From contig JACRCZ010000085.1 of NCBI GenBank assembly GCA_016218765.1, positions 871-64,870 on the forward strand: a stretch of 64,000 nt of DNA, in the 5' to 3' direction. The stretch comes from Deltaproteobacteria bacterium. GTDB lineage: Bacteria > Myxococcota_A > Polyangia > DRWM01 > JAAZOP01. How positions within the stretch are numbered: the first letter of the stretch is position 1; the number at the start of each line of letters is the position of its first letter. Positions 1 through 64,000 of the stretch are shown here, piece by piece. The notes below the pieces were generated by a model that saw only the letters and a program-made list of their open reading frames with translations, searched no databases and was not told the DNA's origin. Both the position numbers and the translations under genes were made by a program.

Positions 1-17
1 ACGATGGAGGCGAACTG

Positions 18-353
18 ATGCTCGAGATCGCGGGAGTCGAGAGCGAACTGGCCGCCGCGCGCGCATTCGCCGACAAGGTCGGCCTTCGCGACGACCTCGA
101 GCGGCAGCTGACCTACTTGGACGAGTACGCCGAGCACGGCGACCGCGGGAGGACCTGCTGTCGGCTCTACCGGGATTTCGCGCCCTACAGCTTCGGGTTC
201 GTCATGACCGTCCGCCGCGAGGGCGGCGTCCACAAGACGTGGTTCAACGGCGGCCTCCTGTTCCACGGTCCCCACGATCGAGGCGGCGATGGCAACGAGC
301 CGACCTTCGCCGTCTGCCTCACGCCCACGATGGGCTGGGCGATCCACACGTAG
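18..353 (+). CDS. hypothetical protein (111 aa)
   Basis: ORF with diverse amino-acid composition. It ends just before the GGAGGTG SD of the next gene. I recognise no family by eye. Confidence 0.4.
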   Translation: MLEIAGVESELAAARAFADKVGLRDDLERQLTYLDEYAEHGDRGRTCCRLYRDFAPYSFGFVMTVRREGGVHKTWFNGGLLFHGPHDRGGDGNEPTFAVCLTPTMGWAIHT

Positions 354-364
354 GAGGTGAACCG

Positions 365-1333
365 ATGTTCGAGAAGGCCCGGGCGGTGGAGACCGCCGTC
401 CATGCGATCCACCGCCAGTTCGGGGCCGGTAGCATCCTGTCGCTCGGCGACGGCGGCGCCGTCGAGCCGCTCGCGGCCATTTCCACGGGGTCCATGGGCC
501 TCGACGCCGCCATCGGCGTCGGGGGGCATCCCCGCGGCCGCATCGTGGAGTTGTTCGGGCCGAAGGGAGGCGGCAAGACGACCCTCGGGCTCCACGCCGT
601 TGCGGCGGCCCAGGCCACCGGCGGCATCGCCGCGTTCGTGGACGCCGGTCACACCCTGGACATCCGCTACGCCGCCGCGGTCGGGGTGCAGGTGGACAAG
701 CTCTACCTCTCGCAGCCGGACACCGGCGAGCAGGCCCTCGAGATCGTCGAGATCCTCTGCCGCTCGGGCGGCGTCGATCTCGTCGTCGTCGATTCCGTGG
801 GCGCCCTCGTGCCCCGCGCCCAGATCGAGGGCGAGGCGTTCGGCGAGTACGATGGGCTGCAGGCGCGGCTCCTGAGCCAGGCGCTGCGCAAGCTCACAGC
901 CGTCGCGCACCGCACCGGGACGTGCGTGCTGTTCGTGAGCGAGGTCGAGCGCGGCGCGACCGTCCCCTGCGCCAACGCGCTCAAGTTCTACTCGTCCGTG
1001 CGCATCGAAGTCCGGCACGTCCAGGACGCGAAGGACGGGGAGCGGACGCTGGGGCACGTGACCCGCGTCCGGGTCGTCAAGAACAAGGTCGCCCGTCCGT
1101 TCGGGGAGGCGGAGTTCGTCATTCGGCACGGGACGGGAATCGACCACGTCGCGGAGCTGGCCGAGCAGGCCATCACGCTCGGGGTCTTCGACGGATCGGC
1201 GGACCTGCCGGTTGCCGTCGCGCGCGACTCAGGGAAGCTGGCGACGGCGCTGCGGGAGAACGAGAAGCTGCGCCGCTTCGTGGAGGCGGAAGTGCGCGGG
1301 AGGCTCGGACTCCCGGAAATCGCTCGTTCCTGA
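365..1333 (+). CDS. RecA-family recombinase paralog (divergent)
   Basis: ATG preceded by GGAGGTG. Collinear with E. coli RecA over its full length: Walker A GPKGGGKTT, SQPDTGEQALEI, Walker B LVVVDSVGAL, NALKFYSSVR, VKNKVARPF. It deviates at the catalytic Glu (DAGHTLD vs DAEHALD) and has a shortened L2 loop. Confidence 0.85.
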   Translation: MFEKARAVETAVHAIHRQFGAGSILSLGDGGAVEPLAAISTGSMGLDAAIGVGGHPRGRIVELFGPKGGGKTTLGLHAVAAAQATGGIAAFVDAGHTLDIRYAAAVGVQVDKLYLSQPDTGEQALEIVEILCRSGGVDLVVVDSVGALVPRAQIEGEAFGEYDGLQARLLSQALRKLTAVAHRTGTCVLFVSEVERGATVPCANALKFYSSVRIEVRHVQDAKDGERTLGHVTRVRVVKNKVARPFGEAEFVIRHGTGIDHVAELAEQAITLGVFDGSADLPVAVARDSGKLATALRENEKLRRFVEAEVRGRLGLPEIARS

Positions 1334-1356
1334 CCATCGGCATCGAGGAGGAGAAG

Positions 1357-1557
1357 ATGAAGACCAAGTACACGGCCCGCGGGCCGAAGGGGGCGGTCCG
1401 CCGTCCGCTCGTCTGCCGCACGAGCGACCTCGACTTCGACTTCGGCGCCCCGCTGCTGCCGGACGGCCCCGCGCTGGGCAACCGCTGGCGCGTCGAACAC
1501 GTCGAGGAGGAGCGCGGGATGAGGGCGGACATCTACCGGGCCCTGGGGCTCGCGTAG
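1357..1557 (+). CDS. hypothetical small protein (66 aa)
   Basis: ATG preceded by GAGGAGGAG. It sits tightly between the RecA-like and clamp-like genes. No family recognised. Confidence 0.45.
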   Translation: MKTKYTARGPKGAVRRPLVCRTSDLDFDFGAPLLPDGPALGNRWRVEHVEEERGMRADIYRALGLA

Positions 1558-1566
1558 GAAGGGAGG

Positions 1567-2880
1567 ATGACGTTGACGACCATCGTCGCGGCGAAGCCGC
1601 TCGCGGGCGCCCTGGGCGCCTGCGCCTGGTGCCTGGAGAAGGACCCGCTCCACTTCCACCCGGGGCGCACGCGCATCGCCCGGGTGCCGGACGCGCTGGT
1701 CCTGGCCACGGCGACCAGGACCGAGAAGGTGAAGCTCCGGTTCCGCATCTCGTGCGAGCCCGGCGAAACCTGGATGGCCGTGGTCGATGCCGCCGGCACG
1801 TCCCGCCTGGCCAAGGCGTTGCGCCCCGTCATCGCCGGCAGGAAGAACGGCGGCGCCACGGTCGAGATCGAGCGCACCGAGCGCGCGCTCGTGCTGGCCG
1901 GCGGCGGCCAGCGGATGTCCGTACCGGCCTGCGAGCCGATGCCGGAGGACGCGGAGGCGCCGCGCGCCGGCGAGGCGACCAGCGTCGCGGGGGCGCGCGA
2001 TCTGGCGTCGCGGATCGCCGACGCGATGACGTTCTGCAAGCCCGCGGAGTACCGTGCCATCGCGAAGGGGCCGTTCGTCTACCTGGCGGCCGGCGACGGC
2101 GGCCTCGTCGTCCCGGTGGTCGTCGCCACCGACGGCCACCGGCTGTTCGTGGACGGCGACGCCAGGGACTGCGCGGACGCCAAGTTCGTGTTCCAGGTGC
2201 CCGGGGACGACTGGAAGCCGGCGGCCAGGGCGATGGTCGAGAGCTTCGACTTCGTCCGGCTCGTGCGCACCGTCGTCCCCCAGCCGGCCGAAGAGGACGG
2301 AAAGAAGGCGCAGGAGAAGTCGCTTTGGTGCCTCGTGTTCGAGTCGGCCGACCGGCGGGTCGAGATCGCCGTCGGCGAGCCCGAGACGTCGCTCCCGCAC
2401 TGGGCCGGCTTCGTGCCGCGGGAGACGGCGAATCCCGACCTGTCGGTCGCCTGCGACCGCGACGAGCTGGCGGCCGCGGTCAAGGCGACGGCCGGCGTGA
2501 GCAGCGAGAACGGCGCGGCCTGCATGTTCCGTGCGGACCCCGCGACCGGGCTGCTGCGGATCGCGACGTACACCGACGCCGACGGCGGGACGGCACAGCG
2601 CGAGATCGCGGCCGACATCCGCCATGCCCCGGCGGGCTTCGTGCACCTCTCCGGAAAGTACGTCCTGGACGCGCTCGGGGCGGTCCGAACGGACCGCGTG
2701 CGCATCTGGCAGCACGCCGCACCGCTCGACGCGGTCCGGCTCATCGAGGTCGCCGGCGACGGAGCCACGCTCCGGCCCCGCGCGATGGTCGTCATGCCCA
2801 TCCGCGGCCACGACCCGGTGGAGAGCACGAGTGCCGACGAGTCGGCGCAGGACGCCGCCCCGCAGGCGGCTGCGCTGTAG
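1567..2880 (+). CDS. DnaN-like beta sliding-clamp homolog (437 aa)
   Basis: The VVATDGHRLF motif matches DnaN VATDGHRLA. The C-terminal third is collinear with E. coli DnaN domain III (LSGKYVLDALGAV..., ...AMVVMPIR vs FNVSYVLDVLNAL..., YVVMPMRL). GGGAGG lies directly upstream, so the start could be TTG at 1573. Confidence 0.7.
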   Translation: MTLTTIVAAKPLAGALGACAWCLEKDPLHFHPGRTRIARVPDALVLATATRTEKVKLRFRISCEPGETWMAVVDAAGTSRLAKALRPVIAGRKNGGATVEIERTERALVLAGGGQRMSVPACEPMPEDAEAPRAGEATSVAGARDLASRIADAMTFCKPAEYRAIAKGPFVYLAAGDGGLVVPVVVATDGHRLFVDGDARDCADAKFVFQVPGDDWKPAARAMVESFDFVRLVRTVVPQPAEEDGKKAQEKSLWCLVFESADRRVEIAVGEPETSLPHWAGFVPRETANPDLSVACDRDELAAAVKATAGVSSENGAACMFRADPATGLLRIATYTDADGGTAQREIAADIRHAPAGFVHLSGKYVLDALGAVRTDRVRIWQHAAPLDAVRLIEVAGDGATLRPRAMVVMPIRGHDPVESTSADESAQDAAPQAAAL

Positions 2881-2902
2881 CCGGCAGGAAGGAGACATCG
2901 AC

Positions 2903-3424
2903 ATGAGGATCATCATGATCGCCGTCGTCGTCGCCACGATCGGGACGGGGTGCTCGAAGATGGAGGAGCCCGGCAGCATCCCGGTGACCATCAACGCCGA
3001 TGTCGCCGCGCTGCCCCGGCGGTGCCCGGCGTGCGCCGAGTGCCCCGAGCCGGAGCCGTGCCCCGAGTGCGAGACGGTGGATGCGATCTACTACTCGATG
3101 CTCCACCGCATCGAGCGCGGGAGGCCGGAAGGCTACGTCAGCACGGCCCACGTCCATCGGGGCGGCAGGTGGTACCTGGTCGCCAACGTGTTCCCGGACG
3201 GGATGGAGGGCCCGAGCGGCGCGCCGGTGGCCGACTTCGACGTCGGCAACGCGCTGCTCGCCCACGTTCGCGCGCACCCCACGGACGTCGGCGTCAAGAC
3301 GATCGCCGGCGACGACTACGCCCAGCGCGGCCGCGTGCTGGCGAGTTGGCAGCCGTTCGACCGGATCGAGGACGCGCCCGGCATCCGGGCCTCGCTCGCC
3401 AGCGTGTTCGTGCTTCTGGAGTAA
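2903..3424 (+). CDS. putative lipoprotein with CPxC-rich segment
   Basis: N-terminal MRIIMIAVVVATIGTGC (signal plus lipobox-like Cys). GGAAGGAG SD upstream. Contains a CPACAECPEPEPCPEC motif. Confidence 0.6.
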   Translation: MRIIMIAVVVATIGTGCSKMEEPGSIPVTINADVAALPRRCPACAECPEPEPCPECETVDAIYYSMLHRIERGRPEGYVSTAHVHRGGRWYLVANVFPDGMEGPSGAPVADFDVGNALLAHVRAHPTDVGVKTIAGDDYAQRGRVLASWQPFDRIEDAPGIRASLASVFVLLE

Positions 3425-3432
3425 TCACGGTG

Positions 3433-3472
3433 GGCGGGTCTCCCGGGGGCAAGCTCTCCCGGGGGACCCGCC
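3433..3472 (+). terminator. GC-rich stem-loop between the lipoprotein and radC-like genes
   Basis: GGCGGGTC (3433-3440) pairs with GACCCGCC (3465-3472). Inner duplicated TCCCGGGGG palindromic units could extend the stem. There is no U tract. Confidence 0.3.
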
Positions 3473-3490
3473 GACATCAGGGAGGACAAC

Positions 3491-3934
3491 GTGACCATCT
3501 GCCATTGCCCGCGGTGCGGCGAGCCGGTGCCGGCGGAACAGGCGCCGCCGTCGCTTCGCTGCTCGGCCGAGGTCTACGAGAAGTTGGGGCGTTCCCTCGC
3601 CCGTCGCAGGCAGGAGCGCTTCGTCGTAGTGGCACTCGATGCGCGCAACCGGCCCATCCGCTGCCACGTCGTCGCCGTCGGCTCCGTCGCCGCAGTCGTC
3701 GTGCATCCCAGGGAGGTGTTCGCGCCGCTCATCCGCGACAGGGCGGTCGCCGCGATCGTCCTGCACAACCACCCGTCGGGCGGGCCGGTCGAGCCCAGCG
3801 TCGAGGACGCCGAGATCACGCGTCGCCTCGCCGACGTGGGCCGGCTACTCGGCATTCCGCTGCTCGATCACGTCATCGTGGGGAAGAACGGGTACTGCTC
3901 GATGAGGGATCTGGGCCAAGTCCGCTTCCCGTAG
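3491..3934 (+). CDS. radC: RadC-like JAB/MPN domain protein
   Basis: GTG start with GGGAGG SD. Carries the JAMM-type motif HNHPSG, then EPSVEDAEITRRL and LLDHVIVG, typical of the RadC C-terminal domain. An N-terminal CxxC is present. Confidence 0.85.
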   Translation: MTICHCPRCGEPVPAEQAPPSLRCSAEVYEKLGRSLARRRQERFVVVALDARNRPIRCHVVAVGSVAAVVVHPREVFAPLIRDRAVAAIVLHNHPSGGPVEPSVEDAEITRRLADVGRLLGIPLLDHVIVGKNGYCSMRDLGQVRFP

Positions 3935-4132
3935 CAGCCGCGATGGCGACGTTGATCCCGGACCGGAAGATGGCGTACGACGCATTCGTCCGGGCGCCTG
4001 CCGGTCGAGGACGGCCGCGTCCGCACGGACCACGGAGCCGTGCCGTGACAGGTGTCGGGAGGAAGGCGCCGACATCTTCTTCGACCGCCGACGTGGCGAT
4101 TCCGCTATCGTCGGTGATCGCTCGAAACGGGG

Positions 4133-6151
4133 GTGATGGCAATGCGGAACACTCGGACATCGAACAGGCGGAAGGAGGGGAAACGCTCGCGGGCCGACAT
4201 CGAGAGGGTGGCCGGCTTGCGGAAGCGCTTCGCCACGCTCGCCGCGCAGCTGGAACTGTCGACGACCGAAGGGGTGAAGCAATCCACGCTCGGTTTTGAC
4301 CCGATGCCTCCCGCGAAGTTGGTCGCTTCTTGGCTCGACCGGACGGGGGCCGCTGCGCCCACGGTCGCGACGGCGTGTCGGACCTGCGACGCTCGGGGCC
4401 GTACCTGCCCACGGCCTCTGGAGCGGCCCCGGTACCTGCCCGCCGACTGCATCCCGTGCGTAGAGCAGTGCGAGGCGGCCCTGCGGTGCCTTCCGCCACC
4501 GGTCGACGCCACCGGCATCGCCCGTGGTGAGCCGCGGAACCAGGAGGCTCGGGGCAACGGTCACCCCCTCGAAACGGCGTCGAGCCATGTGGAGCCTGCC
4601 CGTTCGCGGCCGACTGGATCGGCCGATTCGCTACCAGCCGGGCGACGCGATCATCCCCGGGCCGATCGGTGCGTGCGCGGGCTCTCGACAGACCTCGCCT
4701 CCGCGGGCGAGGCGACGTCGGCGACTCGGACAGCGGAACATCTCTCGCGGCAGAGAGATCTGGCGGCTGCGCGCGTCGAGCGAATCGACCGCGCTCTGGC
4801 TGCCCCCTGCATAGCTGGACTGCCCGGAAGTTGCTCCCGGCTCTTCCCGGACGTGGTCAGGCTCGGGGTCGTCCGCTTGCGCGCTCCCCGTCTGCGCCCG
4901 CTGTCGGTTCTGCTCGACTGGGTCGGCTCGCATGGTGCCGTGCCCCAAGAGCCTCGGGCGTTCATCGATGCCCTGGAGGTTGCGTCGGACCTGAGGTGGC
5001 ATCGCTCCCGCTGCGGCGGCTGTCTATCCGCTCAGGCTTGGTCCGGTCATCCCACGGGCGACATCCCGATGGTGCAGTCGACGGCAGCGTCTCTTGAGCA
5101 GGCCGTGCAGGACCTGGAGATTCGGCCAGGTTTCGCTCCCGAGGAACGAGAACGCGTCGCCACGCTGATCGCAGCGTCCGGCGACTTCGAGATCCACATG
5201 GCGAGCAAGGCGCCCCGTCTTGATGATGATGACCTCACCGCGGAAGTCGACCACTTCTACGACTGGTTCAGGGGCGCCTACCACTGGGCGTTCTACGCGC
5301 CTCGCGGCGTCCAGGGCCAGCCTCGCGCCGTCCGGGACTACGTCGCCTACGCGGAGCGAGAGGCGATCCGGAAGGCTCTCCGCGCGGGCGCACGGGTGCT
5401 TCGGACCTCCGACGGCGACTTCGACGAGGTGCTTTCGAAGGCCGAAGATGTCGTCAGAACCGCAATGCGAGGGTTCTACCGGGCGTTCGAGCCGGAGGCC
5501 GTGGCGTTCCTGACCGGGAAGCGAAAGCACGGAGGCTGGACGCTCGACGCGTTGCGGATGCCGGTCGCCTGGAAGCCGGAGGGCCTCTACTGGCCGTATG
5601 CCGCCACCCTCGAAGGCTGGTTCGAAGTTCGCTGCATGCGCTTCATCGGTCCCCTGTTGCTGCTCATGGGTGTCGGACTGCGAGCGATGGTCGAGCAGGA
5701 CGATCGGGTAGAGCGGGATTTCGCCCGCATCTGCGCCGAGCTTGGACACACGGGGAGGGACCCCATAGTGTGGGTCGCGAAGCTGGTCCCATCGATTCGA
5801 TTTGAACTCGTCAGGGCGTGGAGTCGAGCTCGGGCGGGTGCGGACCCCAGGGCGGCGGCGCTGATGGACCTTCTTGAGGGAGTGCCACGACTGAGCAAGG
5901 CGGCGAAGTCCCGCGGCGGCCTGCTCCCAGCCTTCGCCGCGGATGCGCTGGAAGCCATGCTGCGCGGAGTCAGCCTCGATTCCATCCGCAACCTAGCCAC
6001 CAAGCACTCCAAGAGCGCCCGCGAGAAGACCGAGGCCCGGCCGCGACGAAGGGCGAAGAAGCCGAGCACTCGGGCGTGTCGGCGGACCGCCGACCGCACC
6101 GGCGACGCAGTCCCCCGCCACCCGCATTCCGTCACGACACGTCCCGGGTAA
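4133..6151 (+). CDS. large hypothetical protein (up to 672 aa; alternative start ATG 5069)
   Basis: Third-codon-position G/C is strongly enriched along the whole frame, as I read it codon by codon. The C-terminal half (from MVQSTAAS) has ordinary protein composition with a basic tail. No family recognised. Confidence 0.5.
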   Translation: MMAMRNTRTSNRRKEGKRSRADIERVAGLRKRFATLAAQLELSTTEGVKQSTLGFDPMPPAKLVASWLDRTGAAAPTVATACRTCDARGRTCPRPLERPRYLPADCIPCVEQCEAALRCLPPPVDATGIARGEPRNQEARGNGHPLETASSHVEPARSRPTGSADSLPAGRRDHPRADRCVRGLSTDLASAGEATSATRTAEHLSRQRDLAAARVERIDRALAAPCIAGLPGSCSRLFPDVVRLGVVRLRAPRLRPLSVLLDWVGSHGAVPQEPRAFIDALEVASDLRWHRSRCGGCLSAQAWSGHPTGDIPMVQSTAASLEQAVQDLEIRPGFAPEERERVATLIAASGDFEIHMASKAPRLDDDDLTAEVDHFYDWFRGAYHWAFYAPRGVQGQPRAVRDYVAYAEREAIRKALRAGARVLRTSDGDFDEVLSKAEDVVRTAMRGFYRAFEPEAVAFLTGKRKHGGWTLDALRMPVAWKPEGLYWPYAATLEGWFEVRCMRFIGPLLLLMGVGLRAMVEQDDRVERDFARICAELGHTGRDPIVWVAKLVPSIRFELVRAWSRARAGADPRAAALMDLLEGVPRLSKAAKSRGGLLPAFAADALEAMLRGVSLDSIRNLATKHSKSAREKTEARPRRRAKKPSTRACRRTADRTGDAVPRHPHSVTTRPG

Positions 6152-6192
6152 CTGCGACCGCCGCGTACTGGCCCGGGCGGTAGCCTGGGTTC

Positions 6193-6435
6193 ATGCTCGG
6201 ACGCAGGCCATCGCAACTTCGTCTTCGGCGCCTGGCCCTCGGTCTTCGGATCCGCGATGTGGCGAACGCCTGCGGTCTCGCGGACGCCAGGGTCTCCGAG
6301 ATCGAGCGCGGGGACGGCAGAAACCCTGACGCCGTCGAACTGGCGCTGATCGAAGCGACCCTGCGCAAGAACGAAGCTGCTGACGAGTCGACGGCCCCGG
6401 CGCAGAGCCCGCCGGACCGACGGGGGCTGGCATGA
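6193..6435 (+). CDS. XRE-family helix-turn-helix regulator (80 aa)
   Basis: LRRLALGLRIRDVANACGLADARVSEIERG is a classic Cro/C1-type HTH. The stop overlaps the next start (ATGA). Confidence 0.7.
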   Translation: MLGRRPSQLRLRRLALGLRIRDVANACGLADARVSEIERGDGRNPDAVELALIEATLRKNEAADESTAPAQSPPDRRGLA

Positions 6436-7139
6436 CCGACCGAGTCCCCGGCCACCTGACGGCCCAGAGCGGGACGAACGGCACCGCGCCGTCGTCCGAA
6501 GGTGACCGACCGGCGTCGTCGTGGTGGTTCACCGCGGAGCAGGCCGCCAAGTACGTCGGCTACCGCGGTTCCTCCGCCATTCGCATGGCCGTATGCCGCG
6601 GGGCGCTCGTCCCCCGCGGGCGACGCGGCCGCGCGCTGATGTTCCACCGAGCAGATCTCGATTCGTTCCTCCAGCGGGGTGCCCGCATTGGCGGGCACCC
6701 GCTTCCCGATCAGCTGGCAACGGAGGCCGGCAACCATGAGACGGAAGACGAAGTACCCCGGCGTGACGCAGATCGGCCCGGGCAGGTACGAACTCCGCGC
6801 CCAGATCCGGGTGGCGGGCTCGGACAAGTGGACCTGGGTCAGGAAGCGCGTCGAGGCGGCCAACACCGAGGAGGCCGCCGACGCCCAACGCAAGCTCCGG
6901 ACGGACCTAGTGTCCGCGAAGACCGAGGCCCCGTCATCCCCGCAGTACCCGACCCTTACGGACTACGCGCGATCGTGGCTGGCCCGGAGGAAGACGAGGG
7001 GGGCGAAGCCGTCGACGCTCGCGAGAGCGGCGCAGGTCCTGGAGCAGGGGATCCTTCCGGTGCTCGGCGACCGCAGGGCGGACGAGATCCGGAAGAACGA
7101 CATCGAGGAGTGGCTCTCGTGGGCGGCGAAGAGCCGTAG
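6432..7139 (+). CDS. xis: excisionase/MerR-type HTH DNA-binding protein (3' end uncertain)
   Basis: WFTAEQAAKYVGYRGSSAIRMAVCRGALVP...FHRADLDSFL resembles Xis/AlpA winged-helix proteins. The start is translationally coupled to the XRE gene. The frame has no stop until 7139, so about 400 nt overlap the integrase out of frame. Confidence 0.5.
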   Translation: MTDRVPGHLTAQSGTNGTAPSSEGDRPASSWWFTAEQAAKYVGYRGSSAIRMAVCRGALVPRGRRGRALMFHRADLDSFLQRGARIGGHPLPDQLATEAGNHETEDEVPRRDADRPGQVRTPRPDPGGGLGQVDLGQEARRGGQHRGGRRRPTQAPDGPSVREDRGPVIPAVPDPYGLRAIVAGPEEDEGGEAVDARESGAGPGAGDPSGARRPQGGRDPEERHRGVALVGGEEP

Positions 7140-7962
7140 CCAGAAGCGGCGCATCCGGTCGCCCGAGACGATCAACGGGTGGCTGCGCCTCCTGAAGACC
7201 GTGCTCCGCGACGCCGTCGGCGACCTCGATCTTCCTCGCGACCCGACCTTCCGCGTCAAGGGTCTGCCCGCACGTCCCACCCGTATCACCGACGAGCAGC
7301 CGAACTCGCTGACGGACGACGAGCTGCGGCGTTTCCTGGACGCGATGCCCGGGGAGACGGCCGAGATCCGCGCCCTCTGCGTGGTCGGGTTCTTCACCGG
7401 AATGCGCTTCGGCGAGATCTCCGCCCTGACGTGGAACGACGTCCGCGAGGACGCGGGGCTTCTGCTCATCCGCCGATCGCACTGGCGCGGGAAGGTCACG
7501 ACGACGAAGACCGGGAAGAACCGCTCTGCCGCGCTGCATCCGGTCATGCTGGGGGCGCTCCGCGAGCAGCGGAAGGTACTGCTGGAGCGCCACCTCCCGG
7601 CGATCGGCGCGGCCCTCGTGTTCCCGAGCGCGACGGGCGGCTACCACGTCCCGTCGTACCTCGAGAAGCCGTTCCGCCGGATCCTGAAGGCGGCGAAGAT
7701 CGAGAAGCACCTCTCGGCGCACGGGATGCGCCGGACGTTCAACAACCTCATGCGGCAGGCTCGCGTCGATCGTGTCGTGCTTCACGCGACGATCGGGCAC
7801 AGCTCGGAGTCGATGACGGAGCACTATTCGAACGTGCGCCCGGAGGAGAAGCTCGCCGCGGTCAACCAGCTGGTCGAGTCGGCGCGGCTCGATCAGATTT
7901 GGCTATTTCGTTGGCTATCGGGGGTCAACGGCACTTCGACGCCTTCGGGATCGTCGCCCTAA
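6736..7962 (+). CDS. int: tyrosine recombinase / phage-type integrase
   Basis: GGAGG SD 9 nt upstream. Has an N-terminal SAM-like domain and a C-terminal catalytic region (GMRFGEI, HGMRRTF, GHSSESMTEHY; R-H-R-Y pattern). It lies adjacent to a tRNA gene. Confidence 0.9.
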   Translation: MRRKTKYPGVTQIGPGRYELRAQIRVAGSDKWTWVRKRVEAANTEEAADAQRKLRTDLVSAKTEAPSSPQYPTLTDYARSWLARRKTRGAKPSTLARAAQVLEQGILPVLGDRRADEIRKNDIEEWLSWAAKSRSQKRRIRSPETINGWLRLLKTVLRDAVGDLDLPRDPTFRVKGLPARPTRITDEQPNSLTDDELRRFLDAMPGETAEIRALCVVGFFTGMRFGEISALTWNDVREDAGLLLIRRSHWRGKVTTTKTGKNRSAALHPVMLGALREQRKVLLERHLPAIGAALVFPSATGGYHVPSYLEKPFRRILKAAKIEKHLSAHGMRRTFNNLMRQARVDRVVLHATIGHSSESMTEHYSNVRPEEKLAAVNQLVESARLDQIWLFRWLSGVNGTSTPSGSSP

Positions 7963-7990
7963 ACCATCGACGCTGTTGCTGAAATCGGAG

Positions 7991-8062
7991 AGCGGGAGAC
8001 GGGATTTGAACCCGCGACGTCCACCTTGGCAAGGTGGCACTCTACCACTGAGTTACTCCCGC
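7991..8062 (-). tRNA. tRNA-Gly (anticodon GCC), CCA not encoded
   Basis: The reverse complement folds as a cloverleaf: acceptor GCGGGAG/CTCCCGC, anticodon stem CCACC/GGTGG with loop TTGCCAA, T arm GCGGG-TTCAAAT-CCCGT. Length 72 nt. Confidence 0.9.
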
Positions 8063-8085
8063 ACGCGCCACGCGGCGCGAAGGGC

Positions 8086-8115
8086 GCTCTACTCCGCAAG
8101 GTCGCGAGGTGTCAA
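8086..8115 (-). promoter_or_regulatory. candidate sigma70-type promoter for tRNA-Gly
   Basis: Minus strand reads TTGACA (8115-8110), 18-nt spacer, TAGAGC (8091-8086), about 24 nt upstream of the mature tRNA 5' end. The -10 is weak. Confidence 0.3.
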
Positions 8116-8191
8116 GCGGATTTCGAAGCCGCCGCGGACGACGACGGGGCGGACGAAACGGCGACCGGAGCGCCTGGGGCCAACTCGGAAG

Positions 8192-8223
8192 CCACTCCAA
8201 GGCCACTCCAATCGCTACTCCAA
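8192..8223 (+). repeat. three direct repeats C(C/T)ACTCCAA at 11-12 bp spacing
   Basis: CCACTCCAA at 8192-8200 and 8203-8211, and CTACTCCAA at 8215-8223. They lie in the intergenic region between tRNA-Gly and the Cys-rich lipoprotein gene. Confidence 0.6.
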
Positions 8224-8371
8224 GAGCCACCCCGGCACCCGCGACGGTCGACGAATGACGGCACGACCACGCAACGTTTCGCGCCGCCGGCGCGATGAAG
8301 GCCCGCGGCGGAAAAGACGGCGGGCGGCCGAAAAAACCACGTCCGCCACCGACAGCCGCAGGAGGTGGGAA

Positions 8372-9097
8372 ATGCGATGCCGGTGGACCTGGATCGTGAT
8401 GCTCGGATCCGCGGCGGGCGCCTGCGCCGAGCCGTTCGACGTCGACGACGACCGCCCCATGACCCGCCAGGAAACCTGCACCGCAACCACGTGCGAACGA
8501 CAACACCAGGAGTGCCGCGAAAACACCGCGCTCCGCTGCGACACCTGCCTCGCCTCCTGCGAAAACCCGACACGCGTCGAGGACGCCCCGGACTGCTTCC
8601 ACGCCTGCGTCGAATCCTGCGACTCCGGCCCCTGCTACGACGAGCCGTGCAACGACTCCTGCGCCGAACGCTCGTTCGTCTTCCAACCCTCGCCCGACGC
8701 CGACCCCGCCGTCCTCGACGCCTGCCTCCGGGGCCTGGAACGCGACCGCCGCTGCGGCCAGGAGCCCGCACCCGTGGACTGCGAGCGCCTGTCCCACGTC
8801 CTCCGCACCGAGGTCGCCGACGCCTGGAACTGCCGCGCCGCCCTCCCCTGCGACGACAGCACCGCCGCCTGCTACTCGGATCTGCTCCCCGGCAACCTCG
8901 GCGCCGAGACGTGCGCCGTCATCAGCACCACGTGCGCTCTCGAATGCGACCCCGGCCTCCGGGTCGAGCTGGACCGGACCACGAGCTGGTGGCGCGACGA
9001 CGTCGTCGCCGCCCTGCGCACCTGCCTCGCCGAACCCGTCTGCGACGACCTGCTCCGCTGCCTGGAAGCGTGGCACGCGGCGACGTCCGGCGCGTGA
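8372..9097 (+). CDS. cysteine-rich secreted/lipoprotein (241 aa)
   Basis: GGAGGTGG SD. Signal MRCRWTWIVMLGSAAGAC. More than 25 Cys in an acidic mature region. The upstream part of track ORF 7976-9097 overlaps the tRNA and is discarded. Confidence 0.6.
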   Translation: MRCRWTWIVMLGSAAGACAEPFDVDDDRPMTRQETCTATTCERQHQECRENTALRCDTCLASCENPTRVEDAPDCFHACVESCDSGPCYDEPCNDSCAERSFVFQPSPDADPAVLDACLRGLERDRRCGQEPAPVDCERLSHVLRTEVADAWNCRAALPCDDSTAACYSDLLPGNLGAETCAVISTTCALECDPGLRVELDRTTSWWRDDVVAALRTCLAEPVCDDLLRCLEAWHAATSGA

Positions 9098-9162
9098 CTC
9101 GATCTTTCGACGCGAGAGCGCGGTAGGATGCACTCCGGCGCCGCGACGCGCCGGGGAAACGC

Positions 9163-10311
9163 ATGCGCCTCATCCACTTCTCCGACACGCACCTGGGCTT
9201 CGCCGAATCCGCGAAGGTCGACCCCGCCACCGGACTCAACGTGCGCGAACAGGACGTCTACCGCGCGTTCTCGGCCGTGATCGACGCCGCGCTGGAACGC
9301 AAACCCGACCTGGTCGTCCACGCCGGCGACCTGTTCCACTCGGCCCGGCCATCGAACCGCGCCATCGTCACGGCCCTCCTCGGCTTCCAACGGCTCTCGG
9401 CCGCCGGCATCCCGCTGATCGTCGTCGCCGGCAACCACTCCGTGCCGCGCGTCGCCGCAAGCGGCTCGATCTTCGACGCCCTGCGCGTGCTGCCCGGCAT
9501 CCGCTCGGCGCACTCCGGGCGCTGCGAGGTGTTCGAGCTCGGGGACGCCGCCGTGCACTGCATCCCTCACGTCCCGACCGAAGACGGCCTGCGCGCCGCG
9601 CTCGACGCCCTCGCGCCCCGCGCCGACAAGCGCTTCAACGTCCTGGTCATGCACGCCGGCGTCGAAGAAGCCGACGGCCGCTTCTCGCTGGCCGAGTTCA
9701 ACGCGGTGAACCTCCCCTCGGGCGCGATCCAGCGCATGGGCGAGTTCGACTACGTCGCCCTGGGCCACTACCACCGCCCGATGCAGGTCGCCCCCCGCGT
9801 CCGCTACTCGGGCTCGACCGAACGCCTGCACGCCTCCGAGGCCGGCTACGCCAAGGGATTCCTCGAGGTCGACCTGGCCGGCGGGACGACCACCTTCCAC
9901 CGGCTGGCCCCGCGGGAGATCCTGCCCCTGCCGGTCCTGCCCTGCCGCGGGAAGACGCCGGGCGAGGTGCTCGACGCGCTGCGGGCGATCGCCGCATCCG
10001 TACCGTCGGTGGAAGGCGCCATCGTGGTGGTGCGGCTGGAGGAAATCGATCCGGTGGCCTGGATCGAGCTGTGGCGCGAGCGACGGGACTTCGAGCGCGA
10101 GCGGCTGGCGGGAGCGTTCGAGGTGCGCTGGGAGAAGACCTTTGCCGCCGTACGGCGCGGCAGCGGCGGCGGCGGGCCGATCGGCTCCTTGGCGACGGAA
10201 TTCGCGGCGTATATGAAGTCCGCGGCGACCGAGGGGCTCGATCGCGAGCGGCTGCGCGCGCTGGGCGAGCGCCTCATCGCACGGGTCCTGGAAGACGAGG
10301 TGCCGTCGTGA
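9163..10311 (+). CDS. sbcD: exonuclease SbcCD, nuclease subunit D (Mre11 family)
   Basis: Calcineurin-like phosphoesterase motifs FSDTHLG, HAGDLFH, VVAGNHS, MHAG and LGHYH. Confidence 0.9.
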   Translation: MRLIHFSDTHLGFAESAKVDPATGLNVREQDVYRAFSAVIDAALERKPDLVVHAGDLFHSARPSNRAIVTALLGFQRLSAAGIPLIVVAGNHSVPRVAASGSIFDALRVLPGIRSAHSGRCEVFELGDAAVHCIPHVPTEDGLRAALDALAPRADKRFNVLVMHAGVEEADGRFSLAEFNAVNLPSGAIQRMGEFDYVALGHYHRPMQVAPRVRYSGSTERLHASEAGYAKGFLEVDLAGGTTTFHRLAPREILPLPVLPCRGKTPGEVLDALRAIAASVPSVEGAIVVVRLEEIDPVAWIELWRERRDFERERLAGAFEVRWEKTFAAVRRGSGGGGPIGSLATEFAAYMKSAATEGLDRERLRALGERLIARVLEDEVPS

Positions 10312-12710
10312 TCCTGCGCCGGCTCTCGCTCCGCAATTTTCGCAAGTACCGCTCGTGCGAGCTGGAGTTCCCGCAGGGCCTGATCGGCGTGGTCGGCCGC
10401 AACGGCATGGGCAAGACCACGCTCCTGGAAGCCGTGGCCTTCGCGCTCTACGGCGCGAACGCGTCGCGCACGCGGGCCAAGGGCGTCCGCCGGGACGGGT
10501 GCGAAGCGGACGCGGCCTGCGAGGTGGAGCTGGAGTTCGAGCTGGAGGGAAGACCTTGCCGCGTGCTCCGCCGCGCGCGTGGCTCGGGCGAGATGTGGCA
10601 GGCCGAGCTGTGGGACGGCGGGGGCGCGGACCCGGCGGCCACCGGCCCGCGGGACGTGGACGCCGCCGTCCAGCAACGCCTCGCGATGGACTACACCACG
10701 TTCACCCGCTCGGTCTTCTCCAAACAGAAGGAGGTCGCCGCCCTCTCCGACGCCCAGCCCGAGGAACGACGCGCCGCGATCCGGCGCATGGTCGGCATCG
10801 AGACGATCAGCAAGGCGCGCGCGCTCGCCGCCGGGGAGCTGCGCGACAAGGAGAAGGAGCTGGAGGGCGCACGGCGGAACATCGAGGCGCTCCCGGAGCG
10901 TGCGGCCGAAGCCGAACGCGTGCGCGCCGAGATCCGTCTGGCCGCATCCGCCGCCCGGAAGGCCGTGGGTGAGGCCCGTGCGGCCGCGCGGCGCCTCAAG
11001 GCCGCGACGTCCACCCTGGCCGTTCTCGAGCGGAAACAGCGCGCCGACGCCGACCTCGACAAGCGCTTCTCTCGGACCGACGCCGAGCTGGTCGCAGCGC
11101 GGAACAACGCGGAGCGGCTCGAAGGCGAGCTGGCGGCGCTTGGCACGAAGAAGGCGGAGTCCGCCGCTCTCGCGGGCGAGGCGAAGGCGTTCGGCGCGGT
11201 GCGCAAGGAGAAGGAACGGCTGGATCGCGCGTCCGGCCGGCACGAGGAGCGCGTCGCGCTCGAGCGGGACCTCGAGCGGGCCAAGCGGCAAGCGGACGAG
11301 ACGGCGCGGCAGTGCGAGAGCCTGGCCGGCGCCCCAGGCGGTACCCGGCAGGCCGCGCGACGGCAGAAGGCGGCCGGCGCGGAGCAGCGCGCGGCGGCGG
11401 AAGACGCCCGGCGGCTGCACCGGACGCTCGCCGATGCCCGCGAGCGGCGCGGCAGCGCGGTTTCAGCGCGGGAACGCCTCGACCGGGCCATCGCCGACAT
11501 CCGCGCGCAGGGCGCCTCCGGCACCTGCCCGACCTGCCACCGCGAACTGGGCGGCACGTACGAGGAGATCCTCGAGCACCTCGCGCGCGAGCGGAACGGC
11601 CTGCACGAGGCCTGCTCCACGGCCGACGCCGAGGTCGGGCGGATCGAGGAGTTGCTGCGGCGGGCCGCCGAGCGCTCGGCCCGAGCGGATCGTTCCGTGG
11701 CCGACGCGGCGGAAGAGGTCCGGCGCGCGGCGGAGCAGACGAGCAGGATGGCCGGGGCGCGGGAGAAGGGCACCGCCGCCCGCGGGGAACTGCGCCGGCT
11801 CGGGAAACGGCTCGCAGCGCTGCGGCGCGTGGACTACGACGCCGTCCGGCACGAGACGGCGCGGCGGGAGAGCGAGCGCCTCGAAAAGGTGCACCGCAAG
11901 GTCGAGCTGCTGCGCAAGGAGGTCGCGAGGGAACCCGGCCTGCGCCGCGAGCTGCACGCCTGCCGCAAGAAGGAAGAGGCGCTCGCACGCGCGGCGGCCG
12001 CCACCGAGCGCAGGCGGCGGGCGCTCGGCTTCGACCGCGAGGCCTTCCAGGCGGCGCGAGCGGCCGCGGAACAGGCCCGGCTGGCGGACAAGAGCGCGGC
12101 GCTCGAGTCGGGGAGGGCCGAAGCCGCGACGGCGAGACTGCGCGAGCGCCTGGCGCAGGTGCTGGACGACGTCGAGCGGCTGGAGATGCTCCGCGTGCGG
12201 ATCGCGGAGGACGAGGAGCAGGTCCGGTACCTGCGGCGCGCCGGAGCGCTGCTCGACGGCTTCCGCGGCGAGCTGATCGGTCGCGTGAGACCGCAGATCG
12301 AGGAGCACGCGTCGTACCTGCTCGACCAGGTCACGGCCGGGCGCTATCCGCGCGTGGTGCTGGACGACGACTACAACATCGCGCTGGACGACGGGGAAGG
12401 GGTCTTCCCGCTCAAGCGCTTCTCCGGGGGCGAGGAGGATCTGGCGAACCTCTGCCTGCGCATCGCGATCGCGCAGGTCGTGGCGCAGCGCGCCGGCGGC
12501 CAGTCGCCGTCGGTCGTGGTCCTGGACGAGGTCTTCGCCGCGCAGGATTCCGACCGAAGGGAGAAGCTGCTCCAGGCGCTCGGACGGCTGCAGGAGATCT
12601 TCCGGCAGATCATCCTCATCACCCACATGGAGGACATCCACGACCGGGTGCCGCACGTGCTCCGCATCACGGAGAACGCGGCACGGGAGGCGGAGGCGGC
12701 GTGGATGTGA
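10308..12710 (+). CDS. sbcC: exonuclease SbcCD, ATPase subunit C (Rad50/SMC family)
   Basis: GTG start overlaps the sbcD stop (GTGA). Walker A GRNGMGKTT, long coiled coil with zinc hook CPTCHREL, signature FSGGEEDL, Walker B VVVLDEVF. Confidence 0.9.
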   Translation: MILRRLSLRNFRKYRSCELEFPQGLIGVVGRNGMGKTTLLEAVAFALYGANASRTRAKGVRRDGCEADAACEVELEFELEGRPCRVLRRARGSGEMWQAELWDGGGADPAATGPRDVDAAVQQRLAMDYTTFTRSVFSKQKEVAALSDAQPEERRAAIRRMVGIETISKARALAAGELRDKEKELEGARRNIEALPERAAEAERVRAEIRLAASAARKAVGEARAAARRLKAATSTLAVLERKQRADADLDKRFSRTDAELVAARNNAERLEGELAALGTKKAESAALAGEAKAFGAVRKEKERLDRASGRHEERVALERDLERAKRQADETARQCESLAGAPGGTRQAARRQKAAGAEQRAAAEDARRLHRTLADARERRGSAVSARERLDRAIADIRAQGASGTCPTCHRELGGTYEEILEHLARERNGLHEACSTADAEVGRIEELLRRAAERSARADRSVADAAEEVRRAAEQTSRMAGAREKGTAARGELRRLGKRLAALRRVDYDAVRHETARRESERLEKVHRKVELLRKEVAREPGLRRELHACRKKEEALARAAAATERRRRALGFDREAFQAARAAAEQARLADKSAALESGRAEAATARLRERLAQVLDDVERLEMLRVRIAEDEEQVRYLRRAGALLDGFRGELIGRVRPQIEEHASYLLDQVTAGRYPRVVLDDDYNIALDDGEGVFPLKRFSGGEEDLANLCLRIAIAQVVAQRAGGQSPSVVVLDEVFAAQDSDRREKLLQALGRLQEIFRQIILITHMEDIHDRVPHVLRITENAAREAEAAWM

Positions 12711-12716
12711 CGGGAG

Positions 12717-15700
12717 CTACCCGACGACCTCGACCATGGCTCCGGAGGCGGTGAACAGCAGGTACGCGCGCAGCGGCACGCCGGCGGCGCGCGCCACGGG
12801 GGCCAGGAGCGCGGCGTACGTCCGAAGCTGGGCGACGTAGGCGGGGTAGACGGCCGACAGGGGCCCCGCCGGGGGCGGGTCGGTCTTGAAGTCGACCAGG
12901 ATCAGGCCGGCGGGGGTCGTCGCGAGAAGATCCGCGTAGCCTGAGAGGAGCGTGCCGCCGGGTCCGGGACCGGCGACCGGATGCTCCAGGCGCACCTGCA
13001 CGCCGGAGCGTGCGAGAAGCCCGGCCGAGGCCAGCGCGTCCATCGCGCGCGAGACGTCCGCCTCCGCTTCGGCCAGGCGGTCGGCCAGGCCCGTACGCAC
13101 GGTCGCCCGTCGCACGGCCTCGCGCGCCGCGATCCCGCCGACGGCCAGGCCGATCGCGAGGTGGACGGTGTCGCCGAACACCGGACCGAATCGCCCGGGG
13201 CGCGCCGGGCGGGTCTCGGTCGCGGCGGTGGCGACGGAGGATGCGGTGTCGTCCTCCGCCACGGGCGGCGGCTCGTGCGCGGCCGCGGCGACGCCCCGCG
13301 GGCGGAATTTCGGCAGCGCCGCTTCGCGGGCGGCGCTCGCCCATTGTTCGTCCCGGCGCGCTTCCGCGCCCGGATCGGCGAAGGCCGGGGACGGCGCGGC
13401 GGGCGGCGGGGTCCGAGCCCAGGACGCCCCGCCGTCCTGGCGGAACGCCTCCAGCACCTGCGTCGTTCCAGCGGGGGCGCCGGCCACCAACGCCCCGGTC
13501 ACGGTGCGAGGATTCGCGCCGGCCGGGTCCCGGTCGCCGTCGGTCGAGATCGGCAGCACGAGCAGGTCGCGGGCGCGGGTCGCGGCCACGTACACCACGC
13601 GCAGGCGCTCGGCGCTGCGGTAGCTCTTCTCGCGCTCCAGGAACCCCTCGCCGGAGTCCCACTCGACGCGGTCGAGCGACAGCATCCAGTGCTTGCGGTC
13701 GCGCGAGACGGCCCACGCGGGCACGACCGTCGCCCGCTGGCCCAGCTCGGCGCGGCAGTCCCACAGCGCGACGACGGGGAATTCGAGGCCCTTGGCCTGG
13801 TGCACGGTCATGACCTGCACGGCCTCGACGCCGACCGGAGCGGGCGGATCGAGCTGCGCCGGGTCGTCGACCCACCCGCGCAGGCGCGCGCTGACGCCGT
13901 CGAAGTCGAGGCCCTCGCCGGCGGCAAGCCGCTCGACCTGCGAGCACAGCTCGCGCAGCCGGGCCAGGCGCTGCTCGCCGTTGGCCGCCAGCGCGACCGC
14001 GCGGCCCAGCCCGCTCCGCTCCAGCAGGTCGCGGGCCGTCGCGCCCGGCGAGCGCTCGAAGCGCCGCCGGCGCAGCTCGACGACCAGCCTGCGCGCCGCG
14101 TCCACGCGGCGCGCTGCTTCCGTCGGCGCGTCGCGCCGGCGGCCCCGCCACTCCAGGTGCTCGGCCGGGTCGAGCGCGAAGAACGGGGGCCGCAGGAGGG
14201 CCGCCTCGGCGGGACCGTCGCCGGCGTCCGTCAGCGACCGCAGCGCCAGGAGAAACCGGCGGTGGATCGGGTCCTCGAGGAACAGCTTCCCGCCCCGCGA
14301 GGTCCACGGGATCCGCGCCTCGTCCAGCTCGGCGAAAAGCAGCGGCAACGTCGCCGTGGAGATCGCCAGGACGGCGCAGTCGCCGTACCGCACCGCACGC
14401 TCGGCCCGCGTGGCCGCGTCGGTCACCGTCACGCCGCTCCGCGCCGGCTCGACGAGCCAGGCGAGGTAGCAGGCCAGCGCCCGGGCCTCGAGCCGCCGCC
14501 AGTCGGCCGCCTTGGGCTTGTGCTCGGACGGCGCCAGGGGCAGCACGTGGACGCGCGGCCCGTCTGCGGGCTGTGCGCGGCCCGGGTCGAGGTCCTGGTG
14601 GAAGACGGTTCCGGCGGTGGAGTCGAAGAGGGCGCCGCCGGGCGCCTCGCCGAGGATTTTCCGGAAGCGGTCGTTCAGGAACTCGATGAGCGCCGGGCGG
14701 CTGCGGAAGTTGGCGGTGAGGGGAGCGACGAGGGGCTCCCCGTCCAGGACGTGCCTCCGGACCTCGTCGTACATCGCCACGTCGGCGCGCCGGAAGCGGT
14801 AGATCGACTGCTTCGGATCCCCGACGATCGTCAGCTTGCCGGGGACCAGGCGCGTCTCCTCCCACGATTTCGCGCGCGACCCGTCCTCGCACAGGAACGC
14901 GGCGATCTCCGCCTGCAAGGGATCCGTGTCCTGGAATTCATCGATCAGCACGTGGTCGAAGAGCCGCTGGTACCGCGCGCGGACGGCGCCGGGGTCGTCG
15001 CGCAGGAGGTCGCGCAGCCGGGCCAGGAGGTCGAGCTGGTCGAGCACCCGGCGTCGCGCCTTCACCCGCTCGTACAGCGCCACGAGCACGGGGAAGGTCC
15101 GCACCAGGCCGACGGCCAGCCACTCGCGGAAGGGGGCGAGGATTCCGTCGCGCAGGGCAGGCTCCCCCGCATGCTCGCCGGTCTGCTTGCCGGCGTAGAC
15201 CTTCCACGCGTCCCAGGCGGCCGGGTTGCCGGCGAACTCCACGCTCTTGCGCGGGCCGTTCCGGTTGGGTGCGTTGCTCAGCTGCCCGTACAGCTCGCGA
15301 TATGCCTGCACGGGATCGGCCTCGTCGCGATAGGTCCGCAGGAGCGCGGCCGTCTCGCGCAGCCAGACGACGCCCTCGGGGCGCGGCTCGTCCGGGACCG
15401 CGCGTACCAGTCGGAGCAGGTCGTCCACCTTGCCGCGAAAGGCCGGGGCGTCGAACCGCGCCGGACCGGGCTCGACCGGCGGGACGTCGCGGTGGCTCGC
15501 GAACTCCCCCAGCAGCTCGCGCAGCCCCGACACGGTGCGGTAGCGCAGGTCACGGCCGCCCGCAGGGACGCCGGCAGCGAGGGCGGCGCGCACGGACTCG
15601 AGGGCCTCGCCGGCGCGGGCCTCCGCGGCCGTCCCGCGCAGCAGCTCCGCGAGGGTCCCGGTCTGCACGCCGTGCAGCAGGTCGCGAAAGGCCTCGTCGA

Positions 15701-16139
15701 CCAGCTCCCCCGCCTCCTCGGCGATCTCGTACGTCGGGCTGAGTCCCGCCTCGACCGGATGCAGCCGCAGCAGGCGGTCGGCAAACGAGTGGATCGTCCC
15801 CACGTACGCCAAGTCGAGGCCGGCGAGCGCTCGGCGCAAGTCGGTCGCGCGCCCTTCGCCCAGGCCGTCTCTCGTCAGCTCCGCGAGCAGCCGTTCGCGC
15901 AGCCGGAGGCGCAGCTCGCCGGCGGCGCGGCGGGTGAACGTGACCGCGGCGACGCGGTGCACGTCCATCGGCCGCGCGCCGTCCTCGGGCGCGAGCAGCC
16001 GGACGAGGCGCTCGATGAGGATCGTCGTCTTGCCGGTGCCCGCGCCGGCGTCGAGCAGCACGTTGCGCGCGCGTTCGGCGACGGCCCGGTCGCGGTGCTC
16101 CTGATCGGGCGCGGCGCGCAGGTCCTTCCTCGCCGTCAT
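12717..16139 (-). CDS. addA: AddA-type helicase-nuclease (UvrD/Rep helicase plus RecB-family nuclease)
   Basis: Start MTARKDL. Walker A DAGAGTGKTT, UvrD motifs (DEFQDT, VGDPKQSIYRFR, VMTVHQAKGLEF). C-terminal PD-(D/E)XK motif (GYADLL...LVDFKTD...QLRTY). ATGA overlap with addB. Confidence 0.85.
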   Translation of the reverse strand: MTARKDLRAAPDQEHRDRAVAERARNVLLDAGAGTGKTTILIERLVRLLAPEDGARPMDVHRVAAVTFTRRAAGELRLRLRERLLAELTRDGLGEGRATDLRRALAGLDLAYVGTIHSFADRLLRLHPVEAGLSPTYEIAEEAGELVDEAFRDLLHGVQTGTLAELLRGTAAEARAGEALESVRAALAAGVPAGGRDLRYRTVSGLRELLGEFASHRDVPPVEPGPARFDAPAFRGKVDDLLRLVRAVPDEPRPEGVVWLRETAALLRTYRDEADPVQAYRELYGQLSNAPNRNGPRKSVEFAGNPAAWDAWKVYAGKQTGEHAGEPALRDGILAPFREWLAVGLVRTFPVLVALYERVKARRRVLDQLDLLARLRDLLRDDPGAVRARYQRLFDHVLIDEFQDTDPLQAEIAAFLCEDGSRAKSWEETRLVPGKLTIVGDPKQSIYRFRRADVAMYDEVRRHVLDGEPLVAPLTANFRSRPALIEFLNDRFRKILGEAPGGALFDSTAGTVFHQDLDPGRAQPADGPRVHVLPLAPSEHKPKAADWRRLEARALACYLAWLVEPARSGVTVTDAATRAERAVRYGDCAVLAISTATLPLLFAELDEARIPWTSRGGKLFLEDPIHRRFLLALRSLTDAGDGPAEAALLRPPFFALDPAEHLEWRGRRRDAPTEAARRVDAARRLVVELRRRRFERSPGATARDLLERSGLGRAVALAANGEQRLARLRELCSQVERLAAGEGLDFDGVSARLRGWVDDPAQLDPPAPVGVEAVQVMTVHQAKGLEFPVVALWDCRAELGQRATVVPAWAVSRDRKHWMLSLDRVEWDSGEGFLEREKSYRSAERLRVVYVAATRARDLLVLPISTDGDRDPAGANPRTVTGALVAGAPAGTTQVLEAFRQDGGASWARTPPPAAPSPAFADPGAEARRDEQWASAAREAALPKFRPRGVAAAAHEPPPVAEDDTASSVATAATETRPARPGRFGPVFGDTVHLAIGLAVGGIAAREAVRRATVRTGLADRLAEAEADVSRAMDALASAGLLARSGVQVRLEHPVAGPGPGGTLLSGYADLLATTPAGLILVDFKTDPPPAGPLSAVYPAYVAQLRTYAALLAPVARAAGVPLRAYLLFTASGAMVEVVG

Positions 16140-19100
16140 GACCCGGGCGCCTCCTCGGCGCGCAGCGCGTGGAAGTCGGCCGCGGCGCCCGCGGCGGGCG
16201 GCCCGGGCGCGAACCGGCGACCGGGCGCCGCCTCGCCGCAGACCGCGACGAACGGGCAGTAGTCGCAGTCCGCCGCCGCCGGCGTCCGTGGGAACGAACG
16301 CTCGACGAGCAGTCGCACGGCGACGTCGAGCCAGCGCAGCGACGCCTCGCGCAACAGCTCCCAGTCGCCGCGGAAGGCGCGCTCCAGGGCCGGGCGGCGC
16401 TCGACGTAGGCGTAGGCAGTTTCGATCCGCGCCGGCGTGCCCCACTCCCCCGCGAGCCGCTCGGCCGCCAGGCCGTAGAGCGCGAGCTGCACGTCGAGCC
16501 GGGGCTCCGGGTCGGCCTCCCGGCCCGCGCGCAGGTGGACCCGACCCGTCTTCAGGTCGCGCACGACGGTGCGTTCATCCTCGACGTCGATGCGGTCGAT
16601 CCGCCCGTGGAGGTACAACGTGTTGTCGCCCAGCCGCAGCTCGAACGGCTCCGGCTCGCCAAAAGCGTGCTCGCAGGCGAACAGTCTCCGCGGGCGGCCG
16701 CCGTTCCAGTCGTAGTCGACGAACACCGCGACGGCGGCGAGCAGCCGCTCGAGCTGCTGGCGGCGGACGTCGGGGCCGGCCAGCGGCACCTCGCGCGCCA
16801 GCTCGTCGAACGCCGGCCGCGCGAGCGCCGCGGCGGTCGCCTTCCACTCGTCCGGCCCGCGTGATCGCGCGCCGAACTCCGTCCCGTGCTCGCGCGCGAA
16901 CATTTCGGCGACGCGGTGGAACAGCGAGCCGAACGAGAGGGGATCGAGGTCGAGCCCCGTCGGGGCGGAGACGGGCTCCTGCCACCCGAGAAGGGACGAG
17001 AGCAGGAAACGGTACGGGCACTGGAGCAGCGTGCGCACGGCGGTCGGCGAAAGCGGTCTCTCGCGAGCCAGGCCGGGAATCGCCGGCAGGACCGACGCGG
17101 AGGCGACGAACCCTCCCATCGGACCCTCATTGCCCCGCGTTTCCCGCTCGAGCAGCCGCGCCAGGTCCAGCTCCCCGGCGCCCGCCCATGCGCCCGGGAC
17201 GACGACCAGGCCCGCTCCGCCGTCGGGGACCCCGGGGCTCGTCGCCTTCGCCGTCGCCGCGGCGGCGGCGTCATGGCTCGCCGTCGGACCGAGCGGCCGT
17301 TCCAGTCGCCACGCCCGCCGCCGCGCCCGGGCCGGTTCGAACCAAAGGCGGGCGATGTCCGCAAGGCCGGGGACCGAGACGTCCGCACGACCCGGCCCGC
17401 GATCGTCCGGGGCGATGGCGCTCGCGACGTCGAGCAGCAGGGCGGACGGCTCGCGCTCGGTGCCGTTGACGTCCGAGGCGGGCACGGAGAGCACGACGCG
17501 CGCGGACGTGTTGCGGACGAGCCGGTCGAACGCGTGGAGCTGCGACAGCGTCCGATCGGTCGGCCCGGCGGCGCCGCGGCGTCCGTCCGCGGGCAGAACG
17601 GGGTCGACCCGCTCGGACGCCGGAAAGTGCCCCTCGGCCAGGCCGATGACCCGCACGGCGCGGAAGGGGAGGGTCGCGGTTCCGGCGATCGTGCCGACGT
17701 AGACGGCTGGCTCCCCGAATCGGCCGCCGCGGACGCGGAGGCCGGCGAGCGTCGACTCGACGAAGCGCAGCGCCTCCGTCCCGCGCAGCTCGGCGACGAC
17801 CTGCGAAACACAGCCTGCCTCGACCGCGCCGAGCAGCAGCGCCGGCACCGCCTCGTCTCCCGCCGCCGGGAGACGCACGTGGCGCTCGACGAACTCGATC
17901 AGACGCGCGTGGATCTCGGGGAGCGACTCACCGGCCAGGATGCCTTCCGCGAGATCGACCAGCGCCGCGAATGACGCGCGCACGGCACGCAGGTTGCGCA
18001 GGAGGCGCTCGCGCCGGCGACGGACCTCGCGGTGCTCGGGAGGGGAGTCGAGAGTCGACAGTCGAGAGTCGACAGTTCGTTGCCGTTCCTCGGCGCGCTC
18101 GGCCAGTCGCGCCTTCCATTCGAGCGCACCGCGCGGGTTGGACGGCGTGCCGCCGACGGTGCCGAGCGCGAACGCCAGTTCGACGGCCTCGCCGGTCGAG
18201 AGGTGTCCGTCGTCGCCTTCGAGACGGAGCCAGGGAAGGACGGCGGCGACGCGCGAGGCGGGGAGCGCGTCGCCGAGGGCCCTCAGAAGGCCGAGGATCC
18301 GGGCGCCGGCCGCGGTTGCGGACGCGGGCAGTCCGCCCTGGATGCAGACAGGCAGCGGGCCGCCGGGCCACGGCAGGCGCTCGATGCGGTCGACGAGCAT
18401 CCCCGCCAAGGGGTCGAGATTCGGGAGCAGGACGGCGAGCTCCTCGAGCGGCGTGCGGTGCTCGAGGACCTCGTGCGCGATCCAGTCCGCAGCGGCCTCC
18501 AGCTCATCCTCGATGCCGGCGCAGAGCTCGAGGTCCACGCTGCCGTCGGGCGACCTCCCGGCCGGCGCGCGCGGTGAGCGCTCGGGGGGCTCGAAGAGGT
18601 GGGCGGCGAGCCGGTCGCGGTCGGTGGCGCCGCCGATGGGAGGGCGAGCGTCACGCAGCGCCTCCGTACACGCGCGACCGAACAGCCGTTCCAGCCGCTC
18701 CAGGTGTTCCTCCCGCACGGGGCGGGCAGCGAGGACCGCGAGACTGTGCCGAGGCAGCGCGCGCAGGAACGCGGCGTGCGCGACCGTCTCATGGCCGGTG
18801 ACGGCGATGAGGATCGGTCCGTGGAGCGGACAGGCGGCGGGCAGTCGTTCCGCCGCCTCGCGCAGGATGCGGGCCGCCGTCCAGGACGTGCCCGCCTCGG
18901 CGTCCAGCTCGGTCCAGACCGCCGCGAGGTCGGCCTCGCGGGCCTGGGCGGCGCGCAGCAGCTCGGAAGAGGAGAGCCCGGCGCCCTCCAGCTCGGTGAT
19001 CGTGCGAGCAAACGCGTCGTCCCATCCCGGCCGCGACCGGAGCTGGATCGAATCGAAGTAGCGCATCGGGCGCTCGCGTCGGAGGAGGCGGCGGACGCGG

Positions 19101-19402
19101 AGGGGGCGAAGCGCCTCCTCGCCGGCGGTGAACGTCACGCCGGCGGCCAGAAGCGTCTCGCGAGCCGCCGTGAAGGGGGACACGAAGCGGATGCCCGGCA
19201 GGCGATCGGCGAGTCCGAGGCGGCACAGCTCGCGCCGCAGCGCATGCGCCGTGCGCTCGTTGGGGACGAGGACGGATGCCTCGGGGAGCGGATGTTTGCG
19301 GGGCAGCTCGGCGACGGCGCGGGCCCAGTCGGCGGTGGACCAGAGGACGCGGGCGGCGGTCCGCGTGTCCCTCGCCTCTGCCGCTTTCGTCCGTCTCGCC
19401 AT
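16136..19402 (-). CDS. addB: AddB-type nuclease subunit with Fe-S cysteines
   Basis: Start MARRTKAAE. C-terminal RecB-like nuclease (RIDRIDV...VRDLKTG...QLALY). The Cys set (LLQCPYRF ... CDYCPFVAVC) is typical of the AddB 4Fe-4S cluster. Operonic with addA. Confidence 0.8.
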   Translation of the reverse strand: MARRTKAAEARDTRTAARVLWSTADWARAVAELPRKHPLPEASVLVPNERTAHALRRELCRLGLADRLPGIRFVSPFTAARETLLAAGVTFTAGEEALRPLRVRRLLRRERPMRYFDSIQLRSRPGWDDAFARTITELEGAGLSSSELLRAAQAREADLAAVWTELDAEAGTSWTAARILREAAERLPAACPLHGPILIAVTGHETVAHAAFLRALPRHSLAVLAARPVREEHLERLERLFGRACTEALRDARPPIGGATDRDRLAAHLFEPPERSPRAPAGRSPDGSVDLELCAGIEDELEAAADWIAHEVLEHRTPLEELAVLLPNLDPLAGMLVDRIERLPWPGGPLPVCIQGGLPASATAAGARILGLLRALGDALPASRVAAVLPWLRLEGDDGHLSTGEAVELAFALGTVGGTPSNPRGALEWKARLAERAEERQRTVDSRLSTLDSPPEHREVRRRRERLLRNLRAVRASFAALVDLAEGILAGESLPEIHARLIEFVERHVRLPAAGDEAVPALLLGAVEAGCVSQVVAELRGTEALRFVESTLAGLRVRGGRFGEPAVYVGTIAGTATLPFRAVRVIGLAEGHFPASERVDPVLPADGRRGAAGPTDRTLSQLHAFDRLVRNTSARVVLSVPASDVNGTEREPSALLLDVASAIAPDDRGPGRADVSVPGLADIARLWFEPARARRRAWRLERPLGPTASHDAAAAATAKATSPGVPDGGAGLVVVPGAWAGAGELDLARLLERETRGNEGPMGGFVASASVLPAIPGLARERPLSPTAVRTLLQCPYRFLLSSLLGWQEPVSAPTGLDLDPLSFGSLFHRVAEMFAREHGTEFGARSRGPDEWKATAAALARPAFDELAREVPLAGPDVRRQQLERLLAAVAVFVDYDWNGGRPRRLFACEHAFGEPEPFELRLGDNTLYLHGRIDRIDVEDERTVVRDLKTGRVHLRAGREADPEPRLDVQLALYGLAAERLAGEWGTPARIETAYAYVERRPALERAFRGDWELLREASLRWLDVAVRLLVERSFPRTPAAADCDYCPFVAVCGEAAPGRRFAPGPPAAGAAADFHALRAEEAPGS
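18046..18080 (+). repeat. heptamer tandem array AGTCGAG/AGTCGAC x5 inside the addB coding sequence
   Basis: The units are AGTCGAG, AGTCGAC, AGTCGAG, AGTCGAC and AGTTCGT, read directly. On the minus strand they encode TVDSRLSTLDSP of AddB. The same array type recurs at 34394-34442. Confidence 0.85.
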
Positions 19403-19404
19403 CC

Positions 19405-19548
19405 GGAGGAAGGAAACCACAGATGGACACAGATGAACACAGATGGGACGGGAGGGAAGCAAGGAACCACCGATGGACACCGATGGGACAGGGAAGGAAG
19501 GAAGGAACCACCGATGAACACCGATGGACACCGATGGGACAGGGAGGG
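19405..19548 (+). repeat. composite decamer arrays (CAC[A/C]GATG[G/A]A)n-GGGAC separated by purine-rich GGAAGGAA tracts, 3 units
   Basis: Unit 1 is 19405-19449, unit 2 is 19450-19489 and unit 3 is 19490-19540. Each is GGAAGGAA(A/C)C followed by 2-3 phased 10-mers ACMGATGRAC and GGGAC. The array fills the divergent intergenic region between addB and the next lipoprotein gene. Confidence 0.85.
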
Positions 19549-19601
19549 GTCACGGCCGTCGACCGGCGACCGGCGCCGTCGTTTCGGCCCCGGTCGCTTC
19601 C

Positions 19602-19630
19602 TTGACATCCCGAGGCCTGCGACGTCTGAT
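19602..19630 (+). promoter_or_regulatory. candidate sigma70-type promoter giving a near-leaderless transcript
   Basis: TTGACA (19602-19607), 17-nt spacer, TCTGAT (19625-19630). The ATG at 19637 is only 6 nt downstream and no SD is present. Confidence 0.35.
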
Positions 19631-19636
19631 TCCCGC

Positions 19637-20575
19637 ATGCGACGCGCTGTTTTCTTGACCCTGTCGGTGGTCGCCTTCTGCGGTTGCGGGGAGTCCGGTG
19701 CCGGAGGTGGCTGGGATGCGGTGTCGGGAGGTCCCCCGGCGTCCACCTTCCTCGACGTCTGGGCCTTCTCGGCTGACGACGTCTGGTTCGTGGACGGCGG
19801 CCCCAACGTGCATCGCTACGACGGCACGAGCTTCTCCACCCTGGCGACCCCCGCCGCCGGCGGCCTGAGCTGCATCTTCGCCCTTTCCGCGAGCGACGTC
19901 TGGCTCTGCGCGGGCGCCGAGGCGCTGCACTACGACGGCTCCGCGTTCACCGCGGTGGACGTCGCGGGACCGACCGGCCTCGACGGCCTGACCGACATCT
20001 GGGCCTCCTCCGCGTCCGACGTTTGGGTGGTCGGCGACGATGCGATCATCGCCCACTACGATGGGGCCGCGTGGAGCCGCACGATCGCCGGTTCGCCGTT
20101 CAAGACCGCGATCTGGGGCTCCGGTCCGACGGACATCTACGCGCTCGACACCTTCGACCTCGTGCACTACGACGGCACGGAGTGGAGCGAGGTCTCGTTC
20201 GCCGGAGGGGGCGGGGAGGGACAGGTCTGGGGGACGAGCGCCGGTGACGTATGGCTCATGACCGGCAGCTCGACGTTGGGCCACTTCGACGGCACGACCT
20301 GGACCGAGGTGGAGACGGGCGATCTCGTCGGCGACCTCACGGCGGTATGGGGGTCTGCGCCCGACGATCTCTGGGCCGCCGGCAGCGCGGGCGCGATCGC
20401 GCACTTCGACGGCGCCTCGTGGACGCAGGTCGCGCACCAGCAGATCGGCGCCCCGTACCTGCGCATGTTTACCGCCGTGCACGGCACGGCAGCGGGGGAC
20501 GTCTGGGCGGTCGGGTATCAGCTGGGCGAGGGCGGGAGCACCGGAATCCTCTACCACCGCGCGCCGCAGCCATAG
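19637..20575 (+). CDS. beta-propeller-like repeat lipoprotein
   Basis: Signal/lipobox MRRAVFLTLSVVAFCGC. About 7 repeats of the pattern DVWxxG....HYDG..W, consistent with propeller blades. Confidence 0.7.
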   Translation: MRRAVFLTLSVVAFCGCGESGAGGGWDAVSGGPPASTFLDVWAFSADDVWFVDGGPNVHRYDGTSFSTLATPAAGGLSCIFALSASDVWLCAGAEALHYDGSAFTAVDVAGPTGLDGLTDIWASSASDVWVVGDDAIIAHYDGAAWSRTIAGSPFKTAIWGSGPTDIYALDTFDLVHYDGTEWSEVSFAGGGGEGQVWGTSAGDVWLMTGSSTLGHFDGTTWTEVETGDLVGDLTAVWGSAPDDLWAAGSAGAIAHFDGASWTQVAHQQIGAPYLRMFTAVHGTAAGDVWAVGYQLGEGGSTGILYHRAPQP

Positions 20576-20667
20576 CCCGTCCCGCGGCTGCCGCCGTCGC
20601 CCCGGCCCGCTGTTCCGGCCCGCGGTTCCGCTTGTTCCACCGCCCTCTGCGGCGTACCCTCCCGCGC

Positions 20668-21297
20668 ATGACGTTTTCCGCACGACGCTGGATGGTGGCG
20701 CTGGTGATTGCCGGTCTCGCGCTCCGCTGCCGAATCGATGGGGAGGATGGGAGTCGCGAATCGGTCGCCGATCCGACGGCGGCGAACACTCCCCCGGCAC
20801 CGGCAATGGCCACGCGCGGCACCGCGACCGCGCCGCCGACGGCGGCGGCAATGGCGCGCGGCACGACGACCGGCCCGGGAACCGCCACACACCCCACGAC
20901 CGCCACGCCGTCGGCCTCAGGGACCGTCGCGCCCGCGACGCCGGGCACGCCGGCCGGGATCACGACCTTGCCTCCACCGGCCGTCACCATCCTGGGCCTC
21001 GACGTACACCCCATCGACGCAACGGGGGGCGAAGACGGGCGCGGGAATCGCGTGCCCGCGGTGCGCCCGGTCGCACTGGACGTGCGGGCCGAAGCGTGGG
21101 GCGGACGCGCGCTCGACCCCGTGCTGGAGGTCGGAGACCTGCGCTTCCACCACTACTCGCACCCCGAGATTGGGGTTTTGCGCTACGTCGCGGCGGACTT
21201 GGAGGCATTGCCCGCGGGCGCGCCGGTCTCGGTGCGCTGGCGGGGCGACGGGCGCGATCGGATTCCGGTTGTGCAGGCGCTGCAGGTGGCGCCGTGA
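20668..21297 (+). CDS. hypothetical secreted protein (Thr/Pro/Ala-rich linker)
   Basis: N-terminal hydrophobic segment MTFSARRWMVALVIAGLAL. The stop overlaps a possible GTG start of the next gene. Confidence 0.5.
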   Translation: MTFSARRWMVALVIAGLALRCRIDGEDGSRESVADPTAANTPPAPAMATRGTATAPPTAAAMARGTTTGPGTATHPTTATPSASGTVAPATPGTPAGITTLPPPAVTILGLDVHPIDATGGEDGRGNRVPAVRPVALDVRAEAWGGRALDPVLEVGDLRFHHYSHPEIGVLRYVAADLEALPAGAPVSVRWRGDGRDRIPVVQALQVAP

Positions 21298-21305
21298 GCC
21301 GCGCG

Positions 21306-23981
21306 ATGCTTCGGGGCGGATGCGCGGCGCGATGGGCCGCAGCACTGCTGGCCGCAGCTTTCGCCGCGACCGCCTGCGGCGACAGCACCAACAGCCCGTC
21401 GGATGCGGCGGACGACGGAGCGGGCGACGGCTCGACCGACGCGCGCCCGGACGGCATGCCCGACGCGGATTGCACCGACGGCTCCGCGGGACTCGTGATC
21501 CAGTGCCCGGAAGATATCGACCTGGGCTGCGTGCCCGCGGCGGGCGCGCCCGCCGAGTTCGCGGCGGCCGCCTCCTCCTGCGGGGACCCCTCGCCGGACG
21601 TCGTCTGCACGCCGGCGGCGGGAGCGTCCTTTGCGCCCGGCGACACGACGGTGGAGTGCGTGGCGACGGCGTCCTCGGGCGAATCGGCGAGCTGCGAGTT
21701 CACCGTGCACGCGGTGCGCGACGGGGGGTTCGACCTCGTCTGCACGCCGGGCGTCACGACCGCGTGCGCCGGCCCCGCGACGGCGGTGGACGTTCCGGCA
21801 CCGACCATCGATGAGCGGTGCGGCACGGCAGTGGGCGCGGTGATGAGCGACGCACCCGCGGGGGGAGTCCCCGGCGGGACCACGACGGTGACGTTCTCGG
21901 CGAGCGGCGAGGCGGGATTCTCGACGACGTGCACGACGATGGTGACGGTGACGGACGGGGCGCCCCCGGTCCTGACTTGCCCGCCGTCGGTGATCGCGGT
22001 GCGCACCGACCCGGCGGCCGACGCCCCGGCGCCGGTGCTCGAGGCGGCCGATGCCTGCCAGGGCGTGGTGCCGGCGACGGCGAGCCCGGCGACCCTGCCG
22101 CGCGGTACGTACCCGGTGGAGTACACGGCGACGGATGCCTCGGGGAACGACGCGACGTGCACGACGACGGCGACCGTGCTGGACGCCTTCGCACCGGGCT
22201 GGCCGCGCGTGGCCAGCGCGCGCCTCGGCTCGGACGGCACGACATCGATCGTCGTGGCCTGGGAGCCGTCGACCGGGGCCGACGTGCAAGGCTACCGGGT
22301 CGATCGGGCTGCGGCGCCGGACGGGCCGTGGACGGCGCTGGGGCTCGTGGACGGCGCGACCCTGGTCTTCACCGATCCGGCCCTGCCGGGGACCGTGGCG
22401 TGGTACCGCGTGGTCGCCCTGGCCGGCGATTTGGACGGAGGCGCGACGACGCCCGTGCGCGCCCTGTCCATCGCGGCGGCGCAGTACGACCTGCGCGGCC
22501 AGTCCGTGCCGACCGTGCCGTTCTCGACGACGCTCTACGGCGTGGTGCGCCACCCCGTGGACTGGGGTCTCGGGCCGTACCCGCCGGTGATCCTGCTGCA
22601 CGGCAACCACGGCAACTGCCGGCCGACGCGCACGATCGGGGACGACGATTGCGCGGAGACGACCGACCACGACTGCCACCGCGCCGGCTACACGACGACG
22701 CCGAACGCGGAGGGCATGGCGTACCTGGCGGAGACGCTGGCGGCGCACGGGTACGTGGCGACGACGATCAGCGCCAACGCGCTCAACTGCCGCGACGACT
22801 ACATCCCGGAGCGGGTCGAGCTCATCCTGGAGCACCTGCGGCGCTGGCGCGACTGGTCGAGCGTCGGCGGGGCGCCGTTCGGCGCGACGTTCGTCGGCCA
22901 CGTCGACATGGAGCACGTCGGGCTGGTGGGTCATTCCCGAGGGGGCGAGGCGGTGGCGCTGGCGCCGGCGCGGCTGGCGGCGACGCCGATCGCGGGGGTG
23001 GCGATCGGCTCGGTGTGGTCCACGGCGCCGACGGACTACCATGGCGGCTCGCCGTCGGCGGTGCCGTACGCGGTGCTGGTACCGGGCTGCGACGGCGACG
23101 TGCCGCTGGGCCACGGCATTGCGATCTACGATCGCTCCCTCCTGCCGGCGGGGCAGCCGCACAGCCAGGTGTTCTTCGTGGCGGCGAACCACAACTACTT
23201 CAGCACGGAGTGGCGGTACGACGACAACCTGCTGTCGCTGACGTGCTGGAGCTGGGACGAGATCGGGGCGCGGGCTCAGCGCGGGATGCTGGAGGCGACG
23301 CTGGCCGCGTGGTTCGACGGGACGCTGGCGCCGGGCGGGGAGCTGGAGCCGTTCCTGCGGGCGGACGGGGAGACGCCGCTGGGGATCGAGGCGTGGGCGA
23401 ACAGCGACCTCGACCTGCGCTGGTCGCACGCGGCGTCCGTGCGGACGGCGATCGACGACTTCTCGGGCGCGGGCGCGCCGGCGGTGAACCTGCTGGGCCG
23501 GCCCAACACGTTCTCGGGCTACTCGACGAGCCGGTCGTGCTCGCAGAACGGGTGCGACACGAGCTTCGATCATCCGCATGATGCGATGTTCCTGTCGTGG
23601 GACGGCGGGACGCCGGTGGCGTCCTGGGATCTGGGCGGCCTGGACGCGACCGGGGCGGCGGGCTTCTCGTTCCGGATGGTTTCGCGGCGCAGCACGCTCA
23701 ACGACGGGATCGTGGAGCAGCTCTTCCTGGTCCGGCTGGTGGACGGGGACGGGACGACGGTGGAGTTTCCGCTCACGGACGTGCGGCGCGTGCCGCACCT
23801 GTACACGAGCAACGACGTCAAGGAGATGCTGCAGACGGTGCGCGTGCCGTTGCCGGCGCTGGCGGCGTTCACGCCGGGCTTCGACCTGGGCGGGCTGGGG
23901 CGTTTCGAGCTGGAGATGACGGCGGCGGGACACACGCGCGGCTCGGTGCTGGTGACGGACCTCGAGCTGGCGGGGAATTGA
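21306..23981 (+). CDS. large lipoprotein: HYR-like Cys-containing Ig repeats, FN3-like domain and alpha/beta-hydrolase domain
   Basis: Lipobox AAFAATAC. Repeated GxTxVxxxAxDxxGNxAxCxxxVTV-type modules (GDTTVECVATASSGESASCEFTVHAV, GTYPVEYTATDASGNDATCTTTATV). VGHSRGGEA nucleophile elbow (GxSxG). Alternative GTG start at 21294. Confidence 0.7.
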   Translation: MLRGGCAARWAAALLAAAFAATACGDSTNSPSDAADDGAGDGSTDARPDGMPDADCTDGSAGLVIQCPEDIDLGCVPAAGAPAEFAAAASSCGDPSPDVVCTPAAGASFAPGDTTVECVATASSGESASCEFTVHAVRDGGFDLVCTPGVTTACAGPATAVDVPAPTIDERCGTAVGAVMSDAPAGGVPGGTTTVTFSASGEAGFSTTCTTMVTVTDGAPPVLTCPPSVIAVRTDPAADAPAPVLEAADACQGVVPATASPATLPRGTYPVEYTATDASGNDATCTTTATVLDAFAPGWPRVASARLGSDGTTSIVVAWEPSTGADVQGYRVDRAAAPDGPWTALGLVDGATLVFTDPALPGTVAWYRVVALAGDLDGGATTPVRALSIAAAQYDLRGQSVPTVPFSTTLYGVVRHPVDWGLGPYPPVILLHGNHGNCRPTRTIGDDDCAETTDHDCHRAGYTTTPNAEGMAYLAETLAAHGYVATTISANALNCRDDYIPERVELILEHLRRWRDWSSVGGAPFGATFVGHVDMEHVGLVGHSRGGEAVALAPARLAATPIAGVAIGSVWSTAPTDYHGGSPSAVPYAVLVPGCDGDVPLGHGIAIYDRSLLPAGQPHSQVFFVAANHNYFSTEWRYDDNLLSLTCWSWDEIGARAQRGMLEATLAAWFDGTLAPGGELEPFLRADGETPLGIEAWANSDLDLRWSHAASVRTAIDDFSGAGAPAVNLLGRPNTFSGYSTSRSCSQNGCDTSFDHPHDAMFLSWDGGTPVASWDLGGLDATGAAGFSFRMVSRRSTLNDGIVEQLFLVRLVDGDGTTVEFPLTDVRRVPHLYTSNDVKEMLQTVRVPLPALAAFTPGFDLGGLGRFELEMTAAGHTRGSVLVTDLELAGN

Positions 23982-24075
23982 CGCTCCGGGTGGATTTCCC
24001 CTATTCTGCACGGACCGTTGCGGCCCCGGGGGCGTCGCCGCGCGGGCGGCACCCGTGCCGGGGAATGACCGATCG

Positions 24076-25101
24076 ATGGCAAGAGCGCTGAAGCTCAGGT
24101 TCGTGGCCGGGAAGTACGAGGGCGGCGAGTTCCGCCTCCCGGCCGAGGGCGAGGTGCTGATCGGGCGCGGGGCGGAGCTGCCGGTGGTGCTGGCCGAGGA
24201 CATGGTCTCGCGCAAGCACGCGCGGCTGACGATCAAGGGCGAGCAGATCCGCATCGAGGATCTCGGCTCGACGAACGGGACGTTCGTCAACGGCGAGCGC
24301 GTGAAGGCGGCGGACGTGAAGGTCGGGGACCGCATCCTGATCGGCACGTCGATCATGAAGGTGCTGGCGACGGAGGTGCCGGACGCGCGGCCCCCGCGCG
24401 GGTCGGGAGGAGGCATCCCGACGGCGCGTTCGATGCCGACGCGGCCGTCGGTCGGGGCGAGCGGGCCGCCGCCGGTGACGACGCACATGACGGCACCGCC
24501 GCTGGAGGGCGCCGAGCCGCGGGAGCTGCGGCAATCGACCGGAAGCGTGAAGACGGTCGCGGGCTCGATCGAGGAGATCCCGCTGCCCGACATCCTGCAG
24601 CTCTTCGCGGCCAGCCGGAAGACGGGTCTCCTGGTCGTCAAGTCCGGTGCGGCGCGGCGGGCGAACCTGTACATCGAGAACGGGCAGGTGGTTCACGCCC
24701 GGCTGGAGGGCAGCGCCGAAAGCCGCTCGCGCAAGACGCTGCTGCGCGTCCTGCGCTGGAAGAGCGGCACGTTCGAGCTGCGGCCGTCGAAGTCGGTGCC
24801 GGAGGGCGATCGGCTGGACGAGCCGATGGAGCACCTGCTCATGGACGGGCTCCGGGAGCTGGACGAGATCGAGCGCCTGCGTCCCGATCTGCCGGACGAC
24901 GAGGCCAACCTGACCATCGTCCGACCGCTGGCGCCGAAGCTGCGCGACCTCCTGCCCAGCACCCTCGATCTGCTCCAGGCCGTCCACAACGAGGGCCAGC
25001 TCGCCCGGGTGATGGACGCCTTCCCGGACATGACCGATCTGGACGTCGCGATGGAAATCGTGCTCCTGATCCAGAAGGGCTACATCAGCGTTTCGAAGTG
25101 A
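24076..25101 (+). CDS. FHA domain protein with C-terminal DUF4388/PATAN-like domain
   Basis: FHA core: IGRG...VSRKHARL...IEDLGSTNGTFVNGERV. C-terminal GSIEEIPLPDILQLFAASRKTGLLVV...LYIENGQVVHA is typical of DUF4388. Confidence 0.8.
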   Translation: MARALKLRFVAGKYEGGEFRLPAEGEVLIGRGAELPVVLAEDMVSRKHARLTIKGEQIRIEDLGSTNGTFVNGERVKAADVKVGDRILIGTSIMKVLATEVPDARPPRGSGGGIPTARSMPTRPSVGASGPPPVTTHMTAPPLEGAEPRELRQSTGSVKTVAGSIEEIPLPDILQLFAASRKTGLLVVKSGAARRANLYIENGQVVHARLEGSAESRSRKTLLRVLRWKSGTFELRPSKSVPEGDRLDEPMEHLLMDGLRELDEIERLRPDLPDDEANLTIVRPLAPKLRDLLPSTLDLLQAVHNEGQLARVMDAFPDMTDLDVAMEIVLLIQKGYISVSK

Positions 25102-25160
25102 TCCGGCGGACTTGCCCTTCGACTCGCTGCGCCCCTCGACAAGCTCGGGGCGGGCTTCGC

Positions 25161-25541
25161 TCAGGGCCGCGCCGCGCCGGCGCGGCGGGCGAGCCAGTCG
25201 AGCGCCTTGTCGCGGGCCTCGGTCAGCCGGCGTGTCAGCTCGGTGGCGGCGCGCTCCCGGTCTGGATCGGTCGCGTGGCGGTCGGGGTGGTAGCGGGACA
25301 GGAGGGTGCGCCAGGCACGGCGGACGTCGTCGGCGCCGGCGGTGAGGGGGAGCTCGAGCGCGGCGAAGGCGCGACGGATGTCGTCGGAGGGTGCGGCGAC
25401 GTCGCCGGCGGGGGTCGCGGGCGGAGGCGGGACGGGCGGGTCGTAGCGTTCGCCGGGGGGCGATGGGCGGAGCCGAGCGGCGATGGACTTGCGGGCGTGT
25501 GCGACCTCGGCCCGCAGGAGGCGGGAGACCCGCTTCCACAT
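25161..25541 (-). CDS. J-domain (DnaJ-like) protein, 126 aa
   Basis: DDVRRAWRTLLSRYHPDRH contains the HPD tripeptide in a J-domain helix II/III context. Confidence 0.6.
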   Translation of the reverse strand: MWKRVSRLLRAEVAHARKSIAARLRPSPPGERYDPPVPPPPATPAGDVAAPSDDIRRAFAALELPLTAGADDVRRAWRTLLSRYHPDRHATDPDRERAATELTRRLTEARDKALDWLARRAGAARP

Positions 25542-25546
25542 GGCGG

Positions 25547-25864
25547 TCAGCGAGGCCTGCGGGTGAGGAGTTTCTCGAGCAGGCCGGCCGAGTAGGAGGT
25601 GAGGGAGGTGAAGACGACGCCCATGCCGGGCGGATCGTCCTGGACGCGTACGACCTCGCCTTCGCCTTCCACGGTCTCGATCTCGGTCATGATGACGGAG
25701 AAGCGCAGGCGCACGCGGGTGCCGACGGGCAGCGGGGTCTTGGAGCGGATGAAAACGCCGGTGCGGGAGATGTTCGTGACGTACTCCTCGACGAACGTCT
25801 CGAAGTTCTCGAACTCGCGGTTGATCACGACGCGTTCCGCGCGCCTCTTGTCGTCGTCGTTCAT
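25547..25864 (-). CDS. PilZ domain protein
   Basis: RRAERV...(RxxxR-like) and NISRTGVFI (D/NxSxxG) motifs of c-di-GMP-binding PilZ domains. Small single-domain protein. Confidence 0.8.
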   Translation of the reverse strand: MNDDDKRRAERVVINREFENFETFVEEYVTNISRTGVFIRSKTPLPVGTRVRLRFSVIMTEIETVEGEGEVVRVQDDPPGMGVVFTSLTSYSAGLLEKLLTRRPR

Positions 25865-25870
25865 GGCCGA

Positions 25871-27364
25871 TCACCCCTTGCGAATCGTGAACGCCTCGAT
25901 GTGATACTCGGGAACCGCCTCGATGCGCAAGTTGAGCCCGAGGGCCCCGGTGGTGCGTTCGAGGTACGCCTTCTCGGGGCCGAGGAGGGCGTCGCGGACG
26001 GCAGGGTGGACGAGCAGGACCCAGGAGCCGCCCTTGCGGCCGCCGGCCTCGCGCCGCACCTCGCGCAGGATCTCGTAGCACACGGTGCGTTTGGAGCGCA
26101 CGGCGCCGGTCCCGTCGCAGTACCAGCACGGCTCGTGGAGGGTGCGGCCGAGCGACTCGCGGGTGCGCTTGCGGGTCATCTCGACCAGCCCCAGCTCGGA
26201 GATGCGGATGACGCTGGTGCGTGCCTTGTCGTGACGCAGGGCCTCGAGGAGGGCGCGGTAGACCTGGTCGCGGTTCTGGGTCGACTCCATGTCGATGAAG
26301 TCGATGATGATGAGGCCGCCGATGTTGCGGAAGCGGAGCTGGTAGGCCGCCTCGGCGACGGCCTCCAGGTTGTTGCGCAGGATCGTCTCCTCGAAGTTGC
26401 GCTTGCCGGTGAACTTGCCGGTGTTGACGTCGATCGCCGTCAGCGCCTCGGCCTGATCGATGACGAGCGAGCCGCCGGAGGGGAGCGGGACGCGCCGCTG
26501 CAGGGCGCGCTTGAGCTCTTCCTCGATGCCGTAGGCGTCGAAGATCGGCTCGTCGCCCTGGTACCGGTCGATGGCCGAGGCGGCCTCGGGCATGTAGCGC
26601 TGGGCGTATTCGGACAGCCGGCGCCAGGCGTCCTCGTCATCGATCACGACGCGGTCGACGGCGCCGGAGAACAGGTCGCGGAAGGCGCGGATGACGAGGT
26701 CGTGGTCCTGGCGCAGGAGGAGGGGGGCGGCGCCGGAGCCGCGGGCCTTCTGGATGGCGGCCCATTCCGAGCGCAGGGCGTCCATCTCGGACTCGATGGC
26801 CTCGCGGGGGCGGCCGGCGGAGGCGGTGCGGCAGATGAACCCGCCTTCGTCGCCGTCGCGGTGGCCCTGGACGATGGCGCGGAGCCGCTGGCGCTCGGCC
26901 TGGTCCTCGATGCGCCGCGAGATGCCGATGTGGCTGACCTGGGGCAGGTAGACGAGGGTGCGGCCGGGGAGCGCGATGTTGGGCGTGACGCGGGCGCCCT
27001 TGGTGCTGATCGGGGCCTTGCTGACCTGGACCAGGACTTCCTGGCCCTCGCGGAGGATGTCGCGGATGGAGCGGCGGGCGCGGGCCTTGCTTCCCTCGTC
27101 GCCGCCCGTCTCCGCGATCATCTCGTCGAGGAACTTCATCGCGTCGCCGAGCTGGAGGAAGGCGGCGCGATCGAGGCCGATGTCGATGAAGCAGGCCTGC
27201 ATGCCGGGAAGGACGCGCTGGACCTTTCCGGCATAGACGGCGTTCTCGATCGAGCGTTCGGCCGAACGTTCGATGTGGAACTCGGTCACCTTGCCCTCTT
27301 CGGACAGCGCGACACGGGTCTCGAAGGGGTCGACGTTCACGAACAGGCGGCTAGGACGCGCCAT
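25871..27364 (-). CDS. rng: ribonuclease G / RNase E-G family
   Basis: Has an N-terminal S1 domain (YAGKVQRVLPGMQACFIDIG). The catalytic core carries AEALTAIDVNTGKF and IGGLIIIDFIDM. The length is typical of Rng/CafA. Confidence 0.9.
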   Translation of the reverse strand: MARPSRLFVNVDPFETRVALSEEGKVTEFHIERSAERSIENAVYAGKVQRVLPGMQACFIDIGLDRAAFLQLGDAMKFLDEMIAETGGDEGSKARARRSIRDILREGQEVLVQVSKAPISTKGARVTPNIALPGRTLVYLPQVSHIGISRRIEDQAERQRLRAIVQGHRDGDEGGFICRTASAGRPREAIESEMDALRSEWAAIQKARGSGAAPLLLRQDHDLVIRAFRDLFSGAVDRVVIDDEDAWRRLSEYAQRYMPEAASAIDRYQGDEPIFDAYGIEEELKRALQRRVPLPSGGSLVIDQAEALTAIDVNTGKFTGKRNFEETILRNNLEAVAEAAYQLRFRNIGGLIIIDFIDMESTQNRDQVYRALLEALRHDKARTSVIRISELGLVEMTRKRTRESLGRTLHEPCWYCDGTGAVRSKRTVCYEILREVRREAGGRKGGSWVLLVHPAVRDALLGPEKAYLERTTGALGLNLRIEAVPEYHIEAFTIRKG

Positions 27365-27460
27365 GACAGTCGCTCACCTCATCCCGGGGCCCGGGGGCGG
27401 GCACAGATGCCCACGGGATGGCGGATACCATCCGGCGGGCGCAGCGTCAACCAACGACGG

Positions 27461-29044
27461 TCAGGCCGAGTAGAACAGCAGGGTGAAACACGACCCCGCG
27501 CCGACCTCGGAGTCGACGCGGATCTCGCCCTGGTGCTTGTCGACGATGTTGCGGACGATGCTCAGGCCGAGCCCCGTTCCCTCGCCTTCGCGCTTGGTGG
27601 TGAAGAAGGGCTCGAAGATCTGCTCGCGGATCTCCGGCGGGATCCCGCTGCCGGTGTCGCGCACCTCGGCCCGCACGCGGCCGTCGCCGTTGTCGGCGAC
27701 GGTGAGCGTCAGTTTCCGGTCGCGATCGACGCCGGCCATAGCATGGCAGGCGTTGGTGATGAGGTTGATGAACACCTGCTGGAGCTGGCCGCGGATGCCG
27801 TAGACGCGGGGTGCGACGGCGAAGCGGCGTTCCATGGTCACGCCGGCGCCGGCGATGACGTGCTCGCAGAAGGCGGCGGACTGGTCGAGCACGGCACCCA
27901 GGTCGATCTGCTCGGGCTCGTCGCCGGCAGGGCGGGCGAAGCTCATCAGGTCCTGGGTGAAGCGCAGGATCCGCGCGACGGCCTCGCGAATGCGGTTGAT
28001 GAAGCTCACTTCCTGCTGCGCGCGGTGCTCGCGTTCCATGAGGCGCGCGAGGTAGTCGGCGTGGATGGAGACGGAGGTGAGGGGGTTGTTGATCTCGTGG
28101 ACGACGCCGGCGGCGAGCTGGCCGATGGTGGCGAGTTTCTCGGTGTGGATCATCTGCCGCTGCAGGCGGTGGATTTCGGTCATGTCCTGTCCCACCGCGA
28201 CGACCTCGTCGACGCCCTCGCCCTCGACGCCCCCGACGGGGGCGAGGTTGAAGGCGAGGCTGACGAAGCCGGTGCCGCCGGCGCGCGGCAGCCGCAGCTC
28301 GAAGCTGGAGGCCGGCCGGCCGCGGAGGGCGGCGGCGAAGACGGACTTGAACCGCGCCTGCTCGTCCTTCGGCAGGAGCTCGACGAAGTCGCGGCCCGCG
28401 GCCTCGGCGCGCGTGCGCCCGACGAGCCGGGCCAGGCAGCGGTTGATGAGGCGCACGCGGCGCTGGGGGTCGAGGACGAAGATCGGGGCGTCGGCGTGGT
28501 CGAGCAGCTTGTCGACGCGACCGCGGAGGTGGACGACCTCGGCGCACAGCCGGGTACCGCCGAGGACGGCGGCGAGGTGGCCGGCCAGGGCGCGGAGAGC
28601 ATCGCGCACGGCCGGCGACGGGCCGGCGGGGTCGGTCCATTCCACGTTGAGCAGTCCGAGCACGGTGCGGCCGTCGAGCAGGGGGAGGGCGAGGCCCCCG
28701 AGGCCGTCGGCGAAGACGGGGACGTAGGGTTCGGCCCGTTCGAGGCGGGCGGCGGCGAACGCCGTCGCATCGGCCTCGCCGGCCGGGGGCGCCTCCGACC
28801 ACAGCAGGCGCTCCCGCATTTCGGGGCGGAGCCGTCCCGTGGCGTAGACCAGGGAGAGGCGGTGGGCGGCGTCGAGGAGGCGGATCGAGACGAGCAATCC
28901 CGGGAAGGCCTCGCGCAGGACCTCGGCGAAAGCCTGGAGGATCGCGTCTTCGCGCACGTCGTCGTCCCCGCGTCGCGCCAGCCGGCGACAGGCCTCGACG
29001 AGGACGGTCATGGAGGGGTCGCCGGCGGGAGGGGCCTCGTTCAT
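27461..29044 (-). CDS. GAF-PAS sensor histidine kinase (complete HisKA plus HATPase_c)
   Basis: H-box VHEINNPLTSV. N box FINLITNACHAM. G boxes DTGSGIP and GTGLGLSIV. The start overlaps the upstream stop (ATGA). The rest of the 1842-aa track ORF is an artefact. Confidence 0.85.
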   Translation of the reverse strand: MNEAPPAGDPSMTVLVEACRRLARRGDDDVREDAILQAFAEVLREAFPGLLVSIRLLDAAHRLSLVYATGRLRPEMRERLLWSEAPPAGEADATAFAAARLERAEPYVPVFADGLGGLALPLLDGRTVLGLLNVEWTDPAGPSPAVRDALRALAGHLAAVLGGTRLCAEVVHLRGRVDKLLDHADAPIFVLDPQRRVRLINRCLARLVGRTRAEAAGRDFVELLPKDEQARFKSVFAAALRGRPASSFELRLPRAGGTGFVSLAFNLAPVGGVEGEGVDEVVAVGQDMTEIHRLQRQMIHTEKLATIGQLAAGVVHEINNPLTSVSIHADYLARLMEREHRAQQEVSFINRIREAVARILRFTQDLMSFARPAGDEPEQIDLGAVLDQSAAFCEHVIAGAGVTMERRFAVAPRVYGIRGQLQQVFINLITNACHAMAGVDRDRKLTLTVADNGDGRVRAEVRDTGSGIPPEIREQIFEPFFTTKREGEGTGLGLSIVRNIVDKHQGEIRVDSEVGAGSCFTLLFYSA

Positions 29045-31080
29045 TTGCCGTTCCGTTCCTGTCCGCCGGCGGAGCGGTCCAGGTCGAGGATCTGGGCGCC
29101 GCCGACGTAGCGTTTGGTCTCGTAGCGCGAGAGGCTGCCGATCTTCTTCACGAGCTCCGCCATGCGCTCGGTCTCCTGCAGGATGGTTTCGGCGTAGCCG
29201 CGCGCGCGGCCGTCCTCGCCGACGGTCTTGCGCAGCAGCTCGGCGTAGCCCATGACGGAGGTGAGCGGCTGGTTCAGCTCGTGGGCCATCGCGCCGGAGA
29301 TCTCCGAGACGATCGCCTGCTTCTCGCTGAGCAGCAGCTTCTCCTGGACCTGCGCCAGGCGCTCCTCGATGCGCATGCGCTCGCGCAGGTCCGTGAAGAT
29401 CCCGCAGGTCGCCACCTCGCGCTCGCCGTCGTAGATGATGGAGGCCGACACGGCGACCGGGATGTCCTCGCCGTCGCGGCCGCGGAGGCGGACGCGGCTC
29501 TGGATGAGGCGGCCGACACCGCCGTGGTCCGGGCTGCGCAGCCGGGCCATGATGGAGCGGGCGTCCTCGTGCGAGCCGTAGAGGGTGCCGATGTGCATCC
29601 GGCCCACGACCTCGGGCGCCCGCCACCCGGTGATGCGCTCGGCGCCGCGGTTGAACAGGATGATGGTCCCGCGCATGTCGGCGGCGGTGATGCCATCGAC
29701 GGAGGAGTCGACGACGCGCTCGAGGAAGGTCTTGATGCGCTGCAGCTCGGCGGCCATCGCCCGCTCCTCGGTCACGTCGCGGACGGAGAGCAGCGTGGCG
29801 CCGCCGCCGTGCTGCACGGGGCTGGTCGAGACCTGGACGACGCGGGGCGCGGCGCCGGGGCGGGGGAGCGCGAGGTCGAGCTTGGGAAAGCGGTCGGCGG
29901 CGAAGTCCTCGAGCAGCCCGGCGAGGGCCGCGCGGCCGGCATCGTCGAGGGCGTCGGCGAGGCTGCGCGGCGCGCCGGATTCGCCGTGGAGCAGCGCCGC
30001 CGCGCTGGGGTTGGCATAGAGCACGGTGCCGTCGCGGTCGATGACGATCAGTCCGTCCGCCGCGCTCTCGAAGAACTGGGCGTACTTCGACAGCGCGTGG
30101 ACCTCGCGCTCGGCCCGGAGCCGTTCCTCGGCGCTGCCGCGCGCCTGCCGGTCCAGGAGGCGGATGGCGCGGGCGCTGTGGAGCGCGGGGGCACAGGCGG
30201 TGGCGACGGCCTGGCAGCCGGCGACCTGCTCGTCGTCGAGCCGTTCCTGGGCGGCGGTCTTGAGCAGCAGCATGCCGAAGGCCTCGCCGCGCTCGTTGGC
30301 CACTGGGAAGAGATAGTTCGCGGTGGCGCGGGGCGTGCCGAAGAGCCGCCGCGCCAGGGCGAGCCGCGGGTCGGTGGAGACGTCGGCGATGTAGACGGGG
30401 GCGCATCCGAGAAGCGCCTCGCGCACCTCCGGGTAGCGATCCAGGTCGAGCTTGAGGTCGTGGATCGCGGGGTCGTCGCTGGTGGCGACGACCCGGATCT
30501 CGCCGGCGGCCTCGTCGGCCAGCAGGATCGAGGCGCGGGCGACGCGCACGACGTCGGCCAAACGCCGTGCCGCGGTGAAGAGGATGTCGCCGAAGTCGTG
30601 GCGTTCGGCAAGCTCGCGGGTGAGGGCGAGCGTGGAGGCGAGCGCCTCGGCGCGGCGGCGGGCGTCGCCCACGCCGTGGAGGGCTGCGGCCAGGAAGCGC
30701 AGCGACGAGGCGAGGAGCGCGGCCGACGGTCGCGCGGGCAGGAGCAGGCAGCTCGCGTCGGCGACGACGGGGGAGCCGCCGAGCTGGAGCACGTCGCGGG
30801 CGCCCGGCGCGGCCGCGCCGGACGGGTGGTCCGGCGCGCCGGGAGCCGTCGCGGCCGCGGGCAGGCAGAGCCAGCGCTCCAGGCTCGCGCGGGTCGTGCG
30901 GTCCAGCGCGGCGCCGCGCACGAGCGCGACGCCGGCGTCCAGGCGGGCGAGGCCGTTGCGGAAGGCCGACTCCCGCGCCGGGTGTTCGACGTCGGCCCCG
31001 GTCCGGGCGGCGCATCGCGCCAGGCGGCGCTCCAACTCGGCGTCCCGGAGCCAGGCGAGGATCCGCAATCGCACCTCCAC
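29041..31080 (-). CDS. GAF/PAS signalling protein ending in a DHp (HisKA) domain without a catalytic ATPase domain
   Basis: PAS-like segments (ADGLIVIDRDGTVLYAN; VDGITAADMRGTIILFN). H-box AHELNQPLTSVMGYAELL. The protein stops about 60 aa later with no N/G boxes. Confidence 0.8.
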   Translation of the reverse strand: MEVRLRILAWLRDAELERRLARCAARTGADVEHPARESAFRNGLARLDAGVALVRGAALDRTTRASLERWLCLPAAATAPGAPDHPSGAAAPGARDVLQLGGSPVVADASCLLLPARPSAALLASSLRFLAAALHGVGDARRRAEALASTLALTRELAERHDFGDILFTAARRLADVVRVARASILLADEAAGEIRVVATSDDPAIHDLKLDLDRYPEVREALLGCAPVYIADVSTDPRLALARRLFGTPRATANYLFPVANERGEAFGMLLLKTAAQERLDDEQVAGCQAVATACAPALHSARAIRLLDRQARGSAEERLRAEREVHALSKYAQFFESAADGLIVIDRDGTVLYANPSAAALLHGESGAPRSLADALDDAGRAALAGLLEDFAADRFPKLDLALPRPGAAPRVVQVSTSPVQHGGGATLLSVRDVTEERAMAAELQRIKTFLERVVDSSVDGITAADMRGTIILFNRGAERITGWRAPEVVGRMHIGTLYGSHEDARSIMARLRSPDHGGVGRLIQSRVRLRGRDGEDIPVAVSASIIYDGEREVATCGIFTDLRERMRIEERLAQVQEKLLLSEKQAIVSEISGAMAHELNQPLTSVMGYAELLRKTVGEDGRARGYAETILQETERMAELVKKIGSLSRYETKRYVGGAQILDLDRSAGGQERNGK

Positions 31081-31219
31081 CCCCAGCGGCTACGCCGGAC
31101 CGTACCACCGTCCCCCGGGGTCGACAATGGGCGGCTACCAGGCCCGAACTTGACTCGCGCGGATGCAACCAACAACACTGCGGGGGCTCGCGGGGCGGGG
31201 GGCGGAAGGAAGGCGGCGC

Positions 31220-33058
31220 ATGTGCGGTATCGTCGCGTACGTGGGGCCCAAGGAGGCGGCTCCGCTGATCCTGGAGGGTCTGCGGCGGCTGGAGTACCGC
31301 GGGTACGACTCGGCGGGCATCGCGGTGCGCTCGGACGCCGGCGGCGGCACGCTCGCGGTGGTCCGGTGCGAGGGGAAGCTGGCGCGGCTGGAGGAGGCGG
31401 TGCGGCGCGCGCCGCCGTCGGGAACGCGGGGCGTGGGCCACACGCGGTGGGCGACGCACGGCCGGCCGTCGGAGCGCAACGCGCATCCGCCCCAGGTCGG
31501 TCGGGTCGCCGTGGTGCACAACGGCATCATCGAGAACCACCTCGAGGTCCGGAGGCGGCTGGAAGGCCAGGGGCGCACGTTCGCGTCGGAGACGGACACG
31601 GAGATCGCGGCGCACCTGCTGGACGAGGCGCTGGCGGCGGGGGCGTCGCTGGTGGAGGCGATGCGCCGGGCGGTGCGGCAGATCGAGGGTTCCTACGCGC
31701 TGGCCGCGGTGGACGCGCGGACGGGGGACCGGCTGGTGGTGGCCAAGAACGCCTCGCCGCTGATCCTCGGCATCGGGGACGGCGAGATGTTCGCGGCCAG
31801 CGACATTCCCGCGATCCTGCCGTACACCAACCGCGTGATCCCGCTGGAGGAAGGGGAGCTGGCGGAGCTGACGCGGGACGGCGTGCGGATCGAGGACGCG
31901 GCGGGGAGGCCGGTGTCGCGCGCGGTGCGACGGATCGACTGGTCGCCGCTGCAGGCGGAGAAGGGCGGCTTCAAGCACTTCATGCTCAAGGAGATCCACG
32001 AGCAGCCGCGCGCCGTGGAGGACACGCTGCGCGGGCGGATCGTGGCGGACCGCACGGGGGTGTTCCTGGAGGGTGCGGAGCTGGACGACGAGACGGCGCG
32101 CTCGCTCCACCGCGTCGTCCTCGTCGCGTGCGGCACGTCGTTCCACGCCGCGATGTCGGGCCAGCGCTGGCTGGAAGGACTGGCCGGGGTCCCCGCGGTG
32201 GCGGAGCTGGCGAGCGAGTTCCGGGGGCGCGAGCCGATCGTCGGCGAGCACGACCTCGTCGTCGCCGTCTCGCAGTCGGGCGAGACGATCGATACGCTGG
32301 CCGCGGCCAAGCTGGCGCGCGAGCGCGGGGCCCGCATCCTGGCGGTCGCCAACGTGCTGGACTCCGCGATCCCGCGCGCCGCGCACGGCTCGCTGTACAC
32401 CCACGCCGGACCGGAGATCGGCGTGGCGTCCACGAAGTGCTTCGTGGCCCAGCTCGCCGCCCTCGCCCTGCTCGCCCTGCGCCTGGGCAGCGCCCGCGGC
32501 CGTCTCGACGCAGGCGGCCTGGCCGAGCTGACCGCGGCCCTGCTGCGCATCCCCGGCCGCATGCGCGAGGCGATCGCCCGCAATTCGGGCGTGGAAACAC
32601 TCGGCCGCGCCCTCGCCTCCGCCCCCAACTGGCTGTACCTGGGTCGCGGCCGGTCGTACCCCATCGCCCTGGAAGGCGCGCTCAAGCTGAAGGAGATCTC
32701 CTACATCCACGCCGAAGGCTACGCCGCCGGGGAGATGAAACACGGACCCATCGCGCTCATCGATCGCAACGTGCCCGTCGTCGCCGTGGTTCCCCACGAC
32801 GAGCAGTTCGAAAAGATGATGGGGAACGTGCACGAGGTCCACGCCCGGGAAGCCCGGGTCGTCGCGGTCACCGATCGGGAGGATCCCGAGCTGCGCACGC
32901 TCTCCGAGGAGGTGCTGACGGTCGGCGAAACGCTCCCGGCATTCAGCCCGTTCCTCACGGTCCTGCCGCTGCAGCTCCTGGCCTACCACATCGCCGACTT
33001 CAAAGGCACCGACGTCGATCAGCCGCGCAACCTGGCCAAGACGGTCACGGTGGAATAG
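31220..33058 (+). CDS. glmS: glutamine--fructose-6-phosphate aminotransferase
   Basis: N-terminal MCGIVAYVG (Ntn Cys), GHTRWATHG, two SIS domains (VACGTSFHA, ISQSGETIDT), C-terminal RNLAKTVTVE. Confidence 0.95.
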   Translation: MCGIVAYVGPKEAAPLILEGLRRLEYRGYDSAGIAVRSDAGGGTLAVVRCEGKLARLEEAVRRAPPSGTRGVGHTRWATHGRPSERNAHPPQVGRVAVVHNGIIENHLEVRRRLEGQGRTFASETDTEIAAHLLDEALAAGASLVEAMRRAVRQIEGSYALAAVDARTGDRLVVAKNASPLILGIGDGEMFAASDIPAILPYTNRVIPLEEGELAELTRDGVRIEDAAGRPVSRAVRRIDWSPLQAEKGGFKHFMLKEIHEQPRAVEDTLRGRIVADRTGVFLEGAELDDETARSLHRVVLVACGTSFHAAMSGQRWLEGLAGVPAVAELASEFRGREPIVGEHDLVVAVSQSGETIDTLAAAKLARERGARILAVANVLDSAIPRAAHGSLYTHAGPEIGVASTKCFVAQLAALALLALRLGSARGRLDAGGLAELTAALLRIPGRMREAIARNSGVETLGRALASAPNWLYLGRGRSYPIALEGALKLKEISYIHAEGYAAGEMKHGPIALIDRNVPVVAVVPHDEQFEKMMGNVHEVHAREARVVAVTDREDPELRTLSEEVLTVGETLPAFSPFLTVLPLQLLAYHIADFKGTDVDQPRNLAKTVTVE

Positions 33059-33091
33059 CGACAGGCCCGCGTACCGGGCTGCGTGGCGCCC

Positions 33092-33484
33092 CTACGTGCG
33101 GCCGACACAGGTGTCGGGCAGGGGCGGAGGACCTCGACGTGGGAGCGGGGGAGGCACGCCGCGCAGCCGCTCGCGGATGCGGATCCGCTCCCAGGGATCG
33201 GTCCCGATGAACCGGACACCCATCCCCCGCTCCTGCGGATCGGTACGGCGGCGCCAGGACGATACGCGAGAGACCTCGCCGAAGATGGTCCACTCGTCCG
33301 CACCATCGCCGATGCGGAAGGACACGACGACCGGCGTGCCCTGCTCCACCAGGACCCGCGCCGGCAGGAAGCAGCCACGCGGACTCAGGTCCGCCGTTTC
33401 CAGCCTGACCGGCTCGTCCCAGTCCGCGCACACCAGCTCGACGGGAACCCGCACCGCCCTCCGAACCTCGTGCCGTACGTACAT
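33092..33484 (-). CDS. PilZ domain protein
   Basis: Carries RHEVRRAVR and DLSPRGCF PilZ-type motifs. I prefer the start at MYVRHE because an AGGAGG SD lies 8 nt upstream of it. The track start at 33502 would translate that SD. Confidence 0.7.
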   Translation of the reverse strand: MYVRHEVRRAVRVPVELVCADWDEPVRLETADLSPRGCFLPARVLVEQGTPVVVSFRIGDGADEWTIFGEVSRVSSWRRRTDPQERGMGVRFIGTDPWERIRIRERLRGVPPPLPRRGPPPLPDTCVGRT

Positions 33485-33510
33485 CCCGTGGCCCTCCTTC
33501 ATAAGAGCAT

Positions 33511-33540
33511 ATTGTACTACATCTGACTACCACAGGCCAA
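33511..33540 (-). promoter_or_regulatory. candidate promoter of the PilZ gene in an AT-rich spacer
   Basis: Minus strand reads TTGGCC (33540-33535), 18-nt spacer, TACAAT (33516-33511). Local GC is far below the window average. Confidence 0.35.
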
Positions 33541-33564
33541 GAACGTAGTTCGTCGTCTTTAGAC

Positions 33565-33590
33565 ACACGGAACCATTGCTGATTCCGTGT
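33565..33590 (-). terminator. stem-loop downstream of the PTEPAA lipoprotein gene
   Basis: ACACGGAA (33565-33572) and TTCCGTGT (33583-33590) form an 8-bp stem with a 10-nt loop. There is no clear U tract. Confidence 0.25.
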
Positions 33591-33642
33591 CAGGTTGGCG
33601 TTTGTTCGGTTCGGAAAGGGCAGATCGGACTGGGGAGTGGAA

Positions 33643-34191
33643 CTACGGGACGGCAGCGCCGGCGGCGGCCATCGCGGCAGCCGTGAGCGCCTCGGTGATC
33701 TTCGTGCTGAAGCACATCGCCCAGTCGGCTCCACCGGCGCCGCAGGGGGTGTCCTTGCAGGCGTCCATGGCCTTGGTCATGGCGTCGCCGCCGAAGCCCG
33801 GCATGTCCTTCCAGGCGTCGCACGTCATCTTGAAGCCTTCCTTCATGGGGCCGATCATCGCCTCAACCGCCTCGGGCGGAACGCCTTCGCTGGCGCAGGC
33901 GATCATCTTGTCCATGTAGGCCTGGCAGGCGTCGCCGCCGCCGGCCGCGGGCTCGGTCGGAGCAGCCGGCTCGGTCGGAGCAGCCGGCTCGGTCGGGGCC
34001 GCGGGCTCGGTCGGGGCCGCGGGCTCGGTCGGAGCGGCCGGCTCGGTCGGCGTGGTCGCCGGCTCGGTCGGGGCCGCGGGCTCGGTCGGGGTCGCAGGCG
34101 CCGCCGGGGCTTCCTCGGTCTTCTTCTTCTTGCAGGCCGAGATTGCCAACAGTGCCGCCAACGCGATGACCAACAGATGCTTCCAGTTCAT
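33643..34191 (-). CDS. lipoprotein with PTEPAA tandem repeats and Cys-rich C-terminal domain
   Basis: Signal/lipobox MNWKHLLVIALAALLAISAC. About 8 copies of (A)PTEPA(A). The C-terminal domain has 7 Cys. Confidence 0.7.
   Translation of the reverse strand: MNWKHLLVIALAALLAISACKKKKTEEAPAAPATPTEPAAPTEPATTPTEPAAPTEPAAPTEPAAPTEPAAPTEPAAPTEPAAGGGDACQAYMDKMIACASEGVPPEAVEAMIGPMKEGFKMTCDAWKDMPGFGGDAMTKAMDACKDTPCGAGGADWAMCFSTKITEALTAAAMAAAGAAVP
33943..34095. repeat. 18-bp tandem repeat (about 8 units) encoding PTEPAA
   Basis: GGCTCGGTCGGRGCNGCS units read directly, in frame within CDS 33643-34191. Confidence 0.85.
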
Positions 34192-34393
34192 GACCTTTCC
34201 TCCTCCATTCCTTTCCTTGGGGTTCGCACCCCACCCTCGTTCGCGTCTCCGGAACTTGGTCCCACTGCCGGCAAACGCTGGGCGGCATCTAAGCGCGAAG
34301 CGGACCCGTTGTCAACAGGTCCCGGGAGCATCGATGGTGTCTCTGGACACCGGGGGGTCAGGCGAAGAGCGCGGCGGGTGGCCGCTTGGCGGG

Positions 34394-34442
34394 AGTCGGC
34401 AGTCCAGAGTCGACAGTCGAGAGTCCAGAGTCGAGAGTTCAG
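34394..34442 (+). repeat. heptamer tandem array AGTCSAS x7 overlapping the stop codon of the TCY-repeat gene
   Basis: The units are AGTCGGC, AGTCCAG, AGTCGAC, AGTCGAG, AGTCCAG, AGTCGAG and AGTTCAG. It has the same unit and orientation as the array at 18046-18080. Confidence 0.85.
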
Positions 34443-35197
34443 TCGCCGAGCAGACGACCGATCTCCTCGATCGTTTCTTGTGCGCGGCGTCGCAGCGCCG
34501 TCGCCTCGATGGCGGCCGCGACGGGTTTCTCCGACTCGTCGTCCGGTGCGACGCCACGGTAGCAAGTCGGGGGAGGAGGGGGCTCGACGGCGTCGTAGCA
34601 CGTCGGCGCCGGCATCTCGTAGCAGGTGGGAGGAGGAGGAGGAGGGGGAGGAGGGGGCGGGGGTGGGCCCACCGCGTAGCAGGTCGGCGGAGGAGGAGGG
34701 GGCGGCGGAGGAGGGGGCGGTTCGGGCGGCGGCTCGTCGCCGCTGTCGGGATCGGTCCCCTGGATCTCGACCTTGGCGGCGTTCCCGGCGGAGGTGGACA
34801 GCCCGAAGGCGCGGACGAGGCGTGTCCGGTCCTCGCGCAGGGTCTCGCGCGCCCGCTCGGCGACGACGGGCGGGGCTTCGGTCGCCAGGTGTCGCCACGC
34901 CTCGACTCGTGCGGCGGCCCGTTCCAGGAGGCGGCGGGCGCCGTCCAGCCGGTCGGCCTCGGCCTTGGTGGCGGCGGCGTCCGGAGCGGCGGTCCGTGCC
35001 TGGGCCGCGGCCGGAGCGCCGGTTCCGGCGAGCAAACCGACGGTCAGCCAGAAGGCGGCGCGGACCCGTCCCGGCGGCGTGCCCGCGACGGGCGCGGGCG
35101 AGGGTCCGCGGAGGCGGCGTCCGAGTCCCAGGGCGAGCAGGGCCGCAGCGGCGACGATGGCGAGCGCGATCAGGATCCGTTCGACGATGCCGGGCAT
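34439..35197 (-). CDS. hypothetical envelope protein with poly-Pro tracts and four TCY motifs
   Basis: N-terminal TM (ILIALAIVAAAALLALGLG) followed by a signal-peptide-like segment ending AAAQA. The C-terminal region is P12-TCY-AVG-P13-TCY-EMPAP-TCY-DAVE-P5-TCY (Cys173, 192, 200, 212). Confidence 0.6.
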   Translation of the reverse strand: MPGIVERILIALAIVAAAALLALGLGRRLRGPSPAPVAGTPPGRVRAAFWLTVGLLAGTGAPAAAQARTAAPDAAATKAEADRLDGARRLLERAAARVEAWRHLATEAPPVVAERARETLREDRTRLVRAFGLSTSAGNAAKVEIQGTDPDSGDEPPPEPPPPPPPPPPPPTCYAVGPPPPPPPPPPPPPTCYEMPAPTCYDAVEPPPPPTCYRGVAPDDESEKPVAAAIEATALRRRAQETIEEIGRLLGD

Positions 35198-35261
35198 CGT
35201 TGCACCTCTCCCGCGACCGGCATCCTACGGATGGGGTCGGACTTCCGGTCTGGCACGAGGT

Positions 35262-36320
35262 TCACCGCCAGGGGAACCGGCCGTGGGCCGCGGCGAGCGG
35301 CTCGAGGCGTGCGACGTCGGCGAAGCAGGCTTCGGAGGCGGCGCGGCAGCCGGAGCGGCAGGTCGTGCGGTGGGGGCAGTCGCGGCACTCGACCGGCAGG
35401 GCGGCGCAGAAGGCGCGATAGGGACGGCTGCGGAGCATGCGGCGCAGGGTCGTTCGGCGGAGGTCGCCCAGGACGGTTGGCGAATGGTTGCACGGGCGGA
35501 CCTCGCCCCGCGGGGACAGCGCCAGGTAGGTGCGGTCGCTGCCGGCGCCGCAGAAGCCGACGCCCAGCCCCTCGGTCTCGGCGGGGTCCACCACGCAGGG
35601 CGGAATCGGCACGGAGACCGAGACGGGGAGTCCGCCGCACCGCCGCTGCTCGCGAAGCACCCGCAGCGCGGCGACGAGCTGCGGCGGGTCGGGCAGCAGC
35701 TCCGCCGCGGTCGCGTGCGCGACCCCGCCGGGATTGAAGCGCAGGAACATGAGGCCGTCGGCGCCCAGCGCGAGCGCCAGCCGCGCGACGTCCTCGGCCC
35801 GCCCGATGTTGCGCCGCATGGCGACGAACGCGGCGACGACGTGGGCTCCGGCCTTCTTGGCCGCGCCGATCGCCCGCACCGCCCCCTCGAAGGCCCCGGC
35901 CGCCCCGGCCAGCGCGTCGTGCTCGTCCGCCGACGGAGCCAGGAGCGGGATCTCGAACAGCCGGCATCCGGCGGCGACGAGCGAGCGGGCACGATCCGCG
36001 TCGAGGCGCCGGCCGTTGGTGATGAGGTTCGTCGCCAGGCCGGCGCCGGTGACGGCGGAGACCAGCGTCTCCAGATCGTCCCGCAGCAGAGGCTCGCCGC
36101 CGGTGAAGCTGATCTGCCGCGGCCGGTACCGGCCGCGCTCCGCCAGCACGCGGCGCAGCAGATCGAGCGCCTCCGCGGTCGGCAGGTCGGCCGGGGAAAT
36201 CCCTCCGTCGCACTTCCACACGTTGTAGCAGTAGACGCAGCGGTTGTTGCAGCGCGCCGTGACCTCGAACAGGACCACGGTCACGCGCAGCGGGTCGGGT
36301 CGGAGAAGGCGTTCGAGCAT
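35262..36320 (-). CDS. radical SAM enzyme with SPASM domain (anSME/peptide-maturase-like architecture)
   Basis: CNNRCVYC (CxxxCxxC) at residues 24-31. GGEPLL. C-terminal SPASM pattern FCGAG...PC and CRDCPHRTTCRSGC (Cx2Cx5Cx3C) plus a distal Cys. Confidence 0.85.
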   Translation of the reverse strand: MLERLLRPDPLRVTVVLFEVTARCNNRCVYCYNVWKCDGGISPADLPTAEALDLLRRVLAERGRYRPRQISFTGGEPLLRDDLETLVSAVTGAGLATNLITNGRRLDADRARSLVAAGCRLFEIPLLAPSADEHDALAGAAGAFEGAVRAIGAAKKAGAHVVAAFVAMRRNIGRAEDVARLALALGADGLMFLRFNPGGVAHATAAELLPDPPQLVAALRVLREQRRCGGLPVSVSVPIPPCVVDPAETEGLGVGFCGAGSDRTYLALSPRGEVRPCNHSPTVLGDLRRTTLRRMLRSRPYRAFCAALPVECRDCPHRTTCRSGCRAASEACFADVARLEPLAAAHGRFPWR

Positions 36321-36330
36321 CGTCTTGCAC

Positions 36331-37305
36331 TCAGCCGAAGTGCCGGAACCCGGTGCGCGGCAGGGCGTGTTCGGACCCGTCGCGTTCGACGCCGAGCACC
36401 GTGCCGGGTGGATGGTGGGAGACGACTTCGCCGACGCGGTAGAGGCCGATACCGGCCTCGGCGGCGAGGCGCGAGAGGAGGGGGAGGTTTGCGGGCGGGA
36501 CGGTCGCGGCCAGCTCGTAGTCCTCGCCGCCTCCGAGGGCGAGCGCGCGGCCTGCGCCGTCGGGGTCGCGGGGGTGTCCGAAGGCGACGGGCAGTCGGTG
36601 GAGGTCGAGGGCGACGGCGACGCCGGAGGCGTCGGCGAGGTGGCCGAGGTCCTGGGCGAGGCCGTCGGAGATGTCGATGGCGGCGGATGCGGTGCGGGCG
36701 AGGACGGCGGCGGCGTCGAGGCGGAAGGGCGGGTGGAGGTAGCGGGCGCGGAGGCTGCGAGCTTCGTGGGCCTGGGCGGGTCCGGTTCCGGCGGCGGTGC
36801 GTCCGGCGGCGGATGCGCCGACGGGGCCGGTGAGGAAGATGAGGTCGCCGGCGCGGGCGCCGGAGCGGCGGAGCGGGGCGGCCTGCGTCTCGCCGGCGAC
36901 GGTGAGGGAGAGGACGAGGTCGCGGCCGCAGGCCAGGTTGCCGCCCACGACGACGGCACCGGCTTCGGCCGCGGCGTCCGCGAACCCCTTGTGGAGGGTC
37001 TCGACCCATGCGGCATCGGTCCCGGGAGGCAGGACGAGGGAGAGCAGGACCCAGCGCGGGCGGCCGCCCATGGCGGCGATGTCGGAGACGTTGGCGGCGA
37101 CGGCGCGGCGCGCGACGTCGGCGGGCGGTTCGGTGACCGGGTCGAAGTGCACGCCGGCGACGAGCGCGTCGGTGGTGAGGAGCAGGCGCCGTCCGCCGCC
37201 CAGGTGGATCGCGGCGGCGTCGTCGCCGATGCCGATCTCGACGGCGGCGTCGGCGCGGGCAACGGCGAGCCGGATGCGCTCGAGCAGTTCGAACTCGTCG
37301 ATCAC
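36331..37305 (-). CDS. thiL: thiamine-monophosphate kinase
   Basis: EFELLERI, IGIGDDAAAI and TTDALVAGVHF are typical ThiL/AIR-synthase-related N-terminal motifs. Length 324 aa. 4-nt overlap with the upstream kinase gene. Confidence 0.85.
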   Translation of the reverse strand: MIDEFELLERIRLAVARADAAVEIGIGDDAAAIHLGGGRRLLLTTDALVAGVHFDPVTEPPADVARRAVAANVSDIAAMGGRPRWVLLSLVLPPGTDAAWVETLHKGFADAAAEAGAVVVGGNLACGRDLVLSLTVAGETQAAPLRRSGARAGDLIFLTGPVGASAAGRTAAGTGPAQAHEARSLRARYLHPPFRLDAAAVLARTASAAIDISDGLAQDLGHLADASGVAVALDLHRLPVAFGHPRDPDGAGRALALGGGEDYELAATVPPANLPLLSRLAAEAGIGLYRVGEVVSHHPPGTVLGVERDGSEHALPRTGFRHFG

Positions 37306-38702
37306 GGCGGCGCTCCGGTCGGGATCACGGCGGAGGGGGGGACGGGCAGGAGCAGGTGGAAGGCCGAGCCCTTCCCCGGCTCGCTCTCGACCTCGACGCT
37401 GCCGCCGTGCGCTTCGGCGAACTGGCGGACGAGGGCGAGGCCCAGGCCCAGGCCGCCGTGGGAGCGGGTGGCCGAGCCGTCCTCCTGGAAGAAGGCGTCG
37501 AAGATGCGGTCCAGGCTGTTCTGGGGGATGCCCGGTCCGGCGTCGCGGACGGTGACGCGGAGGAAGCGCCGCAGGGGCGCGAGCAGGACGAAGCCGATCG
37601 AGGCCTCGCCGTCGGCGCGCGGCTCCGTCAGGCCCAGCTCGATGGCGACGGCGCCGCCCGGGGGCGAGAACTTGAGCGCGTTATCGACGAGGTGCAGGAG
37701 GGCCTTCTCGATGAGGTCGGGGTCGACGGGGACGAGGGGCAGCGCCGGGGCGGGGCGCATGTCGAGCCGCACGTCGCGCCGGCCCGACTGGGCGACGGCC
37801 TTCTCGACGGCGCGGGCGCAGAGCCCGGCGACGTCGGTGGGCTCGCGGCGGAGCTCCAGGCGCCGGGCGTCGAGGGTGGAGATGTCGAGCACGGCGGAGA
37901 TCAGGCGCAGGAGGTGCTCGCCCTTCTCCAGGATGGTGCCGATGAACTTGCGTTGCTCCTCGGCGAGGGGCCCGGCGAGGCCCTGGGCGAGCATCTCGCT
38001 GTAGCCGATGATCGAGGTGAGCGGGGTGCGGAGCTCGTGGCTGACGGTGGCGAGGAAGTTGGACTTGAGCCGATCCAGCTCCTTGAGCCGGTCGGCGGTT
38101 TCCTGGAGCCGTTTGTTCTTGACGGCGATCTCGCGATAGGACTCCTCGATGGTTGCCAGGTGGGTTTCGGAGGTGAGGGTGGCGCGCTGCCCGCTGTGCA
38201 GGATGAGGTCGAGCACGCGTTGGAAGGCGTGGACGATGCGGTCGAGGGTGTCGTGGCGGACGCGGCGCAGCGAGGCGGATCGTTCGGAGATCGTCGCGGG
38301 GTCGATCTCGGTGTCGAGGCGCATGAGGGTCGAGGGGAGGCGCGTGGCGTCGGCGGGGAGGTAGGGTCCGTAGACGACCTTCCCCATGGCGTCGCCCTCG
38401 AAGAGCACGGGGGCGGCGAGGTAGGCGCAGCCGGCGAAGCAGCGTACGGCGAGCGGCTCCGGGCCCTGGGCGGTGAAGCGGGCGAGCTGGGCGCGGAACT
38501 GGTTGCACTGCCGGCGTCCTTCGCCGAACTCCCGCACGTAGGTGCAGAACGCCTCCTCCTCGACCGACTCGGCGAGCAGCGATCCGTCCGCGGCGAAGAC
38601 GCGCAATCCGATGCCGAACAGCTCGCGGAAGGCGGTGCAGACGTCGTGGAGTGCCGAGGGTTCGACGAGGTCGGCGAGGCCGAGGGTGCGTTCGAGCTGC
38701 AC
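37302..38702 (-). CDS. sensor histidine kinase with N-terminal PocR-like sensory domain
   Basis: The N-terminal region has conserved Cys pattern (FCTYVR...RRQC...RCFAGCAYLAAP) as in PocR domains. H-box SHELRTPLTSIIGYSE. HATPase GLGLGLALV. Confidence 0.85.
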   Translation of the reverse strand: MQLERTLGLADLVEPSALHDVCTAFRELFGIGLRVFAADGSLLAESVEEEAFCTYVREFGEGRRQCNQFRAQLARFTAQGPEPLAVRCFAGCAYLAAPVLFEGDAMGKVVYGPYLPADATRLPSTLMRLDTEIDPATISERSASLRRVRHDTLDRIVHAFQRVLDLILHSGQRATLTSETHLATIEESYREIAVKNKRLQETADRLKELDRLKSNFLATVSHELRTPLTSIIGYSEMLAQGLAGPLAEEQRKFIGTILEKGEHLLRLISAVLDISTLDARRLELRREPTDVAGLCARAVEKAVAQSGRRDVRLDMRPAPALPLVPVDPDLIEKALLHLVDNALKFSPPGGAVAIELGLTEPRADGEASIGFVLLAPLRRFLRVTVRDAGPGIPQNSLDRIFDAFFQEDGSATRSHGGLGLGLALVRQFAEAHGGSVEVESEPGKGSAFHLLLPVPPSAVIPTGAPP

Positions 38703-38705
38703 GAG

Positions 38706-39482
38706 CTACTTCTCTCCGTCGGGCGGCGGCGGCCAGAGGCGTTCGCCGTCGCGGCCCGTGGCGAGGTGTTTGGGCAGGCCGAGCTGGCTGGCGAGCTTGA
38801 GGAGGAGCTGTCGCGAATCGACGCCGAAGCGTTCCTCGAACTTGTGCTCGGCCTGCAGGTGGGCCCAGGTCAGCCGGAGCAGGCCGAGGAAGGTCTCGAT
38901 GACGCCCTTGCCCTCGGTGGCAACGGCCTTGAAGACGGGCTCGCGTCCGGCGCGGGCCATGCTGTCGAGCTCCTGGTCGGAGCGGATGTCCGGCAGGTCG
39001 CGCTTGTTGAACTGTATGACGAGCGAGATGGTGCGTGCGTCGAGGCCGTTGGCGCGGAGGTTCTCGGCGAGGTTGCGGAACGACTCGGCGTTGGATTCGA
39101 TCTCGGAGATCCTGCTGTCGGCGATGAAGGCGACGCCGTCGGCGGCCTGGAGGACGAGCCGCCGGGTGGCGTCGTGGATCACCTGGCCCGGCACGGTGTA
39201 GAGCTTGAGCTTGATCTTGAGCCCGCTCCCGACCTCGACGCGCAGCGGCAGGAGATCGAAGAACAGGGTCCGGTCGTCGCGCGTTTCGAGCGACAGGAGG
39301 CGGCCGGCGGTGCCTTCGGGCATGACGCGGTGCAGGGCCTGCAGGTTCGTCGTCTTTCCGGAGAGCGCGGGTCCGTAGTAGACGAACTTGAGTCCGATCT
39401 CCCGATGCGCGATGTCGACCTGCACGGGTCGGAACTCCTTCGGAGCGGGCCTCCGCGCCCCCCGGCGCGGGCCACTCAGCAT
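38706..39482 (-). CDS. MglA-family small Ras-like GTPase with N- and C-terminal extensions
   Basis: Collinear with M. xanthus MglA: KFVYYGPALSGKTTNLQ, DRTLFFD, LYTVPGQV, GVAFIADS, QFNKRDL. The longer track ORF (to 41090) runs across the island boundary and is rejected. Confidence 0.85.
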   Translation of the reverse strand: MLSGPRRGARRPAPKEFRPVQVDIAHREIGLKFVYYGPALSGKTTNLQALHRVMPEGTAGRLLSLETRDDRTLFFDLLPLRVEVGSGLKIKLKLYTVPGQVIHDATRRLVLQAADGVAFIADSRISEIESNAESFRNLAENLRANGLDARTISLVIQFNKRDLPDIRSDQELDSMARAGREPVFKAVATEGKGVIETFLGLLRLTWAHLQAEHKFEERFGVDSRQLLLKLASQLGLPKHLATGRDGERLWPPPPDGEK

Positions 39483-39571
39483 GGACTCGGCCGGCCGGCA
39501 GGTCAAGGCGTGTGGTGCGCGGAAAACGAAAACGCGAACCCGGCTTCTCGGCCAAGTTCGCGTCTTCCTTC

Positions 39572-39614
39572 GTAGCGGGGCCTGGATTTGAACCAGGGAC
39601 CTTCGGGTTATGAG
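39572..39614. repeat. left 43-bp direct repeat (orphan 3' half of tRNA-Met), att site of island 2
   Basis: GTAGCGGGGCCTGGATTTGAACCAGGGACCTTCGGGTTATGAG is identical to 49026-49068. Flanks diverge immediately on both sides. Confidence 0.9.
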
Positions 39615-39740
39615 ATGGTCCGCCAGCCCTTGCCCCGTTCGCTGCTCCTTCCCCCCCTTGCAGTTTCGCAGCCTACGCGGTGCGCTGCGCTTGTCAACCT
39701 TGCGTGCCTTGCGGGTTCCTGCCAACCTGTGGCCCCAGAA

Positions 39741-40460
39741 ATGGCCCCGCGACCCAAACGCCGCAAGCACATGACGACCTCGCCGACGCGGGCTGCGGCA
39801 CTCCGGTTGGATCCGCCTGTAGTCCGCGTTGCACTGCTGCACCTGATCGACCTCGCGGCGTGCCATGACAGGTGGATGTCGTCGGGCCGGACGGGCACGG
39901 ATGCAGATGCCCTGGCGGTCCTCGGCAAGGTCCTGGAGGTTGTGGAGGCGCATCGACGACGACGGGCCTTGCGTGCTCATCGCGGCCAGCTTCGCACCAT
40001 CGTCGAAGCAGTCGCCTGCACGTACGACGAGGTCCGGGCGGGGAGAGTCGGCCGGGAGCAGGCGAGACGGGCGATAGGTCAGGTCTTGGAAGCCAACGGA
40101 TTGCGTCTGCCGGATGAGAATCTCCGGAGGCTGGTGCCGACGCGAGCAGCCATGCAACGACACGGAGGGCCACTCCAGACCGCGCGCCGACGACTCGCAC
40201 CCGTGTTGCATCGCTGCGAGAAGACGTTGTTCAACGTGCGCAACACCGACCCTCTCGTGGATACAGCATTCGGTGTGCGCATGGGACGCGGTGGCCTTGC
40301 TTCGTTCATCGAACGCCTCATCAACGGTTCGGTCGCTCCGGCTGCCCCGCCAAACAACCACACGGTCGGCGGACATGCTGACGCGGGGCAGGGAACACCC
40401 GAGGAACGCGATCCGAAACGTTCCGAAACTGTCCCTCCGGATTCCCGATCGCCGCCTTGA
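39741..40460 (+). CDS. hypothetical protein (start uncertain, alternative ATG 39771)
   Basis: ORF downstream of the left repeat. The first 50 codons of the track ORF are translated tRNA-repeat sequence and are discarded. No family recognised. Confidence 0.4.
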   Translation: MAPRPKRRKHMTTSPTRAAALRLDPPVVRVALLHLIDLAACHDRWMSSGRTGTDADALAVLGKVLEVVEAHRRRRALRAHRGQLRTIVEAVACTYDEVRAGRVGREQARRAIGQVLEANGLRLPDENLRRLVPTRAAMQRHGGPLQTARRRLAPVLHRCEKTLFNVRNTDPLVDTAFGVRMGRGGLASFIERLINGSVAPAAPPNNHTVGGHADAGQGTPEERDPKRSETVPPDSRSPP

Positions 40461-40483
40461 CCTTCCGGTCCTGACCCCTCCAA

Positions 40484-41869
40484 TCAGCCGTCCCAGGGCC
40501 AGGAGGACCAGCGGTCGGGAAGACCGTCCGGGCCGACCGCCAGCGTCTTCGCCCCCCTCGACGAGGTGAGAAACGGGAGCAAACCCGCATCGGCGAAGGT
40601 CCGGGCCTGGGGAGGCCCCTGCACCCCCCGGAGGGCAAGGGCCAGGGCGGTTGTCAGGTCGTCGTGGATCCGGCCGCCGACCGGCGCACCGTATTCGATC
40701 CGGCCCGACGGCTTGGCCCGTGCCTCGTAGAAACGCAACTCGTCGAGTAGGTCCCGGTTCGGCGGCAGGATGATCCCGCCGTTCTCGATCGCCACGGCAA
40801 GCGCCGTGACGATCTCCGCCTTCGTCGCCGTGGTGAAGGTGACCCCCTCGACCCAGCACCCTTGGCGGCGGAGCAACTCGACCAGCACCGCTCCCTGGCC
40901 GGTCCCATCGACGACCACCTTTGCGCCTCCGTGGAGCCGCGCAAGTTCGGCAACGCGCTGGACCTGTTCCACGAAGTCGCGTCCCCGGATGTCTTCGACG
41001 TGAACGCATCGCAGCGGCTTGCCCGTCGCATCGATGATCGCTACGCCGGAACGATCGCGCTTCAACGCGGGGTCCCAGCCGATCACGCAACGGCGATGCG
41101 CCCCGGCTTCAACTTGTTCGCCACCCGTGCAACGGACCACGTGGTCCCATCGGAAGACGGCATCGGTCTGATCGAGGAATTCGCCGCCGTACTCGACTCG
41201 GAATTGCCGGTCGGTGATTTCTGCGCGCTGGCCTTCCACGTATCCGCGATCGATGTAGGGGTTGTCCGCGCTTCGGATGATGAAGCTGGAAACCCTCGCA
41301 TCGGTCCCGCTCCGGCCCCGCTCGAACATGCGGTGGAACAGCGATCCCTTCGTGCTGGGAGTCGATGCGAGCACGAGTTCGCCGCCCACGTCGGCGAGTA
41401 GCGGCATGATGGCTTCCTCGATCACGGTGTCCGGAACGTACGCGGCTTCATCGACGACCACGCGATCGGCGGCGTGACCTCGAAGATGCTTCCCGCCCTC
41501 GTGCGCGGCCCGGACGAAGATCAGCACGCCGCCCGCGAGCCGCAGTTCGGGGAAGGGCGACGAAAACTCCGCTTCGATCAACCCGCCGAGGGGAGATTGC
41601 CGGATGAGGCGGGCCACCGCGGCGATCAGCAACTTCGCCTGATCGATGCCGGGGGCGACGAGAAGCTGCCGGAACGGTCGATGCGCATGCACGGCCTTCG
41701 CGGCATGGAACGCGATTTCGATCGCGAGCGAGATCGTTTTCCCCGATCGACGACCCCCGACGAGAGTTTTCGTCGGGTGCCGATCGAGGAGATACCGGGC
41801 CTGTCCGGCGTGCGGGACGATCCCGAGCACGGTCTCTGCGAAGACGGCGGCGTTATCGAGTCGGTCCAT
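40484..41869 (-). CDS. terL: phage terminase large subunit
   Basis: Walker A-like GGRRSGKT. Walker B VVVDEAAY. ASTP coupling motif. C-terminal RNase-H-like nuclease region (VIGWDPA...SGVAIID...HDDLTTALALA). Length 461 aa. Confidence 0.85.
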   Translation of the reverse strand: MDRLDNAAVFAETVLGIVPHAGQARYLLDRHPTKTLVGGRRSGKTISLAIEIAFHAAKAVHAHRPFRQLLVAPGIDQAKLLIAAVARLIRQSPLGGLIEAEFSSPFPELRLAGGVLIFVRAAHEGGKHLRGHAADRVVVDEAAYVPDTVIEEAIMPLLADVGGELVLASTPSTKGSLFHRMFERGRSGTDARVSSFIIRSADNPYIDRGYVEGQRAEITDRQFRVEYGGEFLDQTDAVFRWDHVVRCTGGEQVEAGAHRRCVIGWDPALKRDRSGVAIIDATGKPLRCVHVEDIRGRDFVEQVQRVAELARLHGGAKVVVDGTGQGAVLVELLRRQGCWVEGVTFTTATKAEIVTALAVAIENGGIILPPNRDLLDELRFYEARAKPSGRIEYGAPVGGRIHDDLTTALALALRGVQGPPQARTFADAGLLPFLTSSRGAKTLAVGPDGLPDRWSSWPWDG

Positions 41870-42476
41870 CGGGTCGAACCTCTTCGAGCGCCGATCGCAG
41901 CGTGGGCGACAGGCTGGCCCGATCGACCGGCCCTGACAACAGCGCCTCGACCCGCGTCAAGTAGATGTTCGTCGTCGGCGGAGCGACCTGGCCGAGCAAC
42001 TCGCCGAGCAGTCGCCAGAGCCGTTCTGCCGTTCGGTGGCCTGCGAAGATCGCCCCGGCTGTGGCGGGGGTCGTCGGCTGCTTCCGCAGATCGGCGATCA
42101 CCTCGCGCACGTCGTCGGCTGCCGCGGCGATCCGGTCGAGCAGGTCGAAATGGTCCAGCGCCACCTTCCGCCGGGTCTCCGCCGTCGCACCCTGCGCGGC
42201 CTGCACCTCGATCGGCATCGATCTGAGGTAGTAGGCGAGGGTCGTCCGGCTGACGCCAACCCGCCGGGCGAGTTCGGACTTGCTCACCCCCGGATCCGCC
42301 GCGAGCACCTCCCGGATCCGCTTCGTGGTCTCCGGGTTCGGGTTCCGTACGCCACGGGCGTACCGTCCGGCCCGGCCGATCCCTGCGGTCCCGTCCGCTC
42401 CGTTGCCTACCGTCTGCCTACCGCCGGGGGTCCCAGAGCCGGGGGCATTCGCGCTACCTATGGAACACGTTTCCAT
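41853..42476 (-). CDS. HTH protein, probable terminase small subunit
   Basis: HTH SKSELARRVGVSRTTLAYYL. It sits immediately upstream of terL and overlaps it by 17 nt, the usual TerS position. The true start may be internal. Confidence 0.5.
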   Translation of the reverse strand: METCSIGSANAPGSGTPGGRQTVGNGADGTAGIGRAGRYARGVRNPNPETTKRIREVLAADPGVSKSELARRVGVSRTTLAYYLRSMPIEVQAAQGATAETRRKVALDHFDLLDRIAAAADDVREVIADLRKQPTTPATAGAIFAGHRTAERLWRLLGELLGQVAPPTTNIYLTRVEALLSGPVDRASLSPTLRSALEEVRPDGPTR

Positions 42477-42821
42477 CGATCAACGCCTACGGCACGACGA
42501 ACCGCGCGTCAAGAAGCGCGGCGATCGTTCAGGCTTCGGCCCGACTTGACGGCAACTCACCCGCGAGCGGAGAATCCCGTCTGGAGCCTGACTCCGCCTG
42601 TTCGTCGGCCCCGGTTCCGGGGCTTGGGCGTCCAGTCAACGCCGACGACGAACGGGAGGAACGAGGGCTCCGGACAAGCTGCGCAGGCTTCCGCCGCTGG
42701 TACAGCGGGGGGTGACTCCCTCGCATCGGCCAGAAGGGGCGGGCGGATGGTTGCCTGCGCAGCGTTCGTCGCGCCCCTTTCTTCTTGGGGCGAGGCGGGG
42801 GAGGGTTCCATGGAGGGTTCC

Positions 42822-44135
42822 ATGCGCGTCGCGACGATCCTCGCGATCACGATGTGGTCGGCGGGTTGTAGTCTATCCGACTGGGCGAGGGCTAACTTCG
42901 CTCGCGACTTCCAGTGCCCTGTCGAACAGGTGGCCAGCAGGGACCAGGACTACCCAAGGAGCGCCGTCTACTTCGCCGAAGGTTGCGACCAGACGGCGGC
43001 ATACGTCTGCACCCGCCAGTCGGGCACGGTGATCTGTGAATTGGACGTCGGCAGCGGCGGCGGATCGTTGTCCCCAGTTGCCGGGGTCCGCGATGCCTTC
43101 CGTCGGGACTTCGGCTGTCAGGACGTCTCGGTCGAACACCTCGGTTCCTACCGCTTCGCAGTCCAGGGGTGCAGCCACGCAGCCGTCTACCGATGCACCG
43201 GGCGGTACGCCACGCAGGGCGACTGTAGGCGGGAACCCGAATCGCCATCGACCGGAGGCGAACAAGCGACGGGGCCATCTTCCGCGAGCGCGGCTCCCCC
43301 TCCGCAGGCGTCCGCTGCTGCGTCGGTGATCACGCCGACCGACTCGGACCCGCAACCGACCGCGATGACCGTGCCCACGATCTCCGGCTTCTCGCCCAGC
43401 GCCGGCCCGCCAGGAACGGACGTGGTGATCGACGGCAGCGGCTTTTCGTTGCGCCTCTACGAGGATCGCGTGAGCATCAACGGGATCACCGTGCCCGTCC
43501 GCAGGGCCTCGATCGACCAGTTGGTCGTGACAGTACCGGAGGGTGCGTCCGACGGGCGGTTGGTCGTCGAGGTGACCGGTGGCGGCAGGGGGGAGAGTTC
43601 GGGCAGGGCGGAGAGCCCTGACACCTTCACGGTGCTCGCGTCTGAAAGTTCTGGCGCAACGCAGGGCACGAGTGCAGCAACCCAGCCTGTCGACGGCACC
43701 GCTGGAGGATCCACGCAGATGCAAAGCACGCCAAGCCTTGCCGTCGAGGACGTGGAGGTGGAGTGGACCGATTTCGAGGACGGTTGGACGGCTGAGATTA
43801 CCTTCACGGCGGTCGCTGGCTCGTCTGTTCCGGGTTGCGGTGCCGCGTTCTTCACCGACTGGAACTGTCGGGTGACCGGCCGCGACTTCGTCGAACACCG
43901 AAAATTGGCCGCGAGGCCCGACATCGTCGATGCGAACCAAGCCATTGCCGCAAGAGCGTTGGCGTTCGTGACAACACCCCTTCGGAGGATGCCGAGCAGG
44001 TGCGAGGTCCAAGTCACCTTCTCGTGGTATCCATTAGGAGTGCGGGGAGGCGGGTGTTTCATCCCCCCAGCCCAGCAGGCCACCGTGGCAACGTACTGCT
44101 GGACGCCCGAAGCGGTCTCGACTGGTCCCTGTTGA
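42822..44135 (+). CDS. lipoprotein with IPT/TIG-like domain (island cargo)
   Basis: Signal MRVATILAITMWSAGC. PTISGFSPSAGPPGTDVVIDGSGF...VSINGITVPV...LVVTVPEGASDGRLVV matches the IPT/TIG pattern. Confidence 0.65.
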   Translation: MRVATILAITMWSAGCSLSDWARANFARDFQCPVEQVASRDQDYPRSAVYFAEGCDQTAAYVCTRQSGTVICELDVGSGGGSLSPVAGVRDAFRRDFGCQDVSVEHLGSYRFAVQGCSHAAVYRCTGRYATQGDCRREPESPSTGGEQATGPSSASAAPPPQASAAASVITPTDSDPQPTAMTVPTISGFSPSAGPPGTDVVIDGSGFSLRLYEDRVSINGITVPVRRASIDQLVVTVPEGASDGRLVVEVTGGGRGESSGRAESPDTFTVLASESSGATQGTSAATQPVDGTAGGSTQMQSTPSLAVEDVEVEWTDFEDGWTAEITFTAVAGSSVPGCGAAFFTDWNCRVTGRDFVEHRKLAARPDIVDANQAIAARALAFVTTPLRRMPSRCEVQVTFSWYPLGVRGGGCFIPPAQQATVATYCWTPEAVSTGPC

Positions 44136-44175
44136 CGGAGCCAGAATCAACAGGTTGCGGATCGGTCCGGACGGG

Positions 44176-44835
44176 TTAGGCGGCCTTCGTGATCTCGGAG
44201 GGTTCGGAGGCGGGTTGCGCGGGGGTTTCCGGAACACCCCCGTCGGCGGCCTGGAGCGCACGGTGCAAGGTCGCCGCGCCGATCCCCAGGACGCGGGCGA
44301 CCTCGCGGAGGGACTTGCCGGACGCGCGCAAGGCGAGGGCGCGGGGAAGGTCAACCTGGACGGGGGGCCGTCCGATCCGAGCCCCACGACGGCGGGCGGC
44401 GGCCAGACCCGACCGGACCCGCTCCCGGATCAAGTCGCGTTCGAGTTCGGCGACCGCAGCGACGATCACGAACACGGTCCGTCCCAGAGGGGTTGACGTG
44501 TCGATCTGCTCGCGCAGGCTCACGAAGTTGACCCCCAGCGCCGAGAACTCGTCCAGGGCCGCGAGAAGGTGCCGGGTCGAACGCGCGAACCTGTCGAACG
44601 AGGCGACCACGACCGTATCGATCTCCCTGCGACGGGCGGCGGCCATGAGGCGATCCAGGGCGGGGCGCTTTTCCCGAGCACCCGAGACGTGGTCCACGAA
44701 CGAATCCGTCAACGTCCACGCCCGCCGCAGGACGAATTCCCTGGTGTCGTCTTCCTGGCGATCGGTCCGCTGATCGGTCGTCGAAACCCGGAGGTACCGC
44801 GCGCACCGGATCGTCTTGGCCTGGTTCTGGTTCAT
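44176..44835 (-). CDS. serine recombinase (resolvase/invertase family)
   Basis: YLRVSTTDQ (catalytic Ser), VVVASFDRFARS, GVNFVSLREQIDTSTPLGR and a C-terminal HTH (GKSLREVARVLGIGAATLHR). AAGGAAGG SD before ATG 44835. Confidence 0.9.
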   Translation of the reverse strand: MNQNQAKTIRCARYLRVSTTDQRTDRQEDDTREFVLRRAWTLTDSFVDHVSGAREKRPALDRLMAAARRREIDTVVVASFDRFARSTRHLLAALDEFSALGVNFVSLREQIDTSTPLGRTVFVIVAAVAELERDLIRERVRSGLAAARRRGARIGRPPVQVDLPRALALRASGKSLREVARVLGIGAATLHRALQAADGGVPETPAQPASEPSEITKAA

Positions 44836-44866
44836 TGCTTCACCTTCCTTCCGCCTATCTATGGAC

Positions 44867-44918
44867 ATTCTAATAGAGTAACTATTTGCTTGTCAATAGA
44901 AAACGACTCGGGTAGGAT
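44867..44918. promoter_or_regulatory. divergent promoter pair with overlapping -35 boxes
   Basis: Plus strand: TTGTCA 44890-44895, N17, TAGGAT 44913-44918. Minus strand: TTGACA 44896-44891, N18, TAGAAT 44872-44867. An inverted repeat AATAG-N5-CTATT lies at 44872-44886. This is the most AT-rich 90 bp of the island. Confidence 0.45.
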
Positions 44919-44925
44919 CGGGGGC

Positions 44926-45186
44926 ATGAAGGCGCAGGAATTGGTTTCGATGTTGAAAGAACAGGCTCCGGGGGCCAGGGCGACGGTCTCGTACTACATG
45001 GCGGAGAAGGTCGCGCTGGAGGTGAAGGCGGTCGCGGCGGCCCGTGGGATCACGGCCAGCGAAGCGGCGGAGTGGCTGCTACGCGCCGGGCTGGCCTTCT
45101 ACCAGGAGTCCGGGGAGGAGAAGGGCGCGGCCGAGAAGGCGAGGGGCGGGGCGCCCCAGCGTCGTCGGCGGCACCCTCGGTCATGA
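44926..45186 (+). CDS. small ribbon-helix-helix-like protein (86 aa)
   Basis: ATVSYYMAEKVALEVKAVAAARGITASEAAEWLLRAGL fits a beta-strand/helix/helix (CopG/Arc) layout. The ATG is 7 nt after the predicted -10. Confidence 0.5.
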   Translation: MKAQELVSMLKEQAPGARATVSYYMAEKVALEVKAVAAARGITASEAAEWLLRAGLAFYQESGEEKGAAEKARGGAPQRRRRHPRS

Positions 45187-45207
45187 CCTTCCGGTGGAGT
45201 CCGTCCG

Positions 45208-45768
45208 TTACAGGTCCGCGCCCGTCGGCACGGGACACCCCTTCGGGCTGGTCCTGGCCGTCTTGCGTTCCCCGACCCCCAGCCGGACGCACAGGTCCCC
45301 GAACCGGTTCAAGACATCCGGCGACAGCTTGTCAGGTCCAGGGTACCGCATGCCGATTCCGCGGGATCGGGCCAGCACGTCTAGGAGCATCGCGAGGTTC
45401 TCGACCCCGTGGTGAATGAAGTGCCCCGTCTCGGAGACGACGATCAACTTGCTGCCCGTTCGCCGTTCGAGACCCTCGAACTCCTGGATCACCGCGGCTT
45501 GATCGTCTGCTGCGCCGCTCGCCCTTCGGAACAGGTCGGCGCTTCCCCGCATCTTGCGGCGCCCCCGTGGGGTCAACTTGCGTCTCGTCGTCCACGTCTT
45601 GTCCGTCTTCGTGTTCCTTTTCACCGTCGCACCTTTCTTCCGCCGGGACGTACCCGGCTGCGCTGCGGTCCGATCAGGCAAGGCCGATTCATTTCGGTAT
45701 CGCCCGATCGTGAACCGTGTAACGCCGTCCGCATCCCCCCCGTTCTTGATCGCCGCGGGACCCGGCAA
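45208..45768 (-). CDS. hypothetical protein, basic N-terminus, paralog of the next gene
   Basis: The start is 1 nt after the upstream stop. The C-terminal segment DDQAAVIQEFEGLERRTGSKLIVVSETGHFIHHGVENLAMLLDVLARS aligns with the neighbour. Confidence 0.5.
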   Translation of the reverse strand: MPGPAAIKNGGDADGVTRFTIGRYRNESALPDRTAAQPGTSRRKKGATVKRNTKTDKTWTTRRKLTPRGRRKMRGSADLFRRASGAADDQAAVIQEFEGLERRTGSKLIVVSETGHFIHHGVENLAMLLDVLARSRGIGMRYPGPDKLSPDVLNRFGDLCVRLGVGERKTARTSPKGCPVPTGADL

Positions 45769-45769
45769 T

Positions 45770-46387
45770 CTACCGTTCCCCGTCGACCGTCGTGTCGGTC
45801 GAGGTCCCCTCCGTCTTCCCCGCGGTCTCCGTGGCGCCGCGGGCCAGCAAATCGATCACCTCCGCCAGCACCTCGATCCCGTAGACGGGGACGAAACTTG
45901 TTCCATGGACGATGATCAGCCGCACCCCCGTCCGACGCTCCAGGAGTCGGAATACCTCGGTTGCGTCGTCGTCGCTGAGTTCCGCTGGATTCGGCCTTGC
46001 GAGAAGGTACCGGCCGCAGATCCGGGCGAGTAGCGCACCGCGATCTTTCGTGTCGATCTCTCCCTCGGTTCGGGCCAACGCCTTCTCGACGATCTTGAAA
46101 TCGCTGAGGGGGTCGTCGTCCGCATCTACGAGGGCGAAGGGGACGATGCGAACGACTTGTGCAGAGCCGCTGTTCAAGTTGATCGACGGCTTCGTCGGTG
46201 CGCTCGATCCCGTAGGCGACCCGCTCGATTCTGCATCGGGGCGATCTCGGTCTGCGGGGCTTGAATCGTCGGGGATGCAGTCTCCGGCTTCCTCCGCACG
46301 GGGCGTGCGCGTGCCCCCGGAACCGTCGAACGAAATCGAGGGCTGATCCATCGCCTGCCCTCCGTCGGCTTGCTTGGGGCGCTTCAT
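45770..46387 (-). CDS. hypothetical protein, acidic, paralog of the previous gene
   Basis: GGAG SD before ATG 46387. The C-terminal segment DDDATEVFRLLERRTGVRLIIVHGTSFVPVYGIEVLAEVIDLLARG is shared with 45208-45768. Confidence 0.5.
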   Translation of the reverse strand: MKRPKQADGGQAMDQPSISFDGSGGTRTPRAEEAGDCIPDDSSPADRDRPDAESSGSPTGSSAPTKPSINLNSGSAQVVRIVPFALVDADDDPLSDFKIVEKALARTEGEIDTKDRGALLARICGRYLLARPNPAELSDDDATEVFRLLERRTGVRLIIVHGTSFVPVYGIEVLAEVIDLLARGATETAGKTEGTSTDTTVDGER

Positions 46388-46586
46388 TCCGCATTCTCCC
46401 CTTCGTGGACCATCCGGTCCGCCGCATGCGTCGGCCGAATTCGTTCCGGGCGAGGTGCAGACCGTTTCGTTTGCGCGGGGTGGCGACGTTCTTGACCGCG
46501 CGTTCGGGAGGGACCACGCGGTCCACCATCGTCCGGTCGCCGAAGTTGTCGATCGACTCCGCCACGATCGAAGCGGGCCGAGCGTT

Positions 46587-47255
46587 TCATCGCGTGCCCC
46601 ACGATGCGAAGAGGCGCCGCCCACGAAGCGCGGCGACCATGACCTGCAACTGGTCGCGATCGAGCGCCCCAGGATCGGGCGCAGAATCGTCTCGCTTCGA
46701 GAGGTATCCGCAAAAAGCGTCGGGGTCGTAGATCCAATGCCTCCCTTTTTCGATCGCAACCGTTCCCTCCCCGCCGGTTGCTGTGCGCCAGAGATGATCG
46801 ACGTCGTCGAGGTCTACAGCGCCCTCTTCGATGATCAGGTGGGCGTGCGCATCCCATCGCAACCCGTCGGGCGTTCGACACGCCTCGACGACCGCCACCA
46901 TCGGATTCGCCGTGCGAAACGGTGCACGTCGCCGAAGTTCCGTGAGCCCTGCGCGAACTCGATCGAGCGCCCATCCCAGATCCGTCGGTAGCCGAGAGAT
47001 CACCTTCACGACGAACGTGATCGGATCGTTCATCGCGTCGATCAACCCGCGCAAACGCGCGTTGATCTCGGCGGCCTTCTTTCGAGCGCACGCAGGGCAG
47101 AACCGATCTTTGCACGCCCAGGGACCACGCGGTCCGGCGAAGGCGCCACAGCGACGGATCCGGTTCGCACGCCTGACAAGCCCGATCCGCTCGAATTCCG
47201 CCGCCCGTTGATCTTGAAGCTGCTGTAGCTGCTGCCGATACGTCTTCCGGCTCAT
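46587..47255 (-). CDS. rep: HUH-type rolling-circle replication initiator (Rep)
   Basis: Cys cluster CGAF...CKDRFCPACARKK as in RCR plasmid/phage Rep proteins. HUH motif WDAHAHLIIE. Candidate catalytic Tyr in FCGYLSK. Confidence 0.7.
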   Translation of the reverse strand: MSRKTYRQQLQQLQDQRAAEFERIGLVRRANRIRRCGAFAGPRGPWACKDRFCPACARKKAAEINARLRGLIDAMNDPITFVVKVISRLPTDLGWALDRVRAGLTELRRRAPFRTANPMVAVVEACRTPDGLRWDAHAHLIIEEGAVDLDDVDHLWRTATGGEGTVAIEKGRHWIYDPDAFCGYLSKRDDSAPDPGALDRDQLQVMVAALRGRRLFASWGTR

Positions 47256-47281
47256 GGGTTCACCTGCCCTAGCTCTCCGTC

Positions 47282-47575
47282 CTACTGATCTCGGTGTGAC
47301 GGCGTTTCTGATTCGAGGACGCCCGAGACCTCGTTCGTGTCGGAGCCAGCGGGATGCGCTTGGTGATCCCGAGATCGATCCTTGCCGGGAGAAACGCCGA
47401 CAACTTCGACCCGGTGTTGGGCCACCCAGGCGATCAGGTCCGCGCGGGAGAAGCGGACGATCCGCGCGCCCAGACGGTGGTGGGGGAGTTGCCTTCGTGC
47501 CGTCATGCTGTACAGCGTCCCCACCTTGACGTGCAGGAATTCCGCCGCCTCGGCGTAGGTCATGAAGTCGTTCAT
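47282..47575 (-). CDS. xis: AlpA/excisionase-type HTH protein
   Basis: MTYAEAAEFLHVKVGTLYSMTARRQLPHHRLGARIVRFSRADLIAWV is a canonical Xis/AlpA winged helix. It lies between int and rep. Confidence 0.8.
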   Translation of the reverse strand: MNDFMTYAEAAEFLHVKVGTLYSMTARRQLPHHRLGARIVRFSRADLIAWVAQHRVEVVGVSPGKDRSRDHQAHPAGSDTNEVSGVLESETPSHRDQ

Positions 47576-47757
47576 CGCAGCCTCCTAGCGCGAGCCGGCT
47601 CCCGGCCCGTCGCGAACAGTTGTACGCCGCGCGCGGGTAGCCGGTCTCCTGCAAGGCGAGGGCCGGGCGTTGCAGGAACCGGCGGCAGGCGTGGACGGCC
47701 GCGAACCGGCACGACGCAAGCCGCGCATGGCAGGGGACGAGTGCGGCAGGGAGTTCG

Positions 47758-48912
47758 CTACTCGGACTTCCCGGCGTTCAAGGACACGACCTCGCCAGAC
47801 CGAAGGGTCCCGGTCCCGCCAAGCCGCCCGTAGTCGGCGGCGAAGGCGGACGGAGCGAGGTGCGCGTAGCGCATGGTCATCTGGATCGACTGGTGCCCCA
47901 GGATCTTCTGGAGACGGAACAGATCGCCGCCCTTGCGCATGTACGCGGACGCGAAGGTGTGGCGCATGTCGTGAAAACGGATGTACCGGACCACGCGGTC
48001 CCCGATCATCGTCGTCGGGAATCCGGCGGCATCTAGAACACGGTGCAGCACCTCTTGGAAAACGCGCGCCGACGGGCCGTGCATCTCGTGCGCCTCGTTC
48101 GGGAAGACCAGGGGGCCAGGGCAGCGCAGCCGCCACGCGCGGAGAACCGGCAGGAGAGGATCGAGGATCGGAACGTGGCGCACGCGGTCGCTCTTCGTCG
48201 GCCCGTCGAAACTGCGCTGCACCGTGATCAGCCGACCGTCCAGATCAACATCCTCCCAGAGCAGCGCCGCAAGTTCGCCCGCCCGCATCCCCGTGTAGAT
48301 CGCCGCGGCGTACAGCACGAACACGTTCTCGCCCTCCGCGCGGGCCGCCGTCAGGAAGCGGATGATCTCGTCGTCGGTGCGAAGGTACCGGTAGTCCCGG
48401 CGGAAGATCGGAACGCGGGGCTTGCGGATGCGGGGCAGGATCGCCAGCCATCCGAGATCGCGCGCCGCCCTCAGCATCGAAATCAACAGCGTCAAGATGT
48501 TCGCGACGGTCTTCCGATCGAGCCGCTCCCGCTCCGCAACGAAGCGATCGACGTGCTGCACGCCGAGCACCCGAAGACGCGACGGACCGAACGCAGGGCG
48601 GAGGTGGCGACGGATGATGCTCTCGTCGTCCTTGCGGCTGCGCTTCCCGGCCGCTCGGTTCGCGATCCAGTAGTCGGCGAGTTCGTCGAACGTCTTCTCG
48701 GGCGGGGTCGGCGCACGCAGCCCGCGGCGGATCTCCTCGACCTCGGCCTGGTGCTGGTGCAGCTTGAACGTGGCGTCACGGCGATCGTCGTAGACCTCGC
48801 TGCGGCGCTCGCCGTTCTCGTCGAGCCACCGGATCCGCCATTTCCCGCGATGCTGGATCGGCTTCGCCACGGCCTTGCTCCTACAGCGAGCAAGGACCGG
48901 CGGCACCTGCAA
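47758..48912 (-). CDS. int: tyrosine recombinase / phage-type integrase
   Basis: YTGMRAGEL, HDMRHTFAS and LGHQSIQMTMRYAHL (R-H-R-Y catalytic pattern). Lies adjacent to the intact tRNA-Met. Confidence 0.9.
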   Translation of the reverse strand: MQVPPVLARCRSKAVAKPIQHRGKWRIRWLDENGERRSEVYDDRRDATFKLHQHQAEVEEIRRGLRAPTPPEKTFDELADYWIANRAAGKRSRKDDESIIRRHLRPAFGPSRLRVLGVQHVDRFVAERERLDRKTVANILTLLISMLRAARDLGWLAILPRIRKPRVPIFRRDYRYLRTDDEIIRFLTAARAEGENVFVLYAAAIYTGMRAGELAALLWEDVDLDGRLITVQRSFDGPTKSDRVRHVPILDPLLPVLRAWRLRCPGPLVFPNEAHEMHGPSARVFQEVLHRVLDAAGFPTTMIGDRVVRYIRFHDMRHTFASAYMRKGGDLFRLQKILGHQSIQMTMRYAHLAPSAFAADYGRLGGTGTLRSGEVVSLNAGKSE

Positions 48913-49025
48913 CGACCCGCCTGCCGGTTGCAGGAACCGGTCAGGTCGGCTCTCCCGTGGCCCCAGGCAGGCCCCAGAAAGAAAAACGAGGAGCCGACCT
49001 TGCGGACAACTCCTCGTCTTCTCTA

Positions 49026-49100
<75 letters not shown>

Positions 49101-49302
49101 CCGGCCGGCGTCCTTCCCCATCCGCGCGGCGGAGGGGGACTATTCCACCCGCTCCATCGACTGTCAAGCACTGCTCGCGTACCGCCGACGCGCGCGGAGC
49201 CGCGGAGCGCGTGCGTCTTCCCCTTGACATGCCGCGCGGCGCAGATGGAGACTACGAGCTTGCGCCGCGCTCGGGTGGCGCGGCCGGAGACGGGGGTTCA
49301 CG

Positions 49303-49899
49303 ATGGCCACCAAGAGGGGCAACAGCAGGAAAATGAGCAGCGCAAGGAAGCGACCAACCACCGCGAAGAGCTCGACCCTCCCGGCATCCACACGCAAGAC
49401 GGCGAAGTCCGCGCGACCGGCCGCGCGACCGCAGGCCAAGGCCAAGGCACGCCCCGCGGCGCCGCCCGCCCGGCGGTCCTCGCCGGTCCGGATGCTCGAC
49501 GCGAACGCCGGACCGTCGGCCAACGGGCCGCGACGGCTCAACCGGGCCGAGCTGAAGGAGATGCGGAAGATCCTGGAGGACCGCCGCCAGGAGGTGATGC
49601 GCAACGCCCAGAAGACCCTCGGCGAAGGCATCCGGCTCGACGCCGCCGAGCTTCCGGACGACATGGACCTGGCCTCCAGCGAGTACCTGCAGTACTTCAA
49701 CCTGCGCCTGCGCGGCCGCGAGAAGACGTACCTGGAGAAGATCGAGCGCGCGATCCAGCGCATCGATTCCGGCTCGTTCGGCCAGTGCGACGAGTGCGGC
49801 GAGCCGATCGGGCTGGAGCGCCTGCGCGTGCGGCCCGAGGCCACGCTGTGCATCCGCTGCAAGGAAGCGCAGGAGCGCGAAGAGCAGCAGTTCGGCTAG
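49303..49899 (+). CDS. dksA: DksA/TraR-family C4 zinc-finger regulator with basic N-terminal extension
   Basis: Coiled-coil tip motif PDDMDLASSE (DxxDxA). Zinc finger CDECGEPIGLERLRVRPEATLCIRC. About 80 aa of Lys/Ala/Pro/Arg-rich N-terminus. Confidence 0.85.
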   Translation: MATKRGNSRKMSSARKRPTTAKSSTLPASTRKTAKSARPAARPQAKAKARPAAPPARRSSPVRMLDANAGPSANGPRRLNRAELKEMRKILEDRRQEVMRNAQKTLGEGIRLDAAELPDDMDLASSEYLQYFNLRLRGREKTYLEKIERAIQRIDSGSFGQCDECGEPIGLERLRVRPEATLCIRCKEAQEREEQQFG

Positions 49900-49905
49900 G
49901 ACGTT

Positions 49906-50115
49906 CTACGCCACGGCGTCCAGCAGCGCTTCGCGCGACGTGACGCCCCGTCCGGTACGGCGGTAGCTGCGCCGTCCGTCGCTCAGGCGCACGTCGGCCT
50001 CGATCACGCCGCGGCGGCGAAGGAACCGTACGCGCACGACCGCCTCCAGCGGCATGTCCTCCGGGAGAGCCTTCGCCCGTTCTCCGACCGCTTCCAGCAC
50101 ATCGATGATTTGCAT
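49906..50115 (-). CDS. hypothetical small protein (69 aa)
   Basis: ATG preceded by GGAGG (7-nt spacer). Ordinary composition. The remainder of track ORF 49906-50643 is Arg/Pro-rich junk. Confidence 0.5.
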   Translation of the reverse strand: MQIIDVLEAVGERAKALPEDMPLEAVVRVRFLRRRGVIEADVRLSDGRRSYRRTGRGVTSREALLDAVA

Positions 50116-50353
50116 GTCACGACCTCCGCGGTCGTGCCGTTTGCGGGTCGCGTGCCAGCGGGCGCGAGGCGCGGCGCGCGACGCAACACCCCGATTTCGC
50201 GCGGCGGGCGGCGCGCGCGGACGGACGCCGCTGACGACCTGGCAACGTCGGCGCCCCATGCCCGTCCGCGACGATGCCAACCTGGCAACCGGAACGCAGC
50301 GGCCTCCGGATCCGAAGACGGAAAGCCGGGAACGCCAGACGGGTGAGCGATCG

Positions 50354-51559
50354 CTACGCGATCGGACTGCCGCAGCCGCCGCAGAACTTCGCGCCGGACG
50401 CGGCCTCGACGCCGCACTTCTGGCAGAACTTCTTGGCCGGCGCCAGCGGTCCGCCGCACTCGGAGCAGAACTTGCCGGGGAGGACGATCTTGCCGCACTT
50501 CGGGCAGGTGACGCCCGCGCCGGCGGCGGCGCCGGGGGCGGCGCCCGGGGGCGGCGCGGCGGGGGTGCCTTGCGGGTAGCCGGGCTGCGGGTAGCCTGCG
50601 GGAGGGGGTGCGCCCTGCGGGTAGCCGGCCTGCGGGAAGCCACCCTGCTGCATCGCCTGCTGCTGCGCCATCATCTGCTGCTGCGCCATCATCCCGGCCA
50701 TGCCCATGCCCATGCCCATCCCGGCGCCGGCCATCGCCATGCCGCCGCCCTCGCCGCCCTTGGCCATCCCCTCGCCGGCGCCCATGACGGCCTTGCCCAT
50801 GGCGAGCTGCTGGTACCCGCCCAGGCCGCCGGCCATGCGGATGTAGGCGGCGTCCTTGAGCAGCTTCTTCAGCTCCTTCGCGTCGTCCTCGTTGATGGAG
50901 ACGACGAAGTTGCCGATGCGGATGATCTGGATGCCGTAGCTGTCGGTGTGCTTGCCGACGGACTTGATGACCTCCTCTTCGATCTCCTCGGTGTAGGCGC
51001 CGGAGGTGACGTCGAGCAGCGGCCACTTCTGCTTCACGAGCAGCTCGGCGACGCGGTCGCGGATGGTCTTCAAGAACAGGTCGCGGAACCAGCCGACGAA
51101 CGACTCGTTCTCCACCTTGGCCATGCCGGCGAGCCCGACGATGAGGCGTTCGGGCTGCACGACACGGAACGAGAAGTCGCCGTGGACCATGGTCTCGACG
51201 GCCATGCCGGTCTTGGGGTCTTCCTGGCTGCCGATCCGCCCGCCGAACTTGACGCTGGGGATCTCGCGGATGGAGACGAAGAACACCTCGGCCTTGAACA
51301 CGTTGCCGCCGGTGAACTTGTCGATGAGGTTGCCCAGGAAGGGGATGTTGGACGAGTCCAGCGTATGGCGGCCGGCGCGCAGCGTGCCGACGACCTGGCC
51401 GTCGCGGAAGAACACGCCGACCTCGTCGGCGTCCACGGTGAGCTGCGAGTACATCGGCACGGTCTCGTCGGGGTGCTTCCAGATGATCGACTGCTTCGCC
51501 TCGTCGGGGCGGGCGATCATCATCTCCTTGACGCCGCGCTTGATGAATCCGAGTACCAT
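50354..51559 (-). CDS. SPFH/Band-7-like domain protein with low-complexity linker and C-terminal double zinc ribbon
   Basis: The N-terminal 260 aa resemble the YdjI/virion-core-like SPFH fold family. A Gly/Met/Gln-rich linker with GYPQ repeats follows. Ends with CPKCG...CSECG and CQKCG...CGGCG. Confidence 0.75.
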   Translation of the reverse strand: MVLGFIKRGVKEMMIARPDEAKQSIIWKHPDETVPMYSQLTVDADEVGVFFRDGQVVGTLRAGRHTLDSSNIPFLGNLIDKFTGGNVFKAEVFFVSIREIPSVKFGGRIGSQEDPKTGMAVETMVHGDFSFRVVQPERLIVGLAGMAKVENESFVGWFRDLFLKTIRDRVAELLVKQKWPLLDVTSGAYTEEIEEEVIKSVGKHTDSYGIQIIRIGNFVVSINEDDAKELKKLLKDAAYIRMAGGLGGYQQLAMGKAVMGAGEGMAKGGEGGGMAMAGAGMGMGMGMAGMMAQQQMMAQQQAMQQGGFPQAGYPQGAPPPAGYPQPGYPQGTPAAPPPGAAPGAAAGAGVTCPKCGKIVLPGKFCSECGGPLAPAKKFCQKCGVEAASGAKFCGGCGSPIA

Positions 51560-51693
51560 CTTCTTCTCCTTCCCCCCGGGCAGGTCGGCCGGAGGCGCAA
51601 GGCCGCAGCATACGGGGCATGTTTGCGGGCGTCAACGGGCGACCCGTACCTCGTATTTCGCTCTTCGTCCTTCGTTCCGGAGCGGGGTCGGGG

Positions 51694-52872
51694 CTAGCGG
51701 TGCGCGCTCATTCTGGGGTCGACGGCGTCGCGGATGCCTTCGCCGACGAGGTTGTAGGCGGTGACGGTGACGAAGATCATGAGTCCGGGGAACGCGGTGA
51801 GCCACCACTTGCCCTCGTGGGCGAAGGCCTGGGTCAGAAGCTCGCCCCAGCTCGGAGTGGGCGGCGGGGTGCCGAAGCCGAGGAACGACAGCGCGCTTTC
51901 CAGCAGGACGGCGCCGGCGATGCCGAAGGTGGCGGACACGAAGACCGGCCCCATGGCGTTGGGCAGGACGTGGCGCACGAGGATCCGGCGGGGCGGAAGG
52001 CCCAGCGCCTGCGCGGCCATGACGAACTCCGCGGAGCGCAGGCGCAGCACCTCGCCCCGCACCAGCCGTGCCACCTCGGTCCAGCGCGTGAGGCCGATCA
52101 CCACCATGATCTGCAGGATCGACGCCGCGGGCAGCAGGCCCTGGATGATCAGCACGAAGAAGAACGCCGGGAACGCCATCAGCGCCTCGATCAGCCGCGT
52201 GACCCCGGCGTCGAGCCACCCGCCGTAGAAACCGGCGATCGCGCCGAGGAACACGCCGATGAAGACGTAGAGGGCGACGGCGACGAGCCCCACGCTGAGC
52301 GAGACGCGCGTGCCGTGGACCAGCCGGGCCAGCACGTCCCGGCCCCGATCGTCGGTCCCCAGCCAGTGGCTCGCGGAAGGCGCCTCCAGCGGCGCGATCC
52401 GGCCGTCGGCCTTCGATTGCAGCGGCCCCCACGGCACGAGCGGCAGGACCGCCCAGTCCTCGCCCTCGACCATCATCCTCCGCAGCGCGTCGTTGGTCAG
52501 CGGACGCAGCTCCGGGTAGTCGATGACGTTGGGGAACGCGTAGTGCCGCCCGTCGAGCTTGAGCCAGATCGGCTTGTCGGAGGCGAGGAAGTCGGCGCCG
52601 AGCGCGACGAGGGCGAGCAGGGCGACGACGATGGCGCCGGCGCGGTTCCACGGCGAGCGCCAGAACGTGCGGAAGGCGGAATGGCGACGCGGCCGCGCGG
52701 CGCCGCGTTCCTGGTTCCTGGTTCCCGGTTCCTGGCCCGAACCGGCGCCGCGGCGACGCCAGGGGCCGGGGAGGCGGCGGGCCAGCCCGGCGACGGCCGA
52801 GCCGGCGCGCCGCGTCGCCGCGCCTGCCGTCGCCGCCCACGTCCGCAGCCGGAGCCCTACGCCCATCGCCAC
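51694..52872 (-). CDS. ABC transporter permease (OppC/DppC type)
   Basis: HWLGTDDRGRDVLARLVHG and the EAA-loop region EFVMAAQALGLPPRRILVRHVLPNA are typical of the peptide/nickel permease family. Confidence 0.85.
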   Translation of the reverse strand: MAMGVGLRLRTWAATAGAATRRAGSAVAGLARRLPGPWRRRGAGSGQEPGTRNQERGAARPRRHSAFRTFWRSPWNRAGAIVVALLALVALGADFLASDKPIWLKLDGRHYAFPNVIDYPELRPLTNDALRRMMVEGEDWAVLPLVPWGPLQSKADGRIAPLEAPSASHWLGTDDRGRDVLARLVHGTRVSLSVGLVAVALYVFIGVFLGAIAGFYGGWLDAGVTRLIEALMAFPAFFFVLIIQGLLPAASILQIMVVIGLTRWTEVARLVRGEVLRLRSAEFVMAAQALGLPPRRILVRHVLPNAMGPVFVSATFGIAGAVLLESALSFLGFGTPPPTPSWGELLTQAFAHEGKWWLTAFPGLMIFVTVTAYNLVGEGIRDAVDPRMSAHR

Positions 52873-52939
52873 CCCTGCGCCGCGGGGTCCGGGGCGCCCA
52901 TCCGGAACGAGAAGCGAACGACGAAAGACGGAAGACGCC

Positions 52940-54571
52940 TCATCCCCCTCCTCCTCCCTCCATCCCCTTCCCCTCCACTCCCTGCCGCATGCGCGGGTCG
53001 ACGACGGCGTAGAGGATGTCCGAGAGGAGGAGGCCGAGCATGGTCAGGACGGCGGAGATCACGGAGACGGCGAGGATCCAGTTGTAGTCGCGCTGCCGGA
53101 TGGCCTCGAAGGTCTCCAGCCCCATCCCCTCGATGTTGAAGATGCGCTCGATCACGACGGAGCCTCCGATGAGATAGGGGATCTGGAGGCCGAGGAGCGT
53201 GACGATCGGGATGAGCGCGTTGCGCAGCGCGTGGCTCCAGATCACGCGCGACCGTGAGAGTCCCTTGGCGCGCGCGGTGCGGACGTAGTCCTGGCGGACG
53301 ACGTCGAGCATGGCGACGCGCTGGTAGCGCGAGAGTGCGGCGAGGGAGCCGTAGGTGAGGCAGAGGACGGGGAGCACCATGTGGTGTGCGGTGTCGGCGA
53401 TCTGCTTCCACCACGGCCAGAGCTGCCAGCCCTCGCTGTGCAGGCCGCGCAGCGGGAACCAGTCCAGGTGGCCCAGGCCGCAGAACCAGCGGATGGCGAG
53501 CATGGCGACCCAGAACGAGGGGAGGGAGTAGAGGACGAAGAGGCCGAGGCTGACGACGCGGTCGGAGCGGCGGCCGGCGCGCAGCGCGGAGAAGACGCCG
53601 AGCGGGACGGCGAGCAGGTAGGCCAGGACGGTGGCGGTGAGGGAGAGCAGCAGGGTCACGGGCAGCTTGCTCTTGATCTTCTCCAGCACGGGCCGGCCGT
53701 CGCGCGACGAGTCGCCGAAGTCGAGGGTGGCGAGGCGGGCGAGCCACTTGGCGAACTGCGTCTCCGTGACGGCGCCGACCAGGTGTTCCTCGTTGGAGAG
53801 CTGGGTGTACTCGAGGCGGTGGAGCCACCACCATTCCTGCCAGTCCTCCAGCACGCGGGCGCGGTCCTGGAGCTTCTGGGCGGGGTCGTAGACGACGTCG
53901 CGGCCGGTGGCCTCGGCCACGCGCTGGACGAGGCGCAGCGTATCGGCGTCCGGCGGCAGCTCTTCGAACATCGGGATGAGCTGACCCAGGGCGAAGGTGT
54001 CGAGACGTCGCAGCTCGGCCGCGGCGTGGGGGTTGTCGCGGTCGAGGAGGCCGAGAGCGAGGCGGCGGGCGCGTCCGGGCTTGAAGTCGAGGTGGTAGGC
54101 TTCCCAGAAATCGCGCCAGGCCTCGAGGGGCGGGCCGCCGCGGGCGAGATCCTCGGCGATGCCCATGCGTCGGGCGACGAGGTCGAGGCCTTCGAGGGCG
54201 ACGTCGCGGGCCGCGGGGGCGAGCGTCTCCAGGCGCGGCACGAGGAAGGGGAGTCCGGCGCCGCCGGCGCGCTCGATGGCGCGCACGTTGGCGGCGCGCC
54301 GGTCGGGGTCGGCCAGGGTGCCGAGCAGCGCCTGCATGCGCCGCGGCAGGTCGTTGATCTCGGTGTTGAGGAACATCGGCAGGTCGAGGAAGTACGAGCG
54401 GCGGAACGACTCGACGGCCTCGTCGGACAGCTCGCCGCGCGAGGTCTCGCCGGACATCTCGGCCTGGACGGGGTCCCCGGGGGCCAGGTGGACGAGGGCG
54501 AAGGTGACCAGGGCGATGCCCAGCAGGGCGGGGATCATGCGCCACAGGCGGCGCAGGACGAAACGGATCAC
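52940..54571 (-). CDS. ABC transporter permease (OppB/DppB type) with a large loop insertion
   Basis: GTG start overlaps the SBP stop (GTGA). N-terminal VIRFVLRRLWRMIPALLGIALVTFALVHLAPGDP. EAA region DYVRTARAKGLSRSRVIWSHALRNA. It is about 230 aa longer than typical OppB. Confidence 0.85.
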   Translation of the reverse strand: MIRFVLRRLWRMIPALLGIALVTFALVHLAPGDPVQAEMSGETSRGELSDEAVESFRRSYFLDLPMFLNTEINDLPRRMQALLGTLADPDRRAANVRAIERAGGAGLPFLVPRLETLAPAARDVALEGLDLVARRMGIAEDLARGGPPLEAWRDFWEAYHLDFKPGRARRLALGLLDRDNPHAAAELRRLDTFALGQLIPMFEELPPDADTLRLVQRVAEATGRDVVYDPAQKLQDRARVLEDWQEWWWLHRLEYTQLSNEEHLVGAVTETQFAKWLARLATLDFGDSSRDGRPVLEKIKSKLPVTLLLSLTATVLAYLLAVPLGVFSALRAGRRSDRVVSLGLFVLYSLPSFWVAMLAIRWFCGLGHLDWFPLRGLHSEGWQLWPWWKQIADTAHHMVLPVLCLTYGSLAALSRYQRVAMLDVVRQDYVRTARAKGLSRSRVIWSHALRNALIPIVTLLGLQIPYLIGGSVVIERIFNIEGMGLETFEAIRQRDYNWILAVSVISAVLTMLGLLLSDILYAVVDPRMRQGVEGKGMEGGGGG

Positions 54572-56301
54572 GGGCGGGCCTCCGTGCCGCCCGGCGCGGG
54601 GGGTGTCGTGGCGGCGTGCCAGCCCAGGGCGGGGAGGCGGAACCACTCGAGGGAGGGGCGGGCGCCGACGAGGCGGCGATCGACGAGGGAGACGAGGCGT
54701 GGGGAGAAGGTGAAGACGTAGGGCTGTTCGCGGGCGATTTCCCGCGCCAGCTCGCGGAACCGTGCGTTGCGCTCGTCCGGATCGAGCACGGCGCGGGCGT
54801 CCTGGAGGATGCGGTCCGCGAGGGGATTGGACCACCGGCCGTAGTTCTGGGCGCCCTCGGTGGCGAACAGGCCGTAGAAATCGTTCTCCCAGCGCAGGCT
54901 CCACATGCCCGCGGCGACGTCGAACTCGTGCTTGCGACAGCGCTCGGAGAAGACGGACCAGTCCAGGAGGGCGATGTCCATCTCGATGCCGGCCATGGCC
55001 AGGTCCTGCTGGACGATCGTGGCCATCTGCTGGATGGTCTTGGACTGCACGGCGACCAGGAGGGTGAAGCGGAAGGGCATGCCGCCGCGGTCGAGCAGGC
55101 CGTCGTCGTCGTGGTCGACCCAGCCGGCTTCGGCGAGGAGGGCGAGGGCGGCGCCGGGATCGTAGGGCAGGGGCTCGATCGACGGGTCGTGGGCCGGGTG
55201 GCCGTCGGGCCACGGCTGGGCGACGATGTGCGAGAGGCAGCGTTCGAGCGAGCAGAGGACGGCACCGCGGTCGACGAGCATGGTGGTGGCGCGGCGGACG
55301 CGCGGGTCGGTGAACGGGGCGCGCCGGGTGTTGTAGCCCAGGTAGGCGAAGTCGGGGGTGTCGAGAGTGACGGGGGCGAAGCGTGCGACCATGGTCGGGT
55401 CGGCGAGGTACTCCTCGACCTGATCCGGCGTGATCCGCGGCAGGAGGTCGATGTCTCCACGCCGGGCCATCTGGTATCCGATGGTGCGGTCGCGGACGAC
55501 GCGGAAGACGATCTCGTCGAGATGGGGGCGTCCGCCCCACCAGCGCTCGTGGCGCCGCAGCACGATCCGTTCCCCGGTGTCCCACCGCTCGAAACGGAAC
55601 GGTCCGCTGCCGACGGGGGCGCGGTTGGCCGGGTGCCGGTTGAGATCGCCCGTAGCGTAGACGTGCCGCGGGAGGATGGGGACGAAGCCGAGCGTCTCGA
55701 ACAGCAGGAAGTACGGGCGTTCGACGATCAGCTCGACCTCATGGTCCGCGGTGGCCTTGAGGGAGCGTACGACCTTGAGGTCCTCGCGCAGCGATTCGGC
55801 GGTGACGGACGGGTCGAAGAGGCGATCGAAGGTGAACTCCACGTCGTGGGCGGTGAGGGGGGTCCCGTCGTGGAAGAATACGTCGCGGCGCAGGTGGAAG
55901 ACGGTGCGCAGGCCGTCGGGCGAGGTCTCCCAGCTCGCGGCCAGCTCGGGGACGACCTCCAGGGTGCGCGGATCGGTGCGGACGAGGCTCTCGAAGATCT
56001 CGTGGCCGGTGATGCGGCGGATCCAGGCGTCGGAGCGGACGAGGGGCATGAGGTGGGGTGGTTCGGCTTCGAGGTGCACGACGAGCCGGCCGCCGTCCCG
56101 GGCGGGGCCGTCGTCCGCGACGCGGGCTTCGCGGGCCAGCGTATCCAGCTTTCCGGCCAGGGGGTGGCCGGAGCAGTCGCAGGGGCGTCCTTGCGGAATC
56201 CCGCCGCGCGTCCGCGCCTCGCCGCCGACGCAGCGGCAGCCCATGGCCGCGAGTGCGGCGGCGCAGCCGAGGGCGCCCAGGGCGATGGCCGACGCGCGCA
56301 T
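54568..56301 (-). CDS. ABC transporter substrate-binding protein, family 5 (peptide/nickel type)
   Basis: Signal MRASAIALGALGCAAALAAMGC. Conserved family-5 stretches (GHEIFESLV, FHDGTPLTAHDV, VGSGPFRFERW). Track ORF start trimmed. Confidence 0.85.
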   Translation of the reverse strand: MRASAIALGALGCAAALAAMGCRCVGGEARTRGGIPQGRPCDCSGHPLAGKLDTLAREARVADDGPARDGGRLVVHLEAEPPHLMPLVRSDAWIRRITGHEIFESLVRTDPRTLEVVPELAASWETSPDGLRTVFHLRRDVFFHDGTPLTAHDVEFTFDRLFDPSVTAESLREDLKVVRSLKATADHEVELIVERPYFLLFETLGFVPILPRHVYATGDLNRHPANRAPVGSGPFRFERWDTGERIVLRRHERWWGGRPHLDEIVFRVVRDRTIGYQMARRGDIDLLPRITPDQVEEYLADPTMVARFAPVTLDTPDFAYLGYNTRRAPFTDPRVRRATTMLVDRGAVLCSLERCLSHIVAQPWPDGHPAHDPSIEPLPYDPGAALALLAEAGWVDHDDDGLLDRGGMPFRFTLLVAVQSKTIQQMATIVQQDLAMAGIEMDIALLDWSVFSERCRKHEFDVAAGMWSLRWENDFYGLFATEGAQNYGRWSNPLADRILQDARAVLDPDERNARFRELAREIAREQPYVFTFSPRLVSLVDRRLVGARPSLEWFRLPALGWHAATTPPAPGGTEARP

Positions 56302-56458
56302 CGGCCGCACGCTACCGCGTCCCCCCCTGCCCTTCAACTTCGGGACGGCGGGTCGTCGGGGCGGTGGATGCCGTATTGCGTTCCGGCCTGCCTGTTTTGC
56401 ATCTTTCATTGCCCTCGGCGCCCGTGGTAGCCTCCCGCCGCACTGGGAGGAGCGGACG

Positions 56459-57853
56459 ATGCCAAAGGTCTTGGTGCTTGGAGTGCTGGCTGCCGGTTTG
56501 TGGGCCTGCAAGGGTTCGGACGGAACGGCCAAGATCGTGAAGACGACGTTCAACCCGCAGCTCGGCGCGGTGCCCGGGGATCTCCCGGACAAGCCGCCGC
56601 CGGAGAAGCTGGGCGACCAGTGGACGATCTACGGGTTGTGGGTGGTGACGCAGAGTCCCGACCGGCAGGCGGAGATCAAGGACGCGGAGATCACGGTCAA
56701 GGGTCACGTGGTCAACGTGACGAAGCCGGCGTCGGACGAGTTCGGCCAGAGCATGACGCCGCACGTCTGGATTGCCGACCAGGCGTCGCGCAAGGGCCTG
56801 TTCTTCCCGCTCACCGGGTACGCGGACAACTACGTGGCGCTGGAGGAAGCGGCGGCGTACGACCGCTGCATCGAGTCGTGCACGAAGTCGAAGGGCGACC
56901 CGCGGGCGGAGGCGGACCGCACGCCGGGGCGCTACAGCCGGATCTTCGGCGACTGCGTGGTCGACGTGCCGGAGTGCCGGGCGCTGTACGAGGAGAACCC
57001 GTCGGCGAACTTCTTCAAGCTCATGGGCCCCGTGCTCAAGTGGTACGTGCGCGACCAGGTGTTCGGCTCGCCCAAGCGGGTGGCGATCGAGGAGGAGCTG
57101 CGCGGCCAGGGCAACATCGTGTGCGAGGCGGGTCCGGCCCAGCGGCGGCTGCTCCTGACGGCGATCGCCGCCGTCACGCTCGGGCTCGATCTCGAGCAGT
57201 TCAAGAAGGACGTGGAGCAGGAGATCGAGGACAAGTATCCGCACCAGCGGGTCGACGATCTCGATCCGGAGATCGTGAAGGACATCACCAACGCGCACCT
57301 CAAGATCTTCGACGACCCGCAGAACGTGAAGAAGGCGATCGACCTGGTGCGGGCGTTGCGGGCGGGCACGGATACGGGCGAGGCGCTGCTGGGGGACCGC
57401 AAGATCGGGCCGGAGCTCAAGGCCGCGATCTCCAAGGGCGAGGGCTCGGACATCAAGAAGGTCGCGGACGAGATGCTGATGGACCTGCTCATCCGCTGGT
57501 TCTGGTCGAAGGCGGACGCCAAGAAGGACGCGAACATGGCGTGCGTGTTCGACGACCTGATCAACTTCACGTCGTCCTACAACCTGGCGCCGATGGACCT
57601 GCTCACGCGGCGGCGCGCGATGCTGGGACCCGCGGCGGGAGTGACCTGGGAGCAGGCGATGGAGAGCCAGCAGGCCTACGAGTTCCGGATCAAGTTCGTG
57701 TCGCAGAGCCGCACCGGATTCCTCGGCTGGACCATGGACCTGACGCCGAGCATGGTCTGCGAGATCAAGGAGAACTGCCCGGACTACCTCAACCCGGTCT
57801 TCGGCACGGTCTACGACTTCGGCTTCGCCGAGGCCGAGGGCTCCACACCCTGA
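56459..57853 (+). CDS. hypothetical lipoprotein (464 aa)
   Basis: GGGAGGAG SD. Lipobox VLAAGLWAC. Normal composition with Lys/Asp-rich helical regions. No family recognised. Confidence 0.65.
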   Translation: MPKVLVLGVLAAGLWACKGSDGTAKIVKTTFNPQLGAVPGDLPDKPPPEKLGDQWTIYGLWVVTQSPDRQAEIKDAEITVKGHVVNVTKPASDEFGQSMTPHVWIADQASRKGLFFPLTGYADNYVALEEAAAYDRCIESCTKSKGDPRAEADRTPGRYSRIFGDCVVDVPECRALYEENPSANFFKLMGPVLKWYVRDQVFGSPKRVAIEEELRGQGNIVCEAGPAQRRLLLTAIAAVTLGLDLEQFKKDVEQEIEDKYPHQRVDDLDPEIVKDITNAHLKIFDDPQNVKKAIDLVRALRAGTDTGEALLGDRKIGPELKAAISKGEGSDIKKVADEMLMDLLIRWFWSKADAKKDANMACVFDDLINFTSSYNLAPMDLLTRRRAMLGPAAGVTWEQAMESQQAYEFRIKFVSQSRTGFLGWTMDLTPSMVCEIKENCPDYLNPVFGTVYDFGFAEAEGSTP

Positions 57854-58011
57854 CCGTGGGGGCACCGCGCCGCGCCGCCCCGTCCCGCAAGCCCCGCACG
57901 CCCCGTTCGCGCCTGGGCCAGAACGTCGCGCTCGCCCCGCTGGACCCGCCGCCCCCCGCGCCGGTGGTCCGTGCCGCGCCGTCGCCGCCCTTCCCGCGCC
58001 GGGGGGGCGCG

Positions 58012-58866
58012 GTGGGCCGCGTGGCGCTGGAGCTGGCGCAACGCCTGCGGGCGGCGATCGACTCCGAGTTCGGGCGGCAGTACGAGCGCATCCTGACGGA
58101 GCTGGGGCCGGGCGACTTCGATCCCTTCGGTTTCGACCTGGGGTACGCCCGCTACGCCGTGCACTTCGCCGCGGCGCTCTATCGCCGCTGGTTCCGCTGC
58201 AAGGTCCGCGGGCTGGAGAACATCCCGCCCGGCCGCGCCCTCCTGGTCTCCAACCACTCCGGCCAGATCCCGATCGACGGGATGATGATCGCCACCGCGC
58301 TCATCCTCGACCACGAGCCCCCGCGCCTGGTCCGCTCGATGATCGAGAAATGGGCCGCGACGCTGCCGGTCGTGTCCACGTTCTTCGCCCGCTGCGGCCA
58401 GGTCGTCGGCATCCCGGAGAACTGCCGCATCCTGCTGGAGCGGGAGGAGCTGATCCTGGTCTTCCCCGAGGGCGCGCGCGGGATCTCCAAGACGATCGAC
58501 CGCGCGTACCAGCTCGAGGAGTTCGGCTCGGGATTCGTCCGCCTGGCGCTGGAGAACCGGGCGCCGATCGTCCCCGTGGCGGTCGTCGGCGCCGAGGAGC
58601 AGTACCCCTCGGTGCTCAACCTCCGGGCGCTGGCCGACGTCATCGGCGCGCCCGCGGTGCCCGTCAGCCCCCTGGTCCTCCTCGGCCCGCTGGGTCTCCT
58701 CCCGCTTCCGACGCGCTACCACATCGCCTTCGGGCGGCCGATCGTGCTGGGGGGCGAGGGCGACGAGGACGACGAGCAGGTGGCGGAGCACGTGCGCGTG
58801 GTGCGGGCGGCGATCCAGGACCTCCTCCGCCGCACTCTGGACGAGCGCAAGAGCATCTTCGGGTGA
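58012..58866 (+). CDS. lysophospholipid/glycerol-phosphate acyltransferase family protein (start uncertain)
   Basis: Carries LVSNHSGQIPIDG (NHx..D acyltransferase block I) and VFPEGARG (block III). No in-frame ATG is present. GTG candidates are 58012 and 57964. Confidence 0.7.
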   Translation: MGRVALELAQRLRAAIDSEFGRQYERILTELGPGDFDPFGFDLGYARYAVHFAAALYRRWFRCKVRGLENIPPGRALLVSNHSGQIPIDGMMIATALILDHEPPRLVRSMIEKWAATLPVVSTFFARCGQVVGIPENCRILLEREELILVFPEGARGISKTIDRAYQLEEFGSGFVRLALENRAPIVPVAVVGAEEQYPSVLNLRALADVIGAPAVPVSPLVLLGPLGLLPLPTRYHIAFGRPIVLGGEGDEDDEQVAEHVRVVRAAIQDLLRRTLDERKSIFG

Positions 58867-59025
58867 GTTGCCTCTCCCACGGCTGGGGCCGACGCGTCAG
58901 GTTCTTCCCGACCGGACAGGGGGAGTGGGGGAGGTCGGCGGGAGAGGTGGGGAGGGACAGGGGGCAGCGGGCACGGCGCGCGAGGTGGACGCGGCGCGGT
59001 TCTCCGTCGTAGTCTCGGGCCTGCC

Positions 59026-60009
59026 ATGGCGACGGGGGCCAGCATCAGGACCAGGACCACGAAGAGCGGAGCGCGGGCGGCCGAGCGTTCCGTCATCCTG
59101 ACGGGGGTCTGCGGCCGGCTGGGCCGGCTGCTCTTGCGGCAGCTCCACCGCGAGGGGCGGGTGGTGGGCATCGACCGGCGCGACTTCCCCGACGCTCCGC
59201 CCGACCTCATGCACTACCGCCTCGACATCCGTCGCAAGGCGTGTCGCGACGTGTTCCGGCGCGAGCCGGCGCAGGCGGTGGTGCACCTGGGGGTGATGCA
59301 CGACCCGCGGATCTCGGCGGAGACGCGGCACACGTGGAACGTGGAGGGCTTCGGACGGGTCCTGGAGTACGTCGCGGCGATGCGGATCCCGAAGCTGGTG
59401 CTGTTGTCGAGCGCGGCGGTGTACGGGGCGCGGCCGGACAACGCGCAGTTCCTGCTGGAGGACGCGCCGCTGCTGGCTTCGGGGCGCGTCTCCGACATCC
59501 GGGACCTGGTCGAGCTGGACATGCTGGCGCAGACGTTCTTCTGGCGGGTGCCGGAGTGCGAGACCGTGATCCTGCGGCCGTCGTTCATCGTGGGCGAGGT
59601 GCACAACGAGATCTACAGCTACTTCCGGCTGCCGATCACGCCGCGGCTCCTGGGCTTCGATCCGATGATGCAGTTCGTGCACGAGGCGGACGTGGTGCAG
59701 GCGTTGCGGCAGGCGCTGCGGCCCGGGGTGCGCGGGATCTACAACATCGGCGGGCCGGGGGTGCTGCCGCTGTCGCAGGTCATCGCGCGCGTGGGCCGTC
59801 CGGCGGCTCCCGTGCCGCACGTCCTGGCGCGCGGGCTGCTGGACCGCCTGTGGCGTCTGGGCTTCACGGACTTCCCGGGTCGCGAGATCGACTACCTGCG
59901 CTACGTCTGCATGGTCGATGACCGCCGAGCACGCCGCGAGCTGGGCTACGCGCCCCGGAAGTCGCTCGACGAGACCGTGGCGTCGATCCGCGAGGCGTTC
60001 GGGGAGTAG
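59026..60009 (+). CDS. NAD-dependent epimerase/dehydratase (SDR family)
   Basis: Rossmann motif LTGVCGRLGRLL. SSAAVYG. Typical extended-SDR length. Confidence 0.8.
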   Translation: MATGASIRTRTTKSGARAAERSVILTGVCGRLGRLLLRQLHREGRVVGIDRRDFPDAPPDLMHYRLDIRRKACRDVFRREPAQAVVHLGVMHDPRISAETRHTWNVEGFGRVLEYVAAMRIPKLVLLSSAAVYGARPDNAQFLLEDAPLLASGRVSDIRDLVELDMLAQTFFWRVPECETVILRPSFIVGEVHNEIYSYFRLPITPRLLGFDPMMQFVHEADVVQALRQALRPGVRGIYNIGGPGVLPLSQVIARVGRPAAPVPHVLARGLLDRLWRLGFTDFPGREIDYLRYVCMVDDRRARRELGYAPRKSLDETVASIREAFGE

Positions 60010-60095
60010 GGGAGGGTTCGCCGCCGCGCGGCGAATCCTCCCGGCATACCGTCGTGACCGACGGCGGGCGGAGTCGCGCCGAGGCGACCCCGCCC

Positions 60096-61163
60096 CTACC
60101 CGGACAGCGCGAGCTTCCCCGCCAGCATGCCGCAGGCGGCATCGATGTCGGCGCCGCCCGAGAGGCGGCGGGTGAACGGCATGCCCACGCGGCGGAAGGC
60201 CTCGATGAACACGTCGGACTCCGCCTTGGTCGGCGGGCGGAACGGGTGGTGCGGGCCGGGCGCGACATCGATCAGGCTGAGGCGGTAGGGCACGTCCGTC
60301 AGCCACCGCGCCAGGGCCCGGACCTCGTCCTCGCCCGTGTTGTAGCCGCCCAGCATCGTCATCGCGATCATCTGCCGTTCGCCCTGCGCGGCGTGCACGG
60401 CCCGCACGGCATCCGCCAGCTCGGGCAACGGCCAGAGGCGGGAGACGGGCATGAGGTGCGCGCGCCGCTCGGGATCCGCCGAGCCCAGGCTCACGGCCAG
60501 CCGGAACCGGCGCCGTTCGCCGGCGAAGCGACGCATGGCCGGAACGACCCCCACGGTGCCGATGGTGATGGCCTTGGCCTGGGCGGCGCCGACGGCAGGG
60601 TGGCTGGCGATTTCCGCCGCCGCCATCACCTCGTCGTAGTTGTCCAAGGGCTCGCCCATCCCCAGGAAGACGACCGCGCGCACGGGACCCGGCGCCACGG
60701 CCACGCCCTGCACGATCTGGTCGACGATCTCCCAGGCCGAGAGGTCCCGCGGACGCGGCATCCGCGCCGTGGCACAGACCAGGCACCCGCGGCGACACCC
60801 GACCTGCGAGGAGACGCAGACGGAGAACCGGCCCTGCGTGACCGGGATGAGCACGCTCTCCAGGATCCGGCCGTCGCCGGTCTCGTACGCCAGCTTGTGG
60901 AAGGGGTAGACGCTCGACACCCGCTTCTCGACCAGGCGCAGCCGCGGCAACGGCCAGGGCACGGCGTCCACGACTCGTCGGGGCATGCGCGCCAGTCCGT
61001 CCGGCGTGACGCGGCCGAGCTTGACGACGTGGGCCAGGAGCCGCGCGGCGTGCTCCGCCCGTCCTCCCAGGCGCTCCACCTCCCGCTCCAGGGCCGACGG
61101 GGACAGGGAGCGCGGGTCGAGGCCCTCCGGGCTTCGCCCCGTTCCCTCGTCATCGGTGTCCAT
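60096..61163 (-). CDS. rlmN: RlmN/Cfr-family radical SAM rRNA/tRNA methyltransferase
   Basis: SVCVSSQVGCRRGCLVC (Cys plus CxxxCxxC), GMGEPL and the C-terminal GGADIDAACGML mechanistic Cys. The start codon lies inside a decamer repeat. Confidence 0.85.
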   Translation of the reverse strand: MDTDDEGTGRSPEGLDPRSLSPSALEREVERLGGRAEHAARLLAHVVKLGRVTPDGLARMPRRVVDAVPWPLPRLRLVEKRVSSVYPFHKLAYETGDGRILESVLIPVTQGRFSVCVSSQVGCRRGCLVCATARMPRPRDLSAWEIVDQIVQGVAVAPGPVRAVVFLGMGEPLDNYDEVMAAAEIASHPAVGAAQAKAITIGTVGVVPAMRRFAGERRRFRLAVSLGSADPERRAHLMPVSRLWPLPELADAVRAVHAAQGERQMIAMTMLGGYNTGEDEVRALARWLTDVPYRLSLIDVAPGPHHPFRPPTKAESDVFIEAFRRVGMPFTRRLSGGADIDAACGMLAGKLALSG

Positions 61164-61190
61164 CGGTGTCCATCGGTGGTTTCCTCTTCC
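61151..61190 (-). repeat. inverted copy of the decamer repeat element (ACCGATGGAC x2-3 plus GGAAGAGGAAAC)
   Basis: Minus strand reads GGAAGAGGAAACCACCGATGGACACCGATGGACACCGATG, the same element as 19405-19548. It lies at a divergent gene junction. Confidence 0.8.
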
Positions 61191-61288
61191 GGCTCGCGGC
61201 CGCCGTCGCGCGGCCCGCGGCGGAGGATAGCCGCTTTGACGCCTTTGGCGAAAGCGGGCAGACTCGCGGGTCCGGGAGGGACGCGGCG

Positions 61289-61933
61289 GTGAGCCGGATC
61301 GTACAGCGCGTGATCGTCCTCGGGCTCGCGGCGCTCGGCGCCGGGTGTCCTCCGGCGCCCGTCGTGCCGGACGGCGGGTCCGCCGTGCCTGTCCCGGCCG
61401 GCGGCGGGGGACCGGGGCTCGGGGAGGAGGCGGACGCCGTCTGGGAGGAGATCGAGGCGCTGTGGGAGGAGACGGGGGGGTACCGTGCCTTCGAGGTGCC
61501 GGAGGGGACGTTGGCGCGGACGCGCGGGCGGATCACTGGGCTGCTGGTGCGATTCGGGACGATCGACCGCGTGGCCGGCGAGGCGCCGGCGCTGGTGGAG
61601 CTGGTGAGCATCGAGTTCGACGAGCGGCTGGAGCTGCCGCCGGAGGGGGCGGTCTGCGTCACGGAGGACGGGGCGCGGACGGCGGCGGGCCGGGCGTACG
61701 AGCGGCTGGCGGAGCGGGTGGAGACGGTGGAGGCGCTGGCGCGGGCGGGGTACGAGAATCCATGGCTGCGGGAGCACGTCCTGTCGCGGATGGCCGAGGA
61801 CGTGCGGGCGGTGCGGGCGGCGATGGCGTCGGGGGACGGCTGGCGGTTGGAGGACGAGGCGGTGCGGGCGGTGGCGCCTGCGGTGGTGGAGGCGGTGCTG
61901 GCGCGGGTGGAGGCGGTGCTGGCGGGGCGGTAG
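61289..61933 (+). CDS. hypothetical lipoprotein
   Basis: GTG start with GGGAGGG SD 8 nt upstream. Lipobox LGLAALGAGC. Acidic helical mature part. Confidence 0.55.
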   Translation: MSRIVQRVIVLGLAALGAGCPPAPVVPDGGSAVPVPAGGGGPGLGEEADAVWEEIEALWEETGGYRAFEVPEGTLARTRGRITGLLVRFGTIDRVAGEAPALVELVSIEFDERLELPPEGAVCVTEDGARTAAGRAYERLAERVETVEALARAGYENPWLREHVLSRMAEDVRAVRAAMASGDGWRLEDEAVRAVAPAVVEAVLARVEAVLAGR

Positions 61934-61983
61934 GCGTGGGCAGCGCGGGCGGGCGGGATCCGCCGGCGTCGAGGTCATGGGGC

Positions 61984-63357
61984 GTGGCACGAATCCTGGT
62001 TGTCGACGACGAGCCCAACGTACGCAAGATGTTGCGCGCGCTGCTCACGTCGCACGGTTTCGAGCTGGACGAGGCGGCGGACGGGGAGGCGGCGCTGGCG
62101 CGGGTGCGGGAGGAGCCGCCGGACTTCGTGCTGGCGGACGTGCGCATGCCGAAGATGGACGGCATCACGTTGTCGCGGGAGATCGCGGCGCTCGACCTGC
62201 CCACGACGGTGATCGTGATGAGCGCGTACGGCACGGTGGAAACGGCGATCGAGGCGATGCGGGCGGGGGCGTACGACTACATCATGAAGCCGTTCCGGAC
62301 CGACGAGGTGCTGCTGACGCTGCGCAAGGCGGAGGAGCGGGAGCAGCTGCGGCGGGAGAACCGCGAGCTGCGGCGGCGGGTGTCGTCGCAGGCGGTCGAG
62401 CCGCCGATCGAGTTCTCGGGCCTGTTGGCGCGCTCGGCGGCGATGCAGCGGGTCTTCAAGACCGTCGCCAAGCTGGCCGACGTGAAGACCACGGTGCTCC
62501 TGAGCGGGGAGAGCGGCACGGGCAAGGAGCTGGTGGCGCGGGCTCTGCACGAGCGTTCGCTGCGGGCGGCGCGGCCGTTCGTGGCGGTGAACTGCGGCGC
62601 CATTCCGGAGACGCTGCTGGAGAGCGAGCTGTTCGGGTACCGCCGCGGCGCGTTCACGGGGGCCGATCGCGACAAGCGCGGATTGATCGAGGAGGCCGAC
62701 CAGGGGACGCTGTTCCTGGACGAGGTGGCGGAGATCCCGGCGTCGCTGCAGGTCAAGCTGCTGCGCGTGCTGCAGGAGGAGACGATCCGGCCGCTGGGCG
62801 ACACGGCCGACCGCAAGGTCGACGTGCGCTTCCTGGCCGCGACCGGGCGGGACCTCGCGGAGGACGTCGCCGCGGGCCGGTTCCGCGAGGATCTCTACTA
62901 CCGGCTGAACGTGCTGGCCGTCGAGCTGCCCCCGTTGCGGGCGCGCAAGGAGGATGTGTTGATCCTGGCCGAGCACTTCCTCGACCGGGAGTGCGCGAAC
63001 CTGGGCAAGCGCCGCATCGACCTCGCGCCCGACGCGCGCCGCGCGCTCCTGGACTACCCGTGGCCCGGCAACGTCCGCGAGCTGGAGAACGCGATCGAGC
63101 GGGCGGTGGTGCTGGCGGAGGGCGAGCGCATCGGGGCGAGCGACCTGCCGGGGCGGATCCTGGCGGGCCGCGACCCGATCCGCGCGTTCCTGGCGTCGGG
63201 CGAGCTGTCGGTGAAGAAGACGGAGCGTTTCGTCGAGGAGACGTTGATCCGGCGGGCGCTGGAGGAGACGGGGGGCAACCGCACGGCGGCGGCGAGGCTG
63301 CTGGAGATCAGCCACCGGGCCTTGTTGTACAAGATGAAGGAGTACGGGATCCGCTGA
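61984..63357 (+). CDS. sigma54-dependent response regulator (NtrC family)
   Basis: Receiver (ILVVDDE, LADVRMPKMDG, MSAY). AAA+ domain (GESGTGKE, GAFTGA sigma54 contact, LFLDEV, RVLQE, FREDLYYRLNV). C-terminal Fis-type HTH (NRTAAARLLEISHRALLYKM). GTG start. Confidence 0.9.
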   Translation: MARILVVDDEPNVRKMLRALLTSHGFELDEAADGEAALARVREEPPDFVLADVRMPKMDGITLSREIAALDLPTTVIVMSAYGTVETAIEAMRAGAYDYIMKPFRTDEVLLTLRKAEEREQLRRENRELRRRVSSQAVEPPIEFSGLLARSAAMQRVFKTVAKLADVKTTVLLSGESGTGKELVARALHERSLRAARPFVAVNCGAIPETLLESELFGYRRGAFTGADRDKRGLIEEADQGTLFLDEVAEIPASLQVKLLRVLQEETIRPLGDTADRKVDVRFLAATGRDLAEDVAAGRFREDLYYRLNVLAVELPPLRARKEDVLILAEHFLDRECANLGKRRIDLAPDARRALLDYPWPGNVRELENAIERAVVLAEGERIGASDLPGRILAGRDPIRAFLASGELSVKKTERFVEETLIRRALEETGGNRTAAARLLEISHRALLYKMKEYGIR

Positions 63358-63446
63358 GTGCGCGGGGCGGCGGGTGCCGGGAACAAATCGCCTCCCGGAC
63401 CGGTTCATGCTATAAGCTCGCCGGCCGCGGGCCGCTTGGAGGTTGG

Positions 63447-63920
63447 ATGGTTCGTTCTGCCGCAATCGTCCCGGTGCTCCTCGTCCTGGCGGGCTGCGCC
63501 AAGGATCTGATCCCGAACACCGAGGTCGAGAACACGCCGGACAACCGGGCCGTGATCGACTTCTGCGAGGAATACCGCATCGCGCTGGAGGCCAAGGACT
63601 TCGCGAAGATCGTGGCCTTGACGGCCGACGACTACTACGAGGACGGCGCCTCGCCGCCCGGCACGGACGACTACGATCGCGCCGGCCTGCAGGCGCGGCT
63701 GGCGGGCCGCTTCACGCGGGTCGAGGAAGTGCGCTACGACATCCGCTACCGGCGGGTGGTCTACTTCCCGGATCGGGTCGAGGTCTACTACTCGTTCTAC
63801 GGTCGTTTCCAGGTCGCCGGCGACGCGGGCGACGAGTCGCGCTGGTTCAGCGAGGTCGGCGACAACCGCCTCGTCTTGCGGCGCACGCCCGACGGCTACA
63901 AGATCCTGAGCGGTCTGTGA
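63447..63920 (+). CDS. small lipoprotein (possibly SnoaL/NTF2-like fold)
   Basis: Lipobox VLLVLAGC. GGAGG upstream. 157 aa. Confidence 0.6.
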   Translation: MVRSAAIVPVLLVLAGCAKDLIPNTEVENTPDNRAVIDFCEEYRIALEAKDFAKIVALTADDYYEDGASPPGTDDYDRAGLQARLAGRFTRVEEVRYDIRYRRVVYFPDRVEVYYSFYGRFQVAGDAGDESRWFSEVGDNRLVLRRTPDGYKILSGL

Positions 63921-64000
63921 CGAGCTTCTTTCGCCGTCTGGAGCCGGCCCACTGGATCGCGCTGGGTGCCGCCCTGCTGCTCCTGCCGCGACTCGGTCAG
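63917..64000 (+). CDS. 5' end of a membrane protein gene (truncated by the window)
   Basis: GTG overlaps the previous stop (GTGA). VTSFFRRLEPAHWIALGAALLLLPRLGQ is hydrophobic. Confidence 0.25.
   Translation, partial: MTSFFRRLEPAHWIALGAALLLLPRLGQ

Follow-up and report, generated by a model that had tools for sequence, protein, structure and literature searches.

The first 8,032 nucleotides of the 64,000-nt stretch of DNA analysed here (the window) are, with a probability of about 0.65, the integrase-proximal arm of an integrative mobile element, which would rely on its own DNA-handling kit and build neither virion nor mating pore. The element family is undescribed and is found so far only in uncultured Myxococcota. 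As an island at a tRNA gene it is ordinary; a RecA without the full DNA-binding loop and a very divergent beta clamp are its unusual cargo.

Integration module and attachment site

Gene calls, a tRNA scan and family scans of window positions 1–8062 place all the genes of the island on the + strand, pointing into the 3′ end of tRNA-Gly(GCC). The features are as follows.

1–15, + strand: last codons of up2, a 126-aa element ORF (G000:C36:505–885), 67% identical to G002:C19:13884–14252, with the Zn-ribbon gene upstream
18–353, + strand: DUF4120 protein, 111 aa (PF13496, 4.9e-11)
365–1333, + strand: RecA derivative, 322 aa (PF00154, 1e-93; TIGR02012, 338.9 bits against a cut-off of 325.3)
1357–1557, + strand: 66-aa ORF with the conserved motif RTSD(L)DFDFGAP(V/L)L
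1567–2880, + strand: divergent three-domain beta clamp (DnaN-like), 437 aa (PHROG_947 "processivity factor", 4.7e-12)
2903–3424, + strand: putative lipoprotein, 173 aa, with a signal peptide ending ...IGTGC
3491–3934, + strand: RadC-like JAB protein, 147 aa (PF04002, 5.8e-38 across the full domain), HNHPSG...S..D motif intact
4133–6151, + strand: near-orphan cargo ORF, open frame of 672 aa, conserved part residues 227–652
6193–6435, + strand: XRE-type HTH regulator, 80 aa (HTH_3, 1.3e-7)
6432–7139, + strand: Xis-like HTH_17 ORF (PF12728, 1.3e-5; 25.8 bits, under the 27-bit cut-off)
6733–7962, + strand: tyrosine integrase, 409 aa from ATG 6733 (PF00589, 4e-22; phrog_1, 2.3e-61), frame open from 6679
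7985–8032: att core of at least 48 bp, comprising 5 nt downstream of the tRNA and the 3′-terminal 43 nt of the tRNA
7990–8062, − strand: tRNA-Gly(GCC), intact

The first-pass annotation had described an XRE–Xis–integrase module reading into the 3′ end of the tRNA, with the cargo upstream, and all of its genes are found on the + strand. The integrase stop is indeed adjacent to the tRNA, at a distance of 27 nt and not the 28 nt claimed. For the integrase, ATG 6733 (MRRKTKYPGV...) is the most likely start, because the integrases of relatives begin MPRKVQVPGI. Its translation contains GMRFGE, HGMRRT and MTEHY, which supply the catalytic R...HxxR...Y, and it is 93% identical to the integrase of G002:C19 at the same tRNA. 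The helix-turn-helix of the Xis-like ORF occupies residues 32–83; the frame overlaps the integrase gene for about 400 nt without a stop, which leaves its true end uncertain. In relatives, HTH_17 genes of 111–171 aa lie immediately ahead of int. The XRE protein is 67.5% identical to that of another tRNA-Gly island, in G004:C160.

The 3′ end of the tRNA had been proposed as the attachment site, and the relatives bear this out. Partial copies of the core, 48–49 bp long and 100% identical, are present in G004:C160, G002:C3 and G002:C1 with an integrase beside each. In G004:C160 an exact 74-bp direct repeat bounds a 10.6-kb island at the same tRNA-Gly with the same type of integration module. The tRNA is regenerated on insertion, since its last 43 nt lie within the core. 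The arrangement resembles that of tRNA-targeting islands with a phage-type tyrosine integrase (P4-like, Mx9-like), in which the integrase likewise reads into the tRNA 3′ end with Xis/HTH_17 and XRE genes beside it, the att core covers the 3′ half of a regenerated tRNA, and, in the relatives, islands accrete in tandem at one tRNA. It differs from them in that no described island, phage or ICE family has matching cargo or backbone genes, and in that no second att site was found for this copy.

The arm ends 730 nt to the left of the window, where a multicopy repeat cuts it off. Contig C36 of the source genome (G000) ends 870 nt left of the window start, and its first 140 nt recur with 100% identity at one end each of C42 and C111, the three sequences diverging from nt 141. 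The Zn-ribbon gene (G000:C36:141–477), 60–82% identical to the copies of relatives, is truncated at the repeat and lacks its first ~28 codons. The contig end is a repeat-induced break. The source genome is a metagenome-assembled genome (MAG), 79.6% complete, in which no attL, excised circle or left-arm contig was found. No second copy of the tRNA-Gly 3′ end of at least 18 nt was found across the assembly; because the MAG is incomplete and the contig ends so near, the missing repeat does not refute an island. The GC content of the island is 0.67–0.73, only slightly below that of the adjacent DNA.

RecA derivative

Like bacterial RecA of the TIGR02012 family, the RecA derivative has a full-length RecA core, with 50–60% identity to canonical RecAs. 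Alignment to E. coli RecA and to the family indicates that it keeps Walker A Lys72, Walker B Asp144 and the polymer-interface residues F217 and K248/K250. It departs from canonical RecA in an 8-residue deletion of loop L2, in Gln194 replaced by Glu, in Glu96 replaced by Gly and in having no RecA_C match. The L2 deletion and the NQ to TE change (Q194E) occur in all 15 members of its clade, whereas Glu96 is not conserved, position 96 being E, D, G or S. A stem of 0.59 leads to the clade, which is monophyletic (100/100) and groups (96/91) with chromosomal RecAs. One of the latter adjoins comM, and the ComM-like protein of the element is 52% identical to the product of that comM. Most relatives have two canonical RecAs, scoring 474–568 bits against about 340 bits for the derivative type. 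No other recA was found in the 79.6%-complete source assembly, so paralogy is not seen within the genome. ImuA, likewise a RecA-fold protein without recombinase hallmarks, was considered and rejected as an identity for the derivative, the ImuA model scoring 43.7 bits against a cut-off of 150.

The gene is under purifying selection (dN/dS 0.21–0.27). Since the nucleotide-binding and polymer-interface residues are kept while loop L2 and the ATP-sensing Gln194 are lost, the protein could, from its sequence, co-polymerise with host RecA and blunt it. With RecA blunted, the SOS response and recombination would be dampened as long as the element is in single-stranded or excised form. PsiB and ImuA blunt RecA by means other than that proposed here. 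With its L2, its Gln194 switch and the conservation of Glu96 lost under continued purifying selection, the derivative is a candidate natural modulator of RecA filaments.

Beta clamp and 66-aa ORF

The DnaN-like protein has no Pfam match and does not reach the equivalog level of DnaN (TIGR00663, 19.1 bits against a cut-off of 137.65). Structural modelling nevertheless makes it a true three-domain beta clamp: the AF2 model (pLDDT 81) gives a Foldseek E of 1e-21 over ~430 aligned columns, and TM scores of 0.70–0.80 against the beta clamps of M. tuberculosis and P. aeruginosa. The segments TDGHRL and MP.RG are invariant in a 16-member alignment; we take them to correspond to residues 172–177 and 362–365 of E. 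coli beta, which line the peptide-binding pocket. The protein thus shares with DnaN and the PHROG_947 processivity factors the three-domain fold, TDGHRL and the C-terminal MPxR pocket segment. Compared with solved DnaN clamps, it is only ~20% identical and ~60 residues longer, with a Cys-containing N-terminal domain. It is not the replicative clamp of the cell, for the host retains its own canonical dnaN, on C42 (245.8 bits). The family is tiny, with ~10 clusters at E<1e-10 among 1.84e9 representatives.

A further difference from DnaN is the small ORF of 63–67 aa, which lies directly upstream of the clamp gene in eight of eight element contexts read. In an AF2 model in which the small ORF was read through its TAG into the clamp, the small part had a pLDDT of 27–51, which gives no docking signal. 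The clamp evolves fast (dN/dS 0.39–0.75), a rate compatible with conflict and with replication alike. Its retained partner-binding pocket suggests, as possible roles, the loading of host polymerases onto element DNA or competition for them. A beta clamp with a conserved partner pocket, carried by a mobile element and always paired with a tiny ORF, could be of interest in itself.

The element family and its distribution

The conserved core of the arm consists of the Zn-ribbon, DUF4120, the 63–67-aa ORF, the divergent clamp and RadC. The DUF4120 gene is kept directly upstream of the cassette, and RadC downstream of the clamp, in all relatives; in a subclade that includes the source copy, a RecA derivative has been inserted between DUF4120 and the small ORF. 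Homologous elements are at least 25–35 kb long, with an architecture conserved over the 25–42 kb read, and carry ParB_N as well as RadC. The first-pass annotation expected other parts of a DNA-metabolism module upstream, and the arm missing here does contain them in relatives: a DUF3854 primase-like protein, a PD-(D/E)XK exonuclease, an AAA ATPase and a ComM-like protein, together with DUF1257, DUF2997, radical-SAM and DUF3150-like proteins. The element would replicate or establish itself through this kit. No left boundary was found in any relative, and the tRNA-Phe end of the G004:C135 copy is not repeated in the 54 kb upstream.

Of 31 related genomes, 4 have clamp homologues, and these belong to a single genus; none of the 20 high-quality genomes has one. 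The cassette stands beside tRNA-Gly in G002:C19, tRNA-Phe in G004:C135 and tRNA-Arg in L028. The source copy is a mosaic: its int module has 91% DNA identity to G002:C19, and its RecA and clamp are 76–80% identical to those of G004, G002:C3 and L028. At the tRNA-Gly loci of relatives, the tRNA in G003, a 99%-complete member of the genus, is followed by DNA without a homologue of any island gene, and G004:C160 holds a different island. The patchy occurrence, the three tRNAs and a site that is empty or otherwise occupied uphold the earlier view of an island as opposed to core DNA.

Alternative explanations

That these are core chromosomal genes merely lying beside a tRNA is scarcely credible, though their GC content (0.67–0.73) is barely under that of neighbouring DNA and the source genome shows no second att copy. 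They are missing from 27 of the 31 relatives, including the 99%-complete genus member, other genomes have them at three different tRNA sites, and integrase, Xis and att repeats are present; the distribution among relatives rejects the core-gene reading. Decay of this copy, which would refine the main reading, is a serious possibility at somewhat under even odds. An IS-like multicopy repeat would have inserted or mediated a deletion, with loss of the left arm; the ~8.8 kb of cargo and integration module left over would be immobile and fixed at tRNA-Gly. The 140 nt shared with the ends of C42 and C111 and the Zn-ribbon gene shortened at that point speak for such a remnant, as does the lack of close homologues of the left-arm genes on any contig of the source genome, where a second element, on C5, has homologues only 45–50% identical. 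Against it, every gene in the retained arm is intact, and in a MAG only 79.6% complete the contigs past a collapsed repeat are easily lost from the bin.

The arm had been taken for the right arm of a larger prophage or ICE. The larger element and its integrase-proximal arm stand; the class is not supported, since no capsid, terminase, relaxase or T4SS genes turned up in the window or across the homologous elements read. Terminase, portal, capsid and tail genes were sought with Pfam, PHROGs and NCBIfam, also in 35–42 kb of G004:C135, 25 kb of G002:C3 and 21 kb of L038, and none was found. This makes a temperate prophage or phage satellite, whose structural genes would be unassembled or too divergent, quite improbable, despite many short co-oriented ORFs, a phage-like int–xis–XRE layout and PHROG matches to an exonuclease (phrog_1218), an NrdG/QueE-like radical-SAM protein and a processivity factor; the clamp itself matches no phage record except one, 30% identical at 2e-4. 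An integrative conjugative or mobilisable element, in which the cassette would serve establishment from the leading region, with relaxase and T4SS located elsewhere or unrecognised, is unlikely, if less so. RadC, ParB_N, DUF4120, DUF3085, DUF3150 and the Toprim-type DUF3854 primase, families typical of conjugative elements, were all found, and protecting and replicating incoming single-stranded DNA would suit a primase, a clamp and a RecA modulator; but relaxase, coupling protein and VirB4 are all missing from the Pfam and NCBIfam matches of the window and of every other copy, and none of 72,556 plasmid records matches the clamp. About half of the element genes have no family match, which leaves room for a relaxase, capsid or packaging gene of a new type. 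We have little confidence that the small ORF and clamp, with or without the RecA derivative, are a conflict module and not replication equipment, whether as an addiction pair, in which a decoy clamp would neutralise a clamp-targeting peptide, or as an anti-phage or anti-defence system. The two genes are invariably adjacent and both fast-evolving (dN/dS 0.4–0.9), and clamp-targeting toxins such as SocB offer a precedent (reviewed in PMC5812544). However, PADLOC gives no match, the small ORF has no predicted docking on the clamp, and an antitoxin of 440 aa would be unusual.

Possible role of the cassette

For the mobile element favoured here we infer the roles of the RecA derivative, small ORF and clamp from their sequences. 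A tentative and rather doubtful idea is that the three together serve the element as a takeover module. In this scheme host RecA filaments would be capped or poisoned by the RecA derivative, and clamp-binding polymerases of the host would be redirected to element DNA by the divergent clamp, for which the small ORF may act as adaptor. If true, this would be a new establishment route for a mobile element in which no virion or conjugation genes can be recognised, and the family is conserved without any recognisable means of transfer.

A similar kit is found in the leading regions of conjugative plasmids and ICEs (ssb, psiB, ardA, Sog/TraC primases, radC and parB-like genes). The likeness would be functional: primase-like protein, RadC, ParB_N and a candidate RecA-directed factor suit the entry of single-stranded DNA. 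In contrast to leading regions, the element has no relaxase, oriT or T4SS that could be found, and its candidate anti-RecA factor is itself a RecA derivative and not a PsiB homologue. To our knowledge, an element-encoded beta clamp is no part of known leading regions.

Remaining cargo

The putative lipoprotein matches no family in Pfam, PHROGs or NCBIfam; weak homologues occupy the same position in G002:C19 (41%) and G002:C3 (27%). The 672-aa ORF has no match in these three collections or in PADLOC, which detects no component of an anti-phage system in the locus and gives only weak HTH matches for the XRE gene. The ORF has a single homologue among 5.8e9 proteins, with only residues 227–652 conserved, and its codon-position GC signal is weak in the N-terminal third. 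The real gene within it is probably ~446 aa long (~4811–6151). In the RadC/JAB translation LHNHPSGGPVEPSVED is readable, and the H-x-H...S...D metal site is complete.

Gene layout of the island arm

The host, an uncultured member of the Myxococcota, is represented by a MAG of 5.9 Mb in 154 contigs, 79.6% complete and of about 72% GC, and its contig C36, of which the window is nt 871–64870, holds just 870 nt more to the left. The ORF listing, the tRNA scan and the family scans confirm a co-oriented series of plus-strand genes running up to the 3′ end of tRNA-Gly(GCC).

Features of the island arm (window coordinates, strand, feature, basis)
18–353, +, DUF4120 protein (ORF listing, family scans)
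365–1333, +, RecA-like protein, here the RecA derivative (ORF listing, family scans)
1357–1557, +, 66-aa ORF, here the small ORF (ORF listing)
1567–2880, +, DnaN-like protein, here the clamp (ORF listing, family scans)
2903–3424, +, putative lipoprotein (ORF listing)
3491–3934, +, RadC/JAB (ORF listing, family scans)
4133–6151, +, long ORF of 672 aa (ORF listing)
6193–6435, +, XRE (ORF listing, family scans)
from 6432, frame to 7139, +, HTH_17 Xis-like ORF (ORF listing, family scans)
ending at 7962, +, tyrosine integrase (ORF listing, family scans)
7990–8062, -, tRNA-Gly(GCC) (tRNA scan)

The integrase ends 27 nt from the 3′ end of the tRNA and, from comparison with relatives, probably starts at ATG 6733. 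The Xis-like frame (6432–7139) meets no stop for about 400 nt within the integrase gene; contig C19 of the related genome G002 shows this overlap of open frames too. The 672-aa ORF has one homologue in 5.8e9 proteins, which aligns to residues 227–652 only, and third-position GC is weak in its N-terminal third; the true gene probably encodes about 446 residues. The coding signal is also weak in the approximately 875 nt after RadC (window 3935–4810), which lack a conserved homologue, and relatives have 3–4 small ORFs in their place.

Accessory nature and integration site

The genes were weighed as core genes against an island at the tRNA, as the first-pass annotation had claimed. Of 31 related genomes, 4 have a homologue of the clamp gene, and these belong to a single genus; the 20 high-quality genomes have none. 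G003, a genus member that is 99% complete, has no clamp gene, and no island gene has a homologue within 6 kb downstream of tRNA-Gly there. The cassette adjoins tRNA-Gly in G002:C19 too, where the integrase is 93% identical to that of the window; it adjoins tRNA-Phe in G004:C135, and tRNA-Arg(TCT) in a JGI contig (L028). The 3′ end of tRNA-Gly (window 7985–8032) has 100%-identical partial copies of 48–49 bp in G002:C3, G002:C1 and G004:C160, each of which adjoins an integrase. At this tRNA-Gly G004:C160 carries a different island, 10.6 kb long and bounded by an exact 74-bp repeat; identity between its integration genes and those of the window is 67% for XRE, 41% for Xis and 58% for Int. The patchy distribution, the differing tRNA sites and the att copies beside integrases therefore indicate that tRNA-Gly is an integration hot spot and that the island genes are accessory, so the island claim holds.

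The tyrosine integrase directs site-specific integration at the 3′ half of tRNA-Gly. In the window, the integration module displays 91% DNA identity to G002:C19, the RecA and clamp genes display 76–80% identity to those of G004, G002:C3 and L028, and nt 3935–6525 are unique. These comparisons show the window copy to be a mosaic; the distribution of the island genes is accessory and mosaic. The feature as a whole is of an ordinary kind, a tRNA island.

Architecture of the element in relatives

The architecture of the element was read from the relatives' copies over 21–42 kb. The shared order starts with a DUF3854 (Toprim-like) gene, divergently oriented and encoding a P-loop domain, and a Zn-finger protein, followed by a PD-(D/E)XK exonuclease (phrog_1218), a 251-aa protein, an AAA ATPase, DUF1257 and DUF2997. 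The middle comprises a small radical-SAM protein (NrdG/QueE-like), a DUF3150-like protein and a ComM-like Mg-chelatase-family ATPase, after which come several consecutive small ORFs, DUF3085 among them, then a Zn-ribbon protein and DUF4120. The cassette follows, with the RecA derivative, which some copies lack, a 63–67-aa ORF, the clamp and RadC. The right end is formed by unknown genes, XRE, ParB_N, HTH_17 and Int.

The first-pass annotation had regarded the arm as part of a larger prophage or ICE. For a prophage or satellite, terminase, portal, capsid and tail genes were sought in the relatives' elements with Pfam, PHROGs and NCBIfam, and for an ICE or mobilisable element, relaxase, coupling-protein and VirB4 genes; neither set was found, about half of the genes having no match in these collections. 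A novel transfer function among the unmatched genes is possible because that half matches no family. Neither label is supported by virion or transfer families, and the element is classed here as integrative, in a family not described before. Literature on the DUF combination and on clamp/RadC/RecA islands yielded no description of it. What is new here is an undescribed element family that carries two unusual DNA-metabolism proteins, the clamp and the RecA derivative.

Left end of the element

A repeat of the tRNA-Gly 3′ end of at least 18 nt was found nowhere else in the whole 79.6%-complete assembly (exact k-mers of 14–20 nt, blastn-short); the matches are two other tRNA-Gly genes and chance 11–15-mers only. 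The left junction was also sought by synteny with the empty site of G003 and the tRNA-Phe flank of G004, where gene order is too diverged, and the 54 kb upstream of the G004:C135 copy contain no tRNA-Phe repeat of at least 13 nt.

The first 140 nt of C36, 730–870 nt left of the window, are 100% identical to C42:1–140 and C111:181259–181397, and the three ends diverge at nt 141, as would be expected for a multicopy repeat collapsed in the k=141 graph. Four relatives of the genus lack this repeat. The Zn-ribbon gene of the element starts at the repeat edge (nt 141), its first ~28 codons gone, and no other contig of the assembly carries close homologues of the left-arm genes. The left arm of the window copy is either unassembled or deleted. 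A remnant copy is one of the rival readings. The same assembly holds a second element of the family, more divergent at 45–50% identity (C5:41203–51613), with the exonuclease, 251-aa protein, small ORFs and RadC at 45–68% identity and with neither clamp nor RecA derivative.

The clamp and the small ORF

The AlphaFold2 model of the clamp, built with 16 homologues, has a pLDDT of 81 and superimposes on bacterial beta clamps over about 430 columns (TM 0.70–0.80, ~20% identity), showing at the level of the model that the clamp fold is real. The host's own dnaN lies on C42. The family is very small, with 17 clusters in 5.8e9 proteins; among 1.84e9 representatives about 10 match at E<1e-10, then comes a gap to ordinary DnaN at E ~1e-9. 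The clamp as query drew nothing useful from plasmid and phage records. The TDGHRL and MP.RG.DP segments are invariant in the alignment. They correspond to E. coli beta residues 172–177 and 362–365, which line the pocket for clamp-binding motifs, so that this pocket seems to be retained.

The clamp gene always follows the small ORF, either after 10–15 nt or with its start overlapped. The RTSD(L)DFDFGAP motif of the small ORF is conserved, and is altered but recognisable in the most divergent member. The alternating hydrophobic and acidic residues presumably resemble the motif with which the C terminus of Pol III alpha binds the clamp. A model of the small ORF fused to the clamp (in-frame TAG read through) gave pLDDT 27–51 for the small part, where there is almost no alignment depth, the alignment excluding separate small ORFs misplaced by MAFFT; it placed the small ORF on the clamp with no confidence, a weak test at near-zero depth.

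The RecA derivative

Residues were read from alignment to E. coli RecA and to relatives. The derivative retains Walker A, Walker B, F217 and K248/K250. At position 96 the window copy has Gly in place of Glu, and the 15-member clade has E, D, G or S; nearly every member has Glu in place of Gln194, every member has a loop L2 shortened by 8 residues, and the PF21096 match of the C-terminal domain is lost. The dN/dS of 0.21–0.27 shows that this protein, without recombinase hallmarks, is yet maintained by selection. It is optional, as the elements of G002:C19, G001:C454 and L037–L040 do not have it. The protein is not ImuA, since it scores 43.7 bits where the cut-off is 150.

In the tree the derivatives form a monophyletic clade (100/100) with a long stem (0.59), which groups with chromosomal RecAs having intact motifs. 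One of these genes is directly preceded by comM, whose product is 52% identical to the ComM-like protein of the element. This pair, at L048:4337–7053 (a 282-kb contig of JGI 3300038679 from a related Myxococcota genome), encodes the closest intact relatives found of both element proteins, and the likeness suggests that they were captured from such a comM-recA pair.

The island derivative is the sole recA-family gene in the assembly. Most relatives have two canonical recA genes (474–568 bits), and those of the host are presumably within the missing 20% of its genome.

The element would bring its own DNA-handling kit of primase-like gene, exonuclease, ComM-like helicase, clamp and RadC, with roles similar to those of the leading-region genes of conjugative plasmids, a likeness that implies no membership. 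The RecA derivative would be unable to engage DNA via L2 or to couple ATP via Gln194, and its most plausible target is the host RecA filament. Another rival reading is a conflict or addiction module; PADLOC gave no match.

Other integrases at tRNA genes

In G002 three different integrases (C3:27859–34645, C1:19867–21088 and C19:18845–20252) each lie beside a tRNA-Gly att copy, which suggests tandem accretion of islands. One of these islands carries an apparent type I restriction-modification system of three large ORFs, assigned by reading the sequences. Within the window, another tyrosine integrase (47821–48717, minus strand), 27% identical to that of the island, adjoins tRNA-Met (49026–49100, minus strand). 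The stretch at 39–49 kb has a lower GC of 0.65–0.69 and presumably represents the window's "first" island.

Follow-up and report, generated by a model that had tools for sequence, protein, structure and literature searches.

The open reading frame at positions 365–1,333 (forward strand) of the window, the whole 64,000-nucleotide stretch of DNA analyzed here, is a real gene encoding a degenerate RecA paralog of 322 aa, as assigned from HMMER and MAFFT alignments and family profiles. The gene belongs to a mobile element of uncultured Myxococcota. Judged by its aligned residues, this protein probably regulates or poisons RecA filaments instead of working as a recombinase. We infer, at a likelihood falling somewhat short of even, that it acts as an ATP-binding pseudo-recombinase which joins or caps host RecA filaments and damps the SOS response and recombination.

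Sequence features of the RecA paralog

In a profile search, the paralog scored 314 bits against the Pfam RecA family (PF00154; cutoff 27) and 338.9 bits against NCBIfam TIGR02012, barely over the threshold of 325.3 bits. It shared 57–61% aa identity with a sister clade of Myxococcota RecAs and 46–49% with E. coli RecA, and it retained the RecA N-terminal helix and core together with a divergent C-terminal extension. An AGGAGG Shine-Dalgarno sequence (352–357, forward strand) precedes the ATG at 365 by 7 nt and overlaps the stop codon of the preceding DUF4120 gene; combined with the narrow spacing of the neighboring genes, this points to operon-style translation. No second recA was found in the window. 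Databases label proteins of the paralog’s clade as “recombinase RecA” because these score slightly over the TIGR02012 cutoff.

Residues were placed by aligning the paralog with HMMER to solved structures of E. coli RecA (3CMU and others) and by two MAFFT alignments. The Walker A motif GPKGGGKT (nt 557–580) aligned with E. coli GPESSGKT, as proposed in a preliminary description of this DNA, with Lys at the position of E68. The motif DAGHTLD (nt 641–661) aligned with DAEHALD, bearing out the E96G replacement reported there, and FVSEVE aligned with FINQIR, giving N193S, R196E and the previously noted Q194E. Walker B reads VVVDSV (nt 782–799) and A147 is replaced by Asn. Within the truncated L2 segment, FVSEVERGATVPCAN (nt 932–976), the loop comprised 8 residues (VERGATVP) as compared with 16 in E. 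coli (I195–T210), so that the earlier estimate of about 8 versus about 16 residues corresponds to an exact 8-residue deletion of positions 197–204; neither a Glu at the catalytic position nor an L2 of normal length was found in the window protein. Further downstream, G211 and G212 are replaced by Cys and Ala, respectively, and VVKNK (nt 1,073–1,087) carries K248 and K250. The C-terminal domain, which had been described as conserved, turned out to be divergent: it contains a motif beginning SADLPV (nt 1,196–1,234), other residues take the place of the GAWYSY...IGQG motif, the alignment is gapped over 4 residues, and aa identity to the sister clade is 33%. Likewise, RecA_C (PF21096) gave no match in a Pfam scan of the paralog and is absent from the precomputed domains of its clade members, whereas it is present in all sister RecAs. 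An AF2 monomer model built from a 15-sequence clade alignment had a mean pLDDT of 46.9.

Conservation and selection across the clade

About 15 non-redundant relatives of the paralog, from other metagenomes, formed a single long-branched clade that is sister to canonical Myxococcota RecA in a neighbor-joining tree. The deletion of L2 residues 197–204 was shared by 15 out of 15 clade members and Q194E by 14 (Lys being present in the other one), and since these members are independent, an assembly artefact was excluded as the source of the changes. R196E was found in 12 members, and G211 was Cys and G212 was Ala in 13 out of 15 each. At the position of Glu96, the clade showed E (6), G (5), D (3) or S (1), as compared with E in all 15 canonical RecAs examined, in which Gln194 and L2 were also invariant, and the tree placed several independent losses of Glu96 within the clade. 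Selection on this catalytic residue has lapsed, and, on the aligned sequences, the features fixed in the clade are the L2 deletion and Q194E, not E96G; the loss of Glu96 is not the hallmark that the preliminary description had made of it.

Other positions were strictly maintained. K72, T73, D94, H97, D100, D144 and S145 were identical in 15/15 clade members, as were R60, R169, F217, R243, K248, N249 and K250, and the dozens of invariant residues include the entire ATP pocket; the window protein also keeps Y103 with the other nucleotide-pocket residues K72, T73, D94, D100 and D144. The conserved fold described earlier was recovered as regards the Walker A Lys and the Walker B Asp, but the tip of the L1 loop is relaxed (M164 varies and within-clade identity across residues 151–169 is 65%). 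Region 111–139 of RecA forms the helix surface that receives the N-terminal helix of a neighboring protomer. Here the clade, itself invariant or almost so, shared 93% aa identity with the canonical sister clade, versus 20% in L2.

These patterns bear on whether the paralog could still be active as a recombinase or in single-strand annealing and, like the core-only Sak4 of phages, serve recombination of the element through an unconventional DNA-binding loop. Its score above the TIGR02012 cutoff, a match to the PHROG UvsX-like recombinase family (E = 2e-54), the retention of R169, R176, R226 and R243 (with K245 replaced by Arg) and the persistence of Glu96 in six clade members are compatible with such an activity, and minimal RecA cores of the Sak4 type can anneal DNA (PMC5928155). 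However, the altered residues, i.e. Q194E, R196E, the missing L2 positions, the replaced G211/G212 and the repeatedly lost Glu96, are those tied to ATP-coupled ssDNA binding and hydrolysis: E96 activates the nucleophile, Q194 is the ATP sensor linked to L2, L2 (195–209) carries major ssDNA determinants, and K248/K250 act in trans (PMC2919713, in which the work on Q194 allostery is cited). The RadB model TIGR02237 also gave only 37.2 bits against a cutoff of 172, and a working enzyme of this kind is very unlikely. An identity as Sak4/RadB itself was rejected on this score and because the paralog keeps the N-terminal helix and a C-terminal extension.

Estimates of dN/dS for four independent genes of the clade ranged between 0.21 and 0.28, indicating that the paralog is selected and functional and not a pseudogene; the values for the adjacent clamp gene were 0.40–0.48. 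Reading frames were intact in all 15 members (322–334 aa). Decay of a captured recA into a functionless remnant would fit the loss of catalytic and DNA-binding residues, the absence of the gene from half of the sibling elements and the existence of a truncated relative (P0035, 273 aa) in which the Walker A lysine has been lost too, but it is largely refuted by the selection signal, the intact frames with their dozens of invariant residues and the strong ribosome-binding site, making it extremely improbable.

The mobile element and its variants

The gene was previously proposed to be island-encoded, and its surroundings support this. A tyrosine integrase of 427 aa (6,679–7,962, forward strand) shares 93% identity with the integrase of a sibling element lacking the paralog (L008), a tRNA-Gly(GCC) gene (7,990–8,062, reverse strand) constitutes the right-hand attachment site of the element in the same arrangement as in L008, and integrated elements in other metagenomes show synteny with this region. 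Host housekeeping recA was rejected as the identity of the gene on the basis of this position inside an integrase/tRNA-bounded element. For the left boundary, a repeat of the tRNA-Gly attachment site was sought in the full sibling contig L101, giving only chance matches of ≤12 nt. The DUF4120 protein (18–353, forward strand, 111 aa), for which a literature search found no paper, is encoded by a conserved backbone gene directly upstream of the slot occupied by the paralog in all cases except L019, where RadC lies between DUF4120 and the RecA-like gene. Downstream, on the same strand, are a small ORF of 66 aa (1,357–1,557) that separates this slot from the clamp gene in all related elements (54–68% identity), a beta-sliding-clamp (DnaN-like) protein of 437 aa (1,567–2,880) belonging to the core of the element family, a 169-aa ORF without family match (2,915–3,424) that is weakly conserved in sibling elements (27–40% identity), and a conserved backbone gene for a RadC-like JAB-domain protein of 147 aa (3,491–3,934).

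The earlier assignment of the adjacent gene as a sliding clamp was supported by structure prediction (AF2 pLDDT of 81) and by Foldseek matches to PDB clamps (E = 1e-21, TM 0.7–0.8). Since this clamp fold is accompanied by a score of 19 bits against the dnaN profile, under its cutoff of 137.65, the product of 1,567–2,880 is a divergent clamp homologue and not an orthologous DnaN.

The paralog was present on six and missing from five otherwise syntenic elements. In 6/6 contexts it preceded the clamp gene by no more than about 0.5 kb, in the same orientation and with very short intergenic gaps, whereas no RecA copy accompanied the clamp and the shared backbone in the five siblings (L008/L101, L013/14, L015, L016 and L017/18), where only 18–68 nt separated DUF4120 from the next ORF. 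This distribution marks the paralog as an accessory gene and not an obligate partner of the clamp, behaving as an accessory modulator and not as a core replication component, and it weakens the clamp-linked pathway put forward in the preliminary description: the co-occurrence holds from the side of the paralog but not from that of the clamp. The same distribution makes it unlikely that the paralog is an ATP-dependent scaffold within a DNA-processing module comprising the clamp, the small ORFs, RadC and a ComM-like ATPase, for example one recruiting the clamp to element DNA or stabilizing it there, much as ImuA works with the clamp-binding ImuB or as Rad51 paralogs chaperone filaments. Such a scaffold would be in line with the constant adjacency of the two genes, with the genuine three-domain beta-clamp fold predicted for the neighbor and with a putative retention of ATP binding where catalysis can be dispensed with, a trait of many scaffold pseudo-ATPases; yet the clamp evidently works without the paralog in the five siblings, the aligned C-terminal tails contain no canonical QL[SD]LF-type clamp-binding motif, the “LGLP” tail of the paralog is common to canonical sister RecAs, and the ImuA model was matched far below its cutoff (43.7 versus 150 bits).

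The patchy presence of the gene on an integrative element, the accelerated evolution and long branches of its clade and the variable cargo of sibling elements (upstream, for example, a SocA_Panacea-domain gene and a gene for a PDDEXK nuclease) might also point to a RecA mimic serving as decoy or sensor where mobile elements and phages are in conflict, one that soaks up RecA inhibitors of phage or plasmid origin or that triggers or blocks defense. This is distinctly improbable, as no recognizable effector adjoins the paralog and its neighbors are DNA-metabolism genes, not defense genes. A role as a PADLOC defense component was rejected, the only hit being mad8 (E = 0.0068, 14 bits), with no matches for the neighboring genes.

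Among 80 metagenome loci retrieved via the AAA ATPase backbone gene, an AAA-DUF1257-DUF2997-radical SAM-DUF3150 module was widespread, and neither the paralog nor the clamp was found in any of them. PHROGs and Pfam scans of the backbone genes (~20 kb) revealed no capsid, terminase, relaxase or T4SS genes, so that an explanation of the paralog through entry of the element as ssDNA is unproven.

Proposed role and relation to known systems

In a scenario consistent with these data, a mobile element that integrates at tRNA genes acquired a copy of a Myxococcota recA, which subsequently evolved into a pseudo-recombinase. The protein has kept the nucleotide pocket, the K248/K250 pair that reaches the ATP site of the neighboring protomer, F217 and region 111–139, and has lost the parts coupling ATP to ssDNA, i.e. 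Q194, R196, L2 residues 197–204 and G211/G212. This pattern of retained and lost residues fits the earlier suggestion that the protein may bind ATP and RecA interfaces and is not expected to be a normal strand-exchange enzyme. It may thus bind ATP and polymerize with itself or with host RecA, and, as it would have no L2 grip on ssDNA and no normal ATP turnover, it could cap or interrupt host RecA filaments or titrate RecA monomers. Capping or titration would weaken SOS induction and homologous recombination in the element's favor, be it at entry, excision or replication, or by stopping recombination between several related elements sharing one genome; modulation of host RecA or SOS by the paralog had been put forward as one possibility in the preliminary description. 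In its strongest form, a host recombinase domesticated by a mobile element as an L2-less, ATP-locked “filament poison” that co-assembles with host RecA filaments or caps them and so switches off SOS and recombination, the proposal is tentative and rather less likely than not. Several observations speak against a role at the filament: the P-loop change of E68 to Lys could upset the interface on which this role depends, the N-terminal polymerization helix of the clade is only 51% identical to that of the sister clade, the constant adjacency to the clamp leaves room for a clamp-related role, and some DNA binding may persist through the secondary DNA-binding residues R226, R243 and K245R.

Compared with canonical RecA (Myxococcota clade P0016–P0034), the paralog shares the N-terminal helix and core, Walker A Lys/Thr, Walker B Asp, K248/K250, F217 and R243, and differs in being L2-deleted, devoid of the C-terminal motif, element-borne and faster-evolving. 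Engineered or mutant dominant-negative RecA alleles (K72R, E96D, Q194 substitutions) and eukaryotic Rad51 paralogs are likewise RecA-fold subunits; they have impaired catalysis or allostery and act via mixed filaments or filament ends. Unlike these alleles, the paralog arose in nature, is under selection and differs at multiple sites, including the deleted L2. RecA2 of M. xanthus is a RecA duplicate from the same phylum that is also outside the classical recombinase role, having neither strand-exchange nor LexA co-protease activity (PMC7029660). RecA2 is, however, a chromosomal housekeeping protein whose ATPase core includes L1/L2 and whose ATPase is DNA-stimulated, in contrast to the L2-deleted, element-borne paralog with its degraded catalytic center. 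ImuA/ImuA’, accessory to the ImuB-DnaE2 mutasome, resemble the paralog in combining a RecA fold with a presumed lack of recombinase function and in their genetic link to the clamp (ImuB binds the clamp, and the paralog adjoins a clamp gene), and M. xanthus ImuA, which has a RecA fold and no DNA-binding activity, inhibits RecA1 (bioRxiv 10.1101/2020.12.14.422803). The paralog nevertheless has full length and clearly descends from a true RecA. Identity as ImuA or ImuA’ was rejected (NF033429 as given above; NF058630, 25.9 versus 65 bits), and no imuB, Y-family polymerase or dnaE2 was found in the window’s element or the sibling loci. Mobile elements are known to encode RecA/SOS inhibitors, namely plasmid PsiB (PMC8406263) and RamT/RamA of ICEBs1 (PMC11482881, PMC11841131). 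The likeness to these is confined to the role proposed for the paralog, an element-encoded brake on RecA filaments, SOS and recombination; there is no homology, and neither PsiB nor RamT/RamA is RecA-derived.

No L2-deleted, element-borne RecA was described in the literature searched. Few bacterial proteins are as conserved as RecA, and the clade, which is under purifying selection, represents a natural separation-of-function experiment in which L2 is deleted, the charge at positions 194/196 is inverted and Glu96 drifts, while the ATP pocket and assembly residues are fixed. If the filament-poison reading is true, the paralog would represent the first naturally occurring equivalent, in bacteria, of the dominant-negative RecA alleles made in the laboratory and of eukaryotic Rad51 paralogs, and would define a new class of element-encoded anti-SOS factor. 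Should it act on host RecA, it would provide a new, RecA-derived mechanism by which mobile elements control SOS and recombination, as well as a filament-capping probe. Furthermore, recA is used as a single-copy and phylogenetic marker, so that copies of this type could distort contamination estimates of metagenome-assembled genomes and recA trees.

Degeneration of a RecA paralogue

The 322-aa product of window positions 365–1333 (+), here termed RecA* together with its clade, is unmistakably a RecA-family protein by sequence, matching Pfam PF00154 at 314 bits over residues 6–260 and aligning to all solved RecA structures at E ~1e-77 to 1e-85. An AGGAGG Shine-Dalgarno motif (352–357, +), spaced 7 nt from the ATG of its gene, overlaps the upstream stop codon. 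Alignment to E. coli RecA, whose residue numbering is used here, was concordant between HMMER and two MAFFT alignments and confirmed the sequence observations of the preliminary description: DAGHTLD lies opposite DAEHALD (Glu96 to Gly), FVSEVE opposite FINQIR (N193S, Q194E and R196E) and GPKGGGKT opposite GPESSGKT in Walker A, and loop L2 is shortened to 8 residues from 16 between positions 194 and 211 through a clean deletion of residues 197–204. The formal alignment thus placed neither a Glu at position 96 nor a normal-length L2 in the window protein. The C-terminal domain had also been described as conserved; this did not hold, as it shared 33% aa identity with the sister clade and gave no match to RecA_C (PF21096). 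Although a RecA-family member by sequence, the window protein lacks three functional hallmarks that were tested, namely Glu96, the combination of Gln194 and L2, and the C-terminal domain typical of RecA, and is therefore unfit for annotation as an orthologous recombinase. Nor does it belong to ImuA, RadB/Sak4 or the PADLOC components, its scores against these all being under cutoff.

A search of 5.8 billion proteins returned 14 further non-redundant relatives (P0002–P0015; 70–83% aa identity, 322–334 aa), each from a metagenome or MAG bearing a Myxococcota or Deltaproteobacteria label, followed in rank by canonical RecAs of ~350 aa sharing 57–61% aa identity (P0016–P0034). A profile search of a representative library (1.84 billion proteins at a clustering identity of 50%) added only three RecA*-like sequences: the more divergent P0146, the truncated P0035 and P0139, a tandem protein from an unrelated context. 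The family is rare: roughly 17 non-redundant sequences are counted, each of them from an uncultured member of the Myxococcota. In a neighbor-joining tree, RecA*, P0146 and P0035 formed a monophyletic, long-branched group, the sister of which was the short-branched canonical Myxococcota clade. P0146 (L019, 908–1909; 48% identity) sits at the RecA* slot in a related element, in the order DUF4120, RadC, RecA*, two small ORFs and clamp. It carries E96 to A, H97 to R, S145 to P and Q194 to D substitutions with a degenerate, nearly full-length L2, and seems to represent a stage that is intermediate in, or parallel to, the degeneration of RecA*. The 643-aa P0139 (L020, 6300–8231) joins a pair of degenerate RecA modules in tandem. 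Neither module has a lysine in Walker A (GPEESRMT and GPPGCGTT), and the first resembles RecA* in its ‘TEVE’ motif and shortened L2. The P0139 gene has a NADAR gene upstream, and clamp and DUF4120 are absent.

Residues retained and lost

Comparison of 15 RecA* with 15 canonical RecAs showed that K72, T73, D94, H97, D100, D144, S145, R60, R169, R176, F217, Y218, R222, R243, K248, N249, K250 and F255 are kept in every RecA*, and Y103 in 14. Residues 111–139 share 93% aa identity with the sister clade and 95% within RecA*; the corresponding value for L2 is 20% to the sister clade. The deletion of 197–204 is universal, as is K245 to R, and Q194 is E in 14/15, A147 is N in 14/15, R196 is E in 12/15, and G211 and G212 are C and A, respectively, in 13/15 each. 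E68 is replaced by K (11) or R (2), S69/S70 by G or A and N193 by T or S; E207–T210 and M164 at the L1 tip are variable, and K286, W290, Y291 and G299-Q300-G301 of the C-terminal domain are replaced. Position 96 is E in six, G in five, D in three and S in one, and these states are scattered across the tree, which implies that Glu96 was lost several times independently in descendants of an ancestor already without L2. The fixed hallmarks of RecA* are therefore the L2 deletion and Q194E, and Gly96 of the window protein is one result of selection on catalysis having been relaxed.

In RecA, Glu96 is the putative nucleophile activator, Gln194 is the ATP sensor connected to L2, and the major ssDNA-binding determinants reside in L2 (PMC2919713, citing Chen et al. 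2008; Kelley & Knight 1997). The pattern of retention suggests that selection maintains nucleotide binding together with the two surfaces of the protomer–protomer contact, but does not act on ATP-coupled ssDNA binding and hydrolysis. RecA* may thus be an ATP-binding assembly subunit incapable of recombinase behavior, and a residual recombinase or annealase is distinctly improbable. Pairwise Nei-Gojobori dN/dS among four independent genes (window, L001, L002 and L003) was 0.21–0.28 for RecA*, lower than for the clamp gene (0.40–0.48) and falling inside or under the DUF4120 range (0.23–0.43). The reading frame is also intact in all clade members. RecA* is under selection, and its being a relic is therefore very unlikely.

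An accessory gene of a tRNA-adjoining element

In the window, RecA* lies immediately downstream of a DUF4120 gene (18–353) and is followed by a 66-aa ORF (1357–1557), the 437-aa clamp (1567–2880, +), a 169-aa ORF, RadC (3491–3934), a variable stretch (3935–6678), a tyrosine integrase (6679–7962) and tRNA-Gly (7990–8062, minus strand). The clamp scored only 19 bits against the dnaN HMM, far under threshold; its confident AF2 model (pLDDT 81) matched bacterial beta sliding clamps full-length (Foldseek E = 1e-21, TM 0.7–0.8, ~20% identity), which points to a highly divergent beta-sliding-clamp homologue. It is a core gene in this family of elements (about 17 non-redundant members), and neither a polymerase nor a clamp loader was observed in its vicinity. 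ORFs of the variable stretch (e.g. 5090–6151, and an HTH-like ORF at 6193–6435) had no sibling homologue and no Pfam, NCBIfam or PADLOC match, and sibling cargo at this position differs, e.g. ParB_N proteins. The chromosomal part of the window carries a second tRNA gene, tRNA-Met(CAT) (49026–49100, −), and a GC dip around 38–48 kb (0.65–0.68 vs 0.70–0.75 elsewhere) might mark another island.

Related contigs have in common a backbone that is conserved over 20 kb or more and adjoins a tRNA gene, in the order AAA ATPase, DUF1257, DUF2997, small radical-SAM protein, DUF3150, 126-aa ORF, ComM-like Mg-chelatase ATPase, small ORFs, DUF3085, DUF4120, RecA* where present, two small ORFs, clamp, RadC, ParB_N protein and integrase. 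RecA* occurs in six contexts (the window, L001/L006, L002, L003–L005, a 5,675-bp contig encoding P0006 and P0122, and, in divergent form, L019) and is cleanly missing from five syntenic elements (L008/L101, L013/L014, L015, L016 and L017/L018). In four of these five, DUF4120 is directly followed by the small ORFs and clamp; in L015, where no DUF4120 gene was called, they are preceded by a truncated ORF of ComM-like type. RecA* is therefore an accessory insert at one fixed slot, and the clamp is independent of it. In the co-occurrence survey suggested in the preliminary description, RecA* thus always lay beside the clamp, and five elements carried the clamp alone. This bears on the main alternative, that RecA* is a clamp-associated scaffold inside the element’s own DNA-processing module: its invariable adjacency to the clamp favors such a role, but the existence of siblings without RecA* speaks against it, and we consider it rather unlikely.

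The Myxococcales MAG GCA_964568275.1 holds at least two, perhaps three, related elements (L002, L007 and L008), one with RecA* and one without. Their modules are mosaic: L008, also at tRNA-Gly, shares 93% identity with the window in the integrase and 88% in DUF4120, but only 52% in the clamp. In some sibling elements, a divergently oriented HTH_3/XRE-type regulator gene just downstream of the clamp (L001 12842–13204, −; L013 11374–11730, −) may encode the element’s repressor. No conjugation or virion genes were seen in the element regions examined, and a search for the left end did not find it. The module of AAA ATPase (~490 aa), DUF1257, DUF2997, small radical-SAM protein (NrdG/QueE-like) and DUF3150 is widespread, occurring on hundreds of metagenomic contigs (relatives of the ATPase are encoded on 236 or more metagenome stretches), with homologues bearing names from several phyla. 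It was found in L001, L002, L008/L101, L013, L015 and L016 and in 80 fetched metagenome loci (L021–L100); none of these 80 carried RecA* or the clamp. No function is described for the module, and mentions of its DUFs in the literature were limited to work on cyanobacteria or plastids.

Possible roles of RecA*

The preliminary interpretation, of a protein that may bind ATP and RecA filaments without normal strand exchange, is partly supported. Function is here inferred only, and the most economical role, which we favor tentatively, is that RecA* enters or caps host RecA filaments, or sequesters RecA, so that SOS induction and homologous recombination would be lowered. Precedents for element-borne action on RecA/SOS include plasmid PsiB (PMC8406263) and RamT/RamA of ICEBs1, by which RecA filaments are diminished and both SOS and recombination inhibited in recipient cells (PMC11482881, PMC11841131). 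A further precedent is the RecA-fold protein ImuA of M. xanthus, which does not bind DNA and inhibits RecA1 (bioRxiv 10.1101/2020.12.14.422803). More speculatively, related elements in one genome, such as L002, L008 and L007, could be substrates for deleterious RecA-mediated rearrangements that RecA* could suppress. A decoy or sensor in inter-element conflicts is improbable.

No paper describing a RecA*-like protein was found in the literature search. M. xanthus RecA2, a duplicate that has lost strand exchange, likewise departed from the recombinase role, but it is chromosomal and keeps the conserved core with L1 and L2 and a DNA-stimulated ATPase (PMC7029660), whereas RecA* is element-borne and has degenerated much further. 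The window protein, P0002 and P0015 are nevertheless called ‘recombinase RecA’ in public annotation because their score just exceeds the NCBIfam TIGR02012 cutoff (338.9 bits for the window protein vs 325.3), and RecA*, as a second ‘recA’ per genome, could distort recA phylogenies and estimates of contamination that rely on single-copy markers. RecA* is best viewed as a selected, element-encoded and probable pseudo-recombinase derived from RecA.

Follow-up and report, generated by a model that had tools for sequence, protein, structure and literature searches.

A highly divergent three-domain β sliding clamp encoded on an integrative mobile element of Myxococcota

The window analysed here, a 64,000-nucleotide stretch of contig JACRCZ010000085.1 from the assembly of an uncultured Myxococcota bacterium filed as Deltaproteobacteria bacterium (GCA_016218765.1), begins with a run of forward-strand genes leading up to a tRNA. 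The run starts with a DUF4120-family small protein (111 aa, 18–353; Pfam PF13496, E = 4.2e-11) and a RecA paralog (322 aa, 365–1333; Pfam RecA 314 bits, TIGR02012 338.9 bits), followed by a conserved 66-aa ORF with its own AGGAGG site (1357–1557) and by the gene of interest, which profiles and a structure model identify as a divergent three-domain β sliding clamp (DnaN-fold) paralog of 437 aa (1567–2880, ATG start, with a ribosome-binding site, GGAAGGGAGG, just 5′). Downstream lie a lipoprotein-like ORF recognized by its sequence (lipobox IGTGC; 2903–3424, start at 2903 or 2915), a RadC-like JAB-domain protein with an N-terminal CxxC zinc-ribbon-like segment (3491–3934; Pfam PF04002, E = 5.8e-38; PHROG 10276), a 672-aa orphan ORF (4133–6151), an XRE-type helix-turn-helix regulator (6193–6435; Pfam HTH_3, E = 1.3e-7) and a tyrosine integrase at the element border (6679–7962, likely true start near 6736; Pfam Phage_integrase, SAM_3 and Int_M; PHROG 1, E = 2.3e-61). 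The integrase adjoins its integration target, a tRNA-Gly(GCC) gene on the reverse strand (7990–8062; ARAGORN). The 672-aa ORF has no match in Pfam, NCBIfam, PHROGs or PADLOC and is not similar to the 545-aa protein occupying the same relative position in a related locus (L002); the lipoprotein-like ORF has no Pfam, NCBIfam or PHROG family match and only weak orthologs, in L003 (27%) and L018 (40%). Scanning positions 1–8200 for promoters and terminators returned nothing, which is uninformative in 71% GC DNA and consistent with a single transcription unit.

The clamp protein is some 70 residues longer than E. coli β (437 versus 366 aa). Its domains span approximately residues 1–125 (I), 135–285 (II) and 290–413 (III), with extra loops at ~121–136 and ~238–252, where residues 238–252 read PQPAEEDGKKAQEKS. 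The 437-aa frame and the motifs VATDGHRL (186–193) and VVMPIR (408–413), all described in the initial annotation, are upheld by the ORF list and by alignment; within them lie the cleft motifs TDGHRL (188–193) and MPIR (410–413), the latter followed by a conserved G-x-D-P-x-E extension (414–419) and a disordered acidic tail (420–437). A candidate metal site (Cys19/Cys22/Cys63) was rejected, as it is kept in the close family and absent in the distant members P0020 and P0021.

Curated housekeeping-DnaN models (TIGR00663; Pfam DNA_pol3_beta, _2 and _3) all leave the protein under their cut-offs: PF02768 reaches E = 0.09 and 13 bits against a cut-off of 27, PF00712 and PF02767 do not match, and TIGR00663 gives 19.1 bits against an equivalog cut-off of 137.65. 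The Pfam search suggested by the initial annotation therefore falls short, with PF02768 below cut-off, and the three domains, a check also suggested there, are instead backed by PHROG 947, by other profile searches and by the structure model. PHROG 947, 'DNA polymerase processivity factor', matches significantly over most of its length (E = 4.7e-12; residues 88–384 against profile positions 78–341 of 368), and a profile built from 16 homologs yields 39 matches among PDB sequences, 38 of them β clamps (best E = 2.9e-6). Aligned by hhalign with 20 canonical DnaN proteins, the same profile gives a probability of 99.9 and E = 6.1e-36 over 362 columns, pairing clamp residues 3–413 with E. coli 1–366; the collinearity claimed at first for E. 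coli domain III holds and extends to the whole protein. The monomer AlphaFold2 (AF2) model (pLDDT 81, pTM 0.76) shows a strand/helix pattern that repeats as three clamp domains, and its top 50 Foldseek matches in the PDB are all β clamps (E ~1e-21, target TM 0.72–0.80, ~427 aligned columns). Position 1567–2880 thus encodes a real, very divergent three-domain β clamp.

Against housekeeping DnaN (E. coli P0A988; PDB 1MMI, 5AGU and 6AMS) the protein is collinear over its full length and shares TDGHRL and MPxR, but identity is ~19%, loop II differs, as do some residues of the pore, and the gene does not sit at a dnaA–dnaN locus. The nearest relatives outside its family are phage- or prophage-type DnaN genes. 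Foldseek against BFVD returned 134 matches at E ≤ 0.001 (best E = 7.5e-19), the best 42 of which are phage or prokaryotic-virus β-clamp/DnaN-like proteins; with PHROG 947 itself being such a family, the earlier view that mobile DNA seldom carries extra clamps goes too far where phages are concerned. Among annotated relatives the best match is the clamp gp50 of Aurantimonas phage AmM-1 (29.6% identity over 61% of the protein). Phage and prophage clamps (PHROG 947; the Caulobacter phage Sansa β clamp) have the same three-domain β-clamp fold and are also found on mobile DNA, among early or replication genes; one cluster of these relatives includes a primase and a DUF3987 protein, and no polymerase gene lies beside their clamps within the 5–13 kb read. 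They nevertheless pass all three Pfam clamp-domain models, which the present family does not, and they lack its GxDPxE extension, its acidic tail after MPxR and its fixed cleft substitutions; nor do they share its setting, in an integrase/tRNA element and always after a private 63–67-aa ORF. Genes of this kind, often carried by phages, are already known; the family adds a new branch to them.

The clamp gene belongs to an integrative mobile element and not to the host replisome. A location on mobile DNA had been proposed at the outset, and the integrase/tRNA-Gly junction and the recurrence of the element in related genomes confirm it: other genomes and metagenomes repeat its gene order, one genome carries three copies, and in a relative (G404) the integrase adjoins tRNA-Phe in place of the tRNA-Gly of the window. 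No virion genes were recognized in the integrase/tRNA clamp element, a search of a plasmid collection found no match, and PADLOC found no defence-system protein among the window proteins. The upstream genes of related elements encode an exonuclease, a YifB/ComM-like ATPase, an AAA ATPase and a Toprim-like DUF3854 protein; the only PADLOC match, a weak IetA-like one (E = 1e-6), is to the relatives' AAA protein. The source contig begins 870 nt before the window and the upstream half of its own element is missing from the assembly, in which DUF1257, part of that half, has no match anywhere. The left border of the G404 element can be placed only roughly, at 137–143 kb on its contig; a search for a repeat of the tRNA-Phe 3′ end, allowing up to 3 mismatches, found none.

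The source genome has a separate, canonical dnaN (G000:C42), lying between dnaA and gyrB and scoring 245.8 bits with TIGR00663; the element gene is accordingly an extra copy, as first supposed, and not the only dnaN of its genome, the outcome that would have spoken against that view. Host DnaN and element clamp share 23% identity over 155 aa. In a DnaN tree the element clamps form one clade (SH-like support 98) away from host DnaN, on the longest inner branch (0.73 versus a median of 0.10). The family is small, with ~17 proteins in 5.8 billion clusters; the genome samples searched place it in a single genus only, and a few metagenomic contigs also carry it. At least 15 homologs, with identities as low as 30%, keep an intact full-length ORF, and 58 invariant columns cluster at functional sites; between elements dN/dS is ~0.45 with ORFs intact, a value relaxed relative to a core replisome gene. 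Genome G402 contains one clamp copy with an in-frame TAG and a second that is fragmentary.

The neighbourhood is co-directional and tightly spaced, comprising the DUF4120 gene, the RecA paralog (in some lineages), the 66-aa ORF, the clamp and the RadC-like JAB gene; the clamp is part of a DNA-processing gene block. DUF4120 orthologs are 67–88% identical in L002, L003, L017 and L018, and in same-genus elements the gene directly precedes recA where recA is present and the small ORF where it is absent. The RecA-like gene ends 233 nt before the clamp start with the 66-aa ORF as the sole intervening frame, the layout originally described. The genetic link drawn from it is real in the window and lineage-specific: recA occurs in three of seven distinct elements (the window, G404 at L002/L015, and the element of L003/L004/L016) and is absent from the other four (L017, L018, L009 and L010–L012), two of which are of the same genus. 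A co-occurrence analysis of recA, 66-aa ORF and clamp, as had been suggested, shows that the three are not conserved together and that the small ORF is present in all elements. The RecA paralog is accessory cargo, found in only some elements; compared with E. coli RecA, its L2 DNA-binding loop lacks 8 residues, Glu96 is replaced by Gly and the acidic C-terminal tail is missing.

The small ORF, by contrast with recA, directly precedes the clamp as a 63–67-aa frame in 7/7 distinct elements. Conservation is strongest in the blocks RTSDLDFDFGAP and RWR..VEEE.G.R.D.YR..GL. A search of 5.8 billion clusters found just 26 homologs, the ORF has no family match in Pfam, NCBIfam, PHROGs or PADLOC, and a homolog also occurs in a second element of the source genome, one with no clamp. 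On the other side the RadC-like gene is the usual neighbour; it adjoins the clamp directly in L010–L012, and a single gene separates the two in the window, L003 and L018. DnaN also occurs in a distant element that shares the AAA and DUF3150 genes.

The peptide-binding cleft, which in β clamps lies between domains II and III and is built from the TDGHRL hairpin and the C-terminal VVMPxR strand (motif and subsites as described in PMC11621423), is the best-conserved part of the clamp, and equivalents of Y323 and P242 are present. Of 20 E. coli cleft positions, 12 are identical, against 19% identity overall. The hydrophobic cleft, whose conservation the initial annotation had wished to see established, is therefore retained, with 12 positions also family-invariant; T188–L193, P277, F282, Y365, L387, M410, P411 and R413 are unchanged in 16/16 members. 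The cleft carries three family-wide substitutions (L155 to A, V247 to F, R246 to G), and the residue that is normally terminal is Gly, followed by the conserved extension. These changes and the extension could alter specificity or occlude the site.

Taking the E. coli DNA-contact residues K12, R24, R80, Q149, Y153 and Y154 as listed in bioRxiv 10.64898/2026.08.18.745641, the family has at the aligned columns K12 to G/A, R24 to D, Q149 to A/G and Y153/Y154 to S/I; basic residues K10 and K25 lie one position off the K12/R24 columns, and the R80 equivalent is kept (R/K in 15/16 members). At the interface strand the equivalents of Q115 and R116 are conserved and hydrophobic 117 and 119 are kept, but the I272 equivalent is S or G. 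The element clamp may close into a head-to-tail ring dimer.

T4-like or replicative-module clamps come with their own loader or polymerase. Neither gene was found in the G404 element: a search of that element and its left flank (contig ~135–184 kb) with Pfam, PHROG and NCBIfam detected no polymerase and no clamp loader. A search of upstream island sequence for such genes had been proposed at the outset, and the empty result in this relative leaves a dedicated clamp for an element-encoded polymerase unsupported. The element's 491-aa AAA protein was considered as a loader and set aside, since it groups with the Cdc48/p97/FtsH clade and not with the clamp-loader clade. Many element proteins have no assigned function, which leaves room for a novel polymerase or loader.

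As a hub, the sliding clamp determines which enzymes work on DNA. With rather more belief than doubt, we propose that the host loader puts the element clamp onto element DNA, where it works for host polymerases and possibly for element proteins too. In this scheme the host DnaX clamp loader would place the clamp on primed or recombination-derived 3′ ends, its delta subunit docking in the conserved cleft; the loaded ring would then anchor to the element's own DNA the clamp-binding proteins of the host (Pol III alpha, repair polymerases, ligase and similar), and perhaps element proteins too, while that DNA is being replicated, established or repaired. We infer loading by host DnaX from a cleft that is nearly intact at ~19% overall identity, in an element where no polymerase or loader was found; the clients are putative. 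Published cases of mobile elements that use the host clamp are numerous and include Tn3-family transposons, a group II intron and phage Mu.

An improbable alternative, though the strongest of those considered, is that the clamp, with its retuned cleft and C-terminal extension, serves mainly element-encoded clients and not host polymerases, the candidates being the 66-aa ORF, the RadC-like JAB protein and a DUF3150-like protein with an N-terminal tail G-Q-[VAIM]-P-L-P. It is slightly less likely again that the clamp no longer prefers host polymerases and recruits element proteins to element DNA ends or D-loops. The invariable small ORF before the clamp (7/7 distinct elements), with RadC usually after it, and the fixed L155A, V247F and R246G changes fit such a system, as does the QxPLP tail, present in 15/18 of the nearest full-length homologs of DUF3150, proteins of the clamp-bearing Myxococcota elements, and in 0 of ~80 more distant ones. 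The best-conserved block of the small ORF, SDLDFDFG, loosely fits the hexapeptide clamp-binding consensus QLxLx[LF] (PMC11621423), but it degenerates in distant members (TTFDPDF, DDEYDFG), and the small-ORF homolog in the clamp-less second element argues the same way. When a naturally occurring in-frame TAG-readthrough fusion of small ORF and clamp (P0192) was modelled with AF2, the small-ORF part was unstructured (pLDDT 28–46) with no sign of docking, a weak test given the short linker and shallow alignment. A distant element likewise has DnaN present and a DUF3150 protein without the QxPLP tail, and in a motif scan neither RadC nor any other element protein showed a conserved terminal motif of the canonical clamp-binding type. 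The scan's sole surviving lead was the N-terminal QxPLP of DUF3150; a C-terminal YLDLF in a 139-aa protein was discarded as G404-specific and without orthologs.

Returning to the cleft, one could imagine that its conservation serves sequestration: rather than act as a processivity factor, the clamp would bind host clamp-motif proteins or form mixed dimers with host DnaN, slowing host replication or repair or blunting the host response to the element's advantage. We consider this improbable. A cleft conserved beyond any other surface, alongside several altered DNA-contact positions, is in keeping with such a decoy or modulator, as are the lack of a polymerase in the G404 element and the adjacent RecA paralog, which, with its shortened L2 loop and replaced Glu96, resembles a regulator rather than an enzyme. 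However, the clamp retains the whole ring architecture of three domains, with inner helices and interface strand (Q115, R116), more than a pure decoy would require; phage clamps in polymerase-less modules are common, and the window proteins have no PADLOC match to a known defence system.

Very improbable is that the gene duplicates a drug or toxin target, an insensitive copy guarding against a clamp-targeting toxin or natural product. Its precedent is GriR of the griselimycin cluster, like the present gene an additional dnaN copy, diverged and away from the dnaA locus, which establishes such paralogs as self-resistance genes (PMC11621423); toxin–antitoxin systems directed at the clamp are also on record (PMC12795458), and the subsite-1 substitutions L155A and V247F are fixed here. 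GriR, however, belongs to a biosynthetic cluster and replaces clamp function under drug pressure, whereas the present gene lies on an integrative element with no biosynthetic cluster or recognizable clamp-targeting toxin beside it in the loci examined, and so divergent a clamp, carried by a mobile element, is unlikely to take over chromosome replication from the host clamp. Hardly credible, finally, is a decaying, functionless paralog carried along by the element: the dN/dS of ~0.45, the broken G402 copies and the loss of Pfam recognition are outweighed by at least 15 intact full-length homologs with 58 invariant columns mainly at functional sites, a confident AF2 model and a conserved operon position.

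The proposal we favour, a clamp loaded by the host and serving host polymerases on element DNA, leaves a question: does a diverged clamp with a docking cleft, and without a polymerase, work by supply, by specificity or by interference? If the clamp instead serves element clients, the element would carry a private clamp-and-client system that establishes or protects incoming mobile DNA. Pfam and TIGRFAM annotation misses such clamps entirely, and clamps on mobile DNA are probably under-counted. The family shows how far the cleft persists while everything else drifts, and the 66-aa protein and the clamp, with RadC nearby, form a compact, testable pair for asking why integrative elements carry clamps.

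The clamp ORF proposed in the initial annotation is real: at 1567–2880 (+) it encodes 437 aa from an ATG start with an upstream ribosome-binding site (GGAAGGGAGG), and the product carries VATDGHRL (residues 186–193), VVMPIR (408–413) and a charged insert, PQPAEEDGKKAQEKS (238–252). A RecA-like gene (365–1333; Pfam RecA 314 bits, TIGR02012 338.9 bits) lies upstream, its end 233 nt away from the clamp start codon, and the sole ORF between them (1357–1557) encodes 66 aa behind its own AGGAGG site; the GC content of the whole window is ~71%. Pfam alone fails to recover a three-domain clamp, with DNA_pol3_beta_3 as the one, best match (E 0.09, 13 bits); TIGR00663 gives 19 bits (cut-off 137.65), and phmmer against PDB sequences returned nothing relevant. 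Residues 88–384 align with PHROG 947 (DNA polymerase processivity factor) at an E of 4.7e-12. A 16-homolog profile (alignment A1) searched against PDB sequences gave 39 matches, 38 of them beta clamps (best E 2.9e-6); the TDGHRL hairpin and domain III were hit separately. Profile–profile alignment (hhalign) to 20 canonical DnaN proteins, including those of E. coli and of the host genome itself, pairs clamp residues 3–413 with E. coli 1–366 (probability 99.9, E 6.1e-36, 362 aligned columns, 19% identity). In the AlphaFold2 model (pLDDT 81, pTM 0.76), strands and helices recur in the arrangement typical of three clamp domains, and the model's top 50 Foldseek matches in the PDB are all beta clamps (E ~1e-21, target TM 0.72–0.80, ~427 aligned columns). 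Against BFVD, the 42 best matches are beta-clamp/DnaN-like proteins of phages or prokaryotic viruses (best E 7.5e-19), with PCNA proteins of eukaryotic viruses lower down. Because the sensitive profile searches and the structure searches agree on a clamp, the three domains that the initial annotation had left to profile analysis are supported.

Contig C42 of the host genome (5.9-Mb assembly, 79.6% complete) carries a canonical dnaN (245.8 bits) between dnaA and gyrB; its product and the element clamp share 23% identity over 155 aa. In a FastTree phylogeny of 78 DnaN-like proteins the clamp family forms a single clade (SH-like support 98) on the longest inner branch (0.73 versus a median of 0.10), far from the host DnaN; the element clamp is therefore a second DnaN copy that did not arise by recent duplication of the host dnaN. 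The family is small, with 17 proteins in 5.8 billion clusters, and a profile search of 1.84 billion representatives gave 8 matches at E<=1e-30, followed by a gap to ordinary DnaN at E>=1e-9. Within the phylum it occurs in one of 401 species-representative genomes, that of the window, and in 4 of 151 relatives, all from the same genus (4 of its 5 genomes). A search of the plasmid collection gave no match, and phage sequences gave a single one, Aurantimonas phage AmM-1 DnaN (29.6% identity, covering 61% of the clamp).

We transferred E. coli positions to the clamp through the hhalign alignment. Twelve of the 20 positions that we take to form the E. coli cleft are identical in the window clamp (R152, T172, G174, H175, R176, L177, P242, Y323, V360, M362, P363 and R365, E. 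coli numbering). T188–L193, P277, F282, Y365, L387, M410, P411 and R413 of the clamp are invariant in all 16 family members, alongside the family-specific cleft substitutions L155 to A, V247 to F and R246 to G. Cleft subsites and the motifs that bind them, QL[SD]LF and QLxLx[LF], have been described (PMC11621423). The last residue of canonical clamps is Gly here, followed by a conserved G-x-D-P-x-E extension and then an acidic, disordered tail (pLDDT ~32). Equivalents of the E. coli DNA-contact residues (bioRxiv 10.64898/2026.08.18.745641) are partly kept: R80 is conserved, whereas K12, R24, Q149, Y153 and Y154 are not at the aligned columns, K10 and K25 of the clamp adjoining unconserved ones.

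An XRE regulator, a tyrosine integrase and tRNA-Gly(GCC) close the window gene block; in the congener genome G404 (305-kb contig) the same element adjoins tRNA-Phe, and host-like genes start ~45 kb from that tRNA. Related loci share the order HTH_17, PHROG-1218 exonuclease, a 491-aa AAA protein followed by DUF1257, DUF2997 and a radical-SAM protein, a DUF3150-like protein, a YifB/ComM-like ATPase, several small genes and then DUF4120, recA (in some elements only), a small ORF of 63–67 aa, clamp, RadC, a ParB-like protein and integrase; a DUF3854 protein, presumably Toprim-like, lies farther left. The window element is incomplete: the contig begins 870 nt to the left of the window, and the assembly lacks the upstream half of the element. 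In that half, elsewhere, the 491-aa AAA, DUF1257, DUF2997 and small radical-SAM (Fer4_12) genes form a conserved four-gene set (L008 of the G404 element, 9418–10567; L010, 1823–2954); DUF1257 and DUF2997 otherwise figure in the literature on cyanobacteria and algal organelle genomes. Between clamp and RadC, amid DNA-metabolism genes, a lipoprotein-like ORF (2903–3424, lipobox IGTGC) is weakly conserved (27% in locus L003, 40% in L018 of congener G402) and might serve the element in exclusion or as a surface protein. PADLOC found no known defence-system protein among the window proteins.

The link to RecA drawn in the initial annotation holds locally and not generally. Surveyed by tblastn, all clamp loci together resolve into seven distinct elements. 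Three of these (window, G404 and the L003/L004/L016 element) have recA between DUF4120 and the small ORF, and four (L017, L018, L009 and L010–L012) lack it. In L017 and L018, from the same genus as the window, DUF4120 directly adjoins the small ORF. Every one of the seven has the small ORF upstream of the clamp, and RadC lies directly downstream in L010–L012 and one gene off in the window, L003 and L018, so the constant core is small ORF plus clamp, usually with RadC, and recA is an accessory gene of a single sublineage. Relative to its E. coli counterpart, the RecA paralog has an 8-residue L2 deletion, no acidic C-terminal tail and Gly at the Glu96 position (Asp in relatives).

An element-encoded polymerase, also suggested initially, finds no counterpart: related loci contain no recognisable DNA polymerase, clamp-loader, conjugation or virion gene, and the 491-aa AAA protein, considered as a loader, belongs to the Cdc48/p97 clade. 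The small-ORF family has 26 members only and follows the clamp contigs. A diverged copy, P0191 (C5:50180–50380), sits in a second, related and compact integrative element of the host genome (contig C5, ~46.8–54 kb; L025 8854–15895), with genes for a PD-(D/E)XK-like exonuclease, P0191, a 238-aa protein, RadC, HTH_17 and integrase, and without clamp or recA. The most strongly conserved block of the small-ORF family, SDLDFDFG, is loosely similar to a hexapeptide motif for clamp binding and is degenerate in distant members. As the small ORF and clamp share a reading frame, with TAG and three codons between, we modelled a TAG-readthrough fusion (unpaired alignment); the small-ORF part is unstructured (pLDDT 28–46), giving no support for docking in what is a weak test.

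Scanning element proteins for clamp-binding motifs yielded one conserved candidate, an N-terminal G-Q-[VAIM]-P-L-P tail on the DUF3150-like protein (L008 10596–11525, L006 6173–7108, L010 2982–3920, L009 2–904). It occurs in 15 of the 18 closest full-length homologs, from clamp-bearing Myxococcota elements, and in none of ~80 more distant DUF3150 homologs, and could be a clamp-binding-type peptide. A 139-aa G404 protein (L008 16016–16435) ending in DYLDLFPVLGIE, near the consensus pentapeptide QL[SD]LF, has no ortholog in other loci. The tail would suit an orthogonal platform on which the clamp serves element clients, yet the distant metagenome element L034 (6661–15849) counts against a strict tail–clamp link: it encodes an AAA protein (494 aa), a tailless DUF3150-like protein, a DnaN (401 aa) and integrase. 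That DnaN passes all three Pfam clamp domains and also has a tail after MPMR, which suggests that clamp carriage is an old trait of the element class.

The fold, conserved cleft, second-copy status, mobile-element location and conserved neighbours are shown here; beyond these, we propose that the clamp is most likely loaded by the host DnaX complex, since the element lacks a recognisable loader and polymerase but keeps the surface used by the delta subunit and polymerases. Once loaded, it would act together with host polymerases, possibly also with element clients, on element DNA during replication, establishment or recombination. Less likely rivals are the orthogonal platform for element clients and the decoy put forward initially, or a modulator, which would engage that same surface. 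Target-duplication resistance is a further, improbable rival; GriR is a known dnaN paralog with another role (PMC11621423). Decay, likewise improbable, would fit congener G402, whose clamp-family copies number three (an intact gene, one interrupted by an in-frame TAG and a fragment; C19:14848–16173, locus L018, and C947, locus L019) and imply several element copies at differing stages of decay. The dN/dS between elements (~0.45, Nei–Gojobori, probably inflated by extreme GC3 bias) indicates moderate purifying selection, below that on a core replisome gene; clamp identity between elements is ~69%, versus 80–83% for the RecA paralog.

Phage and prophage clamps of the PHROG 947 kind are already known. 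The nearest relatives outside the family, P0025 and P0038, are phage- or prophage-type DnaN proteins among small early genes, near an MT-A70 methylase and near a primase, a DUF3987 protein and a Tad2-like gene, respectively; the 5–13 kb read around them contain no polymerase. The clamp family differs from these in being Pfam-invisible, in its conserved C-terminal extension, cleft substitutions and fixed 63–67-aa companion gene, and in its setting, a tRNA-integrating element otherwise with recombination-type genes. That the protein is a clamp is well established, and its family is a new and strongly divergent lineage within a familiar category; its proposed mechanism, as read from sequences and models, would be host-loaded action on element DNA.
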